64,000 nt of DNA from a phage: the NCBI GenBank assembly GCA_036439915.1, contig GCA_036439915.1_3065.1. One strand, 5' to 3'. Below are positions 1-64,000 of the stretch, piece after piece. The number at the start of each line of letters is the position of its first letter. Within the stretch, counting starts at the first letter, position 1. Made by a program: the position numbers and the translations under genes. The notes under the pieces were generated by a model. The model saw only the letters and a list, made by a program, of their open reading frames with translations. It did not search any database and was not told the origin of the DNA.

Positions 1-18
1 AAAAAAAAAATTTAAACT

Positions 19-516
19 TTATGCACAGCGAGCTTTGCTGTAGTGTTTAATCCAACTTTCAGGAATGACTTTGTATGTTCCTAAAAATACCGCGTTGTAC
101 AGCTTAACACCGTCTTCTACCCATTGATCAGTAATGTATGCACACATAGCGCGAGTACGGTGTTTTTGAACAACCCCTTCCTCATCTTCAGTAAATTCGA
201 ATTCATAAGGAGCAACGAACTTAATAGCCTGACCGAGTTTCCACTTAAAGTCTACACCTACATGCGAAGTATCAATCGTTTCAATTCCTTTAGCGGGAAC
301 AGCTTTCAAAAACGCAGGCTCAAGAAATTTCCATCGAACATAACCAAACTGAGGTTTAGACTTTCCATCTTTAGGAATGATACGCACTTTTACTTCAGAA
401 TCTTCATCTTTAACGCCGTGTTTAAGCTGAATGCTTACAATTTCGACCAATTTTCCTGCTGCTTTAGAACGGGATTTATCAGATACACGAGCAATTTCAC
501 CAATATTAATAATCAT
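19..516 (-). CDS. hypothetical protein (motB-position); paralog of 595..1134
   Basis: 165-aa ORF; C-terminal block DQWVEDGVKLYNAV shared with neighbour (DQWIEDGVELLNVV); lies downstream of dexA as motB does in T4. Confidence 0.5.
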   Translation of the reverse strand: MIINIGEIARVSDKSRSKAAGKLVEIVSIQLKHGVKDEDSEVKVRIIPKDGKSKPQFGYVRWKFLEPAFLKAVPAKGIETIDTSHVGVDFKWKLGQAIKFVAPYEFEFTEDEEGVVQKHRTRAMCAYITDQWVEDGVKLYNAVFLGTYKVIPESWIKHYSKARCA

Positions 517-594
517 AGTTATCTCTCACTTGTTAAAAAGATATTTTATACTCCACAGGACCATTATACTCTGGTCCCAAGAGTTTGTAAACTA

Positions 595-1134
595 TTAATT
601 CAAAATAGCTACCACTGCACTACGAGGTACTACGCTAAAATCACCTGCATGAACAACGTTCAGAAGTTCAACACCATCTTCAATCCATTGGTCTGTTACC
701 CAACCACAAACCGAAATAAATGGGGTCTTGATAGCTACCGCATGAGTTAGAAGGTCAGTAGGATCGCATTCTTGAAAGAGGATGAACTCTGCTTCAAAAA
801 CTATAGTTTTAATTACTTCATCATTATCTAAACGGCGTACTCGAATCACGTAAGCTTTATTCTTATCATACCAGTTACTTTTTGAAAAGCTTTTAACCAC
901 AAACTCGCCTTCACCAAAAGCATTAGTCAACGCTTTATAACCCAAATTTAGTTCAGTAGTTTTAATTTCAGTTTCAACCAGTTTGTAGGTTTTGCCGATT
1001 TCAATAGCGGTAGTCATAGTAGGTTCCTTAATTTCCAGTGGTTTAACAGGGCATACATAAGTGCTTACAACATCAAAATCAATCAGTTTAGCTACCGGAT
1101 TTGGTATGTATTCAGGATTATAATTAAATTTCAT
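595..1134 (-). CDS. hypothetical protein, paralog of 19..516
   Basis: 179-aa ORF with the same C-terminal motif as 19..516; T4-like codon usage. Confidence 0.5.
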   Translation of the reverse strand: MKFNYNPEYIPNPVAKLIDFDVVSTYVCPVKPLEIKEPTMTTAIEIGKTYKLVETEIKTTELNLGYKALTNAFGEGEFVVKSFSKSNWYDKNKAYVIRVRRLDNDEVIKTIVFEAEFILFQECDPTDLLTHAVAIKTPFISVCGWVTDQWIEDGVELLNVVHAGDFSVVPRSAVVAILN

Positions 1135-1136
1135 AA

Positions 1137-1676
1137 TTATCTCATTTCAATAAAATCTACAAGTTCAGTATGGGATTTACGGAACATTACTTGATGCCCA
1201 CCAATGATAACTTGGTCATCTGGTACTTCGTATACAGCGAGATAAAATCCTTTAGAAGATAATTCTTCCCGCTCTTCTCGTGTGAACCATCTCATCATAT
1301 CATATTCGCTAGCGAAAGCAAAATGATAAAGAGCTATAAACCATCCTGGAATATGATATTCTACTCCAACATAATCTTTCTTGAACTTAGTATTAATTAC
1401 TATATTAGCGTTTTTAACTAATAGTTTATCTTCGTGTGGTAAAGGAATTCTTTTATTATTATCGCTATGATGCATAAAATTAGGTCTGTCATAACCTACG
1501 TGTAATAGCCACTCTTCGCTCCATGAATCTATTATACTCCTGTACGGCGTTATTTGAACACAAAGATTTCGACGTATTGTTATAGCATCTTCATAATCAA
1601 GAATACTAAACGATGATTCAACACGATAAATTTTCATTTTATTATCCTCAGTAGCTATGGTGTTATAATACCACAA
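1137..1676 (-). CDS. hypothetical protein
   Basis: 179-aa ORF tightly packed between neighbours, start 3 nt after downstream gene stop. Confidence 0.5.
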   Translation of the reverse strand: MWYYNTIATEDNKMKIYRVESSFSILDYEDAITIRRNLCVQITPYRSIIDSWSEEWLLHVGYDRPNFMHHSDNNKRIPLPHEDKLLVKNANIVINTKFKKDYVGVEYHIPGWFIALYHFAFASEYDMMRWFTREEREELSSKGFYLAVYEVPDDQVIIGGHQVMFRKSHTELVDFIEMR

Positions 1677-1700
1677 CTAACCGAGGAAGTAAACAACTTT

Positions 1701-2384
1701 TTATCGTTTTGTTGGAAGAGATAGAGGATCGCACTCTTCCTCTGATGGAGCGTCTTCAAAACCCATAGCATACCGCAAAGCATACTTCATCATCAGGATG
1801 TCTTTCGCACAGTCATGAATGGAATCATGTGCAACAAATCCATCTAAAGTTCCCTTTGGAAGAGGACATGTGGTCATATCACGAACAAGCAGAAGTGCTT
1901 CAATTCTGGTACGAATATCACGCTGATTCCAGAATTTACATGGTTCTAACTTAAATGTGTCAAGTTCATTCTCAGAAACGCCATTAAAACGTTGAATATC
2001 ACGAATGAGATCGACTAAAATTGGAAAATCAAACGACATTCCACGGCACCAACCCTGAGATTTCCAAGGATCGATATTATGCGCATTGATGTAATCATTG
2101 AATTTTGCAATACCATCAATAGTGCTTACATCTTCATCTGACGGTGCAATATTTTTTCGAGCTTCAGGGGATTGATTCTTCCACCATTCGATAGTGCTTT
2201 TAGTAAAAAGACGATGTCCTTTTTGGCTTTTTAAATCAAATTTGATTTTAATGCCACGTGAAACTAATTCATCGAATGTTTCAACGACTTCTGGATTAGG
2301 GTCAAAAGCAATTACAGCTAAATCAATAACAGCTGCCTTTTCGCCGCTTCCCATTGTTTCAAAATCTATAATAAAATCAAACAT
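1701..2384 (-). CDS. dexA: exonuclease A (DEDD 3'-5' exonuclease)
   Basis: 227 aa, N-terminal FDFIIDFETMG exo motif, same length as T4 DexA, located next to dda. Confidence 0.8.
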   Translation of the reverse strand: MFDFIIDFETMGSGEKAAVIDLAVIAFDPNPEVVETFDELVSRGIKIKFDLKSQKGHRLFTKSTIEWWKNQSPEARKNIAPSDEDVSTIDGIAKFNDYINAHNIDPWKSQGWCRGMSFDFPILVDLIRDIQRFNGVSENELDTFKLEPCKFWNQRDIRTRIEALLLVRDMTTCPLPKGTLDGFVAHDSIHDCAKDILMMKYALRYAMGFEDAPSEEECDPLSLPTKR

Positions 2385-2626
2385 TAAATTTTCCTTGCTA
2401 AATCGCGAATTTGACCTACAGTATAGTCTTGAATATAAACTTTATTAATAGGCTCATCAATAAATTTTGCCATAGATTCAATGTCTTTTTGTATCTCTTC
2501 AAGACTGTATACTATCTTTGAAGCTTTTTCGCGAATAGTAATATTTTCAGGACCCGGATTTTCTTCAATGACAGCTTTAACATTTGCCATAAGAGATTTA
2601 AACTGATACCAACTTAATTCAATCAT
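2384..2626 (-). CDS. hypothetical small protein (dexA.1-like position)
   Basis: 80-aa ORF, start overlaps dexA stop. Confidence 0.45.
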   Translation of the reverse strand: MIELSWYQFKSLMANVKAVIEENPGPENITIREKASKIVYSLEEIQKDIESMAKFIDEPINKVYIQDYTVGQIRDLARKI

Positions 2627-2879
2627 TAATAATCGCCTTATAAAGATGGCTAATTTCGCCTAAAACATAATCACTGATTGTAACAGTTTTCACTTCACCA
2701 CAAAAGAATTCTAACGCAATTAAATCTCGTTCAATTTCTTCTAATTGAAGCCTCAACTTACTAGATTCAATTTTTACATTTCTACGATTTTTACTATAAG
2801 CTATTTCATAAATTTCGCTCACTTTATCTTGAAGCAGATAAAACTGATCTTTAGTTATTTCCACGAATAGCTTCCTCAA
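2619..2879 (-). CDS. hypothetical small protein
   Basis: 86-aa ORF in tightly packed early region. Confidence 0.45.
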   Translation of the reverse strand: MRKLFVEITKDQFYLLQDKVSEIYEIAYSKNRRNVKIESSKLRLQLEEIERDLIALEFFCGEVKTVTISDYVLGEISHLYKAIIND

Positions 2880-3111
2880 ATTTAATTAGTAATTTACAGA
2901 CACTTTCATCTAGTGTAATTACCGTATCTGTATTACTGTGATATGATTGTTTTTCAATTCGTTTAATTGCTAATATAGTATCACTTATAAGATAAAGCTT
3001 ATGAAGGAGCTCAGCTCCTGTTACCATAACATCGAGATTATCTTGCTTATTAGTATGCTTCCTTATACCATCTATTAGACGATTTAAATATTTTGAATTG
3101 ATGTTAATCAT
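2851..3111 (-). CDS. hypothetical small protein
   Basis: 86-aa ORF immediately upstream of dda. Confidence 0.45.
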   Translation of the reverse strand: MININSKYLNRLIDGIRKHTNKQDNLDVMVTGAELLHKLYLISDTILAIKRIEKQSYHSNTDTVITLDESVCKLLIKFEEAIRGNN

Positions 3112-3117
3112 ATAGCC

Positions 3118-4437
3118 TCACACATAAAACACATCATAACGACCACGTGTTACACCAACGTAAAGAAGTTGTTGAGCTAATTCAGCATCTGCATAATGAA
3201 TACAAGGCGTATAAATGAAAGCACGGTCTACAGACATACCCTGAGCTTTATGGAATGTTGATGCAGGAAGTGCTTTCACTTTACTGAACTGTGATTTAGC
3301 ATCCCAAAAATCACTCCATGGAGCTTTTCCGCCTTTGTTCCAATTTTTATAAGTTTCTGCCGTTTTACCTAAAAATAGGTTAAACTTATATAGCTCTTCA
3401 TCAGATGAAATTATTTTAATCTTTTCACGATAATATTCATCATCGCCGTAAGTTTCTACTGTTAAGTCCCAATGACGAATTAGATATTCTCCAGGAACAC
3501 CACGAGCTTTAACAAATGTTGATGTATACTCTGCTTCTATAATACGAACTAATTGTCCATTATTAAAAATAATTTCTGATACAGGCTTTCCATCAATTTT
3601 ATATGTTTTAATTAATGGTTCCTGCATTACAATAATTTCACCAACAATAAAATCTTTATCAGTTTCAAAAATCTTTTTACGAATAATGCTATTTAACTTG
3701 TCAACAGATTTATTCGTAAATGCCATTACGCGATTTTCAAACAAATCATCTAGTGATTTGACGATTGAAAAATAATTTACCATAAAATCGCGTAAAGCGG
3801 TATCACCAGTAAATCCACGTACTCCATGCCCGTCAACAACTTTATCATAAATCCACTTACCGTTGCGAACATCAGTAGCTACATCAATAATAGGAGCATT
3901 ACTGCGTTTAACTTCAGTGAGTTCACACTGATAAAAATCTTTGTGTGTAAAAAATGGACTGATATAAGCAGTGTTTTCTCCTGGGTCAACAGGTCTAATT
4001 TGCTTATTATCACCTATTCCAATTATAGTACACCAAGGTGGAATAGTTGAAAGCAGAATTTTAAATAGCTTTCTATCATACATTGACACTTCGTCGCAGA
4101 TTAATACCCTGCATTTAGCTAAATCTGGTACTTCCTTCTGTTCAAAAAGAACGTTTTCTTCATATGTTACTGGGTTAATTTTAAGAATACTGTGAATAGT
4201 ACTCGCTTCTTTCCCCGACAGTTTTGAAAGAATCTTTTTAGCTGCATGTGTAGGAGCTGCCAAAATGATACCAGTTTCGCCCGTAGATATTAAAGCTTCA
4301 ATGATGAACTTAGTAAGAGTAGTCTTACCAGTACCAGCAGGTCCATTAATAGTTACATGATGTTTCTTTTCTTTAATAGCCCTCATAACGATGTTAAAGG
4401 CATTTTTCTGACCTTCGGTCAAATCATCAAATGTCAT
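3118..4437 (-). CDS. dda: Dda DNA helicase (SF1)
   Basis: 439 aa, Walker A GPAGTGKTT, same length as T4 Dda, synteny. Confidence 0.9.
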   Translation of the reverse strand: MTFDDLTEGQKNAFNIVMRAIKEKKHHVTINGPAGTGKTTLTKFIIEALISTGETGIILAAPTHAAKKILSKLSGKEASTIHSILKINPVTYEENVLFEQKEVPDLAKCRVLICDEVSMYDRKLFKILLSTIPPWCTIIGIGDNKQIRPVDPGENTAYISPFFTHKDFYQCELTEVKRSNAPIIDVATDVRNGKWIYDKVVDGHGVRGFTGDTALRDFMVNYFSIVKSLDDLFENRVMAFTNKSVDKLNSIIRKKIFETDKDFIVGEIIVMQEPLIKTYKIDGKPVSEIIFNNGQLVRIIEAEYTSTFVKARGVPGEYLIRHWDLTVETYGDDEYYREKIKIISSDEELYKFNLFLGKTAETYKNWNKGGKAPWSDFWDAKSQFSKVKALPASTFHKAQGMSVDRAFIYTPCIHYADAELAQQLLYVGVTRGRYDVFYV

Positions 4438-4745
4438 CGTAAATTCCCTGCAATTGGTATACTAACAATACGCCCAGTATCTAAAATTCGCCGATATAAT
4501 CTTTGTGTGTCTACATCAGGCTTAACGTGTTTAACTTCTATTTTATTAAACCAAAACTTGCGTGGAGTTTCAACTAATCTTGGAATTCCCATACCTAAAG
4601 CTAGTCGATACTGCTCTTTAAGAGTGGTAAATACTCTATCAGCAATCTCCCTTTCAAAAAATACAGCAGGACGATGTTCATCAAGAGGAACAGGCACCGC
4701 AAATCCATCTTTATCTCTATACACTATCGCATATACATAAACCAT
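4434..4745 (-). CDS. hypothetical protein (dda.1-like)
   Basis: 103-aa ORF, ATGA-type overlap with dda start region. Confidence 0.5.
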   Translation of the reverse strand: MVYVYAIVYRDKDGFAVPVPLDEHRPAVFFEREIADRVFTTLKEQYRLALGMGIPRLVETPRKFWFNKIEVKHVKPDVDTQRLYRRILDTGRIVSIPIAGNLR

Positions 4746-4746
4746 A

Positions 4747-5493
4747 TTATCCTCGGATAAGTTTAAAAATTGAACAATTTAGCGGGTATCCTCTTTTCAG
4801 TTTAAGTTTATCAATAAAAGACAAGTTTTGATACCGCTCTACACCTTGAATAATTTTATCACACATATCATATTGCATTTCTGCTTCTGACAACTTTTTC
4901 ACAATTTTCCAATCCGAGCCTTTAAGAAGAACGTTCAGTTTAACAACTTCAGCGCCTTCTGCTATGCGAGAACCATCAATACGAGCTTTAAGTGCTATAA
5001 TCGTTAGCTTAATGTCAGAGGTCTGTTTTGATTTAGAAAGCTGAGAAATGTGTTCAATTCGATTTTCACGTTTTTTCTGTATAGCTTTAATTTGATTATA
5101 AGTCTTTTTGATTTTAGCCCATTTCTTTTCATCTAAATTTAGTTTATGAACTTTTTTCGCAGATGAACGGCCAATTCGCAAAGCAAATAAATCACGCTTT
5201 TCAATCAACTCTTCTAAAGTATAATCAGAACGAAATGTATTATACTTTTTCTTTACTGCAATAACATTCCCTTTAATGTATCCAATGTTATTATCAAAAC
5301 GTTCTAATGATAATTTCTCTCCTTCAATACGATTATCAAAAGGTTCTCCTGAATAGGCACAAACTTTTTGATCTAAAATGTTCTTAATGTAATTGAAGTC
5401 TAAGTTAAAATCTTTAGAACGTCTTTTTGCAGATGCCTGAGTGTGCTCTAAACGACGTTTAATTTTACGAATTTGATTATTAGACAATTTCAT
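4747..5493 (-). CDS. srd: Srd-like protein (anti-sigma/sigma-like), assigned by position
   Basis: 248 aa between dda.1 and modA as in T4; preceded by early promoter. Confidence 0.5.
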   Translation of the reverse strand: MKLSNNQIRKIKRRLEHTQASAKRRSKDFNLDFNYIKNILDQKVCAYSGEPFDNRIEGEKLSLERFDNNIGYIKGNVIAVKKKYNTFRSDYTLEELIEKRDLFALRIGRSSAKKVHKLNLDEKKWAKIKKTYNQIKAIQKKRENRIEHISQLSKSKQTSDIKLTIIALKARIDGSRIAEGAEVVKLNVLLKGSDWKIVKKLSEAEMQYDMCDKIIQGVERYQNLSFIDKLKLKRGYPLNCSIFKLIRG

Positions 5494-5528
5494 ATTTTTC
5501 TCACATCTTACGGACGATTGACTACTAT

Positions 5529-5558
5529 ACTATAACATTTTTACCTTAGCTTGTAAAC
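5529..5558 (-). promoter_or_regulatory. sigma70-type early promoter (GTTTAC -35, 18 bp, TATAGT -10)
   Basis: minus-strand GTTTAC...TATAGT read directly; upstream of srd. Confidence 0.6.
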
Positions 5559-5615
5559 AACTTTATGTAAAAATGCTTTAAAACTTTCGTGGTATAATGA
5601 ATCTAAGTCCTTCCA

Positions 5616-6218
5616 TTATAGATTAAATCTTTCAAAATCAAGAGTATAGATAGTGTATGTTGAATACTTTTTATACTCATATCTATCTGCAATTCTAAAT
5701 ACACTTCCAGCTGGTATCATTACTTCTTGTTCATCTGAAACTAATTCCATATTACGATAACGATGACTATCCGGAAACTTAAAGTTTGGATTGTATTCTT
5801 TACAGCGTAGAGCTTTTATAGCATACTCCTGGAAATTGAATACCATAGGAGCTTTGAATTCAAAAATAACCTGTGTGTTATACTCTAAACCGGAAGCAAA
5901 ATGTAGAGCTATATTTTTATCATATGAAGCTGATACTACTTTATCAAATGTAATAATATCAATTCCTTGATTTAACACTTGCTTAGTCTCGACTGGAACA
6001 CCTCTCCAAAGAGGTTTATCGTTTGGTTCCAAACGAGATTTGATTATTTCATTTAACCAAGTATGGTCATCTGGTTTGTTGGTAATACAATGAATTAAAA
6101 GTTCAATTTCAGATAAATTAAACCCTTCAGAAAGTAATTCTTCACGAATAGAAGCACGCACCGATGCATCCATTGATTTTATTTTAAAATCTTTTAGTTG
6201 CATTACTGAGTATTTCAT
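5616..6218 (-). CDS. modA: ADP-ribosyltransferase ModA
   Basis: 200 aa, R (LWRGV), S-x-S and EQE-type ART motifs; same size as T4 ModA; adjacent paralog. Confidence 0.7.
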   Translation of the reverse strand: MKYSVMQLKDFKIKSMDASVRASIREELLSEGFNLSEIELLIHCITNKPDDHTWLNEIIKSRLEPNDKPLWRGVPVETKQVLNQGIDIITFDKVVSASYDKNIALHFASGLEYNTQVIFEFKAPMVFNFQEYAIKALRCKEYNPNFKFPDSHRYRNMELVSDEQEVMIPAGSVFRIADRYEYKKYSTYTIYTLDFERFNL

Positions 6219-6838
6219 TCAACTACCTCAATATCATAAACTTTAAATGTTCCAAATGAATCGTGTAATTTTTCTTTTGAAATAGAAGTTATTTTATACT
6301 TTCCAATTGGAATCATCCATTCTTGTTCACGTACAATCATCATTAAGTTATCAGTACGTTCTGAATCTAATCCATCAGTATCTTCATATGTATACTTAAA
6401 TTCAGTATTAGGAGAAGAAAGTATAATATCGCTGATATGGTCAGAATAATTAAAAGCTTTATCAGTTTTTAAGCGAAATATTATTTCAGTGAAATACTCA
6501 ACATAAGAAAAACCACATGCTGTGTGCAAACTAGTAGTAAATGAATCTACTCTGTTCGTTGAAAACACTTCTCCAACTTGTAAATCTTTAATGAGTTCTT
6601 TTGTCGATTTTGATATACCACGATATAGCTGATAAGGCGATTTAGTTAAATGCTTTTTAACGATTTTATTCAACTGCCGATGAAGAGCTTCATTCTTTTT
6701 GGCTTCCATACATTGCCAAAGAACAGACTGCTCAAAGTCAGTAAATTTTTCACAGACTTTTTTATACATATCATATTGAAAATCAACGCTTTCAGCTTTT
6801 ATAGATAACTGTTCAACATCTGCAAGATTAATAATCAT
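6215..6838 (-). CDS. modB: ADP-ribosyltransferase ModB
   Basis: 207 aa, YRGIS and EQEWMIP motifs; same size as T4 ModB; overlaps modA by ATGA. Confidence 0.7.
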   Translation of the reverse strand: MIINLADVEQLSIKAESVDFQYDMYKKVCEKFTDFEQSVLWQCMEAKKNEALHRQLNKIVKKHLTKSPYQLYRGISKSTKELIKDLQVGEVFSTNRVDSFTTSLHTACGFSYVEYFTEIIFRLKTDKAFNYSDHISDIILSSPNTEFKYTYEDTDGLDSERTDNLMMIVREQEWMIPIGKYKITSISKEKLHDSFGTFKVYDIEVVE

Positions 6839-6864
6839 GATAGCCTCCGTATACTTCAGAAGCT

Positions 6865-6894
6865 ATCATATCATTGTTAGAAAGGAAAGTAAAC
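6865..6894 (-). promoter_or_regulatory. sigma70-type early promoter
   Basis: GTTTAC, 18 bp, TATGAT on minus strand upstream of modB. Confidence 0.55.
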
Positions 6895-6905
6895 AACTTT
6901 TTGAA

Positions 6906-7088
6906 TTATTTTGCCCAGGGAGCCCAAGGCGGAGGGTCAAGATGGTATGAAGCTAGTTCTTCTAGAAGAGCATCTGGGGCTTCAATTCCATAATTCTGTA
7001 ATACTATACGGTATTCTTTCTTATAATCACTAGAATCATTCCGGATATTCGTAGAATGATTATCTTCTAACATCTCAAATAAATCCAT
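6906..7088 (-). CDS. hypothetical small protein
   Basis: 60-aa ORF. Confidence 0.4.
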   Translation of the reverse strand: MDLFEMLEDNHSTNIRNDSSDYKKEYRIVLQNYGIEAPDALLEELASYHLDPPPWAPWAK

Positions 7089-7096
7089 ACTAATTC

Positions 7097-7567
7097 CTAG
7101 CGATAAAAACCAAATTGACGATTAGCTTCAATAATCTTTCTTTCTTCTTCGGACATTCTCCAGCGTAGTCCAACATCAAAATGAGCCCAGACCATCTTAA
7201 CAAATGCATTTATATCTTTAATATCTTCAATAATGAATGTTTTACTTTTAGAAGGTTGGCTTGCTAATTTAACCTTATCATCTTCAAACAAATCAAAAAG
7301 GCTATATTCATGAGCTCTTTTATAACCTTTAATTATTAAAGCTTCAGAAGAAGAAAATGGAGAATCAGTATTATGTAGAATATCTTCAGTATGCTTTATC
7401 ATTAGAATAACATTTTCTGGATATTTTCTTTCTTTTATATCTTTAATTAAAAAATCCGGATTTTCTGCTAAAGGAATAATTAATGAGCATTTTTTATCAA
7501 GTGTATTTACTGATTTACCTTCTTTAGACATAAATTCTATTGAATAGAATTTTGCTACTTCAATCAT
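7097..7567 (-). CDS. hypothetical protein
   Basis: 156-aa ORF; a 50-aa coupled ORF lies just upstream (about 7565..7717). Confidence 0.5.
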
Positions 7568-7720
7568 GTGTTTTCCTCTTGCCTACTAATGGACCATCAG
7601 GAATTTTATTTTCCTGAATATACTTCTCATTTTCTTCCATCATTTTACTACCAATTTTAAGAAGCAAATCTAAGGCTTCATTTGCTTTAGCCTTGGCCTC
7701 TTCTAACGTCATATCTTTGT

Positions 7721-7924
7721 TCACGATTTATCACCATAAATATCTCTCATTAATTTAAGAGCTGAGCGCTCTAATTTCTTTTCTTGCTCAGCTTTAATCA
7801 TAGATTTCATCCACTCTTCTGATTCATTCTGCATTTCTTTATTTGCTTGTTCAACCCAGCCATCATCAATATACATTGAGTTTGGTCGATTAAACCATTC
7901 AAATATTTTCTTTAGGACTTTCAT
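7721..7924 (-). CDS. hypothetical small protein
   Basis: 67-aa ORF. Confidence 0.4.
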
Positions 7925-8405
7925 TCATTTTACCTAAAACAATAGTAGGAGCATCGTCAAATTTATGAATTTTTAGCAAATTTGGAGTTAATTTATTCCA
8001 TAAAGAAGTAATAAAATATGATAGCGCAATTTCTTCCGCAATTATGAATTTATTTCCCTTATCTCCCTTATCTATTTTCCAGTCATGTACTGAATCATAT
8101 GAATAGAAGGACAGCGGTTTATTGTTATAAAATGCTTCACCAACATCAATATAGTTAGATTTAGTAAATGCTTGAATTGACGTAAATGGAGAATTTTGTA
8201 CAGTTTCAATAATTCCGATCTTTTTAAGTTTTATTTCAACATCTTCTGGAACTGGCATTGAAATAAAATCTTCTACTAGATACATGCTATTGTCATATCT
8301 TTTGTCAATCATTACTGCTACAGTAATTGGAACATCCTTGACAAACGCCATACTAATACTATTAATAAACATTTCAAACAAAATTGCTTCCATAATTTTC
8401 CTCAA
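7899..8405 (-). CDS. hypothetical protein
   Basis: 168-aa ORF. Confidence 0.5.
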
Positions 8406-8734
8406 TCACAAGATGTAGATGAACAACTAGAATCACAAGAACTTCCGCATGAATCACTTGCCCATACGTGAACAGGAACATTTGTATCATATGAAGAATT
8501 AGAACTTTTAACTTCGTTAGAAGATGTAGGTACTGACCATCGCCAAGGATTTTTATAATATTCTTGGGCTTCTTCATAAGTCATAGTAACTGCTTCTACT
8601 GTTCCATCTCCCATATAAACATATTCAACTACAGTTAAAGGAAGATAGTCATTTGAAATAGGAACTACACCTTCTCCAGGAGTTGTAGAGAAAAAATCTG
8701 TAAAGAAATTTTTAAACCAATTAAAGATAAACAT
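8402..8734 (-). CDS. hypothetical protein with Cys/Ser-rich C-terminal tail
   Basis: 110 aa ending [18 protein letters not shown]; ATGA overlap with upstream gene. Confidence 0.5.
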
Positions 8735-8940
8735 TACAAAAAGCCTCTTTTGAATTCGACTTGCTTCTCACCATAATCATACCGAATCTCTGCATTAAAC
8801 TCAACAGAACCATCTGCGTACATCATAAATGAATGCACAACAACTTCTGTAGACCATGGTTGCAATTCATATTTCTTCATTACATGCCGTGAAATGATAA
8901 TATCTAAATCTTCATTTGGTTTAATCCAACGATTTAACAT
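8734..8940 (-). CDS. hypothetical small protein
   Basis: 68-aa ORF. Confidence 0.4.
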   Translation of the reverse strand: MLNRWIKPNEDLDIIISRHVMKKYELQPWSTEVVVHSFMMYADGSVEFNAEIRYDYGEKQVEFKRGFL

Positions 8941-9006
8941 AGTGCTCTCCTCTATAAGATAATTCTATTATACCATACTCATTTTGGAAAGTAAAACCAT
9001 TTAAAT

Positions 9007-9031
9007 GAAAAAAGGACTCCCGAAGGAGTCC
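9007..9031 (-). terminator. intrinsic terminator after soc
   Basis: GGACTCC-CGAA-GGAGTCC hairpin followed by T-run on minus strand. Confidence 0.6.
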
Positions 9032-9039
9032 TTGAATTA

Positions 9040-9276
9040 TTAACCGCCTATTTCTGTAGGTGTAAACATTGCAGCATTCTTAGTTTTCCAAGTTGCTGCA
9101 TCGGAAACTACATCAGAATAAGCTGCTTTTTCTGACGGAAAGATTTGATAATGAGAATCTGCAATACGGTGTTCATTTGAATATACATCAAATGCTACAG
9201 AAACTTCCATACCTTTAACTTCTTTGCCTTCACCTGCTGGATGAGTAAAGGTCTTGATGTTAACGAAACCACCCAT
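9040..9276 (-). CDS. soc: small outer capsid protein Soc
   Basis: 78 aa, VNIKTF...VSVAF...YQIFPSEKAAYS matches remembered T4 Soc. Confidence 0.85.
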   Translation of the reverse strand: MGGFVNIKTFTHPAGEGKEVKGMEVSVAFDVYSNEHRIADSHYQIFPSEKAAYSDVVSDAATWKTKNAAMFTPTEIGG

Positions 9277-9317
9277 AATAAACTCCTTTATTGTTTAATT
9301 ACAGGTGTATTTATAAC

Positions 9318-9458
9318 TTACAATTTAGCGGCTTTCCAGAGTTGTTCAATAATCTCTTGGTCTATTTCTTTAGTTATTTCATTACGTAATAAAGCAGTAA
9401 GGGCTTTCGCCCTTTTCTTATTCAACTTTTTGAGTTGACGTTTATTTAAACAAGCCAT
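9318..9458 (-). CDS. small ORF translationally coupled to gene 56 (TAATG)
   Basis: 46-codon ORF MACLNKRQL... read from sequence; below the ORF-track size cut-off. Confidence 0.3.
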   Translation of the reverse strand: MACLNKRQLKKLNKKRAKALTALLRNEITKEIDQEIIEQLWKAAKL

Positions 9459-9976
9459 TAATAACCTCGGTCTTGACGCGCGAAATTTTCAGCATTTTTC
9501 AGGTAATAAAGTTTAAAGATTTCTTCTGCTGTAAGACCAAGACCCTGGAACATATTCAGAACGAAATGAAGAATATCAATCATTTCAAATTTAATTTCTA
9601 ACTGGTCTTGCGGAGACAAATCAGTAATCAGAGTTTCACGACGTTCACCATGCTGCGACTTCCAAGGTTTCCATACAGCAGATGCGTCTTTTTCACCATT
9701 ACTCATACCACCAAGAGAAGTCAGAAGTTCACGGAATTCATCATCAATATAATCTTTCTGATTGCGTAGCCAATCAACAACTTCACCTGCAGTAGCCAAA
9801 TCATCAGGATGACGGTTATATTCAGGTTTATCTTTAGCTAAACGAACCTGTAAAGATTTCTGCATATCAAGCATAACCTGCAGTGGGTCTTTTTCATCAC
9901 CAAGAATATCCCAGTATTCATTTTGAGCTTTATCAGCGCCTTCGATCAGTTGACTACATTCATTAAAGTAAGCCAT
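9458..9976 (-). CDS. 56: dCTP pyrophosphatase gp56 (MazG-like)
   Basis: 172 aa from internal Met (MAYFNEC...); strong similarity to remembered T4 gp56; ORF-track N-terminal extension is promoter-region read-through. Confidence 0.85.
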   Translation of the reverse strand: MAYFNECSQLIEGADKAQNEYWDILGDEKDPLQVMLDMQKSLQVRLAKDKPEYNRHPDDLATAGEVVDWLRNQKDYIDDEFRELLTSLGGMSNGEKDASAVWKPWKSQHGERRETLITDLSPQDQLEIKFEMIDILHFVLNMFQGLGLTAEEIFKLYYLKNAENFARQDRGY

Positions 9977-10010
9977 TATTTTTCCTTTCAATTCATGGGT
10001 TAGTAGATTA

Positions 10011-10036
10011 ATTATACAATAAATATATAAAGCAAT
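10011..10036 (-). promoter_or_regulatory. middle-type promoter (MotA-box TGCTTTA, 11 bp, TATAAT) upstream of 56
   Basis: minus strand ...TTGCTTTAtatatttattgTATAAT... followed by AAAGGAAAAATA-ATG. Confidence 0.4.
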
Positions 10037-10047
10037 AAGGAGGACAT

Positions 10048-10248
10048 ATGGTACAAAAATTAATGGCACTTGTTAATGCCATCAAAGGTAATAAAAAACG
10101 TATAGCTTTTACTATTTCTGCTATGGTAGGAATTTTACTCTGGAACTTTATTTTATCACCAATTGCAATTGCGCATGGTGTTAATATTCCAGTAGTTACT
10201 CTCGATACATTCGTAGATTTAGCATTTGCTTTAGTTGGGTTGATTTAA
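10048..10248 (+). CDS. plus-strand small membrane protein candidate (convergent, at the T4 dam position)
   Basis: 66 aa, two hydrophobic segments; AAGGAGG 4-5 nt before ATG; stop overlaps gene 61 stop. Confidence 0.4.
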   Translation: MVQKLMALVNAIKGNKKRIAFTISAMVGILLWNFILSPIAIAHGVNIPVVTLDTFVDLAFALVGLI

Positions 10249-11273
10249 ATCTTAGCATATTTAGATAGCCGCATTTTAGCCATCAACCCCTGGGCAATAT
10301 TATTTTTCATATATTCCATAATTTGTTCAGGGGTTGCACCTTCCTTTCTAATCATATCATTGACATCTTTTGATTTCCAGGGAGATTTATCCCAAAACAT
10401 AACCCTTTCTCCTGCATCAACTAATTTAGTCATTCGCTTGATAGTGTCAGGGTGACGAGGTTCATTATCTAAAACCCACACTCGTCTATCTTTAAATGGA
10501 ACAACTTCTAGGTCTAATTGACCACCCGTAATAGCTATACCATTTTCAATAAAAAGCGAATCTATAGGTCCTTCTAGAACATATACATCGCCATCTTTAA
10601 CTCGTTCGACTCCATATATTTTTGTTGCCTCAGGATAAGCTTTAATGGTGATATATTTTTGAGGAGCATCTTTCTTTAATGCACGTCCTTGAAAAGACTC
10701 AGCTTTTCCATTAGCATTATAAATTGGAATAACAAGACGAGGCTCAGAAATTTCCTTTTTGTATGTTCCTGGTGCTATGCTATTAACTAATTTAGGCCAT
10801 TCGGTTGTAAACCAAAGATATTTCCATTTATCCTTTGGAATACAACGAGCTTTTACGTATTTTATAATTGGATGGTCTTCCGCCAGTTTATCTAATCTAA
10901 CACATGACGGAAGAGATTTAATTATTTTCTTCTCAGGTTGTTTAGGAAGTTCTTTAGGTTTTTCTACTGGACGACTTTTACCTTTTTCTTTTCTTATTTC
11001 AAAGATATACTCACGATATAAATCGGGTTCAAACTCCTTTAAATATATTCCGATTGGTGCGTGATAGTTACAGTTATAACAATGAATATTTCCTTCATTA
11101 TTATCACCATAATACCATCCACGAGCTTTATTCTGATCGGTTTTTGAATCTCCACAAACGGGGCATCTAAACCGCAATTTAAAAGTTGAACTATTATTTA
11201 CTTGTGTGAATTTAGGTAAATGAGCCAATGCACGATACGCAAACTCATTATCAATCCAAGGTATTGATGACAT
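10245..11273 (-). CDS. 61: DNA primase gp61
   Basis: 342 aa, zinc-finger CPVCGDS...CYNC, Toprim region, same size as T4 gp61. Confidence 0.9.
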   Translation of the reverse strand: MSSIPWIDNEFAYRALAHLPKFTQVNNSSTFKLRFRCPVCGDSKTDQNKARGWYYGDNNEGNIHCYNCNYHAPIGIYLKEFEPDLYREYIFEIRKEKGKSRPVEKPKELPKQPEKKIIKSLPSCVRLDKLAEDHPIIKYVKARCIPKDKWKYLWFTTEWPKLVNSIAPGTYKKEISEPRLVIPIYNANGKAESFQGRALKKDAPQKYITIKAYPEATKIYGVERVKDGDVYVLEGPIDSLFIENGIAITGGQLDLEVVPFKDRRVWVLDNEPRHPDTIKRMTKLVDAGERVMFWDKSPWKSKDVNDMIRKEGATPEQIMEYMKNNIAQGLMAKMRLSKYAKI

Positions 11274-11275
11274 TT

Positions 11276-11440
11276 TTACTCTTCTTTTTCTTTAGATTCC
11301 TCTTTTTTCTTTTTAGGAATCTGTTCAGGACCTTTATTTACTACAGCACCTGACGTTGTTCCAGTAGAGATATTTTCAGGATTACCACCTGAATCTCCAG
11401 CAACCATATCTTCTTTAATAAATTCTTTATATGTTTTCAT
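11276..11440 (-). CDS. small acidic peptide with capsid-targeting-like N-terminus (61.1 position)
   Basis: about 54 codons, MKTYKEFIKEDMVAGDSGGNPEN...; coordinates approximate (+/-1). Confidence 0.4.
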   Translation of the reverse strand: MKTYKEFIKEDMVAGDSGGNPENISTGTTSGAVVNKGPEQIPKKKKEESKEKEE

Positions 11441-11441
11441 A

Positions 11442-12083
11442 TTAACCTTTATTCATAAAAGCATTAAAAATTTGATCGTCAATAGAAACATTTACTTTAG
11501 ACTGTTTTTCTGATGGTAATTCATATCCACATATTACAATTTTGTGATCAATATCAAAATACACAGAAGCAATATGATTAATGATGTTTTCAGTAAAGTC
11601 TAAATCAACATCAATATCTTTTTGACCACAGCCCAAAGGATAAATAATGCGAGTAATTCGATTATCTTTAACAAATATTCCACCGACATACTCTGTGCTG
11701 CGTTTAAAGTTTACACGTTTCCTAAATGAAAAATATTCAGGTTCTTTATGGGCTCGACTCATAGGGCTTAAAGTGTATTCCGAATATGAAATATCAAATC
11801 CTACACCTTCAATATGAGCCAACGCGTCATGATTAAACCAATTATAATCATATGCCAAATCCATTATATTGTAATATGTGAAAGGCACCGGATTAACATC
11901 ATGTGTTGTACCTTTAAAATCTGCCCAGGCAACGATTTCGTTATCTTTAACAATTACAAAAATTGTGTCAATAAGATATCCACGGTTATTTTCATCAGGC
12001 GTTATATTATAACATTGTGCATCAGGAAATTTACCGTATTTAAACGGTGGATTTTTGTGCATATAATAAATCATATTATTCAC
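11442..12083 (-). CDS. hypothetical protein (61.2 position)
   Basis: 213-aa ORF; track start is GTG, an ATG lies 3 codons in. Confidence 0.55.
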   Translation of the reverse strand: MNNMIYYMHKNPPFKYGKFPDAQCYNITPDENNRGYLIDTIFVIVKDNEIVAWADFKGTTHDVNPVPFTYYNIMDLAYDYNWFNHDALAHIEGVGFDISYSEYTLSPMSRAHKEPEYFSFRKRVNFKRSTEYVGGIFVKDNRITRIIYPLGCGQKDIDVDLDFTENIINHIASVYFDIDHKIVICGYELPSEKQSKVNVSIDDQIFNAFMNKG

Positions 12084-12369
12084 CTGTGATTTCGGTTACG
12101 ATATTTTTGTTATTAAAGTTTTTATCGCAATACAGAACATAATTATACTGCATTACACCACCAGACTTAAGTTGTTTTTGCACTTCAGCTTTCATTTTAG
12201 GACGATCGCGCTCAACAATATTCATAATATCCGCTTCAATTTGAGTTTCAACTTCAGTCTGATCTGCAGTCATAGACCATTCACACAAGTCTTTATCATA
12301 TCCTGCCATAGCAGGCTGAGCAGCACAAGAAGCCAAAGTAAAAATTGTAGCAAAAATAAATTTTTTCAT
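12076..12369 (-). CDS. sp: periplasmic protein, Spackle-like (61.3 position)
   Basis: 97 aa, signal peptide MKKFIFATIFTLASCAAQPAMA, same size and position as T4 Sp. Confidence 0.6.
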   Translation of the reverse strand: MKKFIFATIFTLASCAAQPAMAGYDKDLCEWSMTADQTEVETQIEADIMNIVERDRPKMKAEVQKQLKSGGVMQYNYVLYCDKNFNNKNIVTEITGE

Positions 12370-12429
12370 GATAATCTCCTCAGTAGTTTATGTTTATATA
12401 GTATCTCAATTTCCAACAAAAGTAAACAG

Positions 12430-12687
12430 CTATTTTAAAACTTCTGCATAATCACATGTTACAAACTGTTTCTCTAGCTTAACGATCTTACGAAAGTATC
12501 TTTTGCATTGACGAATCTGCCGTTTCGTAGGACGTACAGCAAACTTAATAAATTCCACTCGACCAAATGGAGGGCTTTCTTCTGCCGGAATATCTAACAC
12601 CAATTCCCACGTATCCGCAATAAGTGCTTTGAATTGAGTATTTTTCCTGACGTTATACGGAGTAGGTTTAAATAAAACAATATGCAT
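12430..12687 (-). CDS. hypothetical protein (61.4 position)
   Basis: 85-aa ORF between sp and dmd. Confidence 0.5.
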   Translation of the reverse strand: MHIVLFKPTPYNVRKNTQFKALIADTWELVLDIPAEESPPFGRVEFIKFAVRPTKRQIRQCKRYFRKIVKLEKQFVTCDYAEVLK

Positions 12688-12688
12688 A

Positions 12689-12871
12689 TTATCCTCGGCA
12701 ATCTACTTCACATACTTTCTTGTCATCAATGAAAGCTTTAACTAATGCTTTATTAACTTCAGCATATTGAGTAGTAGCCCATTGAACGTCATCTTTCATC
12801 ATTGTGATTTCTTTAGTAAACATGCTTTCATTCTTAAACCACCCTATAAAAACTACCTTTACCAATTCCAT
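12689..12871 (-). CDS. dmd: Dmd-like antitoxin (61.5 position)
   Basis: 60 aa MELVKVVFIGWFKNESMF..., size and position as T4 Dmd; early promoter upstream. Confidence 0.65.
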   Translation of the reverse strand: MELVKVVFIGWFKNESMFTKEITMMKDDVQWATTQYAEVNKALVKAFIDDKKVCEVDCRG

Positions 12872-12900
12872 AACAATCTCCTCATTTAACCAACAAGACT

Positions 12901-12930
12901 ACTATACCATAGTCTTGTCAGTTTGTAAAC
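12901..12930 (-). promoter_or_regulatory. sigma70-type early promoter
   Basis: GTTTAC, 18 bp, TGGTATAGT on minus strand upstream of dmd. Confidence 0.6.
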
Positions 12931-14357
12931 TAAAATTTTAATTCATTTGCCAAAGCATCTAACTGAGCTCGAGTGGATTCATTTCTTTGATAGCGATTCT
13001 GTTCAGCCTGAATCTGTTGTGAACCTGCTACTTCACTCACTTCGATTGGAGTAGAATCTTGTTCAATTTCTACCCATTTTTGATTTCCTTTTTGAACACC
13101 CATCAAAAACTTATTCCACTTATTCTTATCACCATATCGTGATTTGATTTGCTTAATAAGTTGTTGTTCAGCAGCTGCTAGCTCCTCGGTTTCAATGACC
13201 GCAAGCATAAAATCAGCTGTTGCTGGAAGACCAGCAGATTCTGCAATATCGCTCATGTTAACATCGGAAGAGTCCCAAGCTTGTTTACCGACCTGTGCTG
13301 CAGTCCAAAGAACAGTTTCGGTTTCAACAGCCAGAGCACGCAATTCCTCTGCGATAGCTTTAACAGTTGTGTAACTATTTTCTGAATAAACTCTAATGCG
13401 GCAAGATTTACAAATACCTAGATAGTCGACAATAATGATTGTTGGAACAAAATTCTTTTTGAGCTTTAATTCATTTAAAAGCGATCGAAATGTATTAGCG
13501 TCTGCCCCACCAGTAGGATACTGTTTAACGATTAAACGACCAAGAGTAGATTTCTCACGCCATTTTTCCATTTTTCCTTTATACTCAGCGTAAGAAATAT
13601 GCCCATCATCAATGTCATCAAGAGAAACATCAAGCATATTAGCATCAATACGCTTAGCACAGACTTCTTCTGCCATTTCCATGGAAATGTAAAGAACATT
13701 ATGTCCGAGCTGCAAATAATCTGCTGCCAATGAACAAAGTCCTAATGATTTACCAACGTTAACGCCAGCCATTAAAACGTTCAATGTTCCTGTTTCAGCT
13801 CCGCCTTTAGTAATTTTGTTTAGAATTCTGAGTTTAAATGGAACTTTACGAGCTTTATTCATATAAGATAGCCAGCGTGCTTCGTAGTCATCCATCCAAT
13901 CATGACCAACGTAGCTATCAAATGAAATTGATAATGCTTGACGCATGATGTCAGGAATAGCACCAACATCCGGCATTTTCTTATTTCGTTTTTCCGGAGG
14001 AAGCTCAGCATTAGTTTGAATTTCGATTATTTTAGACGTAGCATTAAACATCGCCCTTTGCTGAACATATTTTTCTGTTTCTTTTACTAACCAACTGTGG
14101 TCTTCTGGAGAATCGGCTAGTTTTGAAATAAGTGTTTTTACACCAGAATATTCTGTTTCAGTAAATGAACTATTTTCTAATGCAACATTTAACGCATTAA
14201 TAGATGGAACGCTATGGTACTCATTAACGTGAGATTTAATTAATTTGAATGTATTTTTAGCTGGACCACTTTCAAAATATTCTGAATCCATATATGGCCA
14301 AACTTTTGAAAAATAAGCTTGATCAAATATGAGATGAGAAAGAATAATTTCTACCAC
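12930..14357 (-). CDS. 41: replicative DNA helicase gp41 (DnaB-like)
   Basis: 475 aa, Walker A GVNVGKS, same size as T4 gp41. Confidence 0.9.
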   Translation of the reverse strand: MVEIILSHLIFDQAYFSKVWPYMDSEYFESGPAKNTFKLIKSHVNEYHSVPSINALNVALENSSFTETEYSGVKTLISKLADSPEDHSWLVKETEKYVQQRAMFNATSKIIEIQTNAELPPEKRNKKMPDVGAIPDIMRQALSISFDSYVGHDWMDDYEARWLSYMNKARKVPFKLRILNKITKGGAETGTLNVLMAGVNVGKSLGLCSLAADYLQLGHNVLYISMEMAEEVCAKRIDANMLDVSLDDIDDGHISYAEYKGKMEKWREKSTLGRLIVKQYPTGGADANTFRSLLNELKLKKNFVPTIIIVDYLGICKSCRIRVYSENSYTTVKAIAEELRALAVETETVLWTAAQVGKQAWDSSDVNMSDIAESAGLPATADFMLAVIETEELAAAEQQLIKQIKSRYGDKNKWNKFLMGVQKGNQKWVEIEQDSTPIEVSEVAGSQQIQAEQNRYQRNESTRAQLDALANELKF

Positions 14358-14366
14358 ACTTACTCC

Positions 14367-14729
14367 TTAAAAGAATTTAAATTTTTTCTTTGACCTTTTA
14401 TTAAATGCATCTTGTAGTTGCATTGTAATACATTTTTCTACATGAGGAGCTAACTCAGCTTTTCTTTCTTGGTCAAGAACAGCAAAGTCCATTACGACTT
14501 TTCCATCAACCCAATCTAATTTTGTCACATACACAATGTGTGTAGAACCATCTTCTAGTTTAATGACAATCTCCTGGATAACATTTTCCATGGCAGATTT
14601 AATTATCTTAAGAGATTCATTAAAAAGACGTTCTTTTCTTTCTTCTTCCCCCTCCGAAGAGGGGGATTCATCGATAATTTCTAGATCTAAATCTAAATCA
14701 TCTTTATTCATTAAATTCTTCCATATCAC
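14367..14729 (-). CDS. 40: gp40-like protein (by position)
   Basis: 120-aa acidic ORF between uvsX and 41. Confidence 0.5.
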   Translation of the reverse strand: MIWKNLMNKDDLDLDLEIIDESPSSEGEEERKERLFNESLKIIKSAMENVIQEIVIKLEDGSTHIVYVTKLDWVDGKVVMDFAVLDQERKAELAPHVEKCITMQLQDAFNKRSKKKFKFF

Positions 14730-15885
14730 TTAACTGCTCGAGGTCAGTTTCTAAATCAGCAGCTGATTTACTTTTACTTTCTGGAGATTTAAATTTTTCA
14801 ACCTTTGAGTTAATTAATTCATCAACTTCAGCTTCAACAATTTCATTACTATCAATAGCACCTAATTGATAAGCACGTTTAATAGCATCTCGGAATGGCT
14901 GATGTTTAAATAAAGGACCCCAGAATGTAGTGCAATTGGTATCTTTTGCGCGCCAAGATTTTTCTTCGCGAATCATCTCGCCGGTTTCTTCATCAAGAAA
15001 TTCACGAGCATACCAGCCATTTTTAGGTTTTACTACAAATCCTAATTCAAGAGCCATATCTAACAATCCAGAATAAGGATCGATACCACCGTCAAATTTA
15101 ACATCAATAAAGAATTTACTTTTTTCTTTAACGGTACGAGATTTTTCTACATTTAGAACAAATTGATACCCTTGAAGATCAGAACCATCTTTAATCTGAC
15201 GCTTACCGATAATGAACACAGTATCAGCCGAATACATTACGCCTGTACCACCTGTCATCACGGTTTTACTAAACATTTCAATTGTTTCAATTGTATGGTT
15301 AACCGCAACGCATGGAATGTTTTTAATACTAAAATAAGGAGTAACAATACGGAATAATGACTTCAGTGATTTAGCACGAGTCATATCTGCCACAGATTTT
15401 TCATTCAAGGCATCTTCCGTTTCTTTCTTAGAAGCCATATTACCGATTGAGTCGATGAATACAATAACTTTTTCACCGCGCTCAATAGCTTCAAGCTGAT
15501 TCACCATATCAATTTTCAGTTGTTCAACTGACTGAATTGGCGTATGAATTACTCGTTCCGGGTCAACTCCCATGGATCGCAAATAAGCTGGAGTAATACC
15601 AAATTCGCTATCATAGAATAAACAAACTGCGTCAGGATATTTGTTCAAATACGCCGCAACCATAGTCAAAGACATATTTGATTTAAAGTGTTTAGAAGGA
15701 CCTGCGAAAATAGTTAAACCGGACTGCATTCCACCATCAATCGCACCGGAAATAGCGATATTAAGCATTGGAATTTTTGTACGAATTACATCCTTTTCAT
15801 TAAAGAATTTAGATGTAGTCAGTTCAGCAGTCATTTTAGAAGTGGAAGCTTTAATCAAACGGGATTTTAAATCTGCAATAGACAT
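14704..15885 (-). CDS. uvsX: UvsX recombinase (RecA-like)
   Basis: 393 aa, P-loop FAGPSKHFKS, RecA-like core, T4 synteny. Confidence 0.9.
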   Translation of the reverse strand: MSIADLKSRLIKASTSKMTAELTTSKFFNEKDVIRTKIPMLNIAISGAIDGGMQSGLTIFAGPSKHFKSNMSLTMVAAYLNKYPDAVCLFYDSEFGITPAYLRSMGVDPERVIHTPIQSVEQLKIDMVNQLEAIERGEKVIVFIDSIGNMASKKETEDALNEKSVADMTRAKSLKSLFRIVTPYFSIKNIPCVAVNHTIETIEMFSKTVMTGGTGVMYSADTVFIIGKRQIKDGSDLQGYQFVLNVEKSRTVKEKSKFFIDVKFDGGIDPYSGLLDMALELGFVVKPKNGWYAREFLDEETGEMIREEKSWRAKDTNCTTFWGPLFKHQPFRDAIKRAYQLGAIDSNEIVEAEVDELINSKVEKFKSPESKSKSAADLETDLEQLSDMEEFNE

Positions 15886-15962
15886 TCATTTTTTCCATAG
15901 GCATCATTATATTTTCCTCACTGGTTAAAGATAGGGTAATTATAACACAATAAATTTAGGCA

Positions 15963-16811
15963 TTAATCAACTGCTATTGGATGAATAGCATTAAACTTAT
16001 GAAACGCTTCTGATTTTTCTTTGCGCGAAACACACATGCGAAGAACCTTTAATGGCTCGTCTTCTTCACCTAATGATTTTCGTTTTTCAATATTCGATGT
16101 TTTCCAACGAGCTTGCTCTGGAAACTCTCTATTGATTTGCTCAAGCGCTCTATTATGTTTTGAATTACTACGAATTGAACTACATCCGCCAGGAGCTTGT
16201 GCTTTTCCGGATACAACCAGATATTTGAACAAGGCCAAATGCGGATAACCTTGATTAATTAAATTGAGAAATGCGTACATATCTTCGCATAAATCAATTT
16301 TTCCATACCCAATTTGTTCTGTTGTAAGTTTTCCAAGGTCATACCATGTATTCGTGAATCCATATGAATTTTCACGATAATTACCCCAAGATGAAGTAAT
16401 TTTAAAAATAGGTAGACGAGCATGGCCATGATAATACCCGCAATCCATGGCATCTTCAACGTATTGAATTAATTCATAGAACTGTTCACGGGTTAATTGA
16501 TTAATTTTATCTACGCAGCGACGATCATCTTTCTTTCGCATTGAACTCATACGAATAGTAGTATCATCATCGATCATCCAAATTCGCTGACCTGCATACA
16601 TATCAGTAATTGCTTTACGAGTTCCAGCAATTCCATTAACATCATCAGGAATAGTTATAATTTTAGCTCTAGACCCATAAGCGTCATAATAAGCTTTTTC
16701 TTCGTGTTTACGTACTACAATATGAGGTTCATAATCAGATGGAAACATATCAAGGGCAGAAACTGCCCCTACGCGTTGATAGCTTGGAATTACGAATTGA
16801 ATCATTTCCAC
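15963..16811 (-). CDS. glycosyltransferase, possibly T2/T6-type HMC glucosyltransferase
   Basis: 282 aa, DXD-like IWMIDDD; occupies the T4 beta-gt locus but is shorter than T4 beta-gt. Confidence 0.5.
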   Translation of the reverse strand: MEMIQFVIPSYQRVGAVSALDMFPSDYEPHIVVRKHEEKAYYDAYGSRAKIITIPDDVNGIAGTRKAITDMYAGQRIWMIDDDTTIRMSSMRKKDDRRCVDKINQLTREQFYELIQYVEDAMDCGYYHGHARLPIFKITSSWGNYRENSYGFTNTWYDLGKLTTEQIGYGKIDLCEDMYAFLNLINQGYPHLALFKYLVVSGKAQAPGGCSSIRSNSKHNRALEQINREFPEQARWKTSNIEKRKSLGEEDEPLKVLRMCVSRKEKSEAFHKFNAIHPIAVD

Positions 16812-17542
16812 TCACCGTTATAATCTTTTTTCGCAATATGAGTTTCGCCAGTTTTCCACCAATGGTCAACCAAGTAAAAATGACGGGAATACACATGAAG
16901 ACTTCCGACATTCCATATAATAGAACCCGCTTTATACTGGCGAGTTGAATCACCTGCATTCAAATCAGATACTAATTTATCTAGTACGTATTTTTGCCAC
17001 GCATAATCATTGCGGAATCCGAAGACCACGTCATTTGAGCGCATGTTAACTACTGCATTGACTTTCTTATCACGAATCAGATACTGTACTGTATTCGTAC
17101 ACATGAAATCTGACATACCATCTTTATTGTAGTCAAACTGCATGGATGGACGAGTATAAATCATGATACCACGTCGAGAATCAGGATTTTGACCAAGTTC
17201 AGCTAAACACATGTCATACTGAGCATAGTTATCTTCTGACCAGATGGCCCAACCATAATTCGAGTTAATTTCGCCTTTAGAAGATGCTACCTGCTGCCAA
17301 ATCTTTGGTGTTTCACCTGGAATATCTTTAACAAACAAGCTCTTAGATTTATACCATTCAAGTTCACGCTGAATGTATTCATCATTAAGAGCGCCAAAAA
17401 TAAACGGTTCATCTGCTACAAATGATGCGCCAATAATTTCAATAGTTTTAACACCGGTTTTATCAATTACGAAATCTTTTTCCTTTAACGCAATTCCCAA
17501 ATGAAGACGAGTTTCTTCAACTGTCAAAGAGTCATTAATCAT
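16802..17542 (-). CDS. 42: dCMP hydroxymethylase gp42
   Basis: 246 aa, thymidylate-synthase-like, close match to remembered T4 gp42. Confidence 0.9.
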   Translation of the reverse strand: MINDSLTVEETRLHLGIALKEKDFVIDKTGVKTIEIIGASFVADEPFIFGALNDEYIQRELEWYKSKSLFVKDIPGETPKIWQQVASSKGEINSNYGWAIWSEDNYAQYDMCLAELGQNPDSRRGIMIYTRPSMQFDYNKDGMSDFMCTNTVQYLIRDKKVNAVVNMRSNDVVFGFRNDYAWQKYVLDKLVSDLNAGDSTRQYKAGSIIWNVGSLHVYSRHFYLVDHWWKTGETHIAKKDYNGEWK

Positions 17543-17695
17543 TTAAACCTCAATTGATACATTCATATTTAACTTGTAACAGTAATAAACCCCAACCTAA
17601 AATAATAGTTGGAATCATAAGAGGAACCGTTACACTATAGTATATACTTATTATAATCATCAAGATTAAAAGCAACACTGCTATAATTTTGCTTT

Positions 17696-17947
17696 TCATT
17701 CCTTCTCTCTGATGATAATTACTTGATTTGGCTGTGCAGACTTTTTGGTTTCACCCGCAATTGACCAAATAAATGTAATAAACCAACCAATGATTGACCA
17801 GTTAAACAGTAAAGATGTAAAAAAGATTCCTACTGTCGATTTTGACCCACGCATCAAGGCGATGAACCATGGGAGCATGTATATAATAATAGCCAACACA
17901 CCTGAAACTAAAACCATAAAAATTGAACCTGCTACTAAAGTTTCCAT
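17696..17947 (-). CDS. imm: superinfection immunity protein Imm
   Basis: 83 aa, two TM segments, same size as T4 Imm. Confidence 0.8.
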   Translation of the reverse strand: METLVAGSIFMVLVSGVLAIIIYMLPWFIALMRGSKSTVGIFFTSLLFNWSIIGWFITFIWSIAGETKKSAQPNQVIIIREKE

Positions 17948-17954
17948 GTTTTCC

Positions 17955-18335
17955 TCACTTAGTCAAATTTTTTACGCATGAATTATAAGAATTTACTACA
18001 TACTCCATCGGAGCATTTTTACCAGTACGCCATTGATAATTATTAGCCCAATTAGCCCAAAGTTCGGCACAGTAACTTTCAATTTTTTCTTCACGTGTAA
18101 TCACATCTGAATTACGATATGCTTGAGCAGATTCATCTGGACGAATAGCTTCGTCAAAATTCGCCTGCATTTGTTCTACTGTCTGTTTTGGAGCTTCTTT
18201 ATAACACTTAACATTAGGATTATAAAATTTGCTTGAACAGTTTACAATTTTTCCTACATCAGATTGATTTACTACCGGTCCTTGAGCTACACAACCAGTA
18301 AGACCCAATGCAATAACCAAAATAGCGATTTTCAT
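17955..18335 (-). CDS. lipoprotein (imm.1 position)
   Basis: 126 aa from internal Met; lipobox LTGC; ORF-track N-terminus is read-through of the promoter leader. Confidence 0.6.
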   Translation of the reverse strand: MKIAILVIALGLTGCVAQGPVVNQSDVGKIVNCSSKFYNPNVKCYKEAPKQTVEQMQANFDEAIRPDESAQAYRNSDVITREEKIESYCAELWANWANNYQWRTGKNAPMEYVVNSYNSCVKNLTK

Positions 18336-18369
18336 TTCATTCTCCAAATCCGCATCAGTTGATAGTTGT

Positions 18370-18399
18370 ATAGTACCACGGAAGAACAGAGATGTAAAC
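18370..18399 (-). promoter_or_regulatory. sigma70-type early promoter with conserved leader
   Basis: GTTTAC, 18 bp, TGGTACTAT, then leader ACAACTATCAACTGA. Confidence 0.6.
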
Positions 18400-18482
18400 A
18401 GTTTTGTGAAAAAACTTTTAATGAATTCCAGAGGTCCAGAATCATCTATTTTTCCTAAGTATAGATTTATATTACTTGTATG

Positions 18483-18504
18483 AAAAAGGGACCCGGAGGT
18501 CCCT
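18483..18504 (-). terminator. intrinsic terminator after gene 43
   Basis: GGGACC-CGGA-GGTCCC hairpin plus T-run. Confidence 0.6.
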
Positions 18505-18516
18505 AGATTTATTCTA

Positions 18517-21213
18517 TCAGCCAAACAGGAAGTCTAACGAAGCTTTTTCTTCATAGTCCATACCCGCCGATTCACACATACCCGCAAGCGGTTTAACAAA
18601 CGATTTTTGGAACAAAGTTGAGTAGTCAATCCAAGACAGTACATCAGAACGAATTTCTTTTGGAAGTTCCGTACCCGATGGCCAAGCAATACACTTGTCA
18701 CCAAATGGATTTCCCTCACGTAATGGAAGAACCATTACTTTATTTCCATCCAAAATTGGAGCTACACCTAAACCGCTAACAGCTCGACGATAAGTTAGCA
18801 CCCCACGAATGTGGAACGGGCATTTAAATCCTGGCCAACCTTTATCGTCATATTTCGCTATATCGTTCGCGGTTTTTACTTCAGCAATAACTTTATAGTC
18901 AAGTTGACGATATTCTTTCTCAAAGTTCTTGTAGTATTCTTGGACAGACTCTTCACCTTCCTGAAGAATACGACGAATACTTTCTTCGAGAGCTTCTTGT
19001 ACTGCTTTTGGTGTTGAACTCTGCTGAGTTTCCATACCCATGATTTTTAGATGTGGTTCAGCAAATCGCTTATCTTCCATATCATAAACGTTCAGAGCAT
19101 AACGTTTTTTCGCTTTCCAAAATCCACCAACACCCTTTGAACCAAGCGGAGGACAAGAAATAGCTTCACGGTCCATATGCATCAGATGCTCGCGGTTATT
19201 CATATAATCACATAACTCACGATATGCAACATCAATCATAGGTTCCATCTTTTTCTTACCGAACTGATTCATGAATTCAACTAAATCATTTTGTTCTTTA
19301 AAGCGGTCAAGACCTACTTTTTCAATAACTTTATCTACACAAACATATACAGAATCAGTATCACCCGCTGCGATGAAATCTTCGCCATTAGTTCCACACA
19401 CCTTATTCAGGTATTCATTAATTTTACGAGCAATCCACTGAATACCAACTTGACCAAAAATTGTGATAGCAGTAGCATTTCGCAAATCATAGTAACGGAA
19501 ATGAATATTACCAAGAGCACCATAAAGACTGTTGATAAGAATTTTACGGTTTAGCTGATTTGTGTTAGCAAGTGTAGCTGCTTTTTCACATTCTTCGATC
19601 AGACTATTAAGAACAGATTCGGTGTAATTCGATAATTCATTTAAGAAATCATCATTGAACTTAACATATCGTTCAACTTCTGGTTTAGTTGAGCGAGACC
19701 CTGCACCTTTCATAATAATCTTTTTAATAGCTTCGGCATTCATTTCTTCGGCGAACATTTTCTTTTTCCAATCTTTACGTTGGAAAAATACTTTAGCGAT
19801 TTCCTTTGGAATGATACCTTCTTGATGCTTATCATACATCCATCCATTCGGAGAACAAGAATATTCATCACTTGGCTTAGGAGCTGTTCCTGCGATATAT
19901 TCATGAATTGGATGAACTTTAAACTGCCCACGAATAGTCTCAGGACTAATGTTAACCTGACGAATAATGCTAGGATACAGAGACGTCAAGTCAAAACTCA
20001 TAATGTATCGACGGGCAATCGCTTTAGGTTCAAACACAAATGCACCTGGAAAACTTTGTTTAACGTGCGAACCTTGTTGAGGAATAACCTTATGTTCACC
20101 TTTCAGTGAGTTAAAAATAATAGCATCCCAAGTTTTAATAGGACTCATTACACCAGAAAAAGGCATTTTAGCGTAATAAGACATACTTAAAACTAGATCG
20201 ATAAACCCACGAATTTTATCAATTGCTTGAACTGATTCTACGTCAATAATGTTATAACTAATGTATCGTTGATGATTAGTCTCACGAAGTTTATTAATAG
20301 GACCATCATATGGTAATTTACCTTTTTTGGTTTCATGTTGAGCAACTGATTCCAAAGAGAACGATGGCAAATTAGTAAATGCGAATTTCTTGTACAAATC
20401 TAAATAATCAAGAATAGATACGCCATCAATAGAATAAATTTCTTTGCTACCGTACATATTTTGAATTAGTTTAGATTTTACTCGACCGATTGGAGAGAAG
20501 CGTTTCATACTACGTTCGCCGAGAACCATTTTAACACGATTCATGATATACGGAACGTCAAATCCCTCAATATTCCAACCAGTAAAAATAGCAGGTCGTT
20601 TCTGTTCCCAGAGATTAATATATTCCATGAGCATATCACGCTCATTATCAAATGGCATATAAATTACTCGGTCAAGAATTTCTTGAGGAACTTCATCACC
20701 ACCTTCACAGTCAAGTTTAGCAGCTAACTTTGCATCCCATTTTGATACTGAACCGTACATTGAATTCAACAAATCAAAGACGTAAAAACGGTCGTCAATT
20801 GAATCATAATGAGTGATAGCATCAATTTCATATTCTGCTTTCATTGGGTCAGGAAATTTATCACCAGTAACCTCAATGTCACAGTTAGCTACACGAACAA
20901 ATTTTCGGTCATAAACAATTTCTGAACCATATGTATCACTGATATAAGCGAGTTTAAAATCGTTCATACCGAGAGCTTCGAGACCGATGTCTTCCATTCG
21001 TTTCATCCAATCTCGTGCATCTTTCATTGATGGAAATTTTTGAGGAGCGCAGTTTTTACCGTAAATGTCTTTGTATTTTGATTCTTCCTTACAATGACTA
21101 AACATAGTCGGAAGATATTCTACTTCGCGAGTACGTTCCTTTCCATTTTCATCAATATAACGTTCAACAATATTATTTCCGACTGTTTCGATAGAGATAT
21201 AAAATTCTTTCAT
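18517..21213 (-). CDS. 43: DNA polymerase gp43 (family B)
   Basis: 898 aa, exo and pol motifs, same length as T4 gp43. Confidence 0.95.
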   Translation of the reverse strand: MKEFYISIETVGNNIVERYIDENGKERTREVEYLPTMFSHCKEESKYKDIYGKNCAPQKFPSMKDARDWMKRMEDIGLEALGMNDFKLAYISDTYGSEIVYDRKFVRVANCDIEVTGDKFPDPMKAEYEIDAITHYDSIDDRFYVFDLLNSMYGSVSKWDAKLAAKLDCEGGDEVPQEILDRVIYMPFDNERDMLMEYINLWEQKRPAIFTGWNIEGFDVPYIMNRVKMVLGERSMKRFSPIGRVKSKLIQNMYGSKEIYSIDGVSILDYLDLYKKFAFTNLPSFSLESVAQHETKKGKLPYDGPINKLRETNHQRYISYNIIDVESVQAIDKIRGFIDLVLSMSYYAKMPFSGVMSPIKTWDAIIFNSLKGEHKVIPQQGSHVKQSFPGAFVFEPKAIARRYIMSFDLTSLYPSIIRQVNISPETIRGQFKVHPIHEYIAGTAPKPSDEYSCSPNGWMYDKHQEGIIPKEIAKVFFQRKDWKKKMFAEEMNAEAIKKIIMKGAGSRSTKPEVERYVKFNDDFLNELSNYTESVLNSLIEECEKAATLANTNQLNRKILINSLYGALGNIHFRYYDLRNATAITIFGQVGIQWIARKINEYLNKVCGTNGEDFIAAGDTDSVYVCVDKVIEKVGLDRFKEQNDLVEFMNQFGKKKMEPMIDVAYRELCDYMNNREHLMHMDREAISCPPLGSKGVGGFWKAKKRYALNVYDMEDKRFAEPHLKIMGMETQQSSTPKAVQEALEESIRRILQEGEESVQEYYKNFEKEYRQLDYKVIAEVKTANDIAKYDDKGWPGFKCPFHIRGVLTYRRAVSGLGVAPILDGNKVMVLPLREGNPFGDKCIAWPSGTELPKEIRSDVLSWIDYSTLFQKSFVKPLAGMCESAGMDYEEKASLDFLFG

Positions 21214-21267
21214 AGATATTCCTTAGTTTATAGCCCGAGTTATTAGGCTCTTGATATATTATACTCC

Positions 21268-21290
21268 AAATAAGGGGCCGAAGCCCCCTT
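21268..21290 (-). terminator. intrinsic terminator after regA
   Basis: GGGGGCTTCGGCCCC hairpin followed by TTATTT on minus strand. Confidence 0.6.
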
Positions 21291-21292
21291 GC

Positions 21293-21661
21293 TTAATTAC
21301 CAATCGTATATTTAGGAACGAGTTTCCATTCATGTTTTTGCTTAAAAGAAATAACTCGGAAGTTATTAGTTAAATCTTTCATAAAAGTTCTTTGACCGGG
21401 AGCGATTTCAATCAGTCCCCAATCTTCTAACAGCCATGCAATCGAATCACGACGAACTTCATCTTCTTCTGTCATTTCAACCTGGCGACCATCCATACGA
21501 AGCATTTCTTTAAAATGAACGATATAGTATAGTCCTTTTTTCTGGAGAATATGACAGGATTGATACAGAACTTTATCTTTATTATTAGCAATTCCCATAC
21601 GAGTCAAGGTTTCTTTAACTTTCAGAAAATCTTCAGGTTTTTTAAGAGTAATTTCAATCAT
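21293..21661 (-). CDS. regA: translational repressor RegA
   Basis: 122 aa, same size and position as T4 RegA. Confidence 0.9.
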   Translation of the reverse strand: MIEITLKKPEDFLKVKETLTRMGIANNKDKVLYQSCHILQKKGLYYIVHFKEMLRMDGRQVEMTEEDEVRRDSIAWLLEDWGLIEIAPGQRTFMKDLTNNFRVISFKQKHEWKLVPKYTIGN

Positions 21662-21662
21662 T

Positions 21663-22226
21663 TTACCATTCCAATGCTAGTTTTTTGAGTTGTTTCTGTT
21701 CTTTTACATTCTTAGTCACTTCTTTCAAAAAATCATCCGTGACTAAACCTTTTAGTTCTTTTAATACTAAAGGAAGTTTTCCATTTTTAGTAAGAATTGA
21801 TTTATAGTTAATTGCATCATTTGTATTAACTTGATACCGCTTAGCAAGTAACTTAATAATCAATACTTCGGTAGAATCTTCAACCAGTTTTGCCCATTTA
21901 CCATATCTTTTACCACGAGGAACAGCAGCCATCAGATAATTAAAATGGGCTTCATCACTTAAACCCGATCCAATTAAATTCATAGCATATACAGCTGGCA
22001 TGCACTCCGGAAATTGTGATAATGCATTCTCAACCATGTATTTTGAATAATCTTTTTGAGCAATAGAGCATTTAGTTTTATTATTGATCGCTCCAATTAT
22101 TTCAAAAAATTCATTTTCAGCTTTTTCCTTAAAAGAATCAGCAGCAGATTGGACAGCTGTCCAATCTTTTGAATACCAAGCAACTTGATGCTCGTTTAAT
22201 TGAATATCATCTTCAAATAAGCTCAT
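21663..22226 (-). CDS. 62: clamp loader small subunit gp62
   Basis: 187 aa, between regA and 44. Confidence 0.8.
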
Positions 22227-22227
22227 A

Positions 22228-23202
22228 TCACTTCCACTGCATTTCGCATGCCAATTGAATGAAAAGATATGCTAAATGTAATTCCGTATTAGCCGCAATT
22301 CCATGATACTGGTTATTTTCACCAACAATTTCATACATACGAATAATACTTTGCGGAGTTACACGTGAATAAATTTCTTCGGCAAGTTTACCTACGAACC
22401 ACGAATAATCAGCTGCATATTTTGGTGCTAAAGCTCTGAGCTGTTTAACATCTTTATTTTTGAGAGACTCAAGAACATCATCAATAGCACCACGATCGTT
22501 AGTAACCAGTGATAAAATACCAGCATCCAAAACACCTTTAGATGAATAACTATCGAGCTCACCAATAGTTTTACGAAAATCAGGAAAATTCTTTTTAACC
22601 AAAGCTGCTACAACTTTCATATCAGCTATAGCAATTCCTTCATGCTTACAGATTTCAGTCAATCGACGAATCATCTGCTTCATCATTTCAATTTTATCTT
22701 CATCGGTTGGTTGACCGAACGTAATAACTCGACAGCGTGACTGAAGTGGTTTAATAATACCATCAATATTGTTAGCAGTAATAATAATACTACAGTTTGA
22801 ACTATAAGCTTCCATAAAGGAACGAAGATGTCGCTGAGACTCTGCTAATCCTGAACGGTCAAATTCATCAATGACGATTACTTTTTGACGACCATCAAAT
22901 GAAGCTGCACTAGCAAAATTAGTCAAAGGACCGCGAACGAAATCAATTTTACAATCTGACCCATTCACAAACATCATATCAGCATTTACGTCATGACACA
23001 ATGCTTTTGCTACGGTTGTTTTACCTGTTCCTGGAGAAGGAGAATGAAGAATAATATGTGGAATCTTACCTTTACTTGTAATAGATTTAAAGGTTTCTTT
23101 ATCAAAGGCGGGAAGAATACATTCATCGATAGTAGATGGACGATATTTCTGTTCAAGAATGTGTTCTTTTTCATTTACAGTAATCATAATTTCCTCATTC
23201 AA
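22228..23202 (-). CDS. 44: clamp loader ATPase gp44 (AAA+)
   Basis: 324 aa, Walker [11 protein letters not shown]. Confidence 0.9.
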
Positions 23203-23215
23203 GTTTTAGTGTAAA

Positions 23216-23237
23216 TTATAAAGGGCCGAAGCCCTCT
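23216..23237 (-). terminator. intrinsic terminator after gene 45
   Basis: GGGCTTCGGCCC hairpin plus T-rich tail. Confidence 0.55.
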
Positions 23238-23238
23238 A

Positions 23239-23925
23239 TTAAAAATCGTGGGTAGAATCAGCTTCAAGAGCTACTACATAATTCGCATGTTCACCTTCGA
23301 ATTTAGCAGCGCCTTGCTTACCTTTTGCCCAGAGCAGAAGTTTATAATTTCCTGGTTGCATTTTCATATTTGCCATATTGATAATGAAATTAAATGTATT
23401 TTCACCATCATAATCACCAAGAGTCAAAGAATATTTAACACGGGTCAAAGCAGAATCTTCTACTTTATTAAAACCGTTAATTACGATTTTACCTTCTTTT
23501 ACTGTAATAGCAATTGTATCAATCTGCAGACCACGAGATACACGCAACAGCTGTTGAAGGTCTTCAGCTTTAATTTCAGTAACAACAGATGCTACCGGGA
23601 ATGGAATTGGTTTATTAGGAGCAACTACTGTACTCGGATCGGCTGCTGGCCAAAAAATTGTTGAACGGGCATCAGCAATTTTAATATTACCATCTTCTGA
23701 CTGGGAAATTTCTGCATCATCATTAACTAAAGACAGAATACCGAGAAAACCGTTCAAATCGTAAATTGCTACATCAAAATCAATAGTGTCAGAAATATTT
23801 GCTTCCGCATAAGTTGTACCATTAACTGCGCGAGTCATAATAAATTGACCGGATTTAAGCATAATACCGGAGTTAATAGTAGCGAAATTTTTGAGCAGAG
23901 CAGTAGTATCTTTAGACAGTTTCAT
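23239..23925 (-). CDS. 45: sliding clamp gp45
   Basis: 228 aa, same size as T4 gp45. Confidence 0.9.
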   Translation of the reverse strand: MKLSKDTTALLKNFATINSGIMLKSGQFIMTRAVNGTTYAEANISDTIDFDVAIYDLNGFLGILSLVNDDAEISQSEDGNIKIADARSTIFWPAADPSTVVAPNKPIPFPVASVVTEIKAEDLQQLLRVSRGLQIDTIAITVKEGKIVINGFNKVEDSALTRVKYSLTLGDYDGENTFNFIINMANMKMQPGNYKLLLWAKGKQGAAKFEGEHANYVVALEADSTHDF

Positions 23926-23980
23926 GTAATTTCCTTCAATTCAAATGAGATTTAATTTTATAACTAATTTAATAAAGCAA

Positions 23981-24370
23981 TTAACGATTAAAATCAGCAG
24001 CAATTGTTTCCGCAACAATTTGAGCAGCAACAATTAGACGTTCATCTGCATTACCGCAATAATCATCTTCAAGGCGCTCACCACATGAAGTCATAATAAA
24101 TTTAGCACCAGCATTTAGAGATTCTGTCGTATGTTTGCGCATTAGTTCAATCCATTTATCACTTACTTCACGATCGATAGCTTCATAATATGCATGACGA
24201 GCAGGTGCAGATTTAATTTTGTTCTGAATAACTTCCATTGCATTATCAGAAAGAGACAAAACCCATGCTCGACGAATTTTATTTTGGTTTTGCGGATTTG
24301 ATTCAGAACGCACGTGTTTTGGCTGAATATCTTTTACATCAACAGTATAATTCACAGTAATTTTAGTCAT
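23981..24370 (-). CDS. rpbA: RNA polymerase binding protein RpbA (by position and size)
   Basis: 129-aa ORF between 45 and 46. Confidence 0.6.
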
Positions 24371-24379
24371 AATACACCT

Positions 24380-24568
24380 TTAGTCATAATAATCAGTAAC
24401 AGTCCAAGCTTCATTTCTGTTGGACATTATTTTCGTATATTCTGCTTTAAATGCATTCTTAAGCATAGATTCAGTAACTATATGCTCTTCATTAGAAAAA
24501 TTATTTCTCAGAATATATCGTTTTATTTCAGGAATAGTTAATAGATGCTGTCCAGTTGAATATTCCAT
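24380..24568 (-). CDS. hypothetical small protein (45.2 position)
   Basis: 62-aa ORF. Confidence 0.45.
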   Translation of the reverse strand: MEYSTGQHLLTIPEIKRYILRNNFSNEEHIVTESMLKNAFKAEYTKIMSNRNEAWTVTDYYD

Positions 24569-24623
24569 GTTTTTCCTCCATAGAGATTATACTCTAATAA
24601 ATTAAAGCATAATCTCTTATAAA

Positions 24624-26306
24624 TTAAACCATTACAGTAAATCGACCAACTTTCTTCATTTGAAGATGCTGACCATATTCTTGTGGGTCATGGTCTTTAT
24701 GCGAAATTATAAAAACATTAGTGTTTTTCATTGAATTTATAATATTAGCTACACCTTTAATACCTTCGGCATCAAATGACCCATCAAACACTTCATCAAG
24801 AATTAATGTACTAATACTAACACCAGATACGATAGAAGCAATATCACGCCAAGTAAATAAAAGAGCAATATCGATTCGTGCTTTTTCACCTTCACTAAAT
24901 GAAGCATAACTAAAATCTTCACGACCACGGGATTTAATTGTCTCATTAAATTCTTCATCTAATGTAAACACATAATCCGCTTCCATTATTTTAAGATAAT
25001 GGTTAATCTGCTTATTAAATAATGGAATGTACTTTTTAATAATAGCACCTTTAATACCAGAATCTTTGAGCATATCAGTCAAAATTCCTCTATGGTATTT
25101 TTCCATTACTAAATTAGTTTTTGTCTTAACAATTTTATCAAGTTCTTCTTGAAGCAGTGCTATTTCATCAGCATGGTCAATAAACTCAGATGATGCTTTT
25201 TCTATAGCCGCTTTAACCTTTTTAGCTTTATCTACCGTCGTGATTAAGGATTGCTTTTTATTGCGAATATCATTTGCCAATGACTGTTGGGTTTTGATAT
25301 TATCTCGGTATTCATCAACAAGAACTTTTAAATTATCACGATGCGTTGAAAGCTGTTCAAACGAATGCGTGCATTCAGAAACTTTATCTTTAATTTTAGA
25401 AACAACTTTATCACCGGAACTTAACTGTGACAAACAAGTTGGACATAATCCACCTTCGTGATACATATTAATGACTTTATTATACGAGTCAATTTTTGAT
25501 TTAATTAAAAATGCTTCTTGACCGATTTTATTAAATGCATCAGTCGGGTCTTCATCCAAAACAATATTAACTAATCTTTCATTAGCTTCTTCTATTTCCG
25601 ATTTTAGCGTTCTAGCTTCCTTTGCCAAATCGTCATACATATTCTGCAGACGAGTAAGGTTTTCACCAGACAATTTTTTCTGGCGTTCAACATTATCATT
25701 ATATATTTTAATTTGTTGGATAATACTATCTTTTTTAACGTCAAGCACTTGGTTTTGTGAATTTAATTCACGTATTAGTGCTTTATTAAGCTTATCCATT
25801 TCAGCTAATGTTCCTACTTCGAGCAGGTCTTCGACAAGTTTTCTTCTTGCAGGAGTGGATAGGCCCATGAAAGGGGTATATCCAGCCGTGCCGAGTACGA
25901 CGATCTGCTTGAAACTGGCGTATGACATTCCGATAAGCTGTTCAAATTCTGCTTGGAAATCTTTACTGCTGGCAGATTCATTAAGACGTGTACCGTTAAC
26001 GGTGATTTCGAAAACATTTGGTTTTTGTCCTCTTTTGATATAGTACTTTTTCTCATCATATTCCATCCACAGTTCAACTAAAAGTTCTTTCTTATTTGTA
26101 CTGTTTATTAATTGGCCTTTCTTTACATCACGAAATGGCTTGCCAAAAAGCCCAAATGTGATGGCTTCTAACATAGTAGACTTACCGCCGCCATTTCGCC
26201 CAGTAATAAGAGTTTTTTGAACCTTATCTAATTGAATGTCAATAGGATTTCCACCTACTGACATTATATTTTGATACCTAACTCGGTTTAGTTTAAAATT
26301 CTTCAC
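24624..26306 (-). CDS. 46: recombination endonuclease subunit gp46 (Rad50/SbcC-like)
   Basis: 560 aa, Walker A GRNGGGKST, coiled-coil middle, zinc hook CPTC. Confidence 0.85.
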   Translation of the reverse strand: MKNFKLNRVRYQNIMSVGGNPIDIQLDKVQKTLITGRNGGGKSTMLEAITFGLFGKPFRDVKKGQLINSTNKKELLVELWMEYDEKKYYIKRGQKPNVFEITVNGTRLNESASSKDFQAEFEQLIGMSYASFKQIVVLGTAGYTPFMGLSTPARRKLVEDLLEVGTLAEMDKLNKALIRELNSQNQVLDVKKDSIIQQIKIYNDNVERQKKLSGENLTRLQNMYDDLAKEARTLKSEIEEANERLVNIVLDEDPTDAFNKIGQEAFLIKSKIDSYNKVINMYHEGGLCPTCLSQLSSGDKVVSKIKDKVSECTHSFEQLSTHRDNLKVLVDEYRDNIKTQQSLANDIRNKKQSLITTVDKAKKVKAAIEKASSEFIDHADEIALLQEELDKIVKTKTNLVMEKYHRGILTDMLKDSGIKGAIIKKYIPLFNKQINHYLKIMEADYVFTLDEEFNETIKSRGREDFSYASFSEGEKARIDIALLFTWRDIASIVSGVSISTLILDEVFDGSFDAEGIKGVANIINSMKNTNVFIISHKDHDPQEYGQHLQMKKVGRFTVMV

Positions 26307-26518
26307 AAAAGATTCCTTTTAATGTATCTTTTAGACCATTCTATCATATCATCATAATCTAAAAAGTATTCATCAAATTCAGCCATGCAAACAACGCCTT
26401 GTGCTGCTTTTGATGTGATATAAATTATTCCAACATATCTAGAATCTTCTTCGGTATAATCAATATTTGCTATGAATTCATCGTTAATGTCAAATGTCGA
26501 AAACTTCACAATATGCAT
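26303..26518 (-). CDS. hypothetical small protein (46.1 position)
   Basis: ORF 26303..26566 trimmed to internal Met to reduce overlap; start uncertain. Confidence 0.35.
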   Translation of the reverse strand: MHIVKFSTFDINDEFIANIDYTEEDSRYVGIIYITSKAAQGVVCMAEFDEYFLDYDDMIEWSKRYIKRNLL

Positions 26519-26753
26519 CCTTAATACAAGATACAGCCATATCTTGTAATGATTTAGGTGTGTCATTATCTAAAATGTTGAAGTTAAAAGATACAGCCCA
26601 GTCAGTGCAGACCGTGACCTTTTTAATACAATTATCTTCAACCTCTAGTGGTTCAAACCAGTATTCAATAATTTCTTTATGCCCAATATCATCTTTTACT
26701 TCGCATTCAAAATGCTGACTCATCATAACATTTTTAAATTCATCAAAAGTCAT
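26490..26753 (-). CDS. hypothetical small protein (46.2 position)
   Basis: 87-aa ORF, ATGA overlap with gene 47 stop. Confidence 0.45.
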   Translation of the reverse strand: MTFDEFKNVMMSQHFECEVKDDIGHKEIIEYWFEPLEVEDNCIKKVTVCTDWAVSFNFNILDNDTPKSLQDMAVSCIKDAYCEVFDI

Positions 26754-27769
26754 TGTGTTGCCTCTACATATAACTGATTTGCATATTGAATAAGTGCTTC
26801 GCGATCAGAATCAGTGATGTCTGGAATTGCATTAATGTATTCTTCCATCAACGTCTGAAGAGATTGAACTTCAACTTCTTCACTATCATCTGACTCGACA
26901 GAGTTATCAATCTTTGACACAACTCGCAATGAATGCACAACTTTTTCTAGTTCAGATTCGAACTTCGTTAGATTTTTGTCTACCTCAATTACTATAACAC
27001 GTACTGACAGATTTGTAAAATCTTTATAGTCAATTTTTCCCTTAAATGGATATTGAATTCGACGATGCCAGGTAGTGTTGTTTGGAATAAATTCCATTCG
27101 TTCTGTTTCTGTATCAAACATCCAGAACCCACGAGGGTCATTCTCGTCACCTGCAGTTAGTGTCCATGGTGTCCCAATATATTTGACGTTAGCAGCCTCA
27201 GAGATAGTATGGAAGTGACCAGACCACACTTCTTTATAAGTCTTAAGAAAATCGGGTTCAAGACCGTGAGATTTCATTCCTTTATAAAAATAAAATCCAT
27301 TCAGTTCCCAGTGACCAACGCAAAAGGAAGCAGATGAAGTTTTGATGTGTTCAAGAATTTCACCAGTATTTTCTTCACACATCCAAGGAATTAAATCAAT
27401 CAAACATCCGTCAAAATCTACCGTAGTAGGCTTATCATATACTTTAACATTAGGATATTTAGCCAAAAGCTCAGTAGAAGCATTTGGAGTTAAAGTATTT
27501 TTAAAGTGCATATCATGGTTTCCTACAACAGTATGTAGAGTAATACCAGCATCATCAAGCATTTGAACTATTTCACGGGCAAACTCCATAGTTTTATGTG
27601 TGATTGCTTTTCGCACATCAAAAATATCGCCGTATTGAATCCATGTAGTAATTCCGTTTTTCTTAGAATATTCTATCGCTTGCTTAATTCCATCTAATTG
27701 GATTGATTGAATCCACTCATCATCAGCTTTAACGCCTAAATGCCAATCACCTAAATTTAAAATTTTCAT
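26750..27769 (-). CDS. 47: recombination endonuclease subunit gp47 (Mre11/SbcD-like)
   Basis: 339 aa, calcineurin-like phosphoesterase motifs (GDWH, GNHD), same size as T4 gp47. Confidence 0.85.
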   Translation of the reverse strand: MKILNLGDWHLGVKADDEWIQSIQLDGIKQAIEYSKKNGITTWIQYGDIFDVRKAITHKTMEFAREIVQMLDDAGITLHTVVGNHDMHFKNTLTPNASTELLAKYPNVKVYDKPTTVDFDGCLIDLIPWMCEENTGEILEHIKTSSASFCVGHWELNGFYFYKGMKSHGLEPDFLKTYKEVWSGHFHTISEAANVKYIGTPWTLTAGDENDPRGFWMFDTETERMEFIPNNTTWHRRIQYPFKGKIDYKDFTNLSVRVIVIEVDKNLTKFESELEKVVHSLRVVSKIDNSVESDDSEEVEVQSLQTLMEEYINAIPDITDSDREALIQYANQLYVEATQ

Positions 27770-27906
27770 ATATCAAGAACCGTCATTGAAATGCAAAATA
27801 AAATTATTGAAATAAATCCATCTGGAGTACTAAAGAACCCAATCCAACATGCTCTAGCAAATAGATAAAATGCAAGAAAAAGTATCACATATCCAAGAAA
27901 TATCAT
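27766..27906 (-). CDS. small hydrophobic protein coupled to gene 47
   Basis: about 46 codons MIFLGYVILFLAFYLF... read from sequence; stop overlaps 47 start. Confidence 0.3.
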   Translation of the reverse strand: MIFLGYVILFLAFYLFARACWIGFFSTPDGFISIILFCISMTVLDI

Positions 27907-27928
27907 TATATCAAACTCCGTATAAAGC

Positions 27929-27949
27929 TAAAGGGCCGAAGCCCTTTAT
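27929..27949 (-). terminator. intrinsic terminator overlapping a-gt stop
   Basis: GGGCTTCGGCCC hairpin then TTTAGCTTTAT. Confidence 0.55.
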
Positions 27950-29148
27950 TTTGTAATAATGTCAAACTGCTCTTTAAAGCAGAAGCTTGAATCTTGGTGC
28001 TGATACAAAAATTCATAAGCTTTTTCACGTTCACGGTCATAAAGAACTCGGTCAGATGACAGTTCTTTAATACGTTCAAATGTTGATTCCATGTCATTTT
28101 CATCAAACCAAACGATACCGCTATCGTGTGAAATTAATGGAGTGTTATCAACACGGAATTTTAAATTTTCGCCAGTAGATTTCCAAAATACTGGAATTGT
28201 TCCGCATGCACCAAGCTCGAGATGAGTATATTCTAAAGAACGTTGTAGATATTTTTTATCTAATTTACTCAGCTGATAACCAAATCCGGATTTACTCATG
28301 CGTTCAAGCATTTCGCTATTTACATAACGGTCGAGAATTTGCGTTGGCAAATTAGGAGCAATTTTAATTTGGTCTACTTGATGAAGACGATAATACTCGT
28401 ATGGAATTCCTTTTTCTTTAATAGGAATGAACGCTGGAGAACGTTCCAGACCTTCCATAATAGTACTCAATCCCGCAGGTTTAAGATGTTTTTCATGAAA
28501 ATCAAACATCTGATAAAAGCCTTTCCATGTAGTAGTACGACCAATCCAACGGTTGATATTCATGTTAATTTCAGAAACATCTTTCCAGTAGGTTGATCGA
28601 ACCTTCGCAATATCCATAGGAGGCTGAAAGTTATATACGGTCGGCGCTTCTTCAATATCATCAAACAGAGAAACTGTTTCTGGATACCATTCTTTCATCA
28701 AAACTTTATTAAAATCGCCATTATCAGAATGACTAAAAATAACATCAGCTCGACGAACAGTTTCTTCTAATCCCAAATTTCGGCGTAAAGAAAGAGAAGA
28801 ATGGTCATGTTGATAAACTACAACACGAACCGAAGGTTTAATGTTATCAATAATTTTTTTATAGTTATTAATAGTGTCTTCTTCGACTGAAGTAGCAGGA
28901 ACTGAATTGATAATTAGAATATCACAATCATTTACCAGCTTAAGCGTTTTATCGTATTCTTTTGCCAATAAAACCGGAATTGAAAATGATTTATAATCAT
29001 GCGCGCAATTACGAGTAAATGATTTATCTTTAGCATAAACCAAAGTTACTTCATGACCATTTTTAATAAACCAATCACGCTGCTCAAGAGAAAATTTAGT
29101 TACACCGCAACCTTCAAGACCTCGAGCCATAAAAATGCATACTTTCAT
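27946..29148 (-). CDS. a-gt: HMC alpha-glucosyltransferase
   Basis: 400 aa, same size and strong resemblance to remembered T4 a-gt. Confidence 0.85.
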   Translation of the reverse strand: MKVCIFMARGLEGCGVTKFSLEQRDWFIKNGHEVTLVYAKDKSFTRNCAHDYKSFSIPVLLAKEYDKTLKLVNDCDILIINSVPATSVEEDTINNYKKIIDNIKPSVRVVVYQHDHSSLSLRRNLGLEETVRRADVIFSHSDNGDFNKVLMKEWYPETVSLFDDIEEAPTVYNFQPPMDIAKVRSTYWKDVSEINMNINRWIGRTTTWKGFYQMFDFHEKHLKPAGLSTIMEGLERSPAFIPIKEKGIPYEYYRLHQVDQIKIAPNLPTQILDRYVNSEMLERMSKSGFGYQLSKLDKKYLQRSLEYTHLELGACGTIPVFWKSTGENLKFRVDNTPLISHDSGIVWFDENDMESTFERIKELSSDRVLYDREREKAYEFLYQHQDSSFCFKEQFDIITK

Positions 29149-29195
29149 TTAATATCCTCATTGTTTTGGTTTATTTTACCAAAAATTTATAAAGC

Positions 29196-29218
29196 AATAT
29201 AGGAGCCGAAGCTCCTAT
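29196..29218 (-). terminator. intrinsic terminator upstream of a-gt
   Basis: GGAGCTTCGGCTCC hairpin; followed by TATAAAT-like late-promoter-like box. Confidence 0.45.
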
Positions 29219-29391
29219 CCGCACAATACGCCATACAAAGGCTCGTTAGAGCTTCTAAATTTTATACGCTTATATGTTATAGTTCCTTCTGCTTTAGCTT
29301 TATCGTGAGCCTCTTTAAAGCGTCTCATCATTTCTACTTTAGAGGAACGAATTTTATTATAATCTATTTCAGAAGTCTGGGTGTTCATCTT

Positions 29392-29598
29392 TCACAGTTG
29401 CCACCATTTTTTGACTTGATAGGAATCAACCCACACTTTCATATTAGGGTCTGCTCTTACAATAGGAGGATTAACTTCTTTAATTGAACTATCATGGTAT
29501 TCTTTTTCAGAAATTTTCACACAAAGATGACCGTTCAAAGATTCAGTAAATCCTGCATTAATTTTAAGACGCTTGAATTTTACGTGTGTAAGCATCAA
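29392..29598 (-). CDS. hypothetical small protein
   Basis: 68-aa ORF. Confidence 0.4.
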   Translation of the reverse strand: MMLTHVKFKRLKINAGFTESLNGHLCVKISEKEYHDSSIKEVNPPIVRADPNMKVWVDSYQVKKWWQL

Positions 29599-29881
29599 TC
29601 ATATCCTCAATCTGTGATCTAGTAGTCTTCCAAAGAATACTAATGAGTTCATCGTTATATGGCTGTTTTAGAATATCCCGACTTTTCTTGATAGCATATT
29701 CGTATTGAGCAAAATTATTGTTTTCAGCTGCAATCTGAGCGTGCTTATAAAGACGGTTCAGTTCGCGTTTGTTTTTAGACAATAACTTATTTGCTTTTCT
29801 TTCTGCTTCAAGACGGTTCTTTTCTTCAATAGAAGAAATAAGCTTTTCCACTTCATCATTAATTTCGGGTTTATCAGTCAT
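29564..29881 (-). CDS. hypothetical protein, predicted helical
   Basis: 105-aa ORF. Confidence 0.45.
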   Translation of the reverse strand: MTDKPEINDEVEKLISSIEEKNRLEAERKANKLLSKNKRELNRLYKHAQIAAENNNFAQYEYAIKKSRDILKQPYNDELISILWKTTRSQIEDMIDAYTRKIQAS

Positions 29882-29882
29882 A

Positions 29883-30101
29883 TTATTTCTCTAATATAAA
29901 ATAAAAATCATCATCTGTTAAATGATACCGATAGTTTAATTCTACACCATTAGATTTAAAAGCGGTATCATACGGATTTTCTGGATCAATATCAATGTCA
30001 AGAGCTAAAACTTCCCTGAGATACATTTTAAGTAAATAGGGAATAGCTTCAACTTCAGGTATTTCTTCCAAGAATCCGGAGAGGTTAATCGTTAGCCTCA
30101 T
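29883..30101 (-). CDS. hypothetical small protein
   Basis: 72-aa ORF. Confidence 0.4.
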
Positions 30102-30648
30102 ATAAAAAATCCAAACTAGGAGAATCGTCTACAACACTTTTCTTTTCAGCCCCCGGTGTTCTATAGGTTGATTCTTCGTAATGCGTCATTTTATCGTAGA
30201 TGTCTTGAATAAAAGTTTCATCTACTAACGCAACCATATCGTCGTCACGACTGTCATAGACATTGTGAACGAAGTAACTGTATTTCTTTGCAACTTCCTT
30301 ACGTTCTTTTTTAATACGTTGGACGAATGCATTAAAACAAGCTTGAGTTATATATGCATGTGGGTTTTTATATTTCGTTTCATCAAAATTATGAAGCCCC
30401 TTAATAGAAGCTTCTATACCATCTGCAATCATTTCTTGTTTCCAAGACTGGGTGTATCCTGAAAAGTTGAAACGTTTAGATAAGCCTTCTGCAATAAGCA
30501 TAATGGCTAATCCGATAGTATCATTCTGACGAACTACTTTATTTGGGTCTTTATTATTTGCTAATTCTGTTTTCCAATCAATAATAGCTTGTAAAAGCTC
30601 TTTATTGTTTACGTAATTATATTTAGGCTTAGTTTCTGACATTTTCAC
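30085..30648 (-). CDS. 55: late-transcription sigma factor gp55
   Basis: 187-aa ORF (185 aa from third codon Met), close match to remembered T4 gp55. Confidence 0.9.
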
Positions 30649-30724
30649 CTCTTAGCTCAATTCATAGATCTATTATATCATAATATTTGAAGATCTATCT
30701 TAAAGCATAGAGGATGAATCAATT

Positions 30725-30940
30725 TCACGCATTCATTAAGTTAGCAGCTTCGAGAGCTGCATCTAGTGAATCAAATTGATCGACATATTCAATTAATTCG
30801 CCATAATTAGCATATAACCACCATTGGCTAAATTCATACTCAAGGATAAATCCATTTCCTTCAATTTGAGTTAAACCAATACCGTTTGTATTTACTTCAT
30901 ATCCGGCAAGACGTAAATCGTTAATAAGAGCTTCATTCAT
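30725..30940 (-). CDS. hypothetical small protein
   Basis: 71-aa ORF. Confidence 0.4.
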   Translation of the reverse strand: MNEALINDLRLAGYEVNTNGIGLTQIEGNGFILEYEFSQWWLYANYGELIEYVDQFDSLDAALEAANLMNA

Positions 30941-30942
30941 AA

Positions 30943-31269
30943 TTATACCTTAGTAATTTTCAGGTCAGCAAATTTTTTCTTGCGTTGATTTTTCATACGA
31001 CGAATAGTTTTATCAGAAATTTCATGCTTCTGATAAGCTTTAGATTCTACACCAAAAGCTTTAACATCAAATTCTGACAAGATATATTGAACCAACAATT
31101 CACGGACAGTATTACGTCCAATCTTCTGATCATTCTGTTTCATCGTCTGATGAAGCTCTTTTTCCCATTTATCCAAAATTTGAGGAGTTACAATATCGCC
31201 TTTTTCTAGCAGAGAAACTACTTTATCATATGCGTAAGAATTGATGGCGTTTTTAATTTGAATAGTCAT
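30943..31269 (-). CDS. hypothetical protein
   Basis: 108-aa ORF. Confidence 0.45.
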   Translation of the reverse strand: MTIQIKNAINSYAYDKVVSLLEKGDIVTPQILDKWEKELHQTMKQNDQKIGRNTVRELLVQYILSEFDVKAFGVESKAYQKHEISDKTIRRMKNQRKKKFADLKITKV

Positions 31270-31304
31270 ACATTATCCTCAATTACGTTAAAATTTTATT
31301 ATCC

Positions 31305-31323
31305 AAAAAGGGCCGAAGCCCTT
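31305..31323 (-). terminator. intrinsic terminator
   Basis: GGGCTTCGGCCC hairpin plus TTTTTGG. Confidence 0.55.
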
Positions 31324-31522
31324 AGCTAAACTGTTTGGCACCCTTCCAGCCTTCATACATCATTGCGGCTGATATTAATATTGCCCCTGAACAGCTTGAA
31401 TATTTGTGATTCCAAAACCAGTTCAGAAAAACTTCGTCATCAATACCTTGGGCTATCATATTTTCAAAGAACTGACGACGAGCTTCGGCAATTCGTTGCG
31501 ATAATTTAGATTCAGGATTCAT
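31322..31522 (-). CDS. hypothetical small protein
   Basis: 66-aa ORF. Confidence 0.4.
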   Translation of the reverse strand: MNPESKLSQRIAEARRQFFENMIAQGIDDEVFLNWFWNHKYSSCSGAILISAAMMYEGWKGAKQFS

Positions 31523-31654
31523 TTAAATTTTCCAGTTACCGTTTTCATCAATGAATTTAATCCAGTCATTTACTGACCACTTGGTCGTATCGCCTTTTGG
31601 AGCAACATTTAAAGTGTATAATCCTTGTTTAAAAAGCATGCGTTTGATATTCAT
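31523..31654 (-). CDS. hypothetical small protein (start uncertain)
   Basis: ORF 31523..31738 trimmed to internal Met; the hydrophobic N-terminal extension looks like out-of-frame overlap. Confidence 0.3.
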   Translation of the reverse strand: MNIKRMLFKQGLYTLNVAPKGDTTKWSVNDWIKFIDENGNWKI

Positions 31655-31661
31655 ATTTTCC

Positions 31662-31955
31662 TCAGCTATAACGATAACACTCGTTTGATTTACGCTTAGC
31701 AACTCGTTGAGAAGTATTGTAATCAAAATCATCATCAATGTAAACTGATTTTTTCAACTTTCTTACTTCACCACGTAATTGACGATTTAGCTCATCTTTA
31801 ACTTCTGAATCAATGCCTTTCATTCTACGCCATTTATCTGAGCGAAAAATGTTTTCAACCATATCTTTATGACTTACACCATCAGGAGCTTTACGCTTTC
31901 CGAAATAGTCATAATCACGTACTTTTAAATCTTTACGACGATACGTTTTACCCAT
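31662..31955 (-). CDS. hypothetical basic protein
   Basis: 98 aa from internal Met MGKTYRRK; start overlaps an upstream 58-codon ORF (about 31948..32124). Confidence 0.4.
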   Translation of the reverse strand: MGKTYRRKDLKVRDYDYFGKRKAPDGVSHKDMVENIFRSDKWRRMKGIDSEVKDELNRQLRGEVRKLKKSVYIDDDFDYNTSQRVAKRKSNECYRYS

Positions 31956-32154
31956 GGAGTTTAATTTCCTTAGCAACTGAACTAAATACAGCACGGTCAC
32001 AAATCATGTGTTTGTTCCATTTAAGTACAGTATAATGAACATCTAGATCATCTACTGCTGTAACAATAACAATATGTCCGTTAACACGATAATACTGATC
32101 CCTTTTAATCTCTTTATCAACCATATCAAATCCTCAAAGGCAATTCATATGTTA

Positions 32155-32184
32155 ATAATACCACAGTTTGAACTTCTTGTAAAC
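32155..32184 (-). promoter_or_regulatory. sigma70-type early promoter
   Basis: GTTTAC, 18 bp, TGGTATTAT on minus strand. Confidence 0.55.
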
Positions 32185-32246
32185 AACTTTGTGAAAATTA
32201 TTTTAGGGAATGATAAGAAGGGAACGATAGCTTAACAGAATGTGAG

Positions 32247-32268
32247 AAAGAAAGGCCCAGAGGGCCCG
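32247..32268 (-). terminator. intrinsic terminator after nrdH
   Basis: GGGCCCTCTGGGCC hairpin plus TTTCTTTCTC. Confidence 0.5.
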
Positions 32269-32270
32269 TC

Positions 32271-32594
32271 TTAGTCTTCTATGATATCTCTATCATATCC
32301 AAGTGAAATGAGAGTTTCTTTGAAGTGTTTAATGTTCTTTTGTCTAGAATCATTAATGAAAATGACTGGATAACGAATGTTAAGAGATGTGAATCCAGCG
32401 CGTTTAGCAAGAGATACAATCAGCGGACGATCATACTCAATCTTACCATTATTTGTAAGAACTTTATAGAAAGTAAAAGGAGCATTGAGCTCCTTTAGAA
32501 GTTTTGTAACTGATTGACATCCAGGACAACGACCTACTTCATCTGGAATTCCATAGACTTCAATCTTATTCTTTAAGTTCGAGTTTTGTTCCAC
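32271..32594 (-). CDS. nrdH: glutaredoxin-like protein NrdH
   Basis: CPGC redox motif; start taken as GTG at 32594 (an ATG lies at 32642); start uncertain. Confidence 0.6.
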   Translation of the reverse strand: MEQNSNLKNKIEVYGIPDEVGRCPGCQSVTKLLKELNAPFTFYKVLTNNGKIEYDRPLIVSLAKRAGFTSLNIRYPVIFINDSRQKNIKHFKETLISLGYDRDIIED

Positions 32595-32877
32595 GAGAAA
32601 TAATTCCTTGATAAGCCCAGTATGGCGGGTTAACAGAATCATCGCCAGAATTTTCTTCAGGAAAATAAACCTGGATAACAAATCCAGATGCATCAAAGGT
32701 AAAATAAACCGTAGGTAATTCACCTAACAATTCAGCGCGGTTATTAATTTCTTCAAGTTCTCGTTCACGTCCAGCCCAAAAACTAGGATTTAGACTACAT
32801 TCATAAAAATAATAGTCATTACCGAACATATCAAAACCCTTCCAACTCTCTACCACATACCGCTCAAAACTAATCAT
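32566..32877 (-). CDS. hypothetical protein
   Basis: 103-aa ORF. Confidence 0.45.
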   Translation of the reverse strand: MISFERYVVESWKGFDMFGNDYYFYECSLNPSFWAGRERELEEINNRAELLGELPTVYFTFDASGFVIQVYFPEENSGDDSVNPPYWAYQGIISRGTKLELKE

Positions 32878-32879
32878 AA

Positions 32880-33095
32880 TTAAGCCTTTTTATCAAGAAC
32901 AGAATTCAGTTTGTTAGTAATTTTATCCAGACGCTCATTGAACTCGCTAGAAGATAAGCCTTTTTCTGGAGAAATCAAACTAATCACGAAAAATATAGCA
33001 ATAAAAGGAATAAGAAAAATAGCACCAACTGCCATAAACAAAAAGAATGTTACAGTTGTAAGAAAATCAGCTAAACCTTTACGAAATTTATACAT
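32880..33095 (-). CDS. small membrane protein
   Basis: 71 aa with one long hydrophobic segment. Confidence 0.45.
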   Translation of the reverse strand: MYKFRKGLADFLTTVTFFLFMAVGAIFLIPFIAIFFVISLISPEKGLSSSEFNERLDKITNKLNSVLDKKA

Positions 33096-33210
33096 ATTTT
33101 ACCCTTAATTGATTAACCAAGCATTGATAAGTACTAAACTATACTGCGAATAAAATTCTGGACCAAAATGAAAAACCATATCATTTATAGTATCAATAAT
33201 ATAATTCAGT

Positions 33211-33681
33211 TTAATCATGTTTCCACACCCCATCGGTATTTGACCAAAGTCGCTGATTATCTGAACCTCGCCACAGCTTTTTGGTCGGAAGATTTTTCTC
33301 ATACTTCCCATCAATAATAACATCAACATATTTAAGCATTTCTAGTTGTTTAATATCTTCAAACTTGTACCCTGTCCACAACCAAATGCTTTTATTTGGA
33401 TAAAGATTTTTTACTGTTTGAACAATGCAATGAACAACATCTCGGTTATCAGGATAAAGAGGGTCTCCTCCAGTTATAGTTAATCCTTCTATATAATCAT
33501 TATTCAAACATTCAATTAATTGTTCTAGTGTTTCACCAGTGAATGGAATGCCATTTCTAGCATTCCATGTTGATTTATTATAACACCCTTCACATTTATG
33601 CAAACACCCCGTAACGAAAAGAACGACCCTGCATCCAGGGCCATTTACAAAATCGCAGGGATAAAATCTATCGTAATTCAT
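33211..33681 (-). CDS. nrdG: anaerobic ribonucleotide reductase activase NrdG (radical SAM)
   Basis: 156 aa, CxxxCxxC cluster motif (CLHKCEGC), same size as T4 NrdG. Confidence 0.85.
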   Translation of the reverse strand: MNYDRFYPCDFVNGPGCRVVLFVTGCLHKCEGCYNKSTWNARNGIPFTGETLEQLIECLNNDYIEGLTITGGDPLYPDNRDVVHCIVQTVKNLYPNKSIWLWTGYKFEDIKQLEMLKYVDVIIDGKYEKNLPTKKLWRGSDNQRLWSNTDGVWKHD

Positions 33682-35009
33682 TGGTGTTTAACCCTATGCA
33701 TGATTTCTTTATTTTTGCCAAGATTAAATCCGCGCTCGTTCGGATTCCCCAAATAGCCGCATGTTCTTCTTATTGTATTCATCTTTTTAGGATCAGTTTC
33801 TCCACAAACAGAACAAACAAATCCGTTTTCGGTTGGAGTCATTTCATGGGTACTTCCACATGTAAAACATTTATCTACTGGCATATTAACACCAAAATAA
33901 TCTAAATGTTGTGCAGCATAATCCCATACAGCCTCAAGACCTTTTAGGTTATTTTTCATATCAGGAAGTTCAACATAAGAAATGTGACCGCCTGTTGCAA
34001 TGAAATGATATGGGGCTTCGCGAGAAATCTTTTCAAACGGAGTGATATTTTCTTCTACTGAAACATGGAAACTATTAGTGTACCATCCTTTATCAGTAAC
34101 ATCTTTTACACTTCCATATTTTTCTGTATCAAGTTTACAGAAGCGATAACAAAGGTTTTCAGCAGGAGTAGAATACAGACTAAAAGCAAAACCGGTTCTT
34201 TCAGTCCACTGCTTAAGACGAGCATTCATTTTAGTTAAAATTTCCTGTCCAATATCGCGACCGGCAAGAATATTCAATTCGTGAATACCAATGTATCCTA
34301 GGGACACTGAACTTCTACCGTTTTTAAATAACTCAATTATATCGTCATCAGGTTTAAGACGAACCCCGAATGCACCTTCTTGATAAAGAATAGGAGCAAC
34401 AGTCGCTTTAACTCCTTTTAAGGAACTAATTCTACACATCAAAGCTTCAAAACATAAATCCATTCGCTCATTGAACAATTCAGTAAATTTCTGTTCATTG
34501 AACTGTGTTCCAATATAAGAATCTAACGCAATACGAGGAAGATTTAATGTTACAACACCAAGATTATTACGTCCATCAAGAATTTCATTACCAGTCGAAT
34601 CTTTCCATACGCCCAAGAAACTACGACAACCCATTGGAGAAACAGGAATAGATGAACCAGTGATAGCTTTGTTATTCTTAGCTGAAATGATATCAGGATA
34701 CATTCTTTTGCTTGCACACTCTAAAGCAAGCTGCTTAATATCATAGTTCGGGTCATCTTTATAAAGATTAACACCTTCTTCAACGAACATAACAAGTTTA
34801 GGGAAAATAGGAGTTATCCCATCACGACCGAGACCTTTAATGCGATTTTTCAGAATTGCTTTCTGAATCATTCGTTCAGTCCAGTCAGTTCCCGTACCAA
34901 ATGTAATTGTTACAAAAGGCGTTTGTCCGTTTGAACTAAAGAGAGTATTTACTTCATCATTATATTCAGCATGAGTCGCAAATTCATGCCCGTTTATATG
35001 AAACAACAA
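33678..35009 (-). CDS. nrdD: anaerobic ribonucleotide reductase NrdD, exon 2 (3' splice junction approximate, probably near 34965)
   Basis: C-terminal glycyl radical motif RTCGYL and zinc ribbon CxxC...CxxC; ORF-track start is TTG and likely lies inside the intron. Confidence 0.8.
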   Translation of the reverse strand: MLFHINGHEFATHAEYNDEVNTLFSSNGQTPFVTITFGTGTDWTERMIQKAILKNRIKGLGRDGITPIFPKLVMFVEEGVNLYKDDPNYDIKQLALECASKRMYPDIISAKNNKAITGSSIPVSPMGCRSFLGVWKDSTGNEILDGRNNLGVVTLNLPRIALDSYIGTQFNEQKFTELFNERMDLCFEALMCRISSLKGVKATVAPILYQEGAFGVRLKPDDDIIELFKNGRSSVSLGYIGIHELNILAGRDIGQEILTKMNARLKQWTERTGFAFSLYSTPAENLCYRFCKLDTEKYGSVKDVTDKGWYTNSFHVSVEENITPFEKISREAPYHFIATGGHISYVELPDMKNNLKGLEAVWDYAAQHLDYFGVNMPVDKCFTCGSTHEMTPTENGFVCSVCGETDPKKMNTIRRTCGYLGNPNERGFNLGKNKEIMHRVKHQ

Positions 35010-36003
35010 AATTTGGATAGTCCATAGATATGCAACGTTCTTTTATAGTGCTAGGATGAAAATTTAGCGCTTTAGCTGCTTCTATATAAGACGTATACTT
35101 AATACCGTCAACAACCACATATTCAGGAACTTTATGAATAGTAGTCTTAATACTCAAAACAAGAGGATGAGTTTCGACTTCACTTTCAGTGCAATTTAAA
35201 TATTCCGCTGCTTTTTTAAAACTTCTAAAAGTTTTATTTTTAAGCTTTATCGATACTTGTTTTTTACTTTTTCGACTATTGATATTATTTTGCACATGTT
35301 CCGTAGATCTTCCGTTTTTAGCATAATATTCAGCTACAGAAGATTTTATATTGTTTTTATGAGATTCGGATAACACTTTACCCTTATGAGCATCTCTTAA
35401 TTTTTGAATATGTTCTTCAGTATCCGGATGCTTATAAAACTTTTTACCGCCTATGGATTTATTTAAACATTTTTTGCTATAAAAATATTTACGTATGACC
35501 TCTTCTTCATGTTTTAATGCATCTTTATAACTATCAAATGTTTTTAAAATTATCCATTTAGTAGGTGTATCAGTTTTTAAGCGTTCATTTATATACTTAG
35601 ATGACGTTGTGTAAGTTTTCCAGTTTGTGGGCTTGTTTTTAATTGTTCTAAATTTTTTATAACCGATATAAATGTCGCCATTAGAAAACTTAACTAAGTA
35701 TGTAAATGCGTCTTTATCTTTTATTTTAGTACAACGTCTTTTTATCCATTTCATTGTTTCACCTCGTATTCATAAGATAATCTTATTTATACAAGATGAC
35801 TGCTGCATGTCGCCATGCAGATTAGACTATATCTTCATCTTTCGATGCCGGCCGTTTCGAATAGCATTAGCTTCTATTCTACACCGCTACATTCATCACG
35901 GTTAGTCGTTAGGCATTTAGTTTTTCTAAAAACATTTAGCACGGGATTGTCTACTAGAGAGGTTCCCCGTTTAGACCGGTTTTACATGAGCCTGAATTAA
36001 ATT
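34966..36003 (-). other. group I intron in nrdD (sunY-type), boundaries approximate
   Basis: interrupts nrdD reading frame; contains CTAAACGGGGAACCTCTCTAGTAGACAATCCCGTGCTAAAT core as in the remembered T4 nrdD intron; about 1.04 kb. Confidence 0.75.
34984..35754 (-). mobile_element. intron-encoded GIY-YIG homing endonuclease (I-TevII-like)
   Basis: 256 aa; YLVKFSNGDIYIGY GIY-YIG-like motif, linker repeats, C-terminal HTH-like segment. Confidence 0.7.
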
Positions 36004-36542
36004 AACTCATACGCCTGAAACGCATCGTATACGTCTTTTTCTGTTTTAGATTGGGCATAATTCAACGCATCAGTGATTTGCCATTTTTCCGCGTCCTCAA
36101 TATGTTTCGCATAGGTACGTTTAACATAAGGAGAAAGTACTTTATCTACATTCGCAAAAGTCGTTCCGCCATATTGATGGGAAGCAACCTGTGCGGTAAT
36201 TTGTGCCATAATTGCAGTAGCAACGCCAATTGATTTAGGAGTTTCAATCTGTGCATTACCGAGCTTAAATCCGTTCTCAAGCATTCCTTTTAAATCTACT
36301 AAACAGCAATTAGTAAATGGAAGAGCAGGGGAATAATCAATATCATGGAAATGGATAATTCCGCTTTCATGTGCTTTCATAATAAAAGACGGGACCATAT
36401 TTTTGGCAATGTGTTTAGACACAATACCAGCCATAAGGTCCCGTTGAGTTGGAAAAACACGAGAATCTTTATTAGCATTCTCGTTTAAAAGGTCTTTATT
36501 AGTTTTATGAATCAATCCTTCAATTTCTTTTTCAATTGTCAT
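36004..36542 (-). CDS. nrdD: anaerobic ribonucleotide reductase NrdD, exon 1 (5' splice junction approximate)
   Basis: 181-aa ORF matching NrdD N-terminus; stops at intron start. Confidence 0.8.
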
Positions 36543-37012
36543 TTTAAACTCTTTCTAAGCTGCTTCTTAAATGAAGCTATTAATTGTGTTTTAGTGTCAG
36601 ATTCATTATATTCAAATCCTCTTTGAAGCATCTCAGCCATCATTTCCTCTTTTCCTAAACGAGAAAATTCCTTTGATTTATCTCCAACAAAGTTAGGGTG
36701 AATATTATTTTGGGTGTAATCGGATTTTAAATAAGTAAGTAAATTTTCTAACCATTCAAGATAATCAACACCTTGTCCCTTTAAGCCAGAACGATTAAAT
36801 TTGTGTTTCATTTGACCTTCTGCTGCATTACAGAGATTACAAAGCAATCCACGTACCTTTCCAGCTTTCGGTCCATTTAATTCATGGTCATGGTCAAGGT
36901 GATTAGCTTGAATATCAGGATTTAATTCTCGTTGGCAAATTAAGCATTTACCATTTTGTGCATTATAAAATTTTTGTTTTTCTTCTTTGTATAATTTGCC
37001 AGTCAATAACAT
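36539..37012 (-). CDS. 49: endonuclease VII (Holliday junction resolvase) gp49
   Basis: 157 aa, zinc-binding CxxC...CNLCN, same size as T4 gp49. Confidence 0.85.
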   Translation of the reverse strand: MLLTGKLYKEEKQKFYNAQNGKCLICQRELNPDIQANHLDHDHELNGPKAGKVRGLLCNLCNAAEGQMKHKFNRSGLKGQGVDYLEWLENLLTYLKSDYTQNNIHPNFVGDKSKEFSRLGKEEMMAEMLQRGFEYNESDTKTQLIASFKKQLRKSLK

Positions 37013-37045
37013 AATAAAACCCTTACCTTAAATAGATAAGGGTAT
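37013..37045 (-). terminator. intrinsic terminator upstream of gene 49
   Basis: ACCCTTA...TAAGGGT stem plus TTTTATT on minus strand. Confidence 0.45.
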
Positions 37046-37230
37046 TTATTATTTTCAAGTATTGTAAAACATTCGATGCAATCGCTTATATTGCCGAATC
37101 ATCTTTTTAGTAGGACGAGAATAAGTTCCTACACAAGTGGTCATATTAGGGTCTGTAGAATTTCCTTTAATAAAAAGTTTCCAAACCTTACCACCATTTA
37201 ACTTTTCAGTATAAATCAATTCAGTTTTCA

Positions 37231-37695
37231 TTAAAATGCTCGGTCAGAAAAAGAAATTTGAGTTTCAAGCCATTCAATATATTCTGCCGCAGCTTGCATC
37301 AAATTTCCTTCATAACCATCGTTATTTTCTTGCGCAGCTAATTTAGCTAATGCATATGAAATGCGTTCACCTTGAAAAGCGGCTTTAGGTTTATGAATAG
37401 CTTGATCAACTCGTTCTACGACTTCTTCAATTTCGCCATTTTCTACTGATTCAGTATTCCACAAGCACCAATACGTAATTGGCTTATCGTAAATGTTAAT
37501 AATCTTTCCATCAGAAAGTTCAATTTCAATAATTCCAGTATCAGGTTCTATATCATCTTCACATTCTTTTACAAGTTCACGAACTTTAAAGACAGTACCT
37601 GCACTAAGTTCAGGCCAGTAATTACACAGCCCTTTATCAGTACGATTAATTCTAAACCACTTATCTACTGTAATCATGTCCCATCTCCATATCAA
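37231..37695 (-). CDS. hypothetical protein (pin position)
   Basis: 154-aa ORF; a 58-codon coupled ORF (about 37056..37232) lies downstream. Confidence 0.4.
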   Translation of the reverse strand: MIWRWDMITVDKWFRINRTDKGLCNYWPELSAGTVFKVRELVKECEDDIEPDTGIIEIELSDGKIINIYDKPITYWCLWNTESVENGEIEEVVERVDQAIHKPKAAFQGERISYALAKLAAQENNDGYEGNLMQAAAEYIEWLETQISFSDRAF

Positions 37696-37800
37696 TTATG
37701 TCATTTATTGTAGGTTCATTATATACTGTTTCTTCATCAGTGTAAACCGGTTCTTCCGGCTCTGGCTCTACAGTTTCCCATCTAGCCGCCCACCAGGGTT

Positions 37801-38121
37801 TTATAGCGTAATCCATTCTCGTATTGTCTGAGTTACTACACGTTCACGGGGCTCGACTAATTCAACAGTCGGAACTGCATAATACCAGTCAGAATGGTAA
37901 GAACCTGAGCGAGATTCATTTACAGACACATGAATGTTATGTTTTGGACTAAAATAAACGCACTGCCGATATTGGCATTTGCCATCTTGTACCCAGTCTT
38001 CTATTTCGACAGGTTTAAGATAATCCGAAAAATCGAAATCATAGTTTTCTGAAAATGCATCATGGTCTTCGATGATTTCACTCAGAACTGCATCAACATC
38101 TAATTTATTTTCAATAGTCAT
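37801..38121 (-). CDS. hypothetical protein
   Basis: 106-aa ORF. Confidence 0.45.
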   Translation of the reverse strand: MTIENKLDVDAVLSEIIEDHDAFSENYDFDFSDYLKPVEIEDWVQDGKCQYRQCVYFSPKHNIHVSVNESRSGSYHSDWYYAVPTVELVEPRERVVTQTIREWITL

Positions 38122-38131
38122 TTGTCACCAC

Positions 38132-38341
38132 TTAATTTCGCAATTTATTAAGTTCTTCATAATCAATCCAGGATTCTAATCCTGATGGCAAATCAGATTC
38201 AATTTCCCAAAGAAGCTCTTCAATTTTCTGAAGACGATCTAATTCTTCAGCTGGAATAGTAACCATTGATGGAGTTCTTGATACACTAATATCGTAAATC
38301 ATATTTACCCCAGTTTGACCATACAATCGCCGTATTTCCAT
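38132..38341 (-). CDS. hypothetical small protein
   Basis: 69-aa ORF; true start may be the internal Met. Confidence 0.4.
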   Translation of the reverse strand: MEIRRLYGQTGVNMIYDISVSRTPSMVTIPAEELDRLQKIEELLWEIESDLPSGLESWIDYEELNKLRN

Positions 38342-38520
38342 TTAGAAATAGACTTTTCACCATTAGAATAATAAACTTCGAGTTTAGCACGGCCATTTTT
38401 AATTTGAATAACCTTTGCTGTCATCAAAGTTCCATACCCATAATAAACTGCAACCTCATCACCCACATATACCGCGCTTCCGCGGTAGTCATGGATATAA
38501 TCAGTTCCTTCAAGCATCAT
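38305..38520 (-). CDS. hypothetical small protein
   Basis: 71-aa ORF, ATGA overlap with nrdC. Confidence 0.45.
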   Translation of the reverse strand: MMLEGTDYIHDYRGSAVYVGDEVAVYYGYGTLMTAKVIQIKNGRAKLEVYYSNGEKSISKWKYGDCMVKLG

Positions 38521-38780
38521 TTAAAGTATTCCCGCAATTGGTCAAATCCACCAATATGACTTCCATCAGGAGCAAATACCTGAGGCATCGTCAATCCGAT
38601 TTGAGTATCACGACCCAGTTTAGTCAGAAGCTCAGCGATTTTCTCATCATCAAAAACACCTTTTTCCGGCATAATGTTGATAAATTCAAACGGCTGTTTC
38701 TTCACAGTCAAGAGACGTTTTGCATTATCGCAATACACACATTTATGGATGCTGCTATCATAACCATATACTTTAAACAT
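38517..38780 (-). CDS. nrdC: thioredoxin/glutaredoxin NrdC
   Basis: 87 aa, CVYC redox motif, same size as T4 NrdC. Confidence 0.8.
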   Translation of the reverse strand: MFKVYGYDSSIHKCVYCDNAKRLLTVKKQPFEFINIMPEKGVFDDEKIAELLTKLGRDTQIGLTMPQVFAPDGSHIGGFDQLREYFK

Positions 38781-38781
38781 A

Positions 38782-39024
38782 TTATTCCTTAATTCCTAGT
38801 ACTTGTTTAAAAGTCTCGTTATAATCAAGACTTTGGCCCGTTTGTTCTTTATGTTTGTATATAATATCACTTACTTCTGATAGCATATTTTTATATGAAC
38901 GAGTTAAAGCAGATTTAAGCACGCTGTATCTATCAGGAAATTTACCGTGTTCATTATAATACGCTATTGCTAATTCACGGACTGCCTTTTCAGCAATCTC
39001 CATATATTCTTTACGCTTGGTCAT
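38782..39024 (-). CDS. hypothetical protein (nrdC.1 position)
   Basis: 80-aa ORF. Confidence 0.45.
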
Positions 39025-39328
39025 TTTCTTCTCGGTTAAATCGGTGTTTGCAATGACGACATTTATAACGAAGATTACTAGTCTGCCAATGAATTAATTG
39101 AACCTGTTCAGTACCACATTTTGGGCAGTTCGGAACATTCTTAGAAGCCCTTTCGCGGCGTTCAACCATAACCATAATGGCATCCCAGGCTGGAGGTTTA
39201 AAGTCTAAATCATCGCAACCATGAATCTTTCCACGCATTTCCAGATCGTCTTCTTCACCAGCCATAATAATTTTAATTAGACTGGAATTACTTGAAGCTG
39301 CAATATCTTCTAATAGACGCTTTTTCAT
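39011..39328 (-). CDS. zinc-ribbon protein (nrdC.2 position)
   Basis: 105 aa, CPKCG...CRHC four-Cys ribbon. Confidence 0.5.
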
Positions 39329-40254
39329 TTCAATACCTCAATAGCATTGCGTAAACCATTTGCTTTTGCATTAAGAGCTTTTAACAATTTGGTATGTTCG
39401 GCAATCTGGGCTTCAACTTCAATCAAACGAGCATTGAGATATTCGCGTTCTTCGCTCAGGTTATCAACCTTTTCTACTTTAGGTTCTTTTACAACTGGCT
39501 TATATGTATTAGGGTTCTTCAGTTTAATTAGAATACGTGAACTGTATAACATTGAACCATTATTTTCGGTTTCGTCATACATTTCTACTACGTCCATGAT
39601 TTTTAACATCATGCGGAGTTTATAAGATAACGAACGAATAGTTTTGTTGTGCTTATTAATTTCTCTAGCTGTCATGGTGCCGAGATTACGTGAGTAATAA
39701 TAAGGAACCTGGATATTAATTAATACTGATGAACCACCTGGCTTGTGCGTTACTTCATCAGCAATAACCCAGTCCTTAACATGAACTGTATTTGTACGGT
39801 CATCGCCTGCGGTAAATAGTTTACGAGCATGCTTAAAAAGCATATTAACTTGGTCATTGAATTGACAAGCGAATTTATCAGCAAATTTAGTTTCAGGAAT
39901 GGTAGATAACCAATCAGCCAAATGGGTCTTTTTAACATCGTTAACAATAGTAAATTCAACCAAATCGGTTATAGATGTCGCAGATTTAATGAAGCTCGGC
40001 TTCATAAAGTTTTTAATGTTATCACTAGCTACAGTAGAAGATAACAGACGAGAACGTTTAAACCATTGAAGCAAATTGCCTAACGAATGAGAATAAGCGT
40101 TTTGAGTATCTTTACAGATATGATTTTCCTGGCCAACATATTGAAGGAAATCACGAAGAATATTATTGATTACTGCTCTGTGTCCTATCTGATAATTACG
40201 ATGTTTAGTAATAAGACTATCAAAATAATCAATATAATGTTTACGAGTTTTCAT
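39325..40254 (-). CDS. hypothetical protein with C-terminal coiled coil
   Basis: 309 aa, N-terminus MKTR..., C-terminal heptad-like [21 protein letters not shown]. Confidence 0.55.
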   Translation of the reverse strand: MKTRKHYIDYFDSLITKHRNYQIGHRAVINNILRDFLQYVGQENHICKDTQNAYSHSLGNLLQWFKRSRLLSSTVASDNIKNFMKPSFIKSATSITDLVEFTIVNDVKKTHLADWLSTIPETKFADKFACQFNDQVNMLFKHARKLFTAGDDRTNTVHVKDWVIADEVTHKPGGSSVLINIQVPYYYSRNLGTMTAREINKHNKTIRSLSYKLRMMLKIMDVVEMYDETENNGSMLYSSRILIKLKNPNTYKPVVKEPKVEKVDNLSEEREYLNARLIEVEAQIAEHTKLLKALNAKANGLRNAIEVLK

Positions 40255-40306
40255 ATTCTTCTCACTTGGTTAATGGTTTATACTCCGAGCCATCCTTGGC
40301 TTTAAA

Positions 40307-41308
40307 TTACTTAATTAACTGTAAAGCTTGTTCCAAACGATCAAGACGATTAACAGATTCTTCCCAAATCCTTTTAGCCTGCTCATATTCTTTCTGCGCT
40401 TTATTAGAAATTTCTAGAACTTCTTTATAAGCTTTTTCTAGTGCAATAACTTCTGGACGAATTTCTACCGGTTCAGGTGAATCGTCAAGACATTCCATTA
40501 GTTCCTCAAGGGTAGTTTCTTCTTTAGGAGTATTCACAATTTCATCACATTTTTGTTGGTAAATTTCTTTATTAGTCGGTGAGTACGCGCACTTTACTTC
40601 ACGAAGACTAATTACAATTTTATATCCTTCCCAGCCGCATATATTCTTAAAAGGATATGTATGAATATTTTCTACTGTTTCCATACAAAGTAATGCAGTC
40701 TCTAACTGACGAGTTATAGTGCTAGCAATTGAGAAAAATTTATTAATATTCTTTTGGTTAGCGTTTGGTGTAAAAAATCCATAATTCACAAAAATAGCTA
40801 CTTTATTTTCATCAAGCTCATATTCTTTTACGATAATCATATCAGAAGCCAAAGGATGAATTTGACGATAATCGCCATAACATAATTTAGAAGCTGATTT
40901 TAGAATTTGTCCTTTGAAAAGTCTGAAATTACTAATCCAACGACGAGTAAAAATATTCTCAGGGTCTTCTTTATTATTAAGATGATAAGAATTAACATCA
41001 CCGAACCAATTATATCCTACTACATCTTTGGTTCGTTTAATTTCTTTCCCAAAATTACCAAGAATATCCCGATTAACCAAATATGAAAGAAGACGAGACT
41101 CTTTAAAGGTTTTCTTGATAACATCTTTATCTACACGGCTAGAAATTTTACGAATTTCATGAATAAATTTAGTAGAAGAAACAATACTTGCATCAACACT
41201 ATTGAGCCATTGATTGATAATAGAAAGAACGATATTTTGACCAAACATCGGTATAGCTTTATCATCAATAACGCTATTGAATGATTTGATATATTCGTTA
41301 CGAGTCAT
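40307..41308 (-). CDS. hypothetical protein with C-terminal coiled coil
   Basis: 333 aa from Met downstream of own early promoter; GAGGAG SD; coiled-coil tail. Confidence 0.55.
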   Translation of the reverse strand: MTRNEYIKSFNSVIDDKAIPMFGQNIVLSIINQWLNSVDASIVSSTKFIHEIRKISSRVDKDVIKKTFKESRLLSYLVNRDILGNFGKEIKRTKDVVGYNWFGDVNSYHLNNKEDPENIFTRRWISNFRLFKGQILKSASKLCYGDYRQIHPLASDMIIVKEYELDENKVAIFVNYGFFTPNANQKNINKFFSIASTITRQLETALLCMETVENIHTYPFKNICGWEGYKIVISLREVKCAYSPTNKEIYQQKCDEIVNTPKEETTLEELMECLDDSPEPVEIRPEVIALEKAYKEVLEISNKAQKEYEQAKRIWEESVNRLDRLEQALQLIK

Positions 41309-41336
41309 AATAATCTCCTCAGTAGAAAGTAAGAAC

Positions 41337-41366
41337 ATTATACCACATCCTTGTGGTAAAGTAAAC
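41337..41366 (-). promoter_or_regulatory. sigma70-type early promoter
   Basis: GTTTAC, 18 bp, TGGTATAAT on minus strand. Confidence 0.6.
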
Positions 41367-42388
41367 TAGTTCAGTGCATTTAATGCATTGTTCAGTTTAG
41401 AACGTTGCTTCGTGAGATTTTTGACTTTTTCTTGTGCTTTTTCTAGCATCTTTTCAGCTTCTAACACTTCATTAGTTGCTTTAACGAGTTCATCATCTAC
41501 TGCCTTAAGGGACTTCTCAATCGCATCCGCGTGCCATTTTTCAACAGGTTTAAGACTCGGATTTTCAACAGGAAGAAAATTCACTTTATTGAATTTCCAT
41601 GCATCTTTATTACCTGAACTATACATCCAAAATTTAGGATCATTTGACGAGTAATTAGATAAATTTAAGGTATCTTGTACTTCCTGCTTTTTCTCTTGTG
41701 TAACTTCGTCCTTTCTCAAAAAATCGTATTTAAATGAAACGATCATATCAAGTTCATACGTTGTTGTATGTTCCCAATTTCGCTCAAAACGAGGTAAAAT
41801 CTTAGACTGAACAGCGGCAACAACATCCATATACTTAAATGCTTCTGTCAACTGCGATTTAAGGCATTCACAAATTGAAAGAGAATTTTTTGTATTAGGT
41901 TTAAAGCTAATTCGTGCGGTTCTATTATTTTCTTTTAATGGTCTTACTTCCATCTGAAGAGTATAACCATCAAATTTCAGGTTCTTTAAGTTAATATCAG
42001 AACCTTTTAATCGACTCGCAGTTGATAAAATTTGCTTTAACTGTCTACGGAACAGAGCAATAAATCTCCATTCAATACGATAATGATTTGGATTGAAAAA
42101 TCCAGATGATAAATCGACCTTACTTTGACCAACGCCTTGAACAAATAGAGGATTTTTATAATCAATAGTTTTACAGAAATCGGTGAGCTGCTCACGAGCC
42201 GTCATTTGTGTAATATACCCTGCTTTACTAAAATTACGCACCCATTCGCTGCTATTCAAATATTTAAAGTGATGAATAGCACGATTAACTTTATCAAGGT
42301 CTAAATTATTTTCGCACAAAAATGTCATAACATCACGAGTATCGCTGGCACTACGAACCATATCTTCAATTTGAGAACGAGTTTTCAT
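41366..42388 (-). CDS. hypothetical protein with C-terminal coiled coil
   Basis: 340 aa, N-terminus MKTR..., coiled-coil tail. Confidence 0.55.
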   Translation of the reverse strand: MKTRSQIEDMVRSASDTRDVMTFLCENNLDLDKVNRAIHHFKYLNSSEWVRNFSKAGYITQMTAREQLTDFCKTIDYKNPLFVQGVGQSKVDLSSGFFNPNHYRIEWRFIALFRRQLKQILSTASRLKGSDINLKNLKFDGYTLQMEVRPLKENNRTARISFKPNTKNSLSICECLKSQLTEAFKYMDVVAAVQSKILPRFERNWEHTTTYELDMIVSFKYDFLRKDEVTQEKKQEVQDTLNLSNYSSNDPKFWMYSSGNKDAWKFNKVNFLPVENPSLKPVEKWHADAIEKSLKAVDDELVKATNEVLEAEKMLEKAQEKVKNLTKQRSKLNNALNALN

Positions 42389-42396
42389 GGTATTCC

Positions 42397-43308
42397 TTAA
42401 GATTTAAGTAAATCAACAATTTTAATTAACTTTTCACGCTCAGATTTAGCTTTACTACTCAATCCAGATAGTCTGAAAATTTCATCGTCATACTGTTGAA
42501 TAGAAATATTCAGCTCTTCAATCTGTTTATTAAAATAATCAATTTGTTCAGAATGTTTTTCATTACTACGAACTGGTACAGGTTTCGTAGGCAATTTAGT
42601 TGAACTGGATTCATCCGGGCGATAAATTAAAATACAACTTGAACCAATCGGGCATTTTGCACCAGATGAATATTCCAGTGTTCCAGCTTCTTTTAAAATT
42701 TCAAAAGCTAAACAGAGATGATGTCCCATATTAACATAATCTGTAGAGCGAGCTCTGATGTAATAATCATCTCCGCGAATACTAAATTTAAAGCATTTAA
42801 GGTCTTCTGTATTATTGGTCTTAAAAATCATTTGTTTATCTAGACCTTTAGCTAATCGAGCGCCTAATGCTAATAATCGTCGTTGATTTTCCCACAAATC
42901 CGCAATCATTTGGTCAAATGATAATTTCGGCATTAATCGACCATAAAGGTCATATCCTTTATTATAATTACGAAGGATTTCACTCGCATTAATGCGAGAC
43001 AACGCTCCAATTTTATTAAGGGCTTTCATAATGCGATTAGATAAACTCATTCCAGATCCGCTTGTTCGCTGCAAATGTTTTTCTAATCCAAATCCAATAT
43101 CAACTTTAAACTTATCTAAAATTTCGGCATGAACATCTTTATCAATAACATTCAAATCCAAAGTTGGGTTAAATCTATGAAAAAATTTATCTGGCTCTCC
43201 ACGACGAAGTACAGTCCATTCATTCATCATTTTTTTATTAACTAAAGATTTAATTACTGCATTGACATTATTAATTACTACTGACATATTTTCCTCACTC
43301 AATTTCAA
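42397..43308 (-). CDS. hypothetical protein with C-terminal coiled coil
   Basis: 303 aa, coiled-coil tail KSEREKLIKIVDLLKS. Confidence 0.55.
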   Translation of the reverse strand: MKLSEENMSVVINNVNAVIKSLVNKKMMNEWTVLRRGEPDKFFHRFNPTLDLNVIDKDVHAEILDKFKVDIGFGLEKHLQRTSGSGMSLSNRIMKALNKIGALSRINASEILRNYNKGYDLYGRLMPKLSFDQMIADLWENQRRLLALGARLAKGLDKQMIFKTNNTEDLKCFKFSIRGDDYYIRARSTDYVNMGHHLCLAFEILKEAGTLEYSSGAKCPIGSSCILIYRPDESSSTKLPTKPVPVRSNEKHSEQIDYFNKQIEELNISIQQYDDEIFRLSGLSSKAKSEREKLIKIVDLLKS

Positions 43309-43711
43309 TTTTACTAAATATACAGAATATACAGAATATGATTGAACAGACTACATAAGCACCACACACGGATTGAACTAATACCATCCCAAAGAACCAA
43401 ACAATATTATCAAACAGTGTCTGTTTTACGTCGAAAGGACGTAAACTTACAGTAATATTATCACCTTTTTCTATTGAAGAATACATCTCTGGGGAAATAT
43501 ATTCACTAAATCTATAACCGTCTTTGAGTTCATATACGGCAATAAACGATAAACTAGACCCTTTTCCTTGTGTTCCTGTAATGGTATTAACTACAGTAAC
43601 ATCATAATCTTTATAATGCATATAATCATTAATTGCGTAATAACCATATGCAACTACTACACATAAACAACATATCAATAAATTCAATCTTTTAATTATC
43701 AACTGTTTCAT
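43295..43711 (-). CDS. membrane protein
   Basis: 138 aa with N- and C-terminal hydrophobic segments. Confidence 0.5.
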   Translation of the reverse strand: MKQLIIKRLNLLICCLCVVVAYGYYAINDYMHYKDYDVTVVNTITGTQGKGSSLSFIAVYELKDGYRFSEYISPEMYSSIEKGDNITVSLRPFDVKQTLFDNIVWFFGMVLVQSVCGAYVVCSIIFCIFCIFSKIEIE

Positions 43712-43766
43712 AATAATCTCAATTAAAAGGGCTTAGAACCATTATACCATCCTTGGTATAAAGCGG

Positions 43767-44294
43767 TTATGCGAGTACCGTCTTTAACCGTTCTTCAAAC
43801 TTCCGAAGAGTATTTTGGCGTTCAGCTCTTTGCTTTTTGTAAGTTTCAATACGCTCTGAAATGAGAGAGTATCGTTCATTTACTGATTCTTTCATAAAAT
43901 CAGGAATTTCACGAGAAGCTTTAATCTCGTCAAATTTATCAATAACAGCTTGCTCTTCAGCAATTAAGTTATCATACATTAAAATATCTTTCTTGATGAA
44001 CTCAATATCTTTTTGAGTTACACGAGATAATTTAGATGCTTTATCCTTTTTGTACTGTTCGTTAGTATCACGAGACCAATGTAATGTACGATTTTTATTC
44101 GTATTCTTGTAAATTTCTACAATACCGATCTCATCAATAATAACGATCCAATTCCAACGTGATTTATAAATTTGTCCTCCATCAACAGTGATTTCACCTC
44201 CGATTGAGATGTCGTTAAAGAACTTGCTTTGTGCTTCAGATTTAAATTTACCATCGTTGTAATTTACCAAGTTGAAAATATCTTTAGCGTTCAT
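43767..44294 (-). CDS. hypothetical protein
   Basis: 175-aa ORF directly downstream of early promoter. Confidence 0.5.
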   Translation of the reverse strand: MNAKDIFNLVNYNDGKFKSEAQSKFFNDISIGGEITVDGGQIYKSRWNWIVIIDEIGIVEIYKNTNKNRTLHWSRDTNEQYKKDKASKLSRVTQKDIEFIKKDILMYDNLIAEEQAVIDKFDEIKASREIPDFMKESVNERYSLISERIETYKKQRAERQNTLRKFEERLKTVLA

Positions 44295-44322
44295 TTTCTG
44301 TTCCTCCGTAGTTGATAGTTGT

Positions 44323-44352
44323 ATAGTACCACAGAGGAACAGTCTTGTAAAC
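44323..44352 (-). promoter_or_regulatory. sigma70-type early promoter
   Basis: GTTTAC, 18 bp, TGGTACTAT. Confidence 0.6.
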
Positions 44353-44354
44353 CA

Positions 44355-44669
44355 CTAAAAGAAACTTCTTTCACAATTTTTTCCACTGAACCATGCGCTT
44401 ACTGCTTTCTTAGTCTCAGGAGCAGTGTTATCCATAAACCATTCAAAGGCAGCCTTTTTATGATTCTGGAGGGCTTCTCGGGCTTTAATCTGCTCACGGT
44501 CTATTAACACTAACATATGAGCCTTTCTTGTCACCATGGGCTTCTTATGATTTTTTGAATACTCCCAGTCATTTGTCCATCGCATTGTCGTTGCGAACTG
44601 AAATACTGCTTCTTTAATTTTAGTTTCGTAAATTTCACGAGCCTTTGAGTATAACATCACTACCTCCAT
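44355..44669 (-). CDS. hypothetical protein
   Basis: 104-aa ORF. Confidence 0.45.
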   Translation of the reverse strand: MEVVMLYSKAREIYETKIKEAVFQFATTMRWTNDWEYSKNHKKPMVTRKAHMLVLIDREQIKAREALQNHKKAAFEWFMDNTAPETKKAVSAWFSGKNCERSFF

Positions 44670-44758
44670 TCACCAGTTTAATTCTAGTCATCTTTTTAAT
44701 GGCAGTCCATATAATCTATTTCTGAACTGCCTTTTTGTCATAGAAGTCCTCTTATGAA

Positions 44759-45727
44759 TTATTTCAGAAGAGTAACTTCAGCGATTTCTTCCCAACCGTT
44801 TTTGTCGGTCATAATAAAGTCAGCAAGATAAAGTGCAGTACGCAGTGAAACATTGCGTAAACGATTAACATTGACTTTCATCCATGATAATGCTTTATAA
44901 GTTTCTTCATCAGAAAGACCGCGCTTTTGCATCATGTCAGTTGAAAGAATAACATCTTCAACCCTGACCATAATTTCTTCATTAGTGTGAACACCCAAAT
45001 CCAAATAAACCGAGCGGGACACTAATGCTTGTAAATGTGGAGCAAGTTTAGTACCACGGTCTAATTCGCGGTCAATGTCAACGTTTGTGATAAAAACAAT
45101 CGTTCCTTTAAATTCAAACTCACGGTCAATGCCTTTTTCTTCTAAGTAAGAAGATGCGGTGCTCCAGCAGACTTTACGGGTCTCTCCAGTGTCCAGAGCA
45201 GCTTTTAGAAGATTAAGAATGTCCATATCAGAGAAAACATCCACATCATCAATCAAAAGGACAGAATTCTCTTCACGATTATTCCAAAGTTGTTCATAAA
45301 GACCGATACCGGAGATTTTACCATTAATGCTTTTATATTCAATGTATCCATTATCATTTGCTTTATTTAAAGCTTTATCTAAAGAATACGTTTTACCAAT
45401 ACCCGCCGCACCAGAGATAATTAATGAACGAATGTTTCCATTAATAATACCATTCGTCATCATTCCCATAACATTAAATCTTTTATTAATGCGGGTTTTC
45501 ATATCTTCATATGATTCTTTAACTTCTTCAACTTTTACACCATCATATGAAATGTCTGATTTGTAAACCCAAACACCACGACGTTTACCGTCAATTTCAA
45601 CAAAAACTTTACCATCTCCTTGTGCATCTACCGGAGCATTATCTGGGAACCATTCGCCTAAGAGCTCAAAAGTTCCAGAGATTTCTTTACCGAAGTAGAT
45701 ACCCTTATTGATAGTTACAGTTTTCAT
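44759..45727 (-). CDS. P-loop ATPase (AAA-like), nrdC.10 position
   Basis: 322 aa from internal Met after promoter leader; Walker A GAAGIGKT, Walker B VLLIDDVD. Confidence 0.6.
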   Translation of the reverse strand: MKTVTINKGIYFGKEISGTFELLGEWFPDNAPVDAQGDGKVFVEIDGKRRGVWVYKSDISYDGVKVEEVKESYEDMKTRINKRFNVMGMMTNGIINGNIRSLIISGAAGIGKTYSLDKALNKANDNGYIEYKSINGKISGIGLYEQLWNNREENSVLLIDDVDVFSDMDILNLLKAALDTGETRKVCWSTASSYLEEKGIDREFEFKGTIVFITNVDIDRELDRGTKLAPHLQALVSRSVYLDLGVHTNEEIMVRVEDVILSTDMMQKRGLSDEETYKALSWMKVNVNRLRNVSLRTALYLADFIMTDKNGWEEIAEVTLLK

Positions 45728-45761
45728 TTTATTCTCCAAATCCGTATCAGTTGATAGTTGT

Positions 45762-45791
45762 ATAGTACCATAAAGCTTTATGTTTGTAAAC
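45762..45791 (-). promoter_or_regulatory. sigma70-type early promoter with conserved leader
   Basis: GTTTAC, 18 bp, TGGTACTAT, leader ACAACTATCAACTGATACGGATTTGGAGAAT. Confidence 0.6.
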
Positions 45792-45811
45792 AACTTTGTG
45801 AAAAATTTTTG

Positions 45812-45841
45812 AAATAAAAAAGGGAGCCCGAAGGCTCCCTA
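45812..45841 (-). terminator. intrinsic terminator after nucleotidyltransferase gene
   Basis: GGGAGCC-TTCG-GGCTCCC hairpin plus T-run. Confidence 0.6.
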
Positions 45842-46855
45842 TCATTTATAATAACTTCGGTGGTTTTCAAGATAGACCTTCTCAAGGAAGTCATCCCAGA
45901 AACTCATGTCTACTTTTTGCTGCATACCGTTCTTAGAAGCTTCAGTAGATGCTTCTTCTACTTGATCGACCACATCTTCCAAAAACTCTTGAACTGTTTT
46001 AAATGGATGCTTACCCAACTTCACGTCGAGAATAAAGGGAGCATCTTGAAGTGGATAGACTAAGTCACCAGTTTTGTAAATTTCCAATAGTTGAAGTCCA
46101 CCACGACAAGCATGACTTAGTGCTTTCCAATCAATGCCTTCATTGGCTTCGGCCTTACGAGCACGTTCACCGTATTCAGCATCTAATTTGTTCAGTGACT
46201 GCTTAAGCTCAATAAGAGAAAGCGTTGTCTGATATTTACGACCCAACACAGTGTAGAACGTTTGTGGGCCTGTTTTCTCATGATTATGGAACACCCATTC
46301 ACAGAATTCGTTTTCTGGAAGACGATGCTTAATATCTTCAACTTTAGTGCGACGCTGCTTAATAGAACCATCTTCTTGGTAATCAACCCATTGCTCGGGG
46401 ATTTGATTAACTACTTTCAATACATCACGTAATGCAGCCAAACGAGAACCCTTGACACCGTATTTAGAAGCTTGCTTGCGGACATATCCTAAATAGGATT
46501 TCATGTTAGTCGTATAAAAACGAGAACGGTTGTCTTGAATAAACTTCCACACATCAGGCAAATCAGATTTAACCACTAGTTCAGGTGGAGTGTGAAGCAT
46601 ATCCAATGCTACAGTTTCACCATCTGCTGCTAATTTAAAGAAATATTTAAGACTGTATAGTTCATGGTCAATATCATCTTTGGTGTTTTTAGATGATGTG
46701 TTGTTAGTGTTTTTACTCATATGCTCTTTAACATTTCCAATAAGAATATCACGAGCAGGAGGAACAAAGATTTCTTTAAAATCTACATCAGATTCTGGAG
46801 TAGAAGTTCCATAAAGATGACTACCAAAATAGCTTTTCATTACTGTTTTCATCAT
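45842..46855 (-). CDS. Pol-beta superfamily nucleotidyltransferase (nrdC.11 position)
   Basis: 337 aa; N-terminal FGSHLYGTSTPESDVDF fits the GS...[DE]x[DE] NTase signature; function not assignable from sequence. Confidence 0.55.
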   Translation of the reverse strand: MMKTVMKSYFGSHLYGTSTPESDVDFKEIFVPPARDILIGNVKEHMSKNTNNTSSKNTKDDIDHELYSLKYFFKLAADGETVALDMLHTPPELVVKSDLPDVWKFIQDNRSRFYTTNMKSYLGYVRKQASKYGVKGSRLAALRDVLKVVNQIPEQWVDYQEDGSIKQRRTKVEDIKHRLPENEFCEWVFHNHEKTGPQTFYTVLGRKYQTTLSLIELKQSLNKLDAEYGERARKAEANEGIDWKALSHACRGGLQLLEIYKTGDLVYPLQDAPFILDVKLGKHPFKTVQEFLEDVVDQVEEASTEASKNGMQQKVDMSFWDDFLEKVYLENHRSYYK

Positions 46856-47313
46856 TCAGCCTTATATTCAATAACAGGACATACTTTAGCTTTACGAGCT
46901 TTTAAAAATTCAACGATAATCGATTTCTTGGGTTGAATAGGAGGTAAACCTTTATACGCTCTATCAATATTTTCTACGTGTAAAGCATAGTCCTTTTTCC
47001 ATTTATAATCTTTATATTTTTCACGCAAATGTGCAGGAATAACAAATGAACCGATAATAAGTAAAACAACCAAAAGCGCAAGTATAAATGCTGATGGAAG
47101 CAAAGTCCATAAACTACCGAAAATAAGCCAACGTTGTAGGCTTTCTGCACAAATAATTGTTAACCCTACGAGTATAGCACACCCAAAAATAGAAACGAAA
47201 AATGTAGGAATGGCAATAGACCAAAAATATGCGCATAATGTCTTAGGTCGTTTCCATTCATCATTAAACATTTTGAATAATTTATAGTGCCAAGAGCTTT
47301 CATTAATAATCAT
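46852..47313 (-). CDS. multi-pass membrane protein, translationally coupled to the nucleotidyltransferase
   Basis: 153 aa, 3-4 hydrophobic helices; ATGA overlap with downstream NTase start. Confidence 0.5.
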   Translation of the reverse strand: MIINESSWHYKLFKMFNDEWKRPKTLCAYFWSIAIPTFFVSIFGCAILVGLTIICAESLQRWLIFGSLWTLLPSAFILALLVVLLIIGSFVIPAHLREKYKDYKWKKDYALHVENIDRAYKGLPPIQPKKSIIVEFLKARKAKVCPVIEYKAE

Positions 47314-47315
47314 AA

Positions 47316-47837
47316 TTATCCTTTCATTGAAGGTGTAACAGTTGTTAAATACTTAATCATAGCTTCAGCTTCTGATTTTGATAATGAAATTTCTCCATTG
47401 TTTTGACGAATAGAAATAAAATCCGGATGACGGTCACCACCAGCTTTCAAAACACACATATAAGTATCAGTTTCATCTTCAATATTTGAAATGATTGAAG
47501 CAGTTCCACATGAATGGGGTTTTTGATAAATCAATACGGCTTTTCTTCCACCGTTTGACTGTTCATAAACTTTTAACACATCAAACAAATCACTTCTTTT
47601 ATCAATAGCTAAGATGTTATTTTCATCTTCAATGTTAAATCCTTCGGATACTTCATAAAGTGTCACCCATAAATCACCTATATCGATAGTAGCATTTACT
47701 TTTCCATGGCTTTCAAGAGCATGACAAATTTTCTTGATTTCGTCATAACTCATTTTAATAATATCATCTCCTTGAATAAGGAAGATGTCATTTTTAAATT
47801 CAACACGAATTAAACCACTTTCACTTGAAATAAACAT
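47316..47837 (-). CDS. hypothetical protein, paralog of 47844..48401
   Basis: 173 aa; C-terminus SKSEAEAMIKYLTTVTPSM resembles neighbour TKDEAIALKTYLDSVIPTM. Confidence 0.5.
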   Translation of the reverse strand: MFISSESGLIRVEFKNDIFLIQGDDIIKMSYDEIKKICHALESHGKVNATIDIGDLWVTLYEVSEGFNIEDENNILAIDKRSDLFDVLKVYEQSNGGRKAVLIYQKPHSCGTASIISNIEDETDTYMCVLKAGGDRHPDFISIRQNNGEISLSKSEAEAMIKYLTTVTPSMKG

Positions 47838-47843
47838 ATTTCC

Positions 47844-48401
47844 TCACTTTGAAATCATAGTTGGAATGACAGAATCAAGATAAGTCTTTAGCGCAATAGC
47901 TTCGTCTTTGGTAAATGTAACAATATGTGATCGAAAATCGTCAATTTGACGAATAGTTAAGACATCTCCCTCTTCATAACATTTTGATACATTTAAAAGA
48001 GTTTCATCATTCTGATTGCAAGCGTTAGTAATAATAGCATTGCAATTTTTAAGCCATTTTAAACTATGTTTTCTTTCATTAGAATAATAAAAATATTTAA
48101 TCTTAGCTATAAAACTATCCCAATGGATAACTGATAAACACATTGACTCACTGTTAATATTAAATCCTGGGCATGAAGAATAAAAATGAATTTTGTGCTC
48201 ATCATTGATGCTTACTATTTTATCAGTATAAGGATATTCAATTTGGGTTAAATGAATGATTTCACTAGGCGTAAAATATAGCATATCGTCTTCTTGTGTC
48301 AAACGATACATGTTATTTACTTTTTCTATAGCCAATTCACCAAAAAGCGGACTAACTTCTAATACTAATCGTTTCATATTGATTCTCTTCGACTCACCCA
48401 C
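47844..48401 (-). CDS. hypothetical protein, paralog of 47316..47837
   Basis: 185-aa ORF; shared C-terminal motif. Confidence 0.5.
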   Translation of the reverse strand: MGESKRINMKRLVLEVSPLFGELAIEKVNNMYRLTQEDDMLYFTPSEIIHLTQIEYPYTDKIVSINDEHKIHFYSSCPGFNINSESMCLSVIHWDSFIAKIKYFYYSNERKHSLKWLKNCNAIITNACNQNDETLLNVSKCYEEGDVLTIRQIDDFRSHIVTFTKDEAIALKTYLDSVIPTMISK

Positions 48402-48536
48402 AATTACATACTCCTTTGAATAATATCAATAATGTTGTTCACCAGATTATAAGTAAACATCGGGTAATTATATTGAATCATCACATACACAACAAACAAA
48501 ACTTTCATTCTCTTCTCCTTGACAGTTGACAAGATT

Positions 48537-48566
48537 ACTATACCATAACCTTGCCAACTTGTAAAC
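48537..48566 (-). promoter_or_regulatory. sigma70-type early promoter
   Basis: GTTTAC, 18 bp, TGGTATAGT; followed by a 34-codon hydrophobic ORF (about 48404..48508). Confidence 0.55.
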
Positions 48567-48731
48567 TGTTAAATGACGTTTTCAATAAAATTCTGAAGCT
48601 TTGTGTGAGCATCAACCATGATTTTCATTTCTTCCTTTGCGAAAGCTATACCTCTTTCACGAGAAGAATACTCATAGTCAGAAACTGCGTTAGCATATTC
48701 TTCAATTAGCTTCATTAAAAACATCTGCTTT

Positions 48732-48926
48732 TCAGTTTTCATTATTCCACCTAATCATTTCAAGATATTGAACTAACTTAGCTTTGGATTTATCCAAATC
48801 CTTTTTAGCTGCTTCTATACCGTCGTATGAATATCCTTCACAATGCTCAACTGCTAATTGATATGAATCTATTTCAATATCACGTGCTAATTTAATGATT
48901 TTTTCAAACTGTTCGCGTGTTAGCAT
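48732..48926 (-). CDS. hypothetical small protein
   Basis: 64-aa ORF. Confidence 0.4.
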   Translation of the reverse strand: MLTREQFEKIIKLARDIEIDSYQLAVEHCEGYSYDGIEAAKKDLDKSKAKLVQYLEMIRWNNEN

Positions 48927-49131
48927 ACTTAAACTCTCGTATTATGATCGATAATTTCATCAAGAAACATATCTAACGCTTCTAAAGCATTATCAACTTT
49001 AGCTTCAAGTTCATCAATACCTTTATTTGCAATGCCTGACGAAAACTAAGCAAAGTCACTAAGTTCCTCATCTGCTTTACGAATTGAAGCCACTAATTCC
49101 TTGATTTTATCTGCTTGCTCTATACTAATCA

Positions 49132-49320
49132 TTATTCCACCACATATGACAGAGAGAATATTGCACACGCCATGTGAGTTGCAACTTCATCACACATATT
49201 ATAACGTTTCTTAAGAAGTTCTACAAGTTCTTCACTAGTAACTTCATCCATGTCGACGAAAAAATCACCATTAATGATGACGTAGATATTTCCTTCTTGA
49301 TTAAGTGCTTCAATTTTCAT
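49132..49320 (-). CDS. hypothetical small protein
   Basis: 62-aa acidic ORF downstream of early promoter. Confidence 0.45.
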
Positions 49321-49348
49321 GATGTTCTCCTCTTTATCCGATGGTTGT

Positions 49349-49378
49349 ATAGTACCACGGCTCAGACGGAAAGTAAAC
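49349..49378 (-). promoter_or_regulatory. sigma70-type early promoter
   Basis: GTTTAC, 18 bp, TGGTACTAT. Confidence 0.6.
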
Positions 49379-49387
49379 CGGTAAAAT

Positions 49388-49412
49388 GAAAAAAGTCTCC
49401 CGAAGGAGACTA
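49388..49412 (-). terminator. intrinsic terminator after rI.-1
   Basis: AGTCTCC-TTCG-GGAGACT hairpin plus T-run. Confidence 0.6.
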
Positions 49413-49415
49413 ATG

Positions 49416-49802
49416 TTATTCGAGGGAAAGAAGATACTTACTCTGGTAAAACATTCCAGTAATATCATCTATCGTGCTTTGGATGGCTGGAGGCATTTCT
49501 TTATAAATGCTATTAGATTGGTCTAGTATGTGATCAATCATTTTAATTGTGTCGGTAGGAAGTTTACTAGCATCTGGAATTGAAGGTGTGTATTTTCTAC
49601 CAGAATACCCCAAATACTGCTCACCAAATTTGTCAATCAAATCTGGCAACTCGGAGAAAATAAAATCGTATGCTTTGTGTCTAGCATAACTTTTAGTTTC
49701 AAAATGTGCAGAATGAAAATAAGCTTGTGCAGCCATTAATAAACCTAAGTATTCATCTGCCTTTGAAGGTTTTCCACTTTGTGAAAAGTCGCTGAATTTC
49801 AT
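49416..49802 (-). CDS. hypothetical protein (rI.-1 position)
   Basis: 128-aa ORF. Confidence 0.5.
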
Positions 49803-50092
49803 TCAGTCTCCAATTTAATGTTCATAATTCTAGCGTATGATTGTGCCATCTCCACGCCTCGTTCTATACATTCAAAATCAGAAGAGCACGGGTAATTTTT
49901 ATAGGTCGTTCTCATAAAACTATAGAATTGTTCAGACGATTCTACGCTTTTATTTTCAAAAAGCATATAAACGTGCCTAATACCAGATTCCATAAATTTA
50001 TCAAAATGAGGATCGACATTCGCTTCAATCGATGGAGATAAAACAAATGACAATCCTAGCATGGCAAATAGTGCCGTTGCTTTTAAGGCCAT
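49799..50092 (-). CDS. rI: lysis inhibition regulator RI (periplasmic, signal-anchor)
   Basis: 97 aa, N-terminal hydrophobic anchor, same size as T4 RI. Confidence 0.7.
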   Translation of the reverse strand: MALKATALFAMLGLSFVLSPSIEANVDPHFDKFMESGIRHVYMLFENKSVESSEQFYSFMRTTYKNYPCSSDFECIERGVEMAQSYARIMNIKLETE

Positions 50093-50104
50093 AAAGGCCT
50101 CCTA

Positions 50105-50317
50105 TCATTTTTGTCCTGTATTTACTTTATGCCGATGCACGGCCTTAACTTTATCAAGGTATTTTTCAAAATTTCGCAATCTAGTATAGTCTGCCGGAGA
50201 TTGGTTGAGTGATACTTCTCGACGCAAAGCTGAAATGATATTTCCAACTTCCCTACGAATTTCATCTAATTGAAGCACAGTAAGATTGCGAAGTTGCTTT
50301 TCAGTTAATTGTAGCAT
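50105..50317 (-). CDS. hypothetical small protein (rI.1 position)
   Basis: 70-aa ORF. Confidence 0.45.
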
Positions 50318-50359
50318 ATATACCCCTTTAGTTAGATAAACCTATTTATAACTTTTGCA

Positions 50360-50941
50360 CTAACCGAGCTTTTTAGTTAATTCATTCCAATGTTTTCTAC
50401 ACAAAGAAACATAAATTTCATCACCAATACAGATTTGATTACCTTCTTTAACTGGTGTTCCATCTTCCATTAATCGAGCTGTCATAATCGCTTTTTTGCC
50501 GCAATGACAAACTGCCTTTAGTTCAATAAGTTTATCTGCAATCGCTAAAAGTTCTTTAGAACCTTCAAACAATTTTCCAGCGAAATCAGTCCTTAATCCA
50601 TAAGCCATAACAGGAACATTATATGTATCAACAATTCGGCTCAATTGATGTACTTGTTCAGTTTTTAAAAATTGGGCTTCATCTACAAATACGCAATGAA
50701 TATCTTTTTGTGCTTCAGCCCATTTATAGAACTCGAAAATATCCATATCATCTGTAATAATATTCGCTTCCTGTTTAATTCCAATGCGAGAAACGACTTC
50801 GCAGACAGAATCGCGAGTATCAATAGCAGGCTTAAGAACTAATACACTCATTCCACGTTCTTTATAATTATGTGCAGCAGTCAAAAGAGAAGCAGATTTT
50901 CCAGCATTCATTGCTGCATAAGTAAAAATTAAACTCGCCAT
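50360..50941 (-). CDS. tk: thymidine kinase
   Basis: 193 aa, P-loop NAGKSAS, zinc ribbon CHCG...C, same size as T4 Tk. Confidence 0.85.
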   Translation of the reverse strand: MASLIFTYAAMNAGKSASLLTAAHNYKERGMSVLVLKPAIDTRDSVCEVVSRIGIKQEANIITDDMDIFEFYKWAEAQKDIHCVFVDEAQFLKTEQVHQLSRIVDTYNVPVMAYGLRTDFAGKLFEGSKELLAIADKLIELKAVCHCGKKAIMTARLMEDGTPVKEGNQICIGDEIYVSLCRKHWNELTKKLG

Positions 50942-50950
50942 ATCACCTTC

Positions 50951-51136
50951 TTAAAGCGTATTCACATAAGCTATTAATTCATTTTCTTTCTTATCAAACC
51001 GATCAGCAAATTCTTCCTGCTGTTCGGGAGATAGCGGGCCGTATTCATCATAAAAGGTGTTTGCTTCTATATGCTCATCTAGAAGTTCATGGATAAGCTC
51101 AAACAATTTATCTTTTTGTTCTTTACTCAGACTCAT
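50951..51136 (-). CDS. hypothetical small protein
   Basis: 61-aa acidic ORF. Confidence 0.4.
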   Translation of the reverse strand: MSLSKEQKDKLFELIHELLDEHIEANTFYDEYGPLSPEQQEEFADRFDKKENELIAYVNTL

Positions 51137-51302
51137 ATATTAATTTCCAGGAGTTTTAAAATAATTCGCTTTTGCTTAAATATTTCCATAGTTAAATGAC
51201 CAGTATCTTTTTGACCGATTCCAATGGCAAAACCTTTATTAACAGCGAGTTCAATTAAATTATCAAGCTCACGTAACACTTCGTATTGTAACTCAAAATT
51301 AT

Positions 51303-51530
51303 TCATTTTGGTTTACCTTCTTTAACGAAATCAGGATAAGGATAAAATCCTGAATAAAATCCTTCACCTTTATGATTGATGCATCCTTTATTAGAACAAT
51401 AGCACCAATAATCGAAATCACAAGCCATTTCATCGTTGCATAAAGCAAAAACAACAGGCCACTTACACTTTTCACAGTGGGCATTTTTAAGAATACTAGT
51501 TTGGCTCATAACCATGTAACCTTTAAGCAA
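51303..51530 (-). CDS. Cys-rich small protein (putative zinc binding)
   Basis: 75 aa, CEKC...C...C...CYCSNKGC. Confidence 0.45.
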   Translation of the reverse strand: MLKGYMVMSQTSILKNAHCEKCKWPVVFALCNDEMACDFDYWCYCSNKGCINHKGEGFYSGFYPYPDFVKEGKPK

Positions 51531-51718
51531 TATTCTTCTACATGTTGTTTACGACCTTTCTTATCAATAAAGGTATATTCAACGAATGTTCCAATGTAGT
51601 CTTTATCTACATCATGTGGACTATTAATTGGACATTTAGTACGGCAAATGCGTTCCCATTGACGAATAATTACTGCTTTGTTTTTAGGATCAAACGGATG
51701 TGGGTAATGCACTTTCAT
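51506..51718 (-). CDS. hypothetical small protein
   Basis: 70-aa ORF. Confidence 0.4.
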   Translation of the reverse strand: MKVHYPHPFDPKNKAVIIRQWERICRTKCPINSPHDVDKDYIGTFVEYTFIDKKGRKQHVEEYCLKVTWL

Positions 51719-52169
51719 AATCCACCACTATTAAATCAATATCAGGAGTAAACATGTCGATTAATTTAGAAACCTTATCCCAATCGCCGCCAGCAATACC
51801 ACAACCTATGCGTGGAATGTAAATTACCGGTTTAAACAAAAGGGTTTCTGCCTGTAGATTTAATTCTATCATGCAGTTTACTAAAGCACCATAATCAAGA
51901 TTAGGACCTGGTTCGTATTGCGTATACAAGTTATAACATATGCCAAAACCATTAGGTTTATGTTTAAAAACAATAGACATATCGCCTAATTTATCACGAG
52001 AACCGTACTCAGTAGTGGTTTTATCTATTTCTAAAATTTTGGGATAGGCTCTTGCTAATTGACCAGCTACACCACTGCCCATTGTATGAAAACAGTTACA
52101 CCCATGCGCAATAATATTACCTTCAAGAAAGAGGGCGACAATATCGCCCTTGATATATTTTACAATCAT
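51690..52169 (-). CDS. macro-domain protein (ADP-ribose binding/processing)
   Basis: 159 aa; GCNCFHTMGSGVAG and IPRIGCGIAGG macro-domain signatures. Confidence 0.6.
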   Translation of the reverse strand: MIVKYIKGDIVALFLEGNIIAHGCNCFHTMGSGVAGQLARAYPKILEIDKTTTEYGSRDKLGDMSIVFKHKPNGFGICYNLYTQYEPGPNLDYGALVNCMIELNLQAETLLFKPVIYIPRIGCGIAGGDWDKVSKLIDMFTPDIDLIVVDYESALPTSV

Positions 52170-52507
52170 CTAGTACTCAATCCTCGATTATAAGAATCTA
52201 CCAAACGGTCAACCATTGAATGACAAGCGGCTTTATCTTTTTCCTCCGCAACTGAACATTCTAAGGTATTCCACTTTTTAGCATATCGTTTTAACAATGT
52301 ATCGTTTTTGTATCTGCTTGATTTATCTCTTTCTCCGTCTTTATATGCATATATTAATTTCTGCGCAAATTCAGCTTGGCATGCTTTATTTTTCCCGCAA
52401 TAATCCGCTGCAGTACGGTTTACATACTCTCTAATTTCAGTATATGATGTATCTGCTAACGCAGAAAATGAAATTAATCCTATACATAAAACCAAAATTT
52501 TAGTCAT
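52166..52507 (-). CDS. secreted Cys-containing protein (vs position)
   Basis: 113 aa with N-terminal signal peptide MTKILVLCIGLISFSALA. Confidence 0.45.
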   Translation of the reverse strand: MTKILVLCIGLISFSALADTSYTEIREYVNRTAADYCGKNKACQAEFAQKLIYAYKDGERDKSSRYKNDTLLKRYAKKWNTLECSVAEEKDKAACHSMVDRLVDSYNRGLSTR

Positions 52508-53045
52508 TTACTATTTCCAAAAGTTTATTATTTTTAAGGTAATTAGCCTTTTCTAGGACTTCAGAAGCATATTTAGAACCTGCTTTAACATTCCATCCCG
52601 AATTATAAGAGGATATTGCTTTTCTTATATCGCCCTTATGTATATTTAACCAATAAGAAAGTTCAATGTACGCCCAGGAAGCTGAATTGGACCGTTTATT
52701 CAACATTCTTTTTATTTCAGCATCGGTCATATTATAACCAAGTTCCTTAACTCTTGCTCGCATAGTAGGCAAATAATTTTGGAACATTCCATAAGCGTGA
52801 TGCTTTGGTTTAGATTTTAAATTAACTCCGCCAGAGCTTTCTTGCCATAAAATAGCAGCCATTATATGACCTAATCCGCTCTTGTGGATATTTTTGTGTG
52901 TTTTATATTTTCCATCCTTAGAAAACTGTTCCCCGAATTGATACGCGTAACGCATGTTATCGAGTTGGACATTACTGAAAGTATGCTCGGAGCTATGTGC
53001 CATCATTGAAATGGCCAATAGACCAGCGAGTAGTGCTTTTCTCAT
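52500..53045 (-). CDS. periplasmic lytic transglycosylase-like protein
   Basis: 181 aa; signal peptide; WQESSGG and YGMFQ SLT-like motifs. Confidence 0.5.
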   Translation of the reverse strand: MRKALLAGLLAISMMAHSSEHTFSNVQLDNMRYAYQFGEQFSKDGKYKTHKNIHKSGLGHIMAAILWQESSGGVNLKSKPKHHAYGMFQNYLPTMRARVKELGYNMTDAEIKRMLNKRSNSASWAYIELSYWLNIHKGDIRKAISSYNSGWNVKAGSKYASEVLEKANYLKNNKLLEIVND

Positions 53046-53052
53046 GCTTACC

Positions 53053-53514
53053 TCATTGAGTTTTAATTACTGCTTTAGAAGCCTTTCCTGGTAAACGACG
53101 ACTGTTAATAATTGCCATCCTGCATTGAAGCGACGGGTCTTTGAACTTCGCATTAGGTTTACAAACTGTAAACCCAAGCCAAAGATTTCCATCTGTGATT
53201 TCTAAACGTCCAGGACGATATTCAACCCCATCAATAAAATCCTCGTCAATGTCAGGACGCGGAGGCATACTCAGGAATTCATTAACTTCTAAAACATGGT
53301 CTTTTATTTTGTGGAATAATTCAAAAACATATGTCTCATCAATCTCCCGTTGAATTGCACGATCAAGAAGATGCTGAGAATATTTTAGATGAAACGATGA
53401 GACCCCTGCTGCTTTTGATGCCTCACGAATCTCATTGTTAATTTGACGAAACTCCGACTCAAAGTGACGACGAAGCTTATTTCGACGGATAAAAACTTCT
53501 GTGTTGATAGTCAT
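53053..53514 (-). CDS. regB: endoribonuclease RegB
   Basis: 153 aa, same size and position as T4 RegB; early promoter upstream. Confidence 0.7.
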   Translation of the reverse strand: MTINTEVFIRRNKLRRHFESEFRQINNEIREASKAAGVSSFHLKYSQHLLDRAIQREIDETYVFELFHKIKDHVLEVNEFLSMPPRPDIDEDFIDGVEYRPGRLEITDGNLWLGFTVCKPNAKFKDPSLQCRMAIINSRRLPGKASKAVIKTQ

Positions 53515-53541
53515 GTTATTCTCCTCTTAACTGATAGAAAA

Positions 53542-53571
53542 ATTATACCACAGTCAAGAGGAAAAGTAAAC
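53542..53571 (-). promoter_or_regulatory. sigma70-type early promoter
   Basis: GTTTAC, 18 bp, TGGTATAAT upstream of regB. Confidence 0.6.
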
Positions 53572-53573
53572 AG

Positions 53574-53852
53574 TTATTCTTTAAATCTAATCAATTTATT
53601 CATAGACTTTGAAACTTCTGCACGAACCTCATGTAAGTTTTTAAGCTGTTCAAGACGCTGCTCATAGTAAGCAATTTCATCTTCTTCGAGACAGTCCTGT
53701 GAATCTTCTTTAAGATAACGTGCATAGTCCTGAAAAGCTTTACGGACTACTTCCTGAAAGTCATCAAGACTTTGAATTTTCTTAGGAGCGGCAGATACAC
53801 GACGAGGTGCAGTATAATACTCATAACCAAACCCTGCACTTAATTGAGCCAT
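53574..53852 (-). CDS. hypothetical protein (vs.3 position)
   Basis: 92 aa from internal Met coupled to upstream stop. Confidence 0.45.
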
Positions 53853-54118
53853 TAGTATTTTTCCTCTGGTTGGAACACTGCACGACAAGCCCACATACTG
53901 GCTTCTTTGAGTTTCGTTTTAGCAATAGTTAACTGATCGAGGCTTTCGGCGTAATTCTTCGCGAGTTCATCATCTTCACAGCTATCAAATGCTTCCCAAA
54001 ATTCATCGTATAAAGCATCAAAGATAAGTCCTAAACGAACTTCAGCGTCTTTAATAGCATTTACTTTACCGATTTTTTCGTCAGTATGTGGCTTATAACC
54101 TTTAATATCTTCAATCAT
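53852..54118 (-). CDS. hypothetical protein (vs.4 position)
   Basis: 88 aa from internal Met; the T4 gene at this position is, from memory, the anti-CBASS sponge Acb2, so that is a possibility only. Confidence 0.4.
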
Positions 54119-54332
54119 ATTTGACTTCCTCACCAGTACATAAATCATATTCAACTAAACGAATAGGTTCATGAATGCCATATCCTTGAACAGAAATTTC
54201 TGTCGTAGGATAAATTCCATTAATATCACCCATATTCCATGCTTCATTAAATTGCTGTTCGCCTGAATTACTAAACCACTCGGCGAAAGCATTTAGCACA
54301 TCTTTAGAACCTTCAATAATTATCTTTGCCAT
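54111..54332 (-). CDS. hypothetical small protein
   Basis: 73-aa ORF. Confidence 0.4.
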   Translation of the reverse strand: MAKIIIEGSKDVLNAFAEWFSNSGEQQFNEAWNMGDINGIYPTTEISVQGYGIHEPIRLVEYDLCTGEEVKYD

Positions 54333-54694
54333 TACAAACTCTCAGTAAAGGTACGAGCGATAACATCGCGCTGCTGTTCCGGAGTCAGAGAGTTAAAGCG
54401 AACTGCATAACCTGATACACGGATGGTCAACTGCGGATATTTTTCCGGATGCTTAACTGCATCTTCCAGAGTTTCACGACGCAGAACGTTAACGTTCAGG
54501 TGTTGACCACCTTCAATTTTAACTGTAGGCTGTGGCTCAATTTCAATTTCACGGGCATGCAAACCGTAGAAAATTTCTGGGTCTACAAAAGAGTCCTCTT
54601 TAAAGGTTTTAGAGACAATAATTCGTGCTTGAATACCATCTTCAAAATAAATAGTACCTTTATGTGTGCCTTCAAGAATTTGATATGCTTTCAT
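54332..54694 (-). CDS. autonomous glycyl radical cofactor (GrcA/YfiD-like)
   Basis: 120 aa; C-terminal about 60 aa match my memory of E. coli GrcA including [12 protein letters not shown]. Confidence 0.8.
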
Positions 54695-54701
54695 ATAAAC
54701 C

Positions 54702-55028
54702 TCAATTAGAAAATAAATTTATCCAAGATTGTTCTTTAATTAAAAACGGCTCAGAATCATATGCCATTAAACTTTGGGTGATTAGTCCTTTAAAAGGACC
54801 ATCAATAAATTCCATGGTAAAATATGGAATTTTATTCATTAATCTTGCATTAGGAGCAGTACACAAAACTCTGCATCCTTTGAATACACCTTTTTGTAAT
54901 TTGTATTGCTTAGGATAAAATTCGCTCAAGACGTTGTTATTTGCCAAAATTTCAAAATGATTCACCAATTTATTTTTAATAGTTTTTGGCGAAAAATAAA
55001 GATATTCGAAAAGCTGTGTGTCTGTCAT
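54702..55028 (-). CDS. hypothetical protein
   Basis: 108 aa from internal Met coupled (TAATG) to upstream gene. Confidence 0.45.
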
Positions 55029-55615
55029 CATTGCATTCCGATTACGAAAAATTGCGGACGAGTAATACCACCAATGCAACATTTAATATTACAGCAGTAG
55101 TGTACAGTGTCAATATGGACGCTATAAATCTTATCCATATCAGGAGATTTAACAGGCTCATCGATTATATACAAAATTCGCGAAAGCGATAAACCTCTGA
55201 ACTTGCTTCCTTTATTACCGATAAAACTACGGACAGAATCAGTAAATAAGCGGAATCGAATATCATCACTAGAATAACGAGAAAATTCTTTTTTAATGTG
55301 GCCCGCAGAAATTTTAGCGTAAGCTGAAGTATTAGAAAGAACAATAACTGTTCCACCGTCATACAGCCAATTAGCAGCAAAGTTAGTCACAGCAGTTGAT
55401 TTACCAGATTGGCGTCCACCATCTAGTCGAAGTGTACAATATTGTTTAAGCAAGTCTTCAAATGGTGGGATATAATCGTTTTTACAAATTTCTTCTACTC
55501 TAGCATCAGAATGGTGTGTAAAAGCATTCATCAGGGATAGATAAGGACCAGTTAAAAATGTTCTCATTTTATTCTCTCTAGGTTTGGGCCATTCCGTGGC
55601 ACATGAATTGTCCAT
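55028..55615 (-). CDS. P-loop NTPase
   Basis: 195-aa ORF; Walker A GGRQSGKST, Walker B ILYIIDEP. Confidence 0.5.
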   Translation of the reverse strand: MDNSCATEWPKPRENKMRTFLTGPYLSLMNAFTHHSDARVEEICKNDYIPPFEDLLKQYCTLRLDGGRQSGKSTAVTNFAANWLYDGGTVIVLSNTSAYAKISAGHIKKEFSRYSSDDIRFRLFTDSVRSFIGNKGSKFRGLSLSRILYIIDEPVKSPDMDKIYSVHIDTVHYCCNIKCCIGGITRPQFFVIGMQ

Positions 55616-55720
55616 TTCTGTATTTACCCATTACCGCACTTGGGCTCGACCTTATTACAGGTTGGCGGGAATCCCTCATAGAATCATGAGGTCCAGCTTG
55701 TTCCCATATTTCTTATTTGC

Positions 55721-56194
55721 TTATTTGAATGATTTGACGTACTGAATAGAACCTTTACTATTCACAAAGGCAATTTTACCATTTTTATTATACATGGTAG
55801 CAGTACGTTGATAACCATAAGTTTGTTTACCAGATTGATAACCAACTAATGCGAAATTATCTTCGCCCATTTTATTCTGTTTAGCGCGAATGCGTTCATG
55901 ACCATGTGCCATAAGAACCTTAGCATCACCAGTTGCAATGGATCGACGAGTTTTTTCATCTTCGACTGTATTAACAAAGTCGTCAAATGAATCAAATTTA
56001 GCGTGAGATTTATTATACAGTTTTCCATCTACTGCATAATTATATCCCTGTACATCCATTTCAACTTCTGTACCATCATCCAATACAGCAGTAATTTTTT
56101 GACCTTTTTTAAATTTCAAAAGATCAGTAAAAGATTCAGCAATAATTTGAGAATTAATAGCTGCTTCAGTGATAAATTCTTGATATGTTTTCAT
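55721..56194 (-). CDS. internal-protein-like protein with capsid targeting sequence
   Basis: 157 aa starting MKTYQEFITEA, the T4 internal-protein CTS consensus. Confidence 0.6.
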   Translation of the reverse strand: MKTYQEFITEAAINSQIIAESFTDLLKFKKGQKITAVLDDGTEVEMDVQGYNYAVDGKLYNKSHAKFDSFDDFVNTVEDEKTRRSIATGDAKVLMAHGHERIRAKQNKMGEDNFALVGYQSGKQTYGYQRTATMYNKNGKIAFVNSKGSIQYVKSFK

Positions 56195-56203
56195 GGGTTT
56201 CCT

Positions 56204-56620
56204 TTAAATGTAAATATTTTTACCGTAATACTTGTACCAGTGTGGCTTCATTAAAATTTTTTCATCAAGTCGTTGTTGACTCAATTTAATAGCTGATTTG
56301 CATGGATTATAATCATTTTTCCATTCTGCTGGAATATCGCTGATGTCAGGAACTTCAGTATCTTTTATACTAAACCCGCGTTTTAAGCATTCCGTTATAA
56401 TGTCTGATTGACGCTTTCGCAAAAATTCTAACTTATCGTAAAAGAACGTAACATGACCAGAACCTAAAATAAACTCGGAAGATATTTTAAAATCTTTAAC
56501 CCGCTTACCATTTGCCACATGTTTACGAACTATACCAAAAACGCGTGGCAATTCACGGTATTCTGCGATTAAATGTTGATCAGCAAGTTCAGATACTAAA
56601 GTCAAATTAATACGAGTCAT
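56204..56620 (-). CDS. denV: endonuclease V (pyrimidine dimer DNA glycosylase)
   Basis: 138 aa [17 protein letters not shown]..., close match to remembered T4 DenV. Confidence 0.9.
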
Positions 56621-56644
56621 TTTATCCCTCCAAGTAACTGTGAA

Positions 56645-56674
56645 TATACTATCACAGTTTTAGGAGAAAGTAAA
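56645..56674 (-). promoter_or_regulatory. sigma70-type early promoter
   Basis: GTTTAC, 18 bp, TGATAGTAT upstream of denV. Confidence 0.55.
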
Positions 56675-56679
56675 CAACT

Positions 56680-57210
<531 letters not shown>

Positions 57211-57666
57211 TTAAAAGAGGCTGTTCATTATTCGGTAAAGTGAAGGACCCATCACATATTGCCACTGAGTACGAGGAATAAGAGCAAAAGCATCCATCTC
57301 TGGAATCATAACGCCATCTTTATTTTCAAAATAAGACTCGCAATGGCAATTTCTGAACATCTCATGCTCTACTGGAATCGTATAATAAAATAACTGTAAG
57401 TCTTTATTACTAGAATATTTAAATACACCTAGGTCTTCTAGAAGGTCTGGATTATAATTGCTAAAGCCAGTCTCTTCTAAACATTCTCTTTTTGCAGCTT
57501 CCAGTGCGCTTAAGTCAGAACTTTCTACACGGCCCTTTGGAATATCCCAGCGATGTGCCATCATTCCAGGCTTACGAGAACCAGTAACCCGACCCATAAA
57601 TAAATCTTTATCTTCTGTCATAAAGATAATACCAGCTGATAATGTTTTCATTTTAATTTCCTGCAT
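57211..57666 (-). CDS. nudE: Nudix hydrolase
   Basis: 151 aa, Nudix box GRVESSDLSALEAAKRECLEETGF. Confidence 0.8.
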   Translation of the reverse strand: MQEIKMKTLSAGIIFMTEDKDLFMGRVTGSRKPGMMAHRWDIPKGRVESSDLSALEAAKRECLEETGFSNYNPDLLEDLGVFKYSSNKDLQLFYYTIPVEHEMFRNCHCESYFENKDGVMIPEMDAFALIPRTQWQYVMGPSLYRIMNSLF

Positions 57667-58136
57667 TCAGTGATAAAGTTATTTAAATTTTGAGTATATT
57701 TCTTTTCATCAAAAATCTTTTGTTGTCTGCGTAGCCGCCATGGCATTTCAATGAACGTGTACCATATCCCAGATAATATTGCTGCAGTAAAAATATTAAC
57801 AAGTATGGTTAAAAGAATCCAATCTCCTATTCTGTCCATTGGATTTTTTATAAAAAAGTAAAATACGAATGATGTCACAGGAAGACTAATAATATACCAC
57901 AGAATCATAATTTTATCTGTGAACCAATCAGCGTTCGTTAACTTAGCGCGACCATTATGAATACACACGAATTTATCATCTGTTATAATAGATGGCTTAG
58001 CTGCTTGATATCCCATTCTAAACTCCCTAATCAACAAATTTTTCATATCTTCGGAACAACCATTCCAGTCAACTCTATCAACTGAAATGCCATCATCCCC
58101 ATCATCTAAATCATACCAGCGAGTTTTTAAAATCAT
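57648..58136 (-). CDS. membrane protein (e.2 position)
   Basis: 162 aa, 2-3 TM helices. Confidence 0.45.
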   Translation of the reverse strand: MILKTRWYDLDDGDDGISVDRVDWNGCSEDMKNLLIREFRMGYQAAKPSIITDDKFVCIHNGRAKLTNADWFTDKIMILWYIISLPVTSFVFYFFIKNPMDRIGDWILLTILVNIFTAAILSGIWYTFIEMPWRLRRQQKIFDEKKYTQNLNNFITECRKLK

Positions 58137-58507
58137 TTAATTTTCCTACAATCACTCACAAACTCTTCCATTGATTCTTTTTCAATATAAGACATGTAGC
58201 TATTATATTCCTTTAATTGTATTTTGTAATCCTTTTTTCTTTGCCAATTTATTTTAAAATTATCATAATGAAAATATAACATTGTACCAAAGAATGAAAA
58301 TAATGAAATCGCTATAGTATAATGAAGTTCACTCCAAACTTCTATTATATCTATTATACCGCTGACGTTACTACGGATGTTTAAAATAAGACAGTCAATT
58401 AACAATCCAAAAAGACTACCCGCAAGAGCTGCAGCCAACGCTACAGCAAAAATTAAAAATGACTCAGGAAGAGAATATTTGACTTTATTTAGTTTTGGCT
58501 TTTGCAT
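58133..58507 (-). CDS. membrane protein (e.3 position)
   Basis: 124 aa, 2 TM helices. Confidence 0.45.
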   Translation of the reverse strand: MQKPKLNKVKYSLPESFLIFAVALAAALAGSLFGLLIDCLILNIRSNVSGIIDIIEVWSELHYTIAISLFSFFGTMLYFHYDNFKINWQRKKDYKIQLKEYNSYMSYIEKESMEEFVSDCRKIK

Positions 58508-58902
58508 CGTGATTCCTTAACAAATTTCATAATTTCATCAAATTCATGCGCAGCAAGTTTAAGCTGATGTTCCTTTTTAATCTTTTTACACTGAGCTTTC
58601 CAATCACGTACACGTTTACGATAGTGTCTTCCTTGATACCAATATCCTATCCAATTTATAGGTACTAATAAAAGCGGAACTACCAACGGAAGAATTAGTG
58701 TTGCTCCAAATATTGCACCAGATTCAATATCAGTCATAACGTCTATAACCATTCCAGCAATCACCAGAATCACAAATGATACAACTACCACAGGACCTAT
58801 TAACACATCAGTAGAAATTATCTGACGCTTTAATTCATACTTCAACGGTTTACTTGGAAGGTATAGTGATGGTTTTGACATATTCTCTACATTCCTTAAC
58901 AA
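58489..58902 (-). CDS. membrane protein (e.4 position)
   Basis: 137 aa, 2 TM helices. Confidence 0.45.
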   Translation of the reverse strand: MLRNVENMSKPSLYLPSKPLKYELKRQIISTDVLIGPVVVVSFVILVIAGMVIDVMTDIESGAIFGATLILPLVVPLLLVPINWIGYWYQGRHYRKRVRDWKAQCKKIKKEHQLKLAAHEFDEIMKFVKESRCKSQN

Positions 58903-59458
58903 ATTTTTCTAATAATAAATCGCTTTCAAAATTGGGATTTTCTACGAATTTATCAAAAAGATCATCGACAATAGTTAAGATATTCTTTTTACTAAGAATA
59001 CGTTTATTTTCATGCTTCGTTTCAGAATCAACTATAAGAGTAAAGAAATATTTCTTGCCCTGAAATTTTACAGTAGTATCAATATAGAATAAATTTGACT
59101 TTTGTAAATTACGTTTAAACCATGCATCACTTAAACTATAAACGCCAAGATAATCATAATCGTCGTTTAAATAACAGACCGTCCATTCAGGAGAAACAAA
59201 ATCAGTAAATTCAACGTCAAAATCGCATGTTAATAAATGAATTGATTCAATACTGTTAATAAGTATTCCAGGACGTATTAAAGACTTTTTACCTCTAGAA
59301 AATCTTTCTGGAAGATTTTCAACAGTTTCATATGAAGAACCCCAATAATAATTACGTCCTTCTGCCATACGTTTAAGAGCATTTAATAATTGGTCTGGAA
59401 CATCAACCTGTCTTTGGAACTCTTCAAACATTGAATTGAAATCACTTTGCATTTTCAT
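58850..59458 (-). CDS. hypothetical protein (e.5 position)
   Basis: 202-aa ORF. Confidence 0.5.
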   Translation of the reverse strand: MKMQSDFNSMFEEFQRQVDVPDQLLNALKRMAEGRNYYWGSSYETVENLPERFSRGKKSLIRPGILINSIESIHLLTCDFDVEFTDFVSPEWTVCYLNDDYDYLGVYSLSDAWFKRNLQKSNLFYIDTTVKFQGKKYFFTLIVDSETKHENKRILSKKNILTIVDDLFDKFVENPNFESDLLLEKFVKECREYVKTITIPSK

Positions 59459-59475
59459 TCCTACTTACTCCAAGT

Positions 59476-59496
59476 AATAGGGGCCGAAGCCCCTTA
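59476..59496 (-). terminator. intrinsic terminator
   Basis: GGGGCTTCGGCCCC hairpin. Confidence 0.5.
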
Positions 59497-59499
59497 TCA

Positions 59500-60093
59500 T
59501 TATTTCAGAGAATTAATATATTCCTGAACATCGGCAGAGGTAGTTTCAACCCCAGAAATATTACCATTAAAGGTTTCAACTCGAGCAAGAGTATCTTCAA
59601 TATCAACCTTAGTCAGTGCTGCAATTTCAACTACATCATCAGCAGTACTAATTCCAAGGGCATTCGCGGCGCGAGTTTCACGGATATATTCCAATTTAAC
59701 TGCAAGTTCTTGGCGAGCATCATCTAACTCAACTACTTTCTTGGCGATTTCAATTCGCATTTCAGCATAACCATCAGCTTTAGTAGTCAACTGCTCAGCT
59801 GTTCGACGATATAGTAAACCGAGTTTAGCATGCATTGTTACATCTTGACCTTCAGAAAGGAGCTTGCGAATTTCACGCTCTTTTGATTCGGCCTGCTTAT
59901 TCTTTTCGACAATAAGTTCACGAATACGCTTTTCTTCATTAATAGATTTAACAGAAGCAGTTTTTAGATCTTTAATTTTATCAAGCAATTTTGCTGCTGC
60001 GGCAGTATACTGCTCTTCAACAGATAGATTTTTAGCCATAGCAGAACCAAGTTTAGTGCGAATAAACTCAACAATTTTCTTCAGTGTGTTCAT
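59500..60093 (-). CDS. coiled-coil protein (e.6 position)
   Basis: 197 aa, predicted long helices rich in K/E/R. Confidence 0.5.
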
Positions 60094-60136
60094 AGTATTT
60101 CCTTAGGTTGATTAGAAATTAAAATCTGCAGAAGAA

Positions 60137-60670
60137 TTATATCATGCTACTTAAGAGATGTAAACTATTTTTAATTTTACAAATTCGTTCAGCTTCTTCA
60201 ACAGCGGCAGTGATAATGCTTTTAGCTATAGGAGTACTAATACTAGTAGCTTTTACACTTAACACGATTTCTTTATCTTTACCAGGCCAACCCCACGATT
60301 TTTCACCATGGGTGCCTTTAATTACAGCAGACACCTCAAGTGAGCATCCATTATCGCATGTTTTTACATTAACAACCCAAGTGTCACTTTTCTCAACCGG
60401 TTTATCCCAGTAAATATTAAGAATACGTGGAACATCAAATTTAGCAGGGCAAATCTTAACCGTAAGACCTTCGCTTTCTAGCCAATTAATAAGAGGGCGT
60501 TCATACATGCGGCGATGTGGGCTTTGAACTCGACAAGCTTTGTACCCATTGCTTGCGGCTTCACTAAGCTCTTCTAATACCTGCTTTTGCATTATTGATA
60601 AGATACCATCAAAAGATTTTTCGGAAGTTTCATTCAGTTCGGTATAAAGAGACATAACAGTTTTCCTCAA
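60137..60670 (-). CDS. hypothetical protein (e.7 position)
   Basis: 177-aa ORF. Confidence 0.5.
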   Translation of the reverse strand: MRKTVMSLYTELNETSEKSFDGILSIMQKQVLEELSEAASNGYKACRVQSPHRRMYERPLINWLESEGLTVKICPAKFDVPRILNIYWDKPVEKSDTWVVNVKTCDNGCSLEVSAVIKGTHGEKSWGWPGKDKEIVLSVKATSISTPIAKSIITAAVEEAERICKIKNSLHLLSSMI

Positions 60671-60711
60671 ATTATAGGCTCATAATATCTCAATCATGAG
60701 CCTATGTAAAC

Positions 60712-60975
60712 TTATTTCATATTATTGAAATATTCTTCTGCGATTTCGTCGTTATCATGGTAAACTTTAGAAGACAGTTTAACATAACCTTCAGCAGTGA
60801 ACATGTTAATCACAACCTTTACAGTATACCACTGACCATCTTCATTACCCATTACTGCATAGGTTTCAAACATCGGATGATCAGGACCGATAACTTTAAT
60901 ATCATTCACCGTACGACCGAAATCTTCTGAAACACATTTCATAAAGAAGTTGAACAGTTCACCGTAATTATCCAT
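60712..60975 (-). CDS. hypothetical protein (e.8 position)
   Basis: 87 aa from Met after promoter leader (ORF-track extension is leader read-through). Confidence 0.5.
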   Translation of the reverse strand: MDNYGELFNFFMKCVSEDFGRTVNDIKVIGPDHPMFETYAVMGNEDGQWYTVKVVINMFTAEGYVKLSSKVYHDNDEIAEEYFNNMK

Positions 60976-61018
60976 TTCATTCTCCAAGTTGTTTTCTGTA
61001 TCAGTAGTTGATAGTTGT

Positions 61019-61048
61019 ATAGTACCATGGAAGGACAAGGATGTAAAC
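61019..61048 (-). promoter_or_regulatory. sigma70-type early promoter with conserved leader
   Basis: GTTTAC, 18 bp, TGGTACTAT. Confidence 0.6.
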
Positions 61049-61182
61049 AGTTTTGTGAAAAAATTTTTAAAAAGTTTTGGGGAATTCTAGGGCAGGGAGG
61101 GGAAATCAAAGGATAGGATAATATATTATAAAGGGTAGAAACTAAATGATGTCTAGAGAGGCCTGGAAAGGCCTAGATACCA

Positions 61183-61212
61183 AAAAGCCCCAACCTTTCG
61201 GCTAGGGCTAAG
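61183..61212 (-). terminator. intrinsic terminator after internal-protein-like gene
   Basis: GCCCTAGCC-GAAAGG-TTGGGGC hairpin plus TTTTTGG; near-duplicate of the hairpin at 61741. Confidence 0.55.
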
Positions 61213-61216
61213 AATG

Positions 61217-61690
61217 TTATTTGATTTGTTTAGCAGACCAAATGCGGTCTTTAATAATTTTTTGGATGTCTTCAACATACTCAAGAGAGTGAGCATGTGG
61301 GTTATCTTTGAAACTATAAGCACGAGCTAGTTTTTGGCCTTCAGTTTTGATTACTAAAAGCTCTTTAAGGATAGCTTCATATTTGGAGATAATTCCTTTA
61401 ACAATATTTTTCTCTTGTGCGACTTTAGGATCTGCTTTAGGAGCAGGTTTACCCGAAGCCTTTGCAAAAGCAGCGCCAGTAGCAACTAAACTTTTCCAGG
61501 CCATACTAACTGCATTTCCCGTAAATCCTTCCGCTTTCATGTCGCGTGCGAACTGAAATCGCGATTCATCAGAAGCATCTTTGTAAGAATATTTACCCGC
61601 TGCAATGGCTGCTTTTGCGACAGCTTGAATTTCGGTGCTAGATGCTTCATTTAACACCGCTTCATTTAAAAATTGAGTATATGATTTCAT
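61217..61690 (-). CDS. internal-protein-like protein with capsid targeting sequence
   Basis: 157 aa starting MKSYTQFLNEA; late promoter box upstream; flanked by two similar terminators. Confidence 0.6.
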   Translation of the reverse strand: MKSYTQFLNEAVLNEASSTEIQAVAKAAIAAGKYSYKDASDESRFQFARDMKAEGFTGNAVSMAWKSLVATGAAFAKASGKPAPKADPKVAQEKNIVKGIISKYEAILKELLVIKTEGQKLARAYSFKDNPHAHSLEYVEDIQKIIKDRIWSAKQIK

Positions 61691-61730
61691 CTTATTTCCT
61701 GTTTTAATTCGTGGATTTAATATACTACTA

Positions 61731-61738
61731 TATTTATA
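61731..61738 (-). promoter_or_regulatory. late promoter box TATAAATA
   Basis: exact TATAAATA on minus strand about 40 nt upstream of the 61690 start codon. Confidence 0.55.
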
Positions 61739-61740
61739 CC

Positions 61741-61772
61741 AAAAAGCCCCAACCTTTCGGTCGGGGCTAAGC
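61741..61772 (-). terminator. intrinsic terminator closing the tRNA-region transcript
   Basis: GCCCCGACC-GAAAGG-TTGGGGC hairpin plus CTTTTTGG. Confidence 0.6.
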
Positions 61773-61774
61773 CT

Positions 61775-62075
61775 TGCGGCAACCTTGTCGGGGTTCCACC
61801 TGCTAAGGCAAGTGTTTGTACGAAACGCCGGGATTCGAACCCGGTTATTAAGCAGTTGACGCTACTCAATATTTTTAAAAGGCCATATCTCGACCATATC
61901 CGAACGTTCCGTCAAAAACGCTACTCGGCTTACGGCAAAGATATTTCCTCGAATCGATAATTCTGTGCGCCGTTTCAGCTGTGATAGTAAAGAGCCAGAA
62001 CACAGTAAAACTGTGGGAGGAAACTATACTCCAGGGAACATCAGTCCGACGACTTACCGGTAGCGACCCGGTTTC
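61775..62075 (-). other. GC-enriched structured non-coding region with tRNA-like T-arm; possible small stable RNA or tRNA remnant
   Basis: no long ORF; CCGGGTTCGAATCCCGG T-arm-like element and several hairpins; no complete cloverleaf found. Confidence 0.3.
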
Positions 62076-62426
62076 TTAGTATTCTTTTAAAGAATCAATA
62101 TATTCACGGCGTTTACGCCACAAATCAATTGCTTCATACGCGGATTCAGCATTTCGAATTAGCCGGCATTTATGTAAAGACTTATGATTTTGATATTGTG
62201 TAGATAACGGAATTTTATCTAAAAGGTCTTTACGATCAAAATATTCGTAACCATCTAAACCAAATGAACGATTTTTGAGAAATTGCCAATGACCATATTC
62301 GTTTTCGACATAAACATAATCTGCATGCTGATAAAGCAAATTAATTACACGTTCAGAAATAACAGTATCATTATGATTAAAATAGAATGTTAAATCATGA
62401 ACTACTAAATAAACATTACCTTTCAT
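62076..62426 (-). CDS. hypothetical protein in tRNA region
   Basis: 116-aa ORF starting 19 nt after tRNA-Arg. Confidence 0.45.
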   Translation of the reverse strand: MKGNVYLVVHDLTFYFNHNDTVISERVINLLYQHADYVYVENEYGHWQFLKNRSFGLDGYEYFDRKDLLDKIPLSTQYQNHKSLHKCRLIRNAESAYEAIDLWRKRREYIDSLKEY

Positions 62427-62444
62427 GTTTTCCTCACTTATAAT

Positions 62445-62520
62445 TGGTCGAGGCAGTAGGGATCGAACCTACGACCTAGGACTTAGAAGGTCCTTGCTCT
62501 TCCTTCTGAGCTATGCCCCG
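62445..62520 (-). tRNA. tRNA-Arg (UCU)
   Basis: cloverleaf folded by hand; anticodon loop CUUCUAA; T-loop GGTTCGATCC; CCA encoded. Confidence 0.8.
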
Positions 62521-62524
62521 TAAT

Positions 62525-62600
62525 TGGGGTGACCGATGGGAGTCGAACCCATGACTACGAGAATCACAATCTCGAGTTCTACCAACTGAACTACGGCCAC
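62525..62600 (-). tRNA. tRNA-His (GUG) candidate
   Basis: cloverleaf with anticodon loop TTGTGAT, discriminator C, CCA encoded; no encoded G-1. Confidence 0.6.
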
Positions 62601-62715
62601 ATTAATACCTACTCCAACAATCAAGATGTCTTCACACGAAATTAAGAGAAGAGTGATCAGTTCAACCCCTATAATCGCGTCAAGTAGATATTAATGTGAC
62701 AGTTGTCACAAATTT

Positions 62716-62789
62716 GGCGGACGTGATAGGATTCGAACCTATAACCAATCGCTTAACAGGCGATCGCTCTGCCATTGAGCTACACATCC
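62716..62789 (-). tRNA. tRNA-Asn (GUU) candidate
   Basis: cloverleaf; anticodon stem ATCGC/GCGAT, loop CTGTTAA; T-loop TTCGAAT. Confidence 0.65.
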
Positions 62790-62793
62790 AAAT

Positions 62794-62880
62794 TGGTGGG
62801 GAGTGATGGAGTCGAACCACCCGAGTCGTAATGACAATGAATTTACAGTCCACACCGCTACCTCTACGGGATAACTCCCC
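62794..62880 (-). tRNA. tRNA-Tyr (GUA) candidate, type II with long variable arm
   Basis: 87 nt; acceptor GGGGAGT/ACTCCCC; loop CTGTAAA; variable stem GTC/GAC; D-arm imperfect. Confidence 0.5.
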
Positions 62881-62892
62881 TAATTCATAATT

Positions 62893-62967
62893 TGGTGGCC
62901 CTGGGTGGAATTGAACCACCATCTGGCGATTATGAGTCGCTTGCTTGAACCTTCCAGCTACAGGGCC
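62893..62967 (-). tRNA. tRNA-Ile/Met (CAU)
   Basis: acceptor GGCCCTG/CAGGGCC; anticodon loop CTCATAA. Confidence 0.7.
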
Positions 62968-62968
62968 T

Positions 62969-63044
62969 TGGTGCTGATTGACGGAATCGAACCGCCGACC
63001 TTCTCATTACAAGTGAGTTGCTCTACCTACTGAGCTAAATCAGC
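62969..63044 (-). tRNA. tRNA-Thr (UGU)
   Basis: canonical cloverleaf; anticodon loop CTTGTAA; T-loop TTCGATT. Confidence 0.8.
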
Positions 63045-63049
63045 AAAAC

Positions 63050-63139
63050 TGGCGGAGGTGATAGGATTCGAACCTATGAATCGCCGGAGCGACTGCCGGT
63101 TTTCAAGACCGGTGCATTCAACCACTCTGCCACACCTCC
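63050..63139 (-). tRNA. tRNA-Ser (UGA), type II
   Basis: 90 nt; anticodon stem CCGGT/ACCGG, loop CTTGAAA; long variable arm. Confidence 0.8.
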
Positions 63140-63141
63140 AG

Positions 63142-63215
63142 TCTCCATACAAGGATTTGAACCTTGGACCTCCTGATCCCAAATCAGGCGCTCTACCAAA
63201 CTGAGCTACACGGAG
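63142..63215 (-). tRNA. tRNA-Pro (UGG), CCA not encoded
   Basis: anticodon stem CCTGA/TCAGG, loop TTTGGGA; abuts tRNA-Ser as in the T4 Pro-Ser dimer. Confidence 0.75.
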
Positions 63216-63225
63216 TAAATTAAAT

Positions 63226-63299
<74 letters not shown>

Positions 63300-63304
63300 A
63301 AATT

Positions 63305-63391
63305 TGGTGCGAGAAGTGGGACTCGAACCCGCAAGGAAATCATTCCGCAGCATTTTAAGTGCTGTGCCTTTACCAATTTGACCATTCTCGC
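63305..63391 (-). tRNA. tRNA-Leu (UAA), type II
   Basis: 87 nt; anticodon stem CAGCA/TGCTG, loop CTTAAAA; long variable arm. Confidence 0.8.
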
Positions 63392-63392
63392 G

Positions 63393-63465
63393 CTGGGAAT
63401 AAAGGACTCGAACCTTTGCATCCTGGAATCAAAATCCAGTGCCTTACCAACTTGGCTAATTCCCA
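63393..63465 (-). tRNA. tRNA-Gln (UUG), CCA not encoded
   Basis: acceptor TGGGAAT/ATTCCCA; anticodon loop TTTTGAT; abuts tRNA-Leu as in the T4 Gln-Leu dimer. Confidence 0.75.
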
Positions 63466-63562
63466 ATTATTAACAAAGGCTCTCAAGCAAGAGCCCTTGA
63501 TGATAGAGGGTATTAATCAGTGCGGTATGAGTTAATAATAACAAATAATTCTTAAAGCATAT

Positions 63563-63850
63563 TTACCATTTATGATAATACATATTTACGATGCACTCAA
63601 GACCCAAAGGATTCTTGAAAATATCATATTCAAGAGGACCTTTTTCTGTTTCAATAAAGAAATCAAAATTTACTGTATTAAATTTATGGTCTTCCTTCAC
63701 TAATTTAACTTGAGAAGATGAACGGTCAATGTAAACTTTTTCAACTTCAAAACATGTTAAAATACCATAATCATCAATCAAGGCTTTAGCTGCTTCTTGA
63801 TCATATTTATATCCATTTTCAATGGATGATACTTTTGCATAAAGAATCAT
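63563..63850 (-). CDS. hypothetical protein (ipI position, no CTS)
   Basis: 95-aa ORF; lacks the MKTYQEFI capsid targeting sequence. Confidence 0.45.
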   Translation of the reverse strand: MILYAKVSSIENGYKYDQEAAKALIDDYGILTCFEVEKVYIDRSSSQVKLVKEDHKFNTVNFDFFIETEKGPLEYDIFKNPLGLECIVNMYYHKW

Positions 63851-63853
63851 TAT

Positions 63854-64000
63854 TTACCCTTCATCAACAATAGTATGAGTGTGGGCATTTACAATTTGCC
63901 ACCAATCAAAGCGATTAGAACCATACATTGGTTTGTTCTCATTTTCTTTGATAATGTCACGGAGTTCATCTTCGGTAGCGGCTTTCGCGATTAAATCAGC
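63854..64000 (-). CDS. partial CDS (C-terminal 48 codons; gene continues beyond window end)
   Basis: open frame reaching the window edge; ends ...NAHTHTIVDEG with H-x-T-x-like motif; sits at the T4 57B position. Confidence 0.4.
   Translation of the reverse strand, partial: ADLIAKAATEDELRDIIKENENKPMYGSNRFDWWQIVNAHTHTIVDEG

Follow-up and report, generated by a model that had tools for sequence, protein, structure and literature searches.

What is encoded by a stretch of phage DNA that lies at the end of a tRNA operon but holds no obvious gene? We address this question for a gap at positions 61775-62075 (minus strand) of a 64-kb stretch of DNA, here called the window, from a T4-like (Tequatrovirus-type) phage. 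A preliminary description, made from the letters alone, had flagged this gap between the ORF 62076-62426 and an intrinsic terminator, and had suggested a small stable RNA like T4 species C/D, a tRNA pseudogene or another tRNA-like structured RNA. Going by sequence comparison, the region is probably the distal end of the tRNA operon and encodes orthologues of T4 rnaD and rnaC, a reading to which we assign a probability of about 0.85. Both genes have been known in T4 since the 1970s, about 50 years, so that the feature is already known, and a T4-like phage carrying them is an ordinary finding. The residual value lies elsewhere: reviews and recent papers still list these RNAs as having no known function, and the family is absent from Rfam. 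The comparative fold of rnaC and its spread across genera provide a basis for cheap experiments on an old orphan RNA.

Locus layout and coding status

Eleven tRNA genes, found by ARAGORN and by matches to the Rfam tRNA model, lie upstream of the gap at 62445-63465 and in the same orientation (minus strand), with a MotA-box-like motif upstream of the cluster at 63562-63553. Between tRNA-Arg and the gap lies a 116-aa ORF (62076-62426, minus strand), which belongs to a real family of phage proteins (phrog_3355, E = 6e-53); Pfam has no family for either flanking ORF, including this one. At the other end, an intrinsic terminator, consisting of a stem-loop and U-tract on the minus strand (61768-61741), closes the tRNA/rnaD/rnaC unit. 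It is as strong as first described: seven of the 10 bp in its stem are G-C, the loop is GAAA and a U-tract follows (61768-61745), and the T4 copy is identical. The gap was also correctly seen to be GC-richer than its surroundings, at 48.2% compared with 34.6% for the window and 29.6% for ORF 62076-62426; the tRNA cluster has 47.4%.

Many GenBank entries for 'hypothetical protein' imply that the stretch 61775-62075 encodes small proteins, and several records annotate CDSs. ORFs of 32-50 aa do overlap the gap, and none above 50 aa is present in 61775-62075, in line with its initial description as free of ORFs. Against a coding role, 25 distinct homologues have stops in every frame, so that no reading frame stays open throughout, they tolerate indels of 1-2 nt, and their substitutions are pairwise-compensatory. 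The idea of degenerate coding sequence in relatives, raised in the preliminary description, finds no frame to attach to in these 25 homologues. We rejected the small-protein annotation of the stretch on the compensatory substitutions and the lack of a conserved frame, and regard small proteins from the stretch as hardly credible.

Nor do standard RNA searches name the gap. The Rfam scan proposed at the outset (Rfam 15, E <= 10, 61000-64000) gives nothing in the gap except a chance-level plus-strand match to isrK (16.5 bits), and there is no family for rnaC in Rfam 15. The gap has no minus-strand match at E <= 10, and the Rfam tRNA model has no match at this threshold within 61775-62075. ARAGORN, run on the window, calls neither a tRNA nor a tmRNA in the gap, which agrees with the earlier failure to fold a complete tRNA.

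Probable orthologues of T4 rnaD and rnaC

A blastn search with the 401 nt at 61700-62100 against 50,697 phage records matched 814 of them, and the T4 match falls on the stretch annotated as rnaC. The gap aligns at about 91% with the T4 segment 3' of tRNA-Arg and is collinear with it down to the terminator. In the T4 reference NC_000866 the order is tRNA-Arg, 1 nt, rnaD (119 nt), 6 nt and rnaC (139 nt), with rnaC described as 'species 1 RNA' and rnaD as 'small, stable RNA; species 2 RNA' (ids T4s001, T4s002). We carried these limits over to the window by alignment. On the minus strand, they give an rnaD equivalent of about 116 nt (62079-61964, aligned to NC_000866 71053-71171), a 6-nt spacer GAAUUA (61963-61958; AAAUUA in T4) and a 139-nt rnaC homologue, a tRNA-like four-arm RNA (61957-61819). 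A hairpin seen in the minimum-free-energy (MFE) fold, CACUUGC-CUUA-GCAGGUG (61814-61797), follows immediately 3' of rnaC; this trailer has an MFE z-score of -3.79, and T4 keeps the hairpin with a CUUG loop. The gap had been presented as one RNA, but it holds two, rnaD and rnaC, and a 3' trailer. The early comparison with T4 species C/D was apt, as both probably have their orthologue here.

Similarity is strongest in rnaC, which sits distal in the operon on the strand of the tRNAs, 3' of rnaD and 5' of the terminator. The rnaC segment alone matched 751 records, 491 at >=99% identity and 193 at 95-99%. Over 146 nt, the rnaC of the window shares 98.6% identity with that of T4 (NC_000866); it matches the annotated rnaC of RB3 ('rnaC: species I RNA'), RB10 and Kha5h at 100%. 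One of the two positions that differ from T4 makes an A-U pair of arm 2 a G.U pair. An rnaC covariance model has a single match in the window (164.7 bits, 61959-61814).

The window and T4 share the order rnaD, 6-nt spacer, rnaC, trailer hairpin and terminator, its distal place in the tRNA operon, and identical 5' and 3' blocks of rnaD. They differ in that T4 has 1 nt between tRNA-Arg and rnaD, whereas here the 116-aa ORF, absent from T4, intervenes, and in that the central hairpin of rnaD has another sequence, common to G4500-type phages. In T4, eight tRNAs and the species I and II RNAs derive from the primary transcript, and transcription terminates 3' of the species I RNA gene (PMC2330249). 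RNAC and RNAD have been detected by RNA-seq in T4, and RNAC has been probed by Northern blot (PMC9697503). GenBank records often label the rnaC/rnaD locus 'hypothetical protein' or 'tRNA-Lys', and we attribute many of these mislabelled records to the absence of both RNAs from Rfam.

Fold of rnaC

Homologues were collected from the phage collection, IMG/VR and metagenomes, giving 28 distinct rnaC sequences from at least 10 genera of T4-like phages (Tequatrovirus, Gaprivervirus, Karamvirus, Tegunavirus, Gelderlandvirus, Winklervirus, Moonvirus, Kanagawavirus, Mosugukvirus and Marfavirus); the remaining sequences come from phages without a genus in their record, uncultured viral contigs and metagenome contigs. 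A pattern scan of the phage collection found 11 loci, and the metagenome scan returned mainly identical T4-type copies plus one F48-like sequence.

In a plain MAFFT alignment (n = 25), 91.3% of cells pair under the hand-derived structure, compared with 35-45% after partners are shifted by 1-3 columns. Changes on both sides occur in 24 of 47 pairs, and none of 500 shuffles reached the observed values. The model-based alignment (n = 28), which leans towards the model, has 91.9% of cells paired and both-side changes in 30 pairs. The MFE of the window rnaC has a z-score of -4.07 against dinucleotide shuffles, and the single-sequence MFE fold gives the same arms. The covariation check in related phages that had been called for thus reveals a conserved structure: in T4-like phages of at least 10 genera, compensatory base changes preserve the rnaC fold.

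The fold begins with a 7-bp acceptor-like stem, formed by CGAUUCG (61956-61950, minus strand) and CGUUUCG (61827-61821, minus strand) in alignment columns 4-10 and 138-144. Two U.U mismatches are present in most members (74% of cells paired). Compensatory changes convert A-U to G-C in 11 sequences, including Karamvirus, and C-G to A-U in one. At the U.U positions, Tegunavirus and PM2 have U-A and C-G or U-A, and their stem is fully paired by Watson-Crick or G.U pairs (CGGUCCG/CGGACUG and AGGUUCG/CGAAUCU, respectively). The preliminary description had paired CGUUUCG with GAAAC near the 5' end of the gap. The complementarity is there, both with GAAAC (62075-62071) and with GAAACG (61976-61971), but covariation supports CGAUUCG as the partner: the Karamvirus U-to-C change in the 3' strand is compensated by CGAUUCG to CGGUUCG and not at GAAAC or GAAACG, and we dropped these as acceptor partners.

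The canonical T-arm-like element noted at the outset is present as CCGGG-UUCGAAU-CCCGG (61844-61828, minus strand), directly followed by the acceptor 3' strand, and the acceptor-like stem stacks on it in this fold. The T-arm is paired in about 99-100% of cells, with compensatory changes in two pairs (variants CCUGG/CCAGG and CUUGG/CCAAG). The position of the D-arm is taken by a long arm of about 70 nt (61949-61880, minus strand), with which the MFE fold independently agrees. Its helices, AGG/CCU, AUAUCU/AGAUAU, GCC/GGU, CCGA/UCGG and GCGUU/AACGU, the last closing the apical loop, occur in two sequence types with one architecture. Helices 2-5 are 88-100% paired, with 15 of 19 pairs changed on both sides (n = 28). 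The long-range helix AUAUCU/AGAUAU has the covariants UCGUCU/AGAUGA, CUGUCU/AGAUGG and AUAUCC/GGAUAU, and a local hairpin AGGA-AAUA-UCUU was dropped in its favour. Arm 2, at the position of the anticodon arm (61871-61846, minus strand), is defined by covariation and has a 10-bp stem and a 6-nt loop; both-side changes occur in 8 of 10 pairs, and 94.6% of cells are paired (n = 28).

Some GenBank records read 'tRNA-Lys(ttt)' at rnaC. ARAGORN reproduces this call only for the 1-nt-deletion variant of G4500 (acceptor ACGGAAC/GUUUCGU); we rejected the call because it needs that deletion and leaves an A.C mismatch in Karamvirus.

These data bear directly on the suggestion of a tRNA pseudogene, in which rnaC would be a decaying, functionless tRNA kept only by its place in the operon. 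A canonical T-arm and an acceptor-like stem with no anticodon arm would suit such a relic, as would the failure of tRNA finders to see rnaC in the window and the two U.U acceptor mismatches of most members. However, 684 of 751 records show >=95% identity, at least 10 genera have homologues, 24-30 pairs are kept by both-side changes, including those of the long arm, which is foreign to tRNAs, and of the loop-loop pairing described below, and the RNA accumulates as a stable species in T4 (PMC9697503). The pseudogene reading is largely refuted by the covariation, and we consider it very improbable.

Predicted pairing between two rnaC loops

The apical loop of the long arm, L1 (UUGACG, 61915-61910, minus strand), is complementary to the loop of arm 2, L2 (CGUCAA, 61861-61856, minus strand). 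In the MAFFT alignment all six pairs of this helix (helix 6) are present in each of the 25 sequences (100% paired), and in the alignment of 28 sequences 99.4% of cells are paired. Compensatory changes are seen in Tegunavirus (UUGAUG/CAUCAA, C-G to U-A) and in Marfavirus-type sequences (UUGGCG/CGCCAA, A-U to G-C), so that the covariation amounts to two lineages with two sequences each. In PM2, where both loops have changed, the pairing is down to 4 bp. The duplex energy is about -7.5 kcal/mol; when the loops are shuffled with their composition kept, 0.5% of the shuffles give fully complementary 6-mers.

We infer that L1 and L2 probably form an intramolecular kissing complex. The covariation cannot separate this from pairing between molecules. 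Searchable papers to 2025 hold no earlier proposal of loop-loop pairing in rnaC, the primary papers of the 1970s-80s being outside the scope of this search.

Genomic setting and 3' end of rnaC

The rnaC homologue occupies precisely the interval from tRNA-Trp to tRNA-Gly in Karamvirus, Gelderlandvirus and Erwinia phage COW86c. Its neighbours in Winklervirus are tRNA-Phe and tRNA-Trp, and in PM2 it comes just 5' of tRNA-Trp. A position between tRNA genes fits an RNA matured by the tRNA-processing machinery.

In the window, the 3' strand of the acceptor-like stem is followed by U-ACA-AAC at the site of N73-CCA in a tRNA. This tail is U-ACA in T4-type sequences, U-UCA in Tegunavirus and U-CCA in F48/L023 and PM2. 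T4 tRNAs without an encoded CCA gain it post-transcriptionally (PMC11143913).

Such a tail invites the idea that rnaC, after 3' trimming and CCA addition, is a chargeable tRNA-like adaptor, recognised for aminoacylation by its acceptor stem, that delivers or sequesters an amino acid. Viral tRNA-like structures and the tRNA domain of tmRNA are analogues of such an adaptor. The U-CCA tail of F48/L023 and PM2, tails that are elsewhere one or two substitutions from CCA (UACA, UUCA), the canonical T-arm and the CCA addition known for T4 tRNAs (PMC11143913) are all in keeping with it. The mature rnaC annotated in T4, however, ends in ...CGUA without CCA, there is no obvious set of acceptor identity elements (no G3.U70, and a variable 1:72 pair), and the junction is not built like that of a tRNA: the acceptor has no linker behind it, and the 'variable' region is a single nucleotide. 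The papers searched report no charging of rnaC, and we know of no such report. Charging seems very unlikely to us.

Resemblance to tRNAs and tRNA mimics

Like a canonical tRNA (RF00005), rnaC combines a 7-bp acceptor continuous with a 5-bp T-stem, a UUCGAAU T-loop and a four-way junction; it also lies within tRNA clusters, and some members have a U-CCA tail. Unlike a tRNA, it is 139 nt long and lacks a 7-nt anticodon loop, having instead a 6-nt loop that is complementary to another loop of its own. The D-arm is replaced by an arm of roughly 70 nt, nucleotides 8-9 are missing and there is a single 'variable' nucleotide. Real tRNAs score weakly against the rnaC model (10-20 bits).

Several RNAs are known to mimic tRNAs, including the tRNA-like domain of tmRNA, bacterial YrlA (Y RNA-like), mammalian mascRNA and the vtRNAs of gammaherpesviruses. 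These share with rnaC, as likened from its sequence alone, an acceptor/T-arm module handled by tRNA-processing enzymes and a non-decoding character. The differences are as clear. Unlike tmRNA, rnaC has no tag ORF or series of pseudoknots; ARAGORN finds no tmRNA, and the only tmRNA-type match in the Rfam scan (E = 7.9) lies over tRNAs, outside the gap. Unlike YrlA, it lacks a long terminal stem bearing a Ro-binding site; weak matches to YrlA (RF02553) all fall over genuine tRNAs at 62495-63279, with none in 61775-62075. To our knowledge, the long arm and loop-loop pairing of rnaC have no counterpart in the tmRNA, YrlA, mascRNA or vtRNA families.

T4-like phages of Aeromonas (44RR2.8t, 31, 25, Aes508 and others) carry an unannotated tRNA-like element of about 145 nt that resembles rnaC in size and in its place inside a tRNA cluster (between tRNA-Met and tRNA-Ile). 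Its acceptor-like stem, CGCUUGCU/AGCAAGCG, shows a compensatory change; the T-loop reads UUCGAGA, the first arm is long and the second short, and the 3' tail has the form N-CC-N. In contrast to rnaC, its loop-loop complementarity is only partial and its MFE is ordinary (z = -0.54). The element scores 7.2 bits against the rnaC model (E about 1), with no significant similarity in sequence or to the model, and in the tRNA region of 44RR2.8t this covariance model finds genuine tRNAs only (10-20 bits). Membership of the Aeromonas element in the rnaC class, as a distant relative, is unproven.

Possible role of rnaC

The functions of RNAC and RNAD are called unknown in a review of 2010, in a transcriptome/proteome study of 2022, which detected both RNAs and classed them as late, and in an experimental-evolution paper of 2025. 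Our search of the literature to 2025 on function or structure of the species 1 and 2 RNAs, with the primary papers of the 1970s-80s outside its scope, likewise returned only 'function unknown'.

The comparative data offer a starting point. We suggest that rnaD and rnaC would be cut from the polycistronic tRNA transcript by host tRNA-processing enzymes, with RNase P making the 5' end of rnaC; this last step is suggested by the tRNA-like acceptor/T-arm half and by the tRNA genes on either side of rnaC in other genera. Work of the 1970s-80s from the Abelson, McClain and Apirion laboratories reportedly showed that RNase P cleaves species 1 RNA at its 5' end. Kissing between L1 and L2 would lock the loop equivalent to the anticodon loop and leave rnaC unable to decode, and the acceptor/T-arm half might then occupy a tRNA-binding factor of host or phage, as a decoy or modulator. 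With low confidence, we put forward tentatively that rnaC may be a non-decoding tRNA mimic that acts through its acceptor/T-arm on such a factor. If so, it could for example be a decoy or inhibitor of a host tRNA-binding enzyme or of a tRNA-targeting defence nuclease, and a trans-acting mimic of this kind would explain why rnaC always travels with phage tRNA genes.

A cis-acting role would explain the same company differently. Here the tRNA shape would serve as 'punctuation' that recruits RNase P and 3' nucleases to the transcript for maturation of adjacent tRNAs or of mRNA ends, with the released RNA a by-product. In agreement with this, rnaC always lies within or ends a tRNA operon, is directly flanked by tRNAs in several genera, and has in its acceptor/T-arm half a minimal type of RNase P substrate (PMC11143913). 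Punctuation, however, needs the acceptor/T-arm only, yet the long arm, arm 2 and the complementary loops are equally conserved and covarying; the adjoining tRNAs are already RNase P substrates that need no helper, and in T4 the RNA has the stability and abundance to be seen on Northern blots (PMC9697503). We consider the punctuation role unlikely.

The non-decoding mimic can be extended to a fuller, also doubtful picture, in which rnaC would represent an uncurated, tRNA-derived family with an anticodon-equivalent loop permanently sequestered by kissing with the tip of an enlarged D-arm, an ancestral U-CCA end and a trans-acting role, and in which the Aeromonas element would be a distant member. 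The elements of rnaC that can be tested are its acceptor/T-arm, the complementary loops and the two arms that bear them, the U-CCA tail of some lineages and the position between tRNAs.

rnaD

rnaD is found only beside rnaC, in Tequatrovirus and Gaprivervirus relatives. It consists of a conserved 5' block of 44 nt and a conserved 3' part of roughly 25 nt (...AUCACAGCUGAAACGGCGCACA), which ends in GGCGCACA, with a variable central hairpin between them. The central 45-50 nt are unrelated in sequence to those of T4 rnaD, yet also form a hairpin; among relatives there are three unrelated sequence variants of the centre, each folding as a long hairpin. The MFE of rnaD is ordinary (z = -0.12 in the window and -0.83 in T4).

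Hairpin 1, ACCGG-GUCGCUA-CCGGU (62072-62056, minus strand), is seen in both the MFE and the RNAalifold structures and is invariant in all rnaD carriers. The two hairpins singled out in the preliminary description are both present, and both lie within rnaD. CACAG-UUUUA-CUGUG (62015-62001, minus strand) is the tip of the central hairpin, in the variant common to the window and G4500. AGUC-GUCG-GACU (62054-62043, minus strand) competes with a long-range pairing in the RNAalifold consensus, in which GUCGUCG pairs with CGGCGCAC (about 61972-61965) and closes a rod-like molecule. GUCGUCG and CGGCGCAC are both invariant, which makes covariation blind to the choice between the two. We infer that rnaD is probably a hairpin RNA of rod-like shape, confined to Tequatrovirus and Gaprivervirus relatives.

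In the window, the stop codon of the 116-aa ORF abuts the conserved 5' block of rnaD. G4500 has the same order of ORF and rnaD, as do other relatives that carry the 3' end of the ORF upstream. With this ORF intervening, either the 5' end of rnaD is made otherwise here than in T4, or rnaD is a portion of the 3' UTR of the ORF; in the phage of the window it might thus be a 3'-UTR structure only. The 2025 experimental-evolution paper reports a convergent SNP in rnaD that arose as a T4-like phage adapted to a semi-permissive host.

The tail that follows the acceptor-like stem of rnaC, the counterpart of T4 species 1 RNA, varies between relatives: it reads U-ACA in T4-type phages and U-UCA in Tegunavirus, and a genuine U-CCA is encoded after the stem in the homologues of Klebsiella phage F48 (L020 1498-1644; L-numbers denote stretches of relatives' phage DNA, with coordinates within each stretch) and Pectobacterium phage PM2 (L044 177-322), as well as in the homologue of L023. 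In PM2 the acceptor stem is paired throughout and the loop-loop complementarity is shortened. The homologue of Serratia phage LC53 (L021 1424-1570) has a non-canonical T-loop, UGCAUCC, as opposed to UUCGAAU elsewhere, and the GG directly before the CCU strand, invariant in the other rnaC homologues, is changed to CG. These two changes may hint at a tertiary contact of the GG with the T-loop of rnaC; such a putative contact would resemble the D-loop/T-loop contact of tRNA.

Many public records, among them those of phage G4500 (L002 2189-2282) and G2133, place either a 'tRNA-Lys(ttt)' or 'hypothetical protein' coding sequences at the rnaC locus. We reject the tRNA-Lys label as an ARAGORN artefact, the call being triggered by a 1-nt deletion.

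An unannotated element of approximately 145 nt lies between tRNA-Met and tRNA-Ile in Aeromonas phage 44RR2.8t (L036 16553-16701) and is also present in L037-L042. It is 76-100% conserved across 45 T4-like phage records (43 Aeromonas and two Stenotrophomonas). An 8-bp acceptor-like stem, with a compensatory change, is joined by a T-loop of sequence UUCGAGA, by a long first arm and by a short second one, and the 3' tail has the form N-CC-N. The element is a possible distant analogue of rnaC, but the covariance model of rnaC gives it just 7.2 bits.

In the operon that carries rnaC, the first tRNA gene has a MotA-box-like motif, ATATGCTTTA, approximately 90 nt upstream of it (63553-63562, minus strand), consistent with T4, for which a middle promoter has been described upstream of the tRNA cluster (PMC2330249). 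Within the operon, tRNA-Asn and tRNA-His are separated by 114 nt (62601-62714, minus strand); this spacer has a minimum free energy of -32.7 kcal/mol, far more stable than shuffled sequence (z = -4.36), and its predicted fold contains a 13-bp closing stem and a 6-bp hairpin. The spacer has no match in Rfam; it may be a further structured RNA or a processing element.

In T4, tRNA-Arg and rnaD (species 2 RNA) are only 1 nt apart, whereas in the window a 116-aa ORF (62076-62426, minus strand; phrog_3355), for which Pfam holds no family, is inserted between them, its stop codon directly adjoining the conserved 5' block of rnaD. At the other end of rnaD, the segment UGAAACG (61977-61971) is complementary to the 3' strand of the rnaC acceptor stem, CGUUUCG (61827-61821), both on the minus strand. 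In the rnaD-rnaC precursor before processing, this potential 7-bp pairing, one G.U included, could rival the imperfect acceptor stem. The two segments show essentially no variation among rnaD-carrying phages, and covariation is therefore uninformative on the pairing.

The operon terminator has a second, near-identical copy at 61209-61186. The two copies flank a 157-aa ORF (61217-61690), which matches phrog_2280 and no Pfam family, and a T4 late-promoter motif, TATAAATA (61738-61731). Given that this cassette (61217-61738) is missing from T4, it looks like a gene inserted through terminator duplication. The N-terminus of the ORF, MKSYTQFLNEA, resembles the capsid-targeting sequence of T4 internal proteins.
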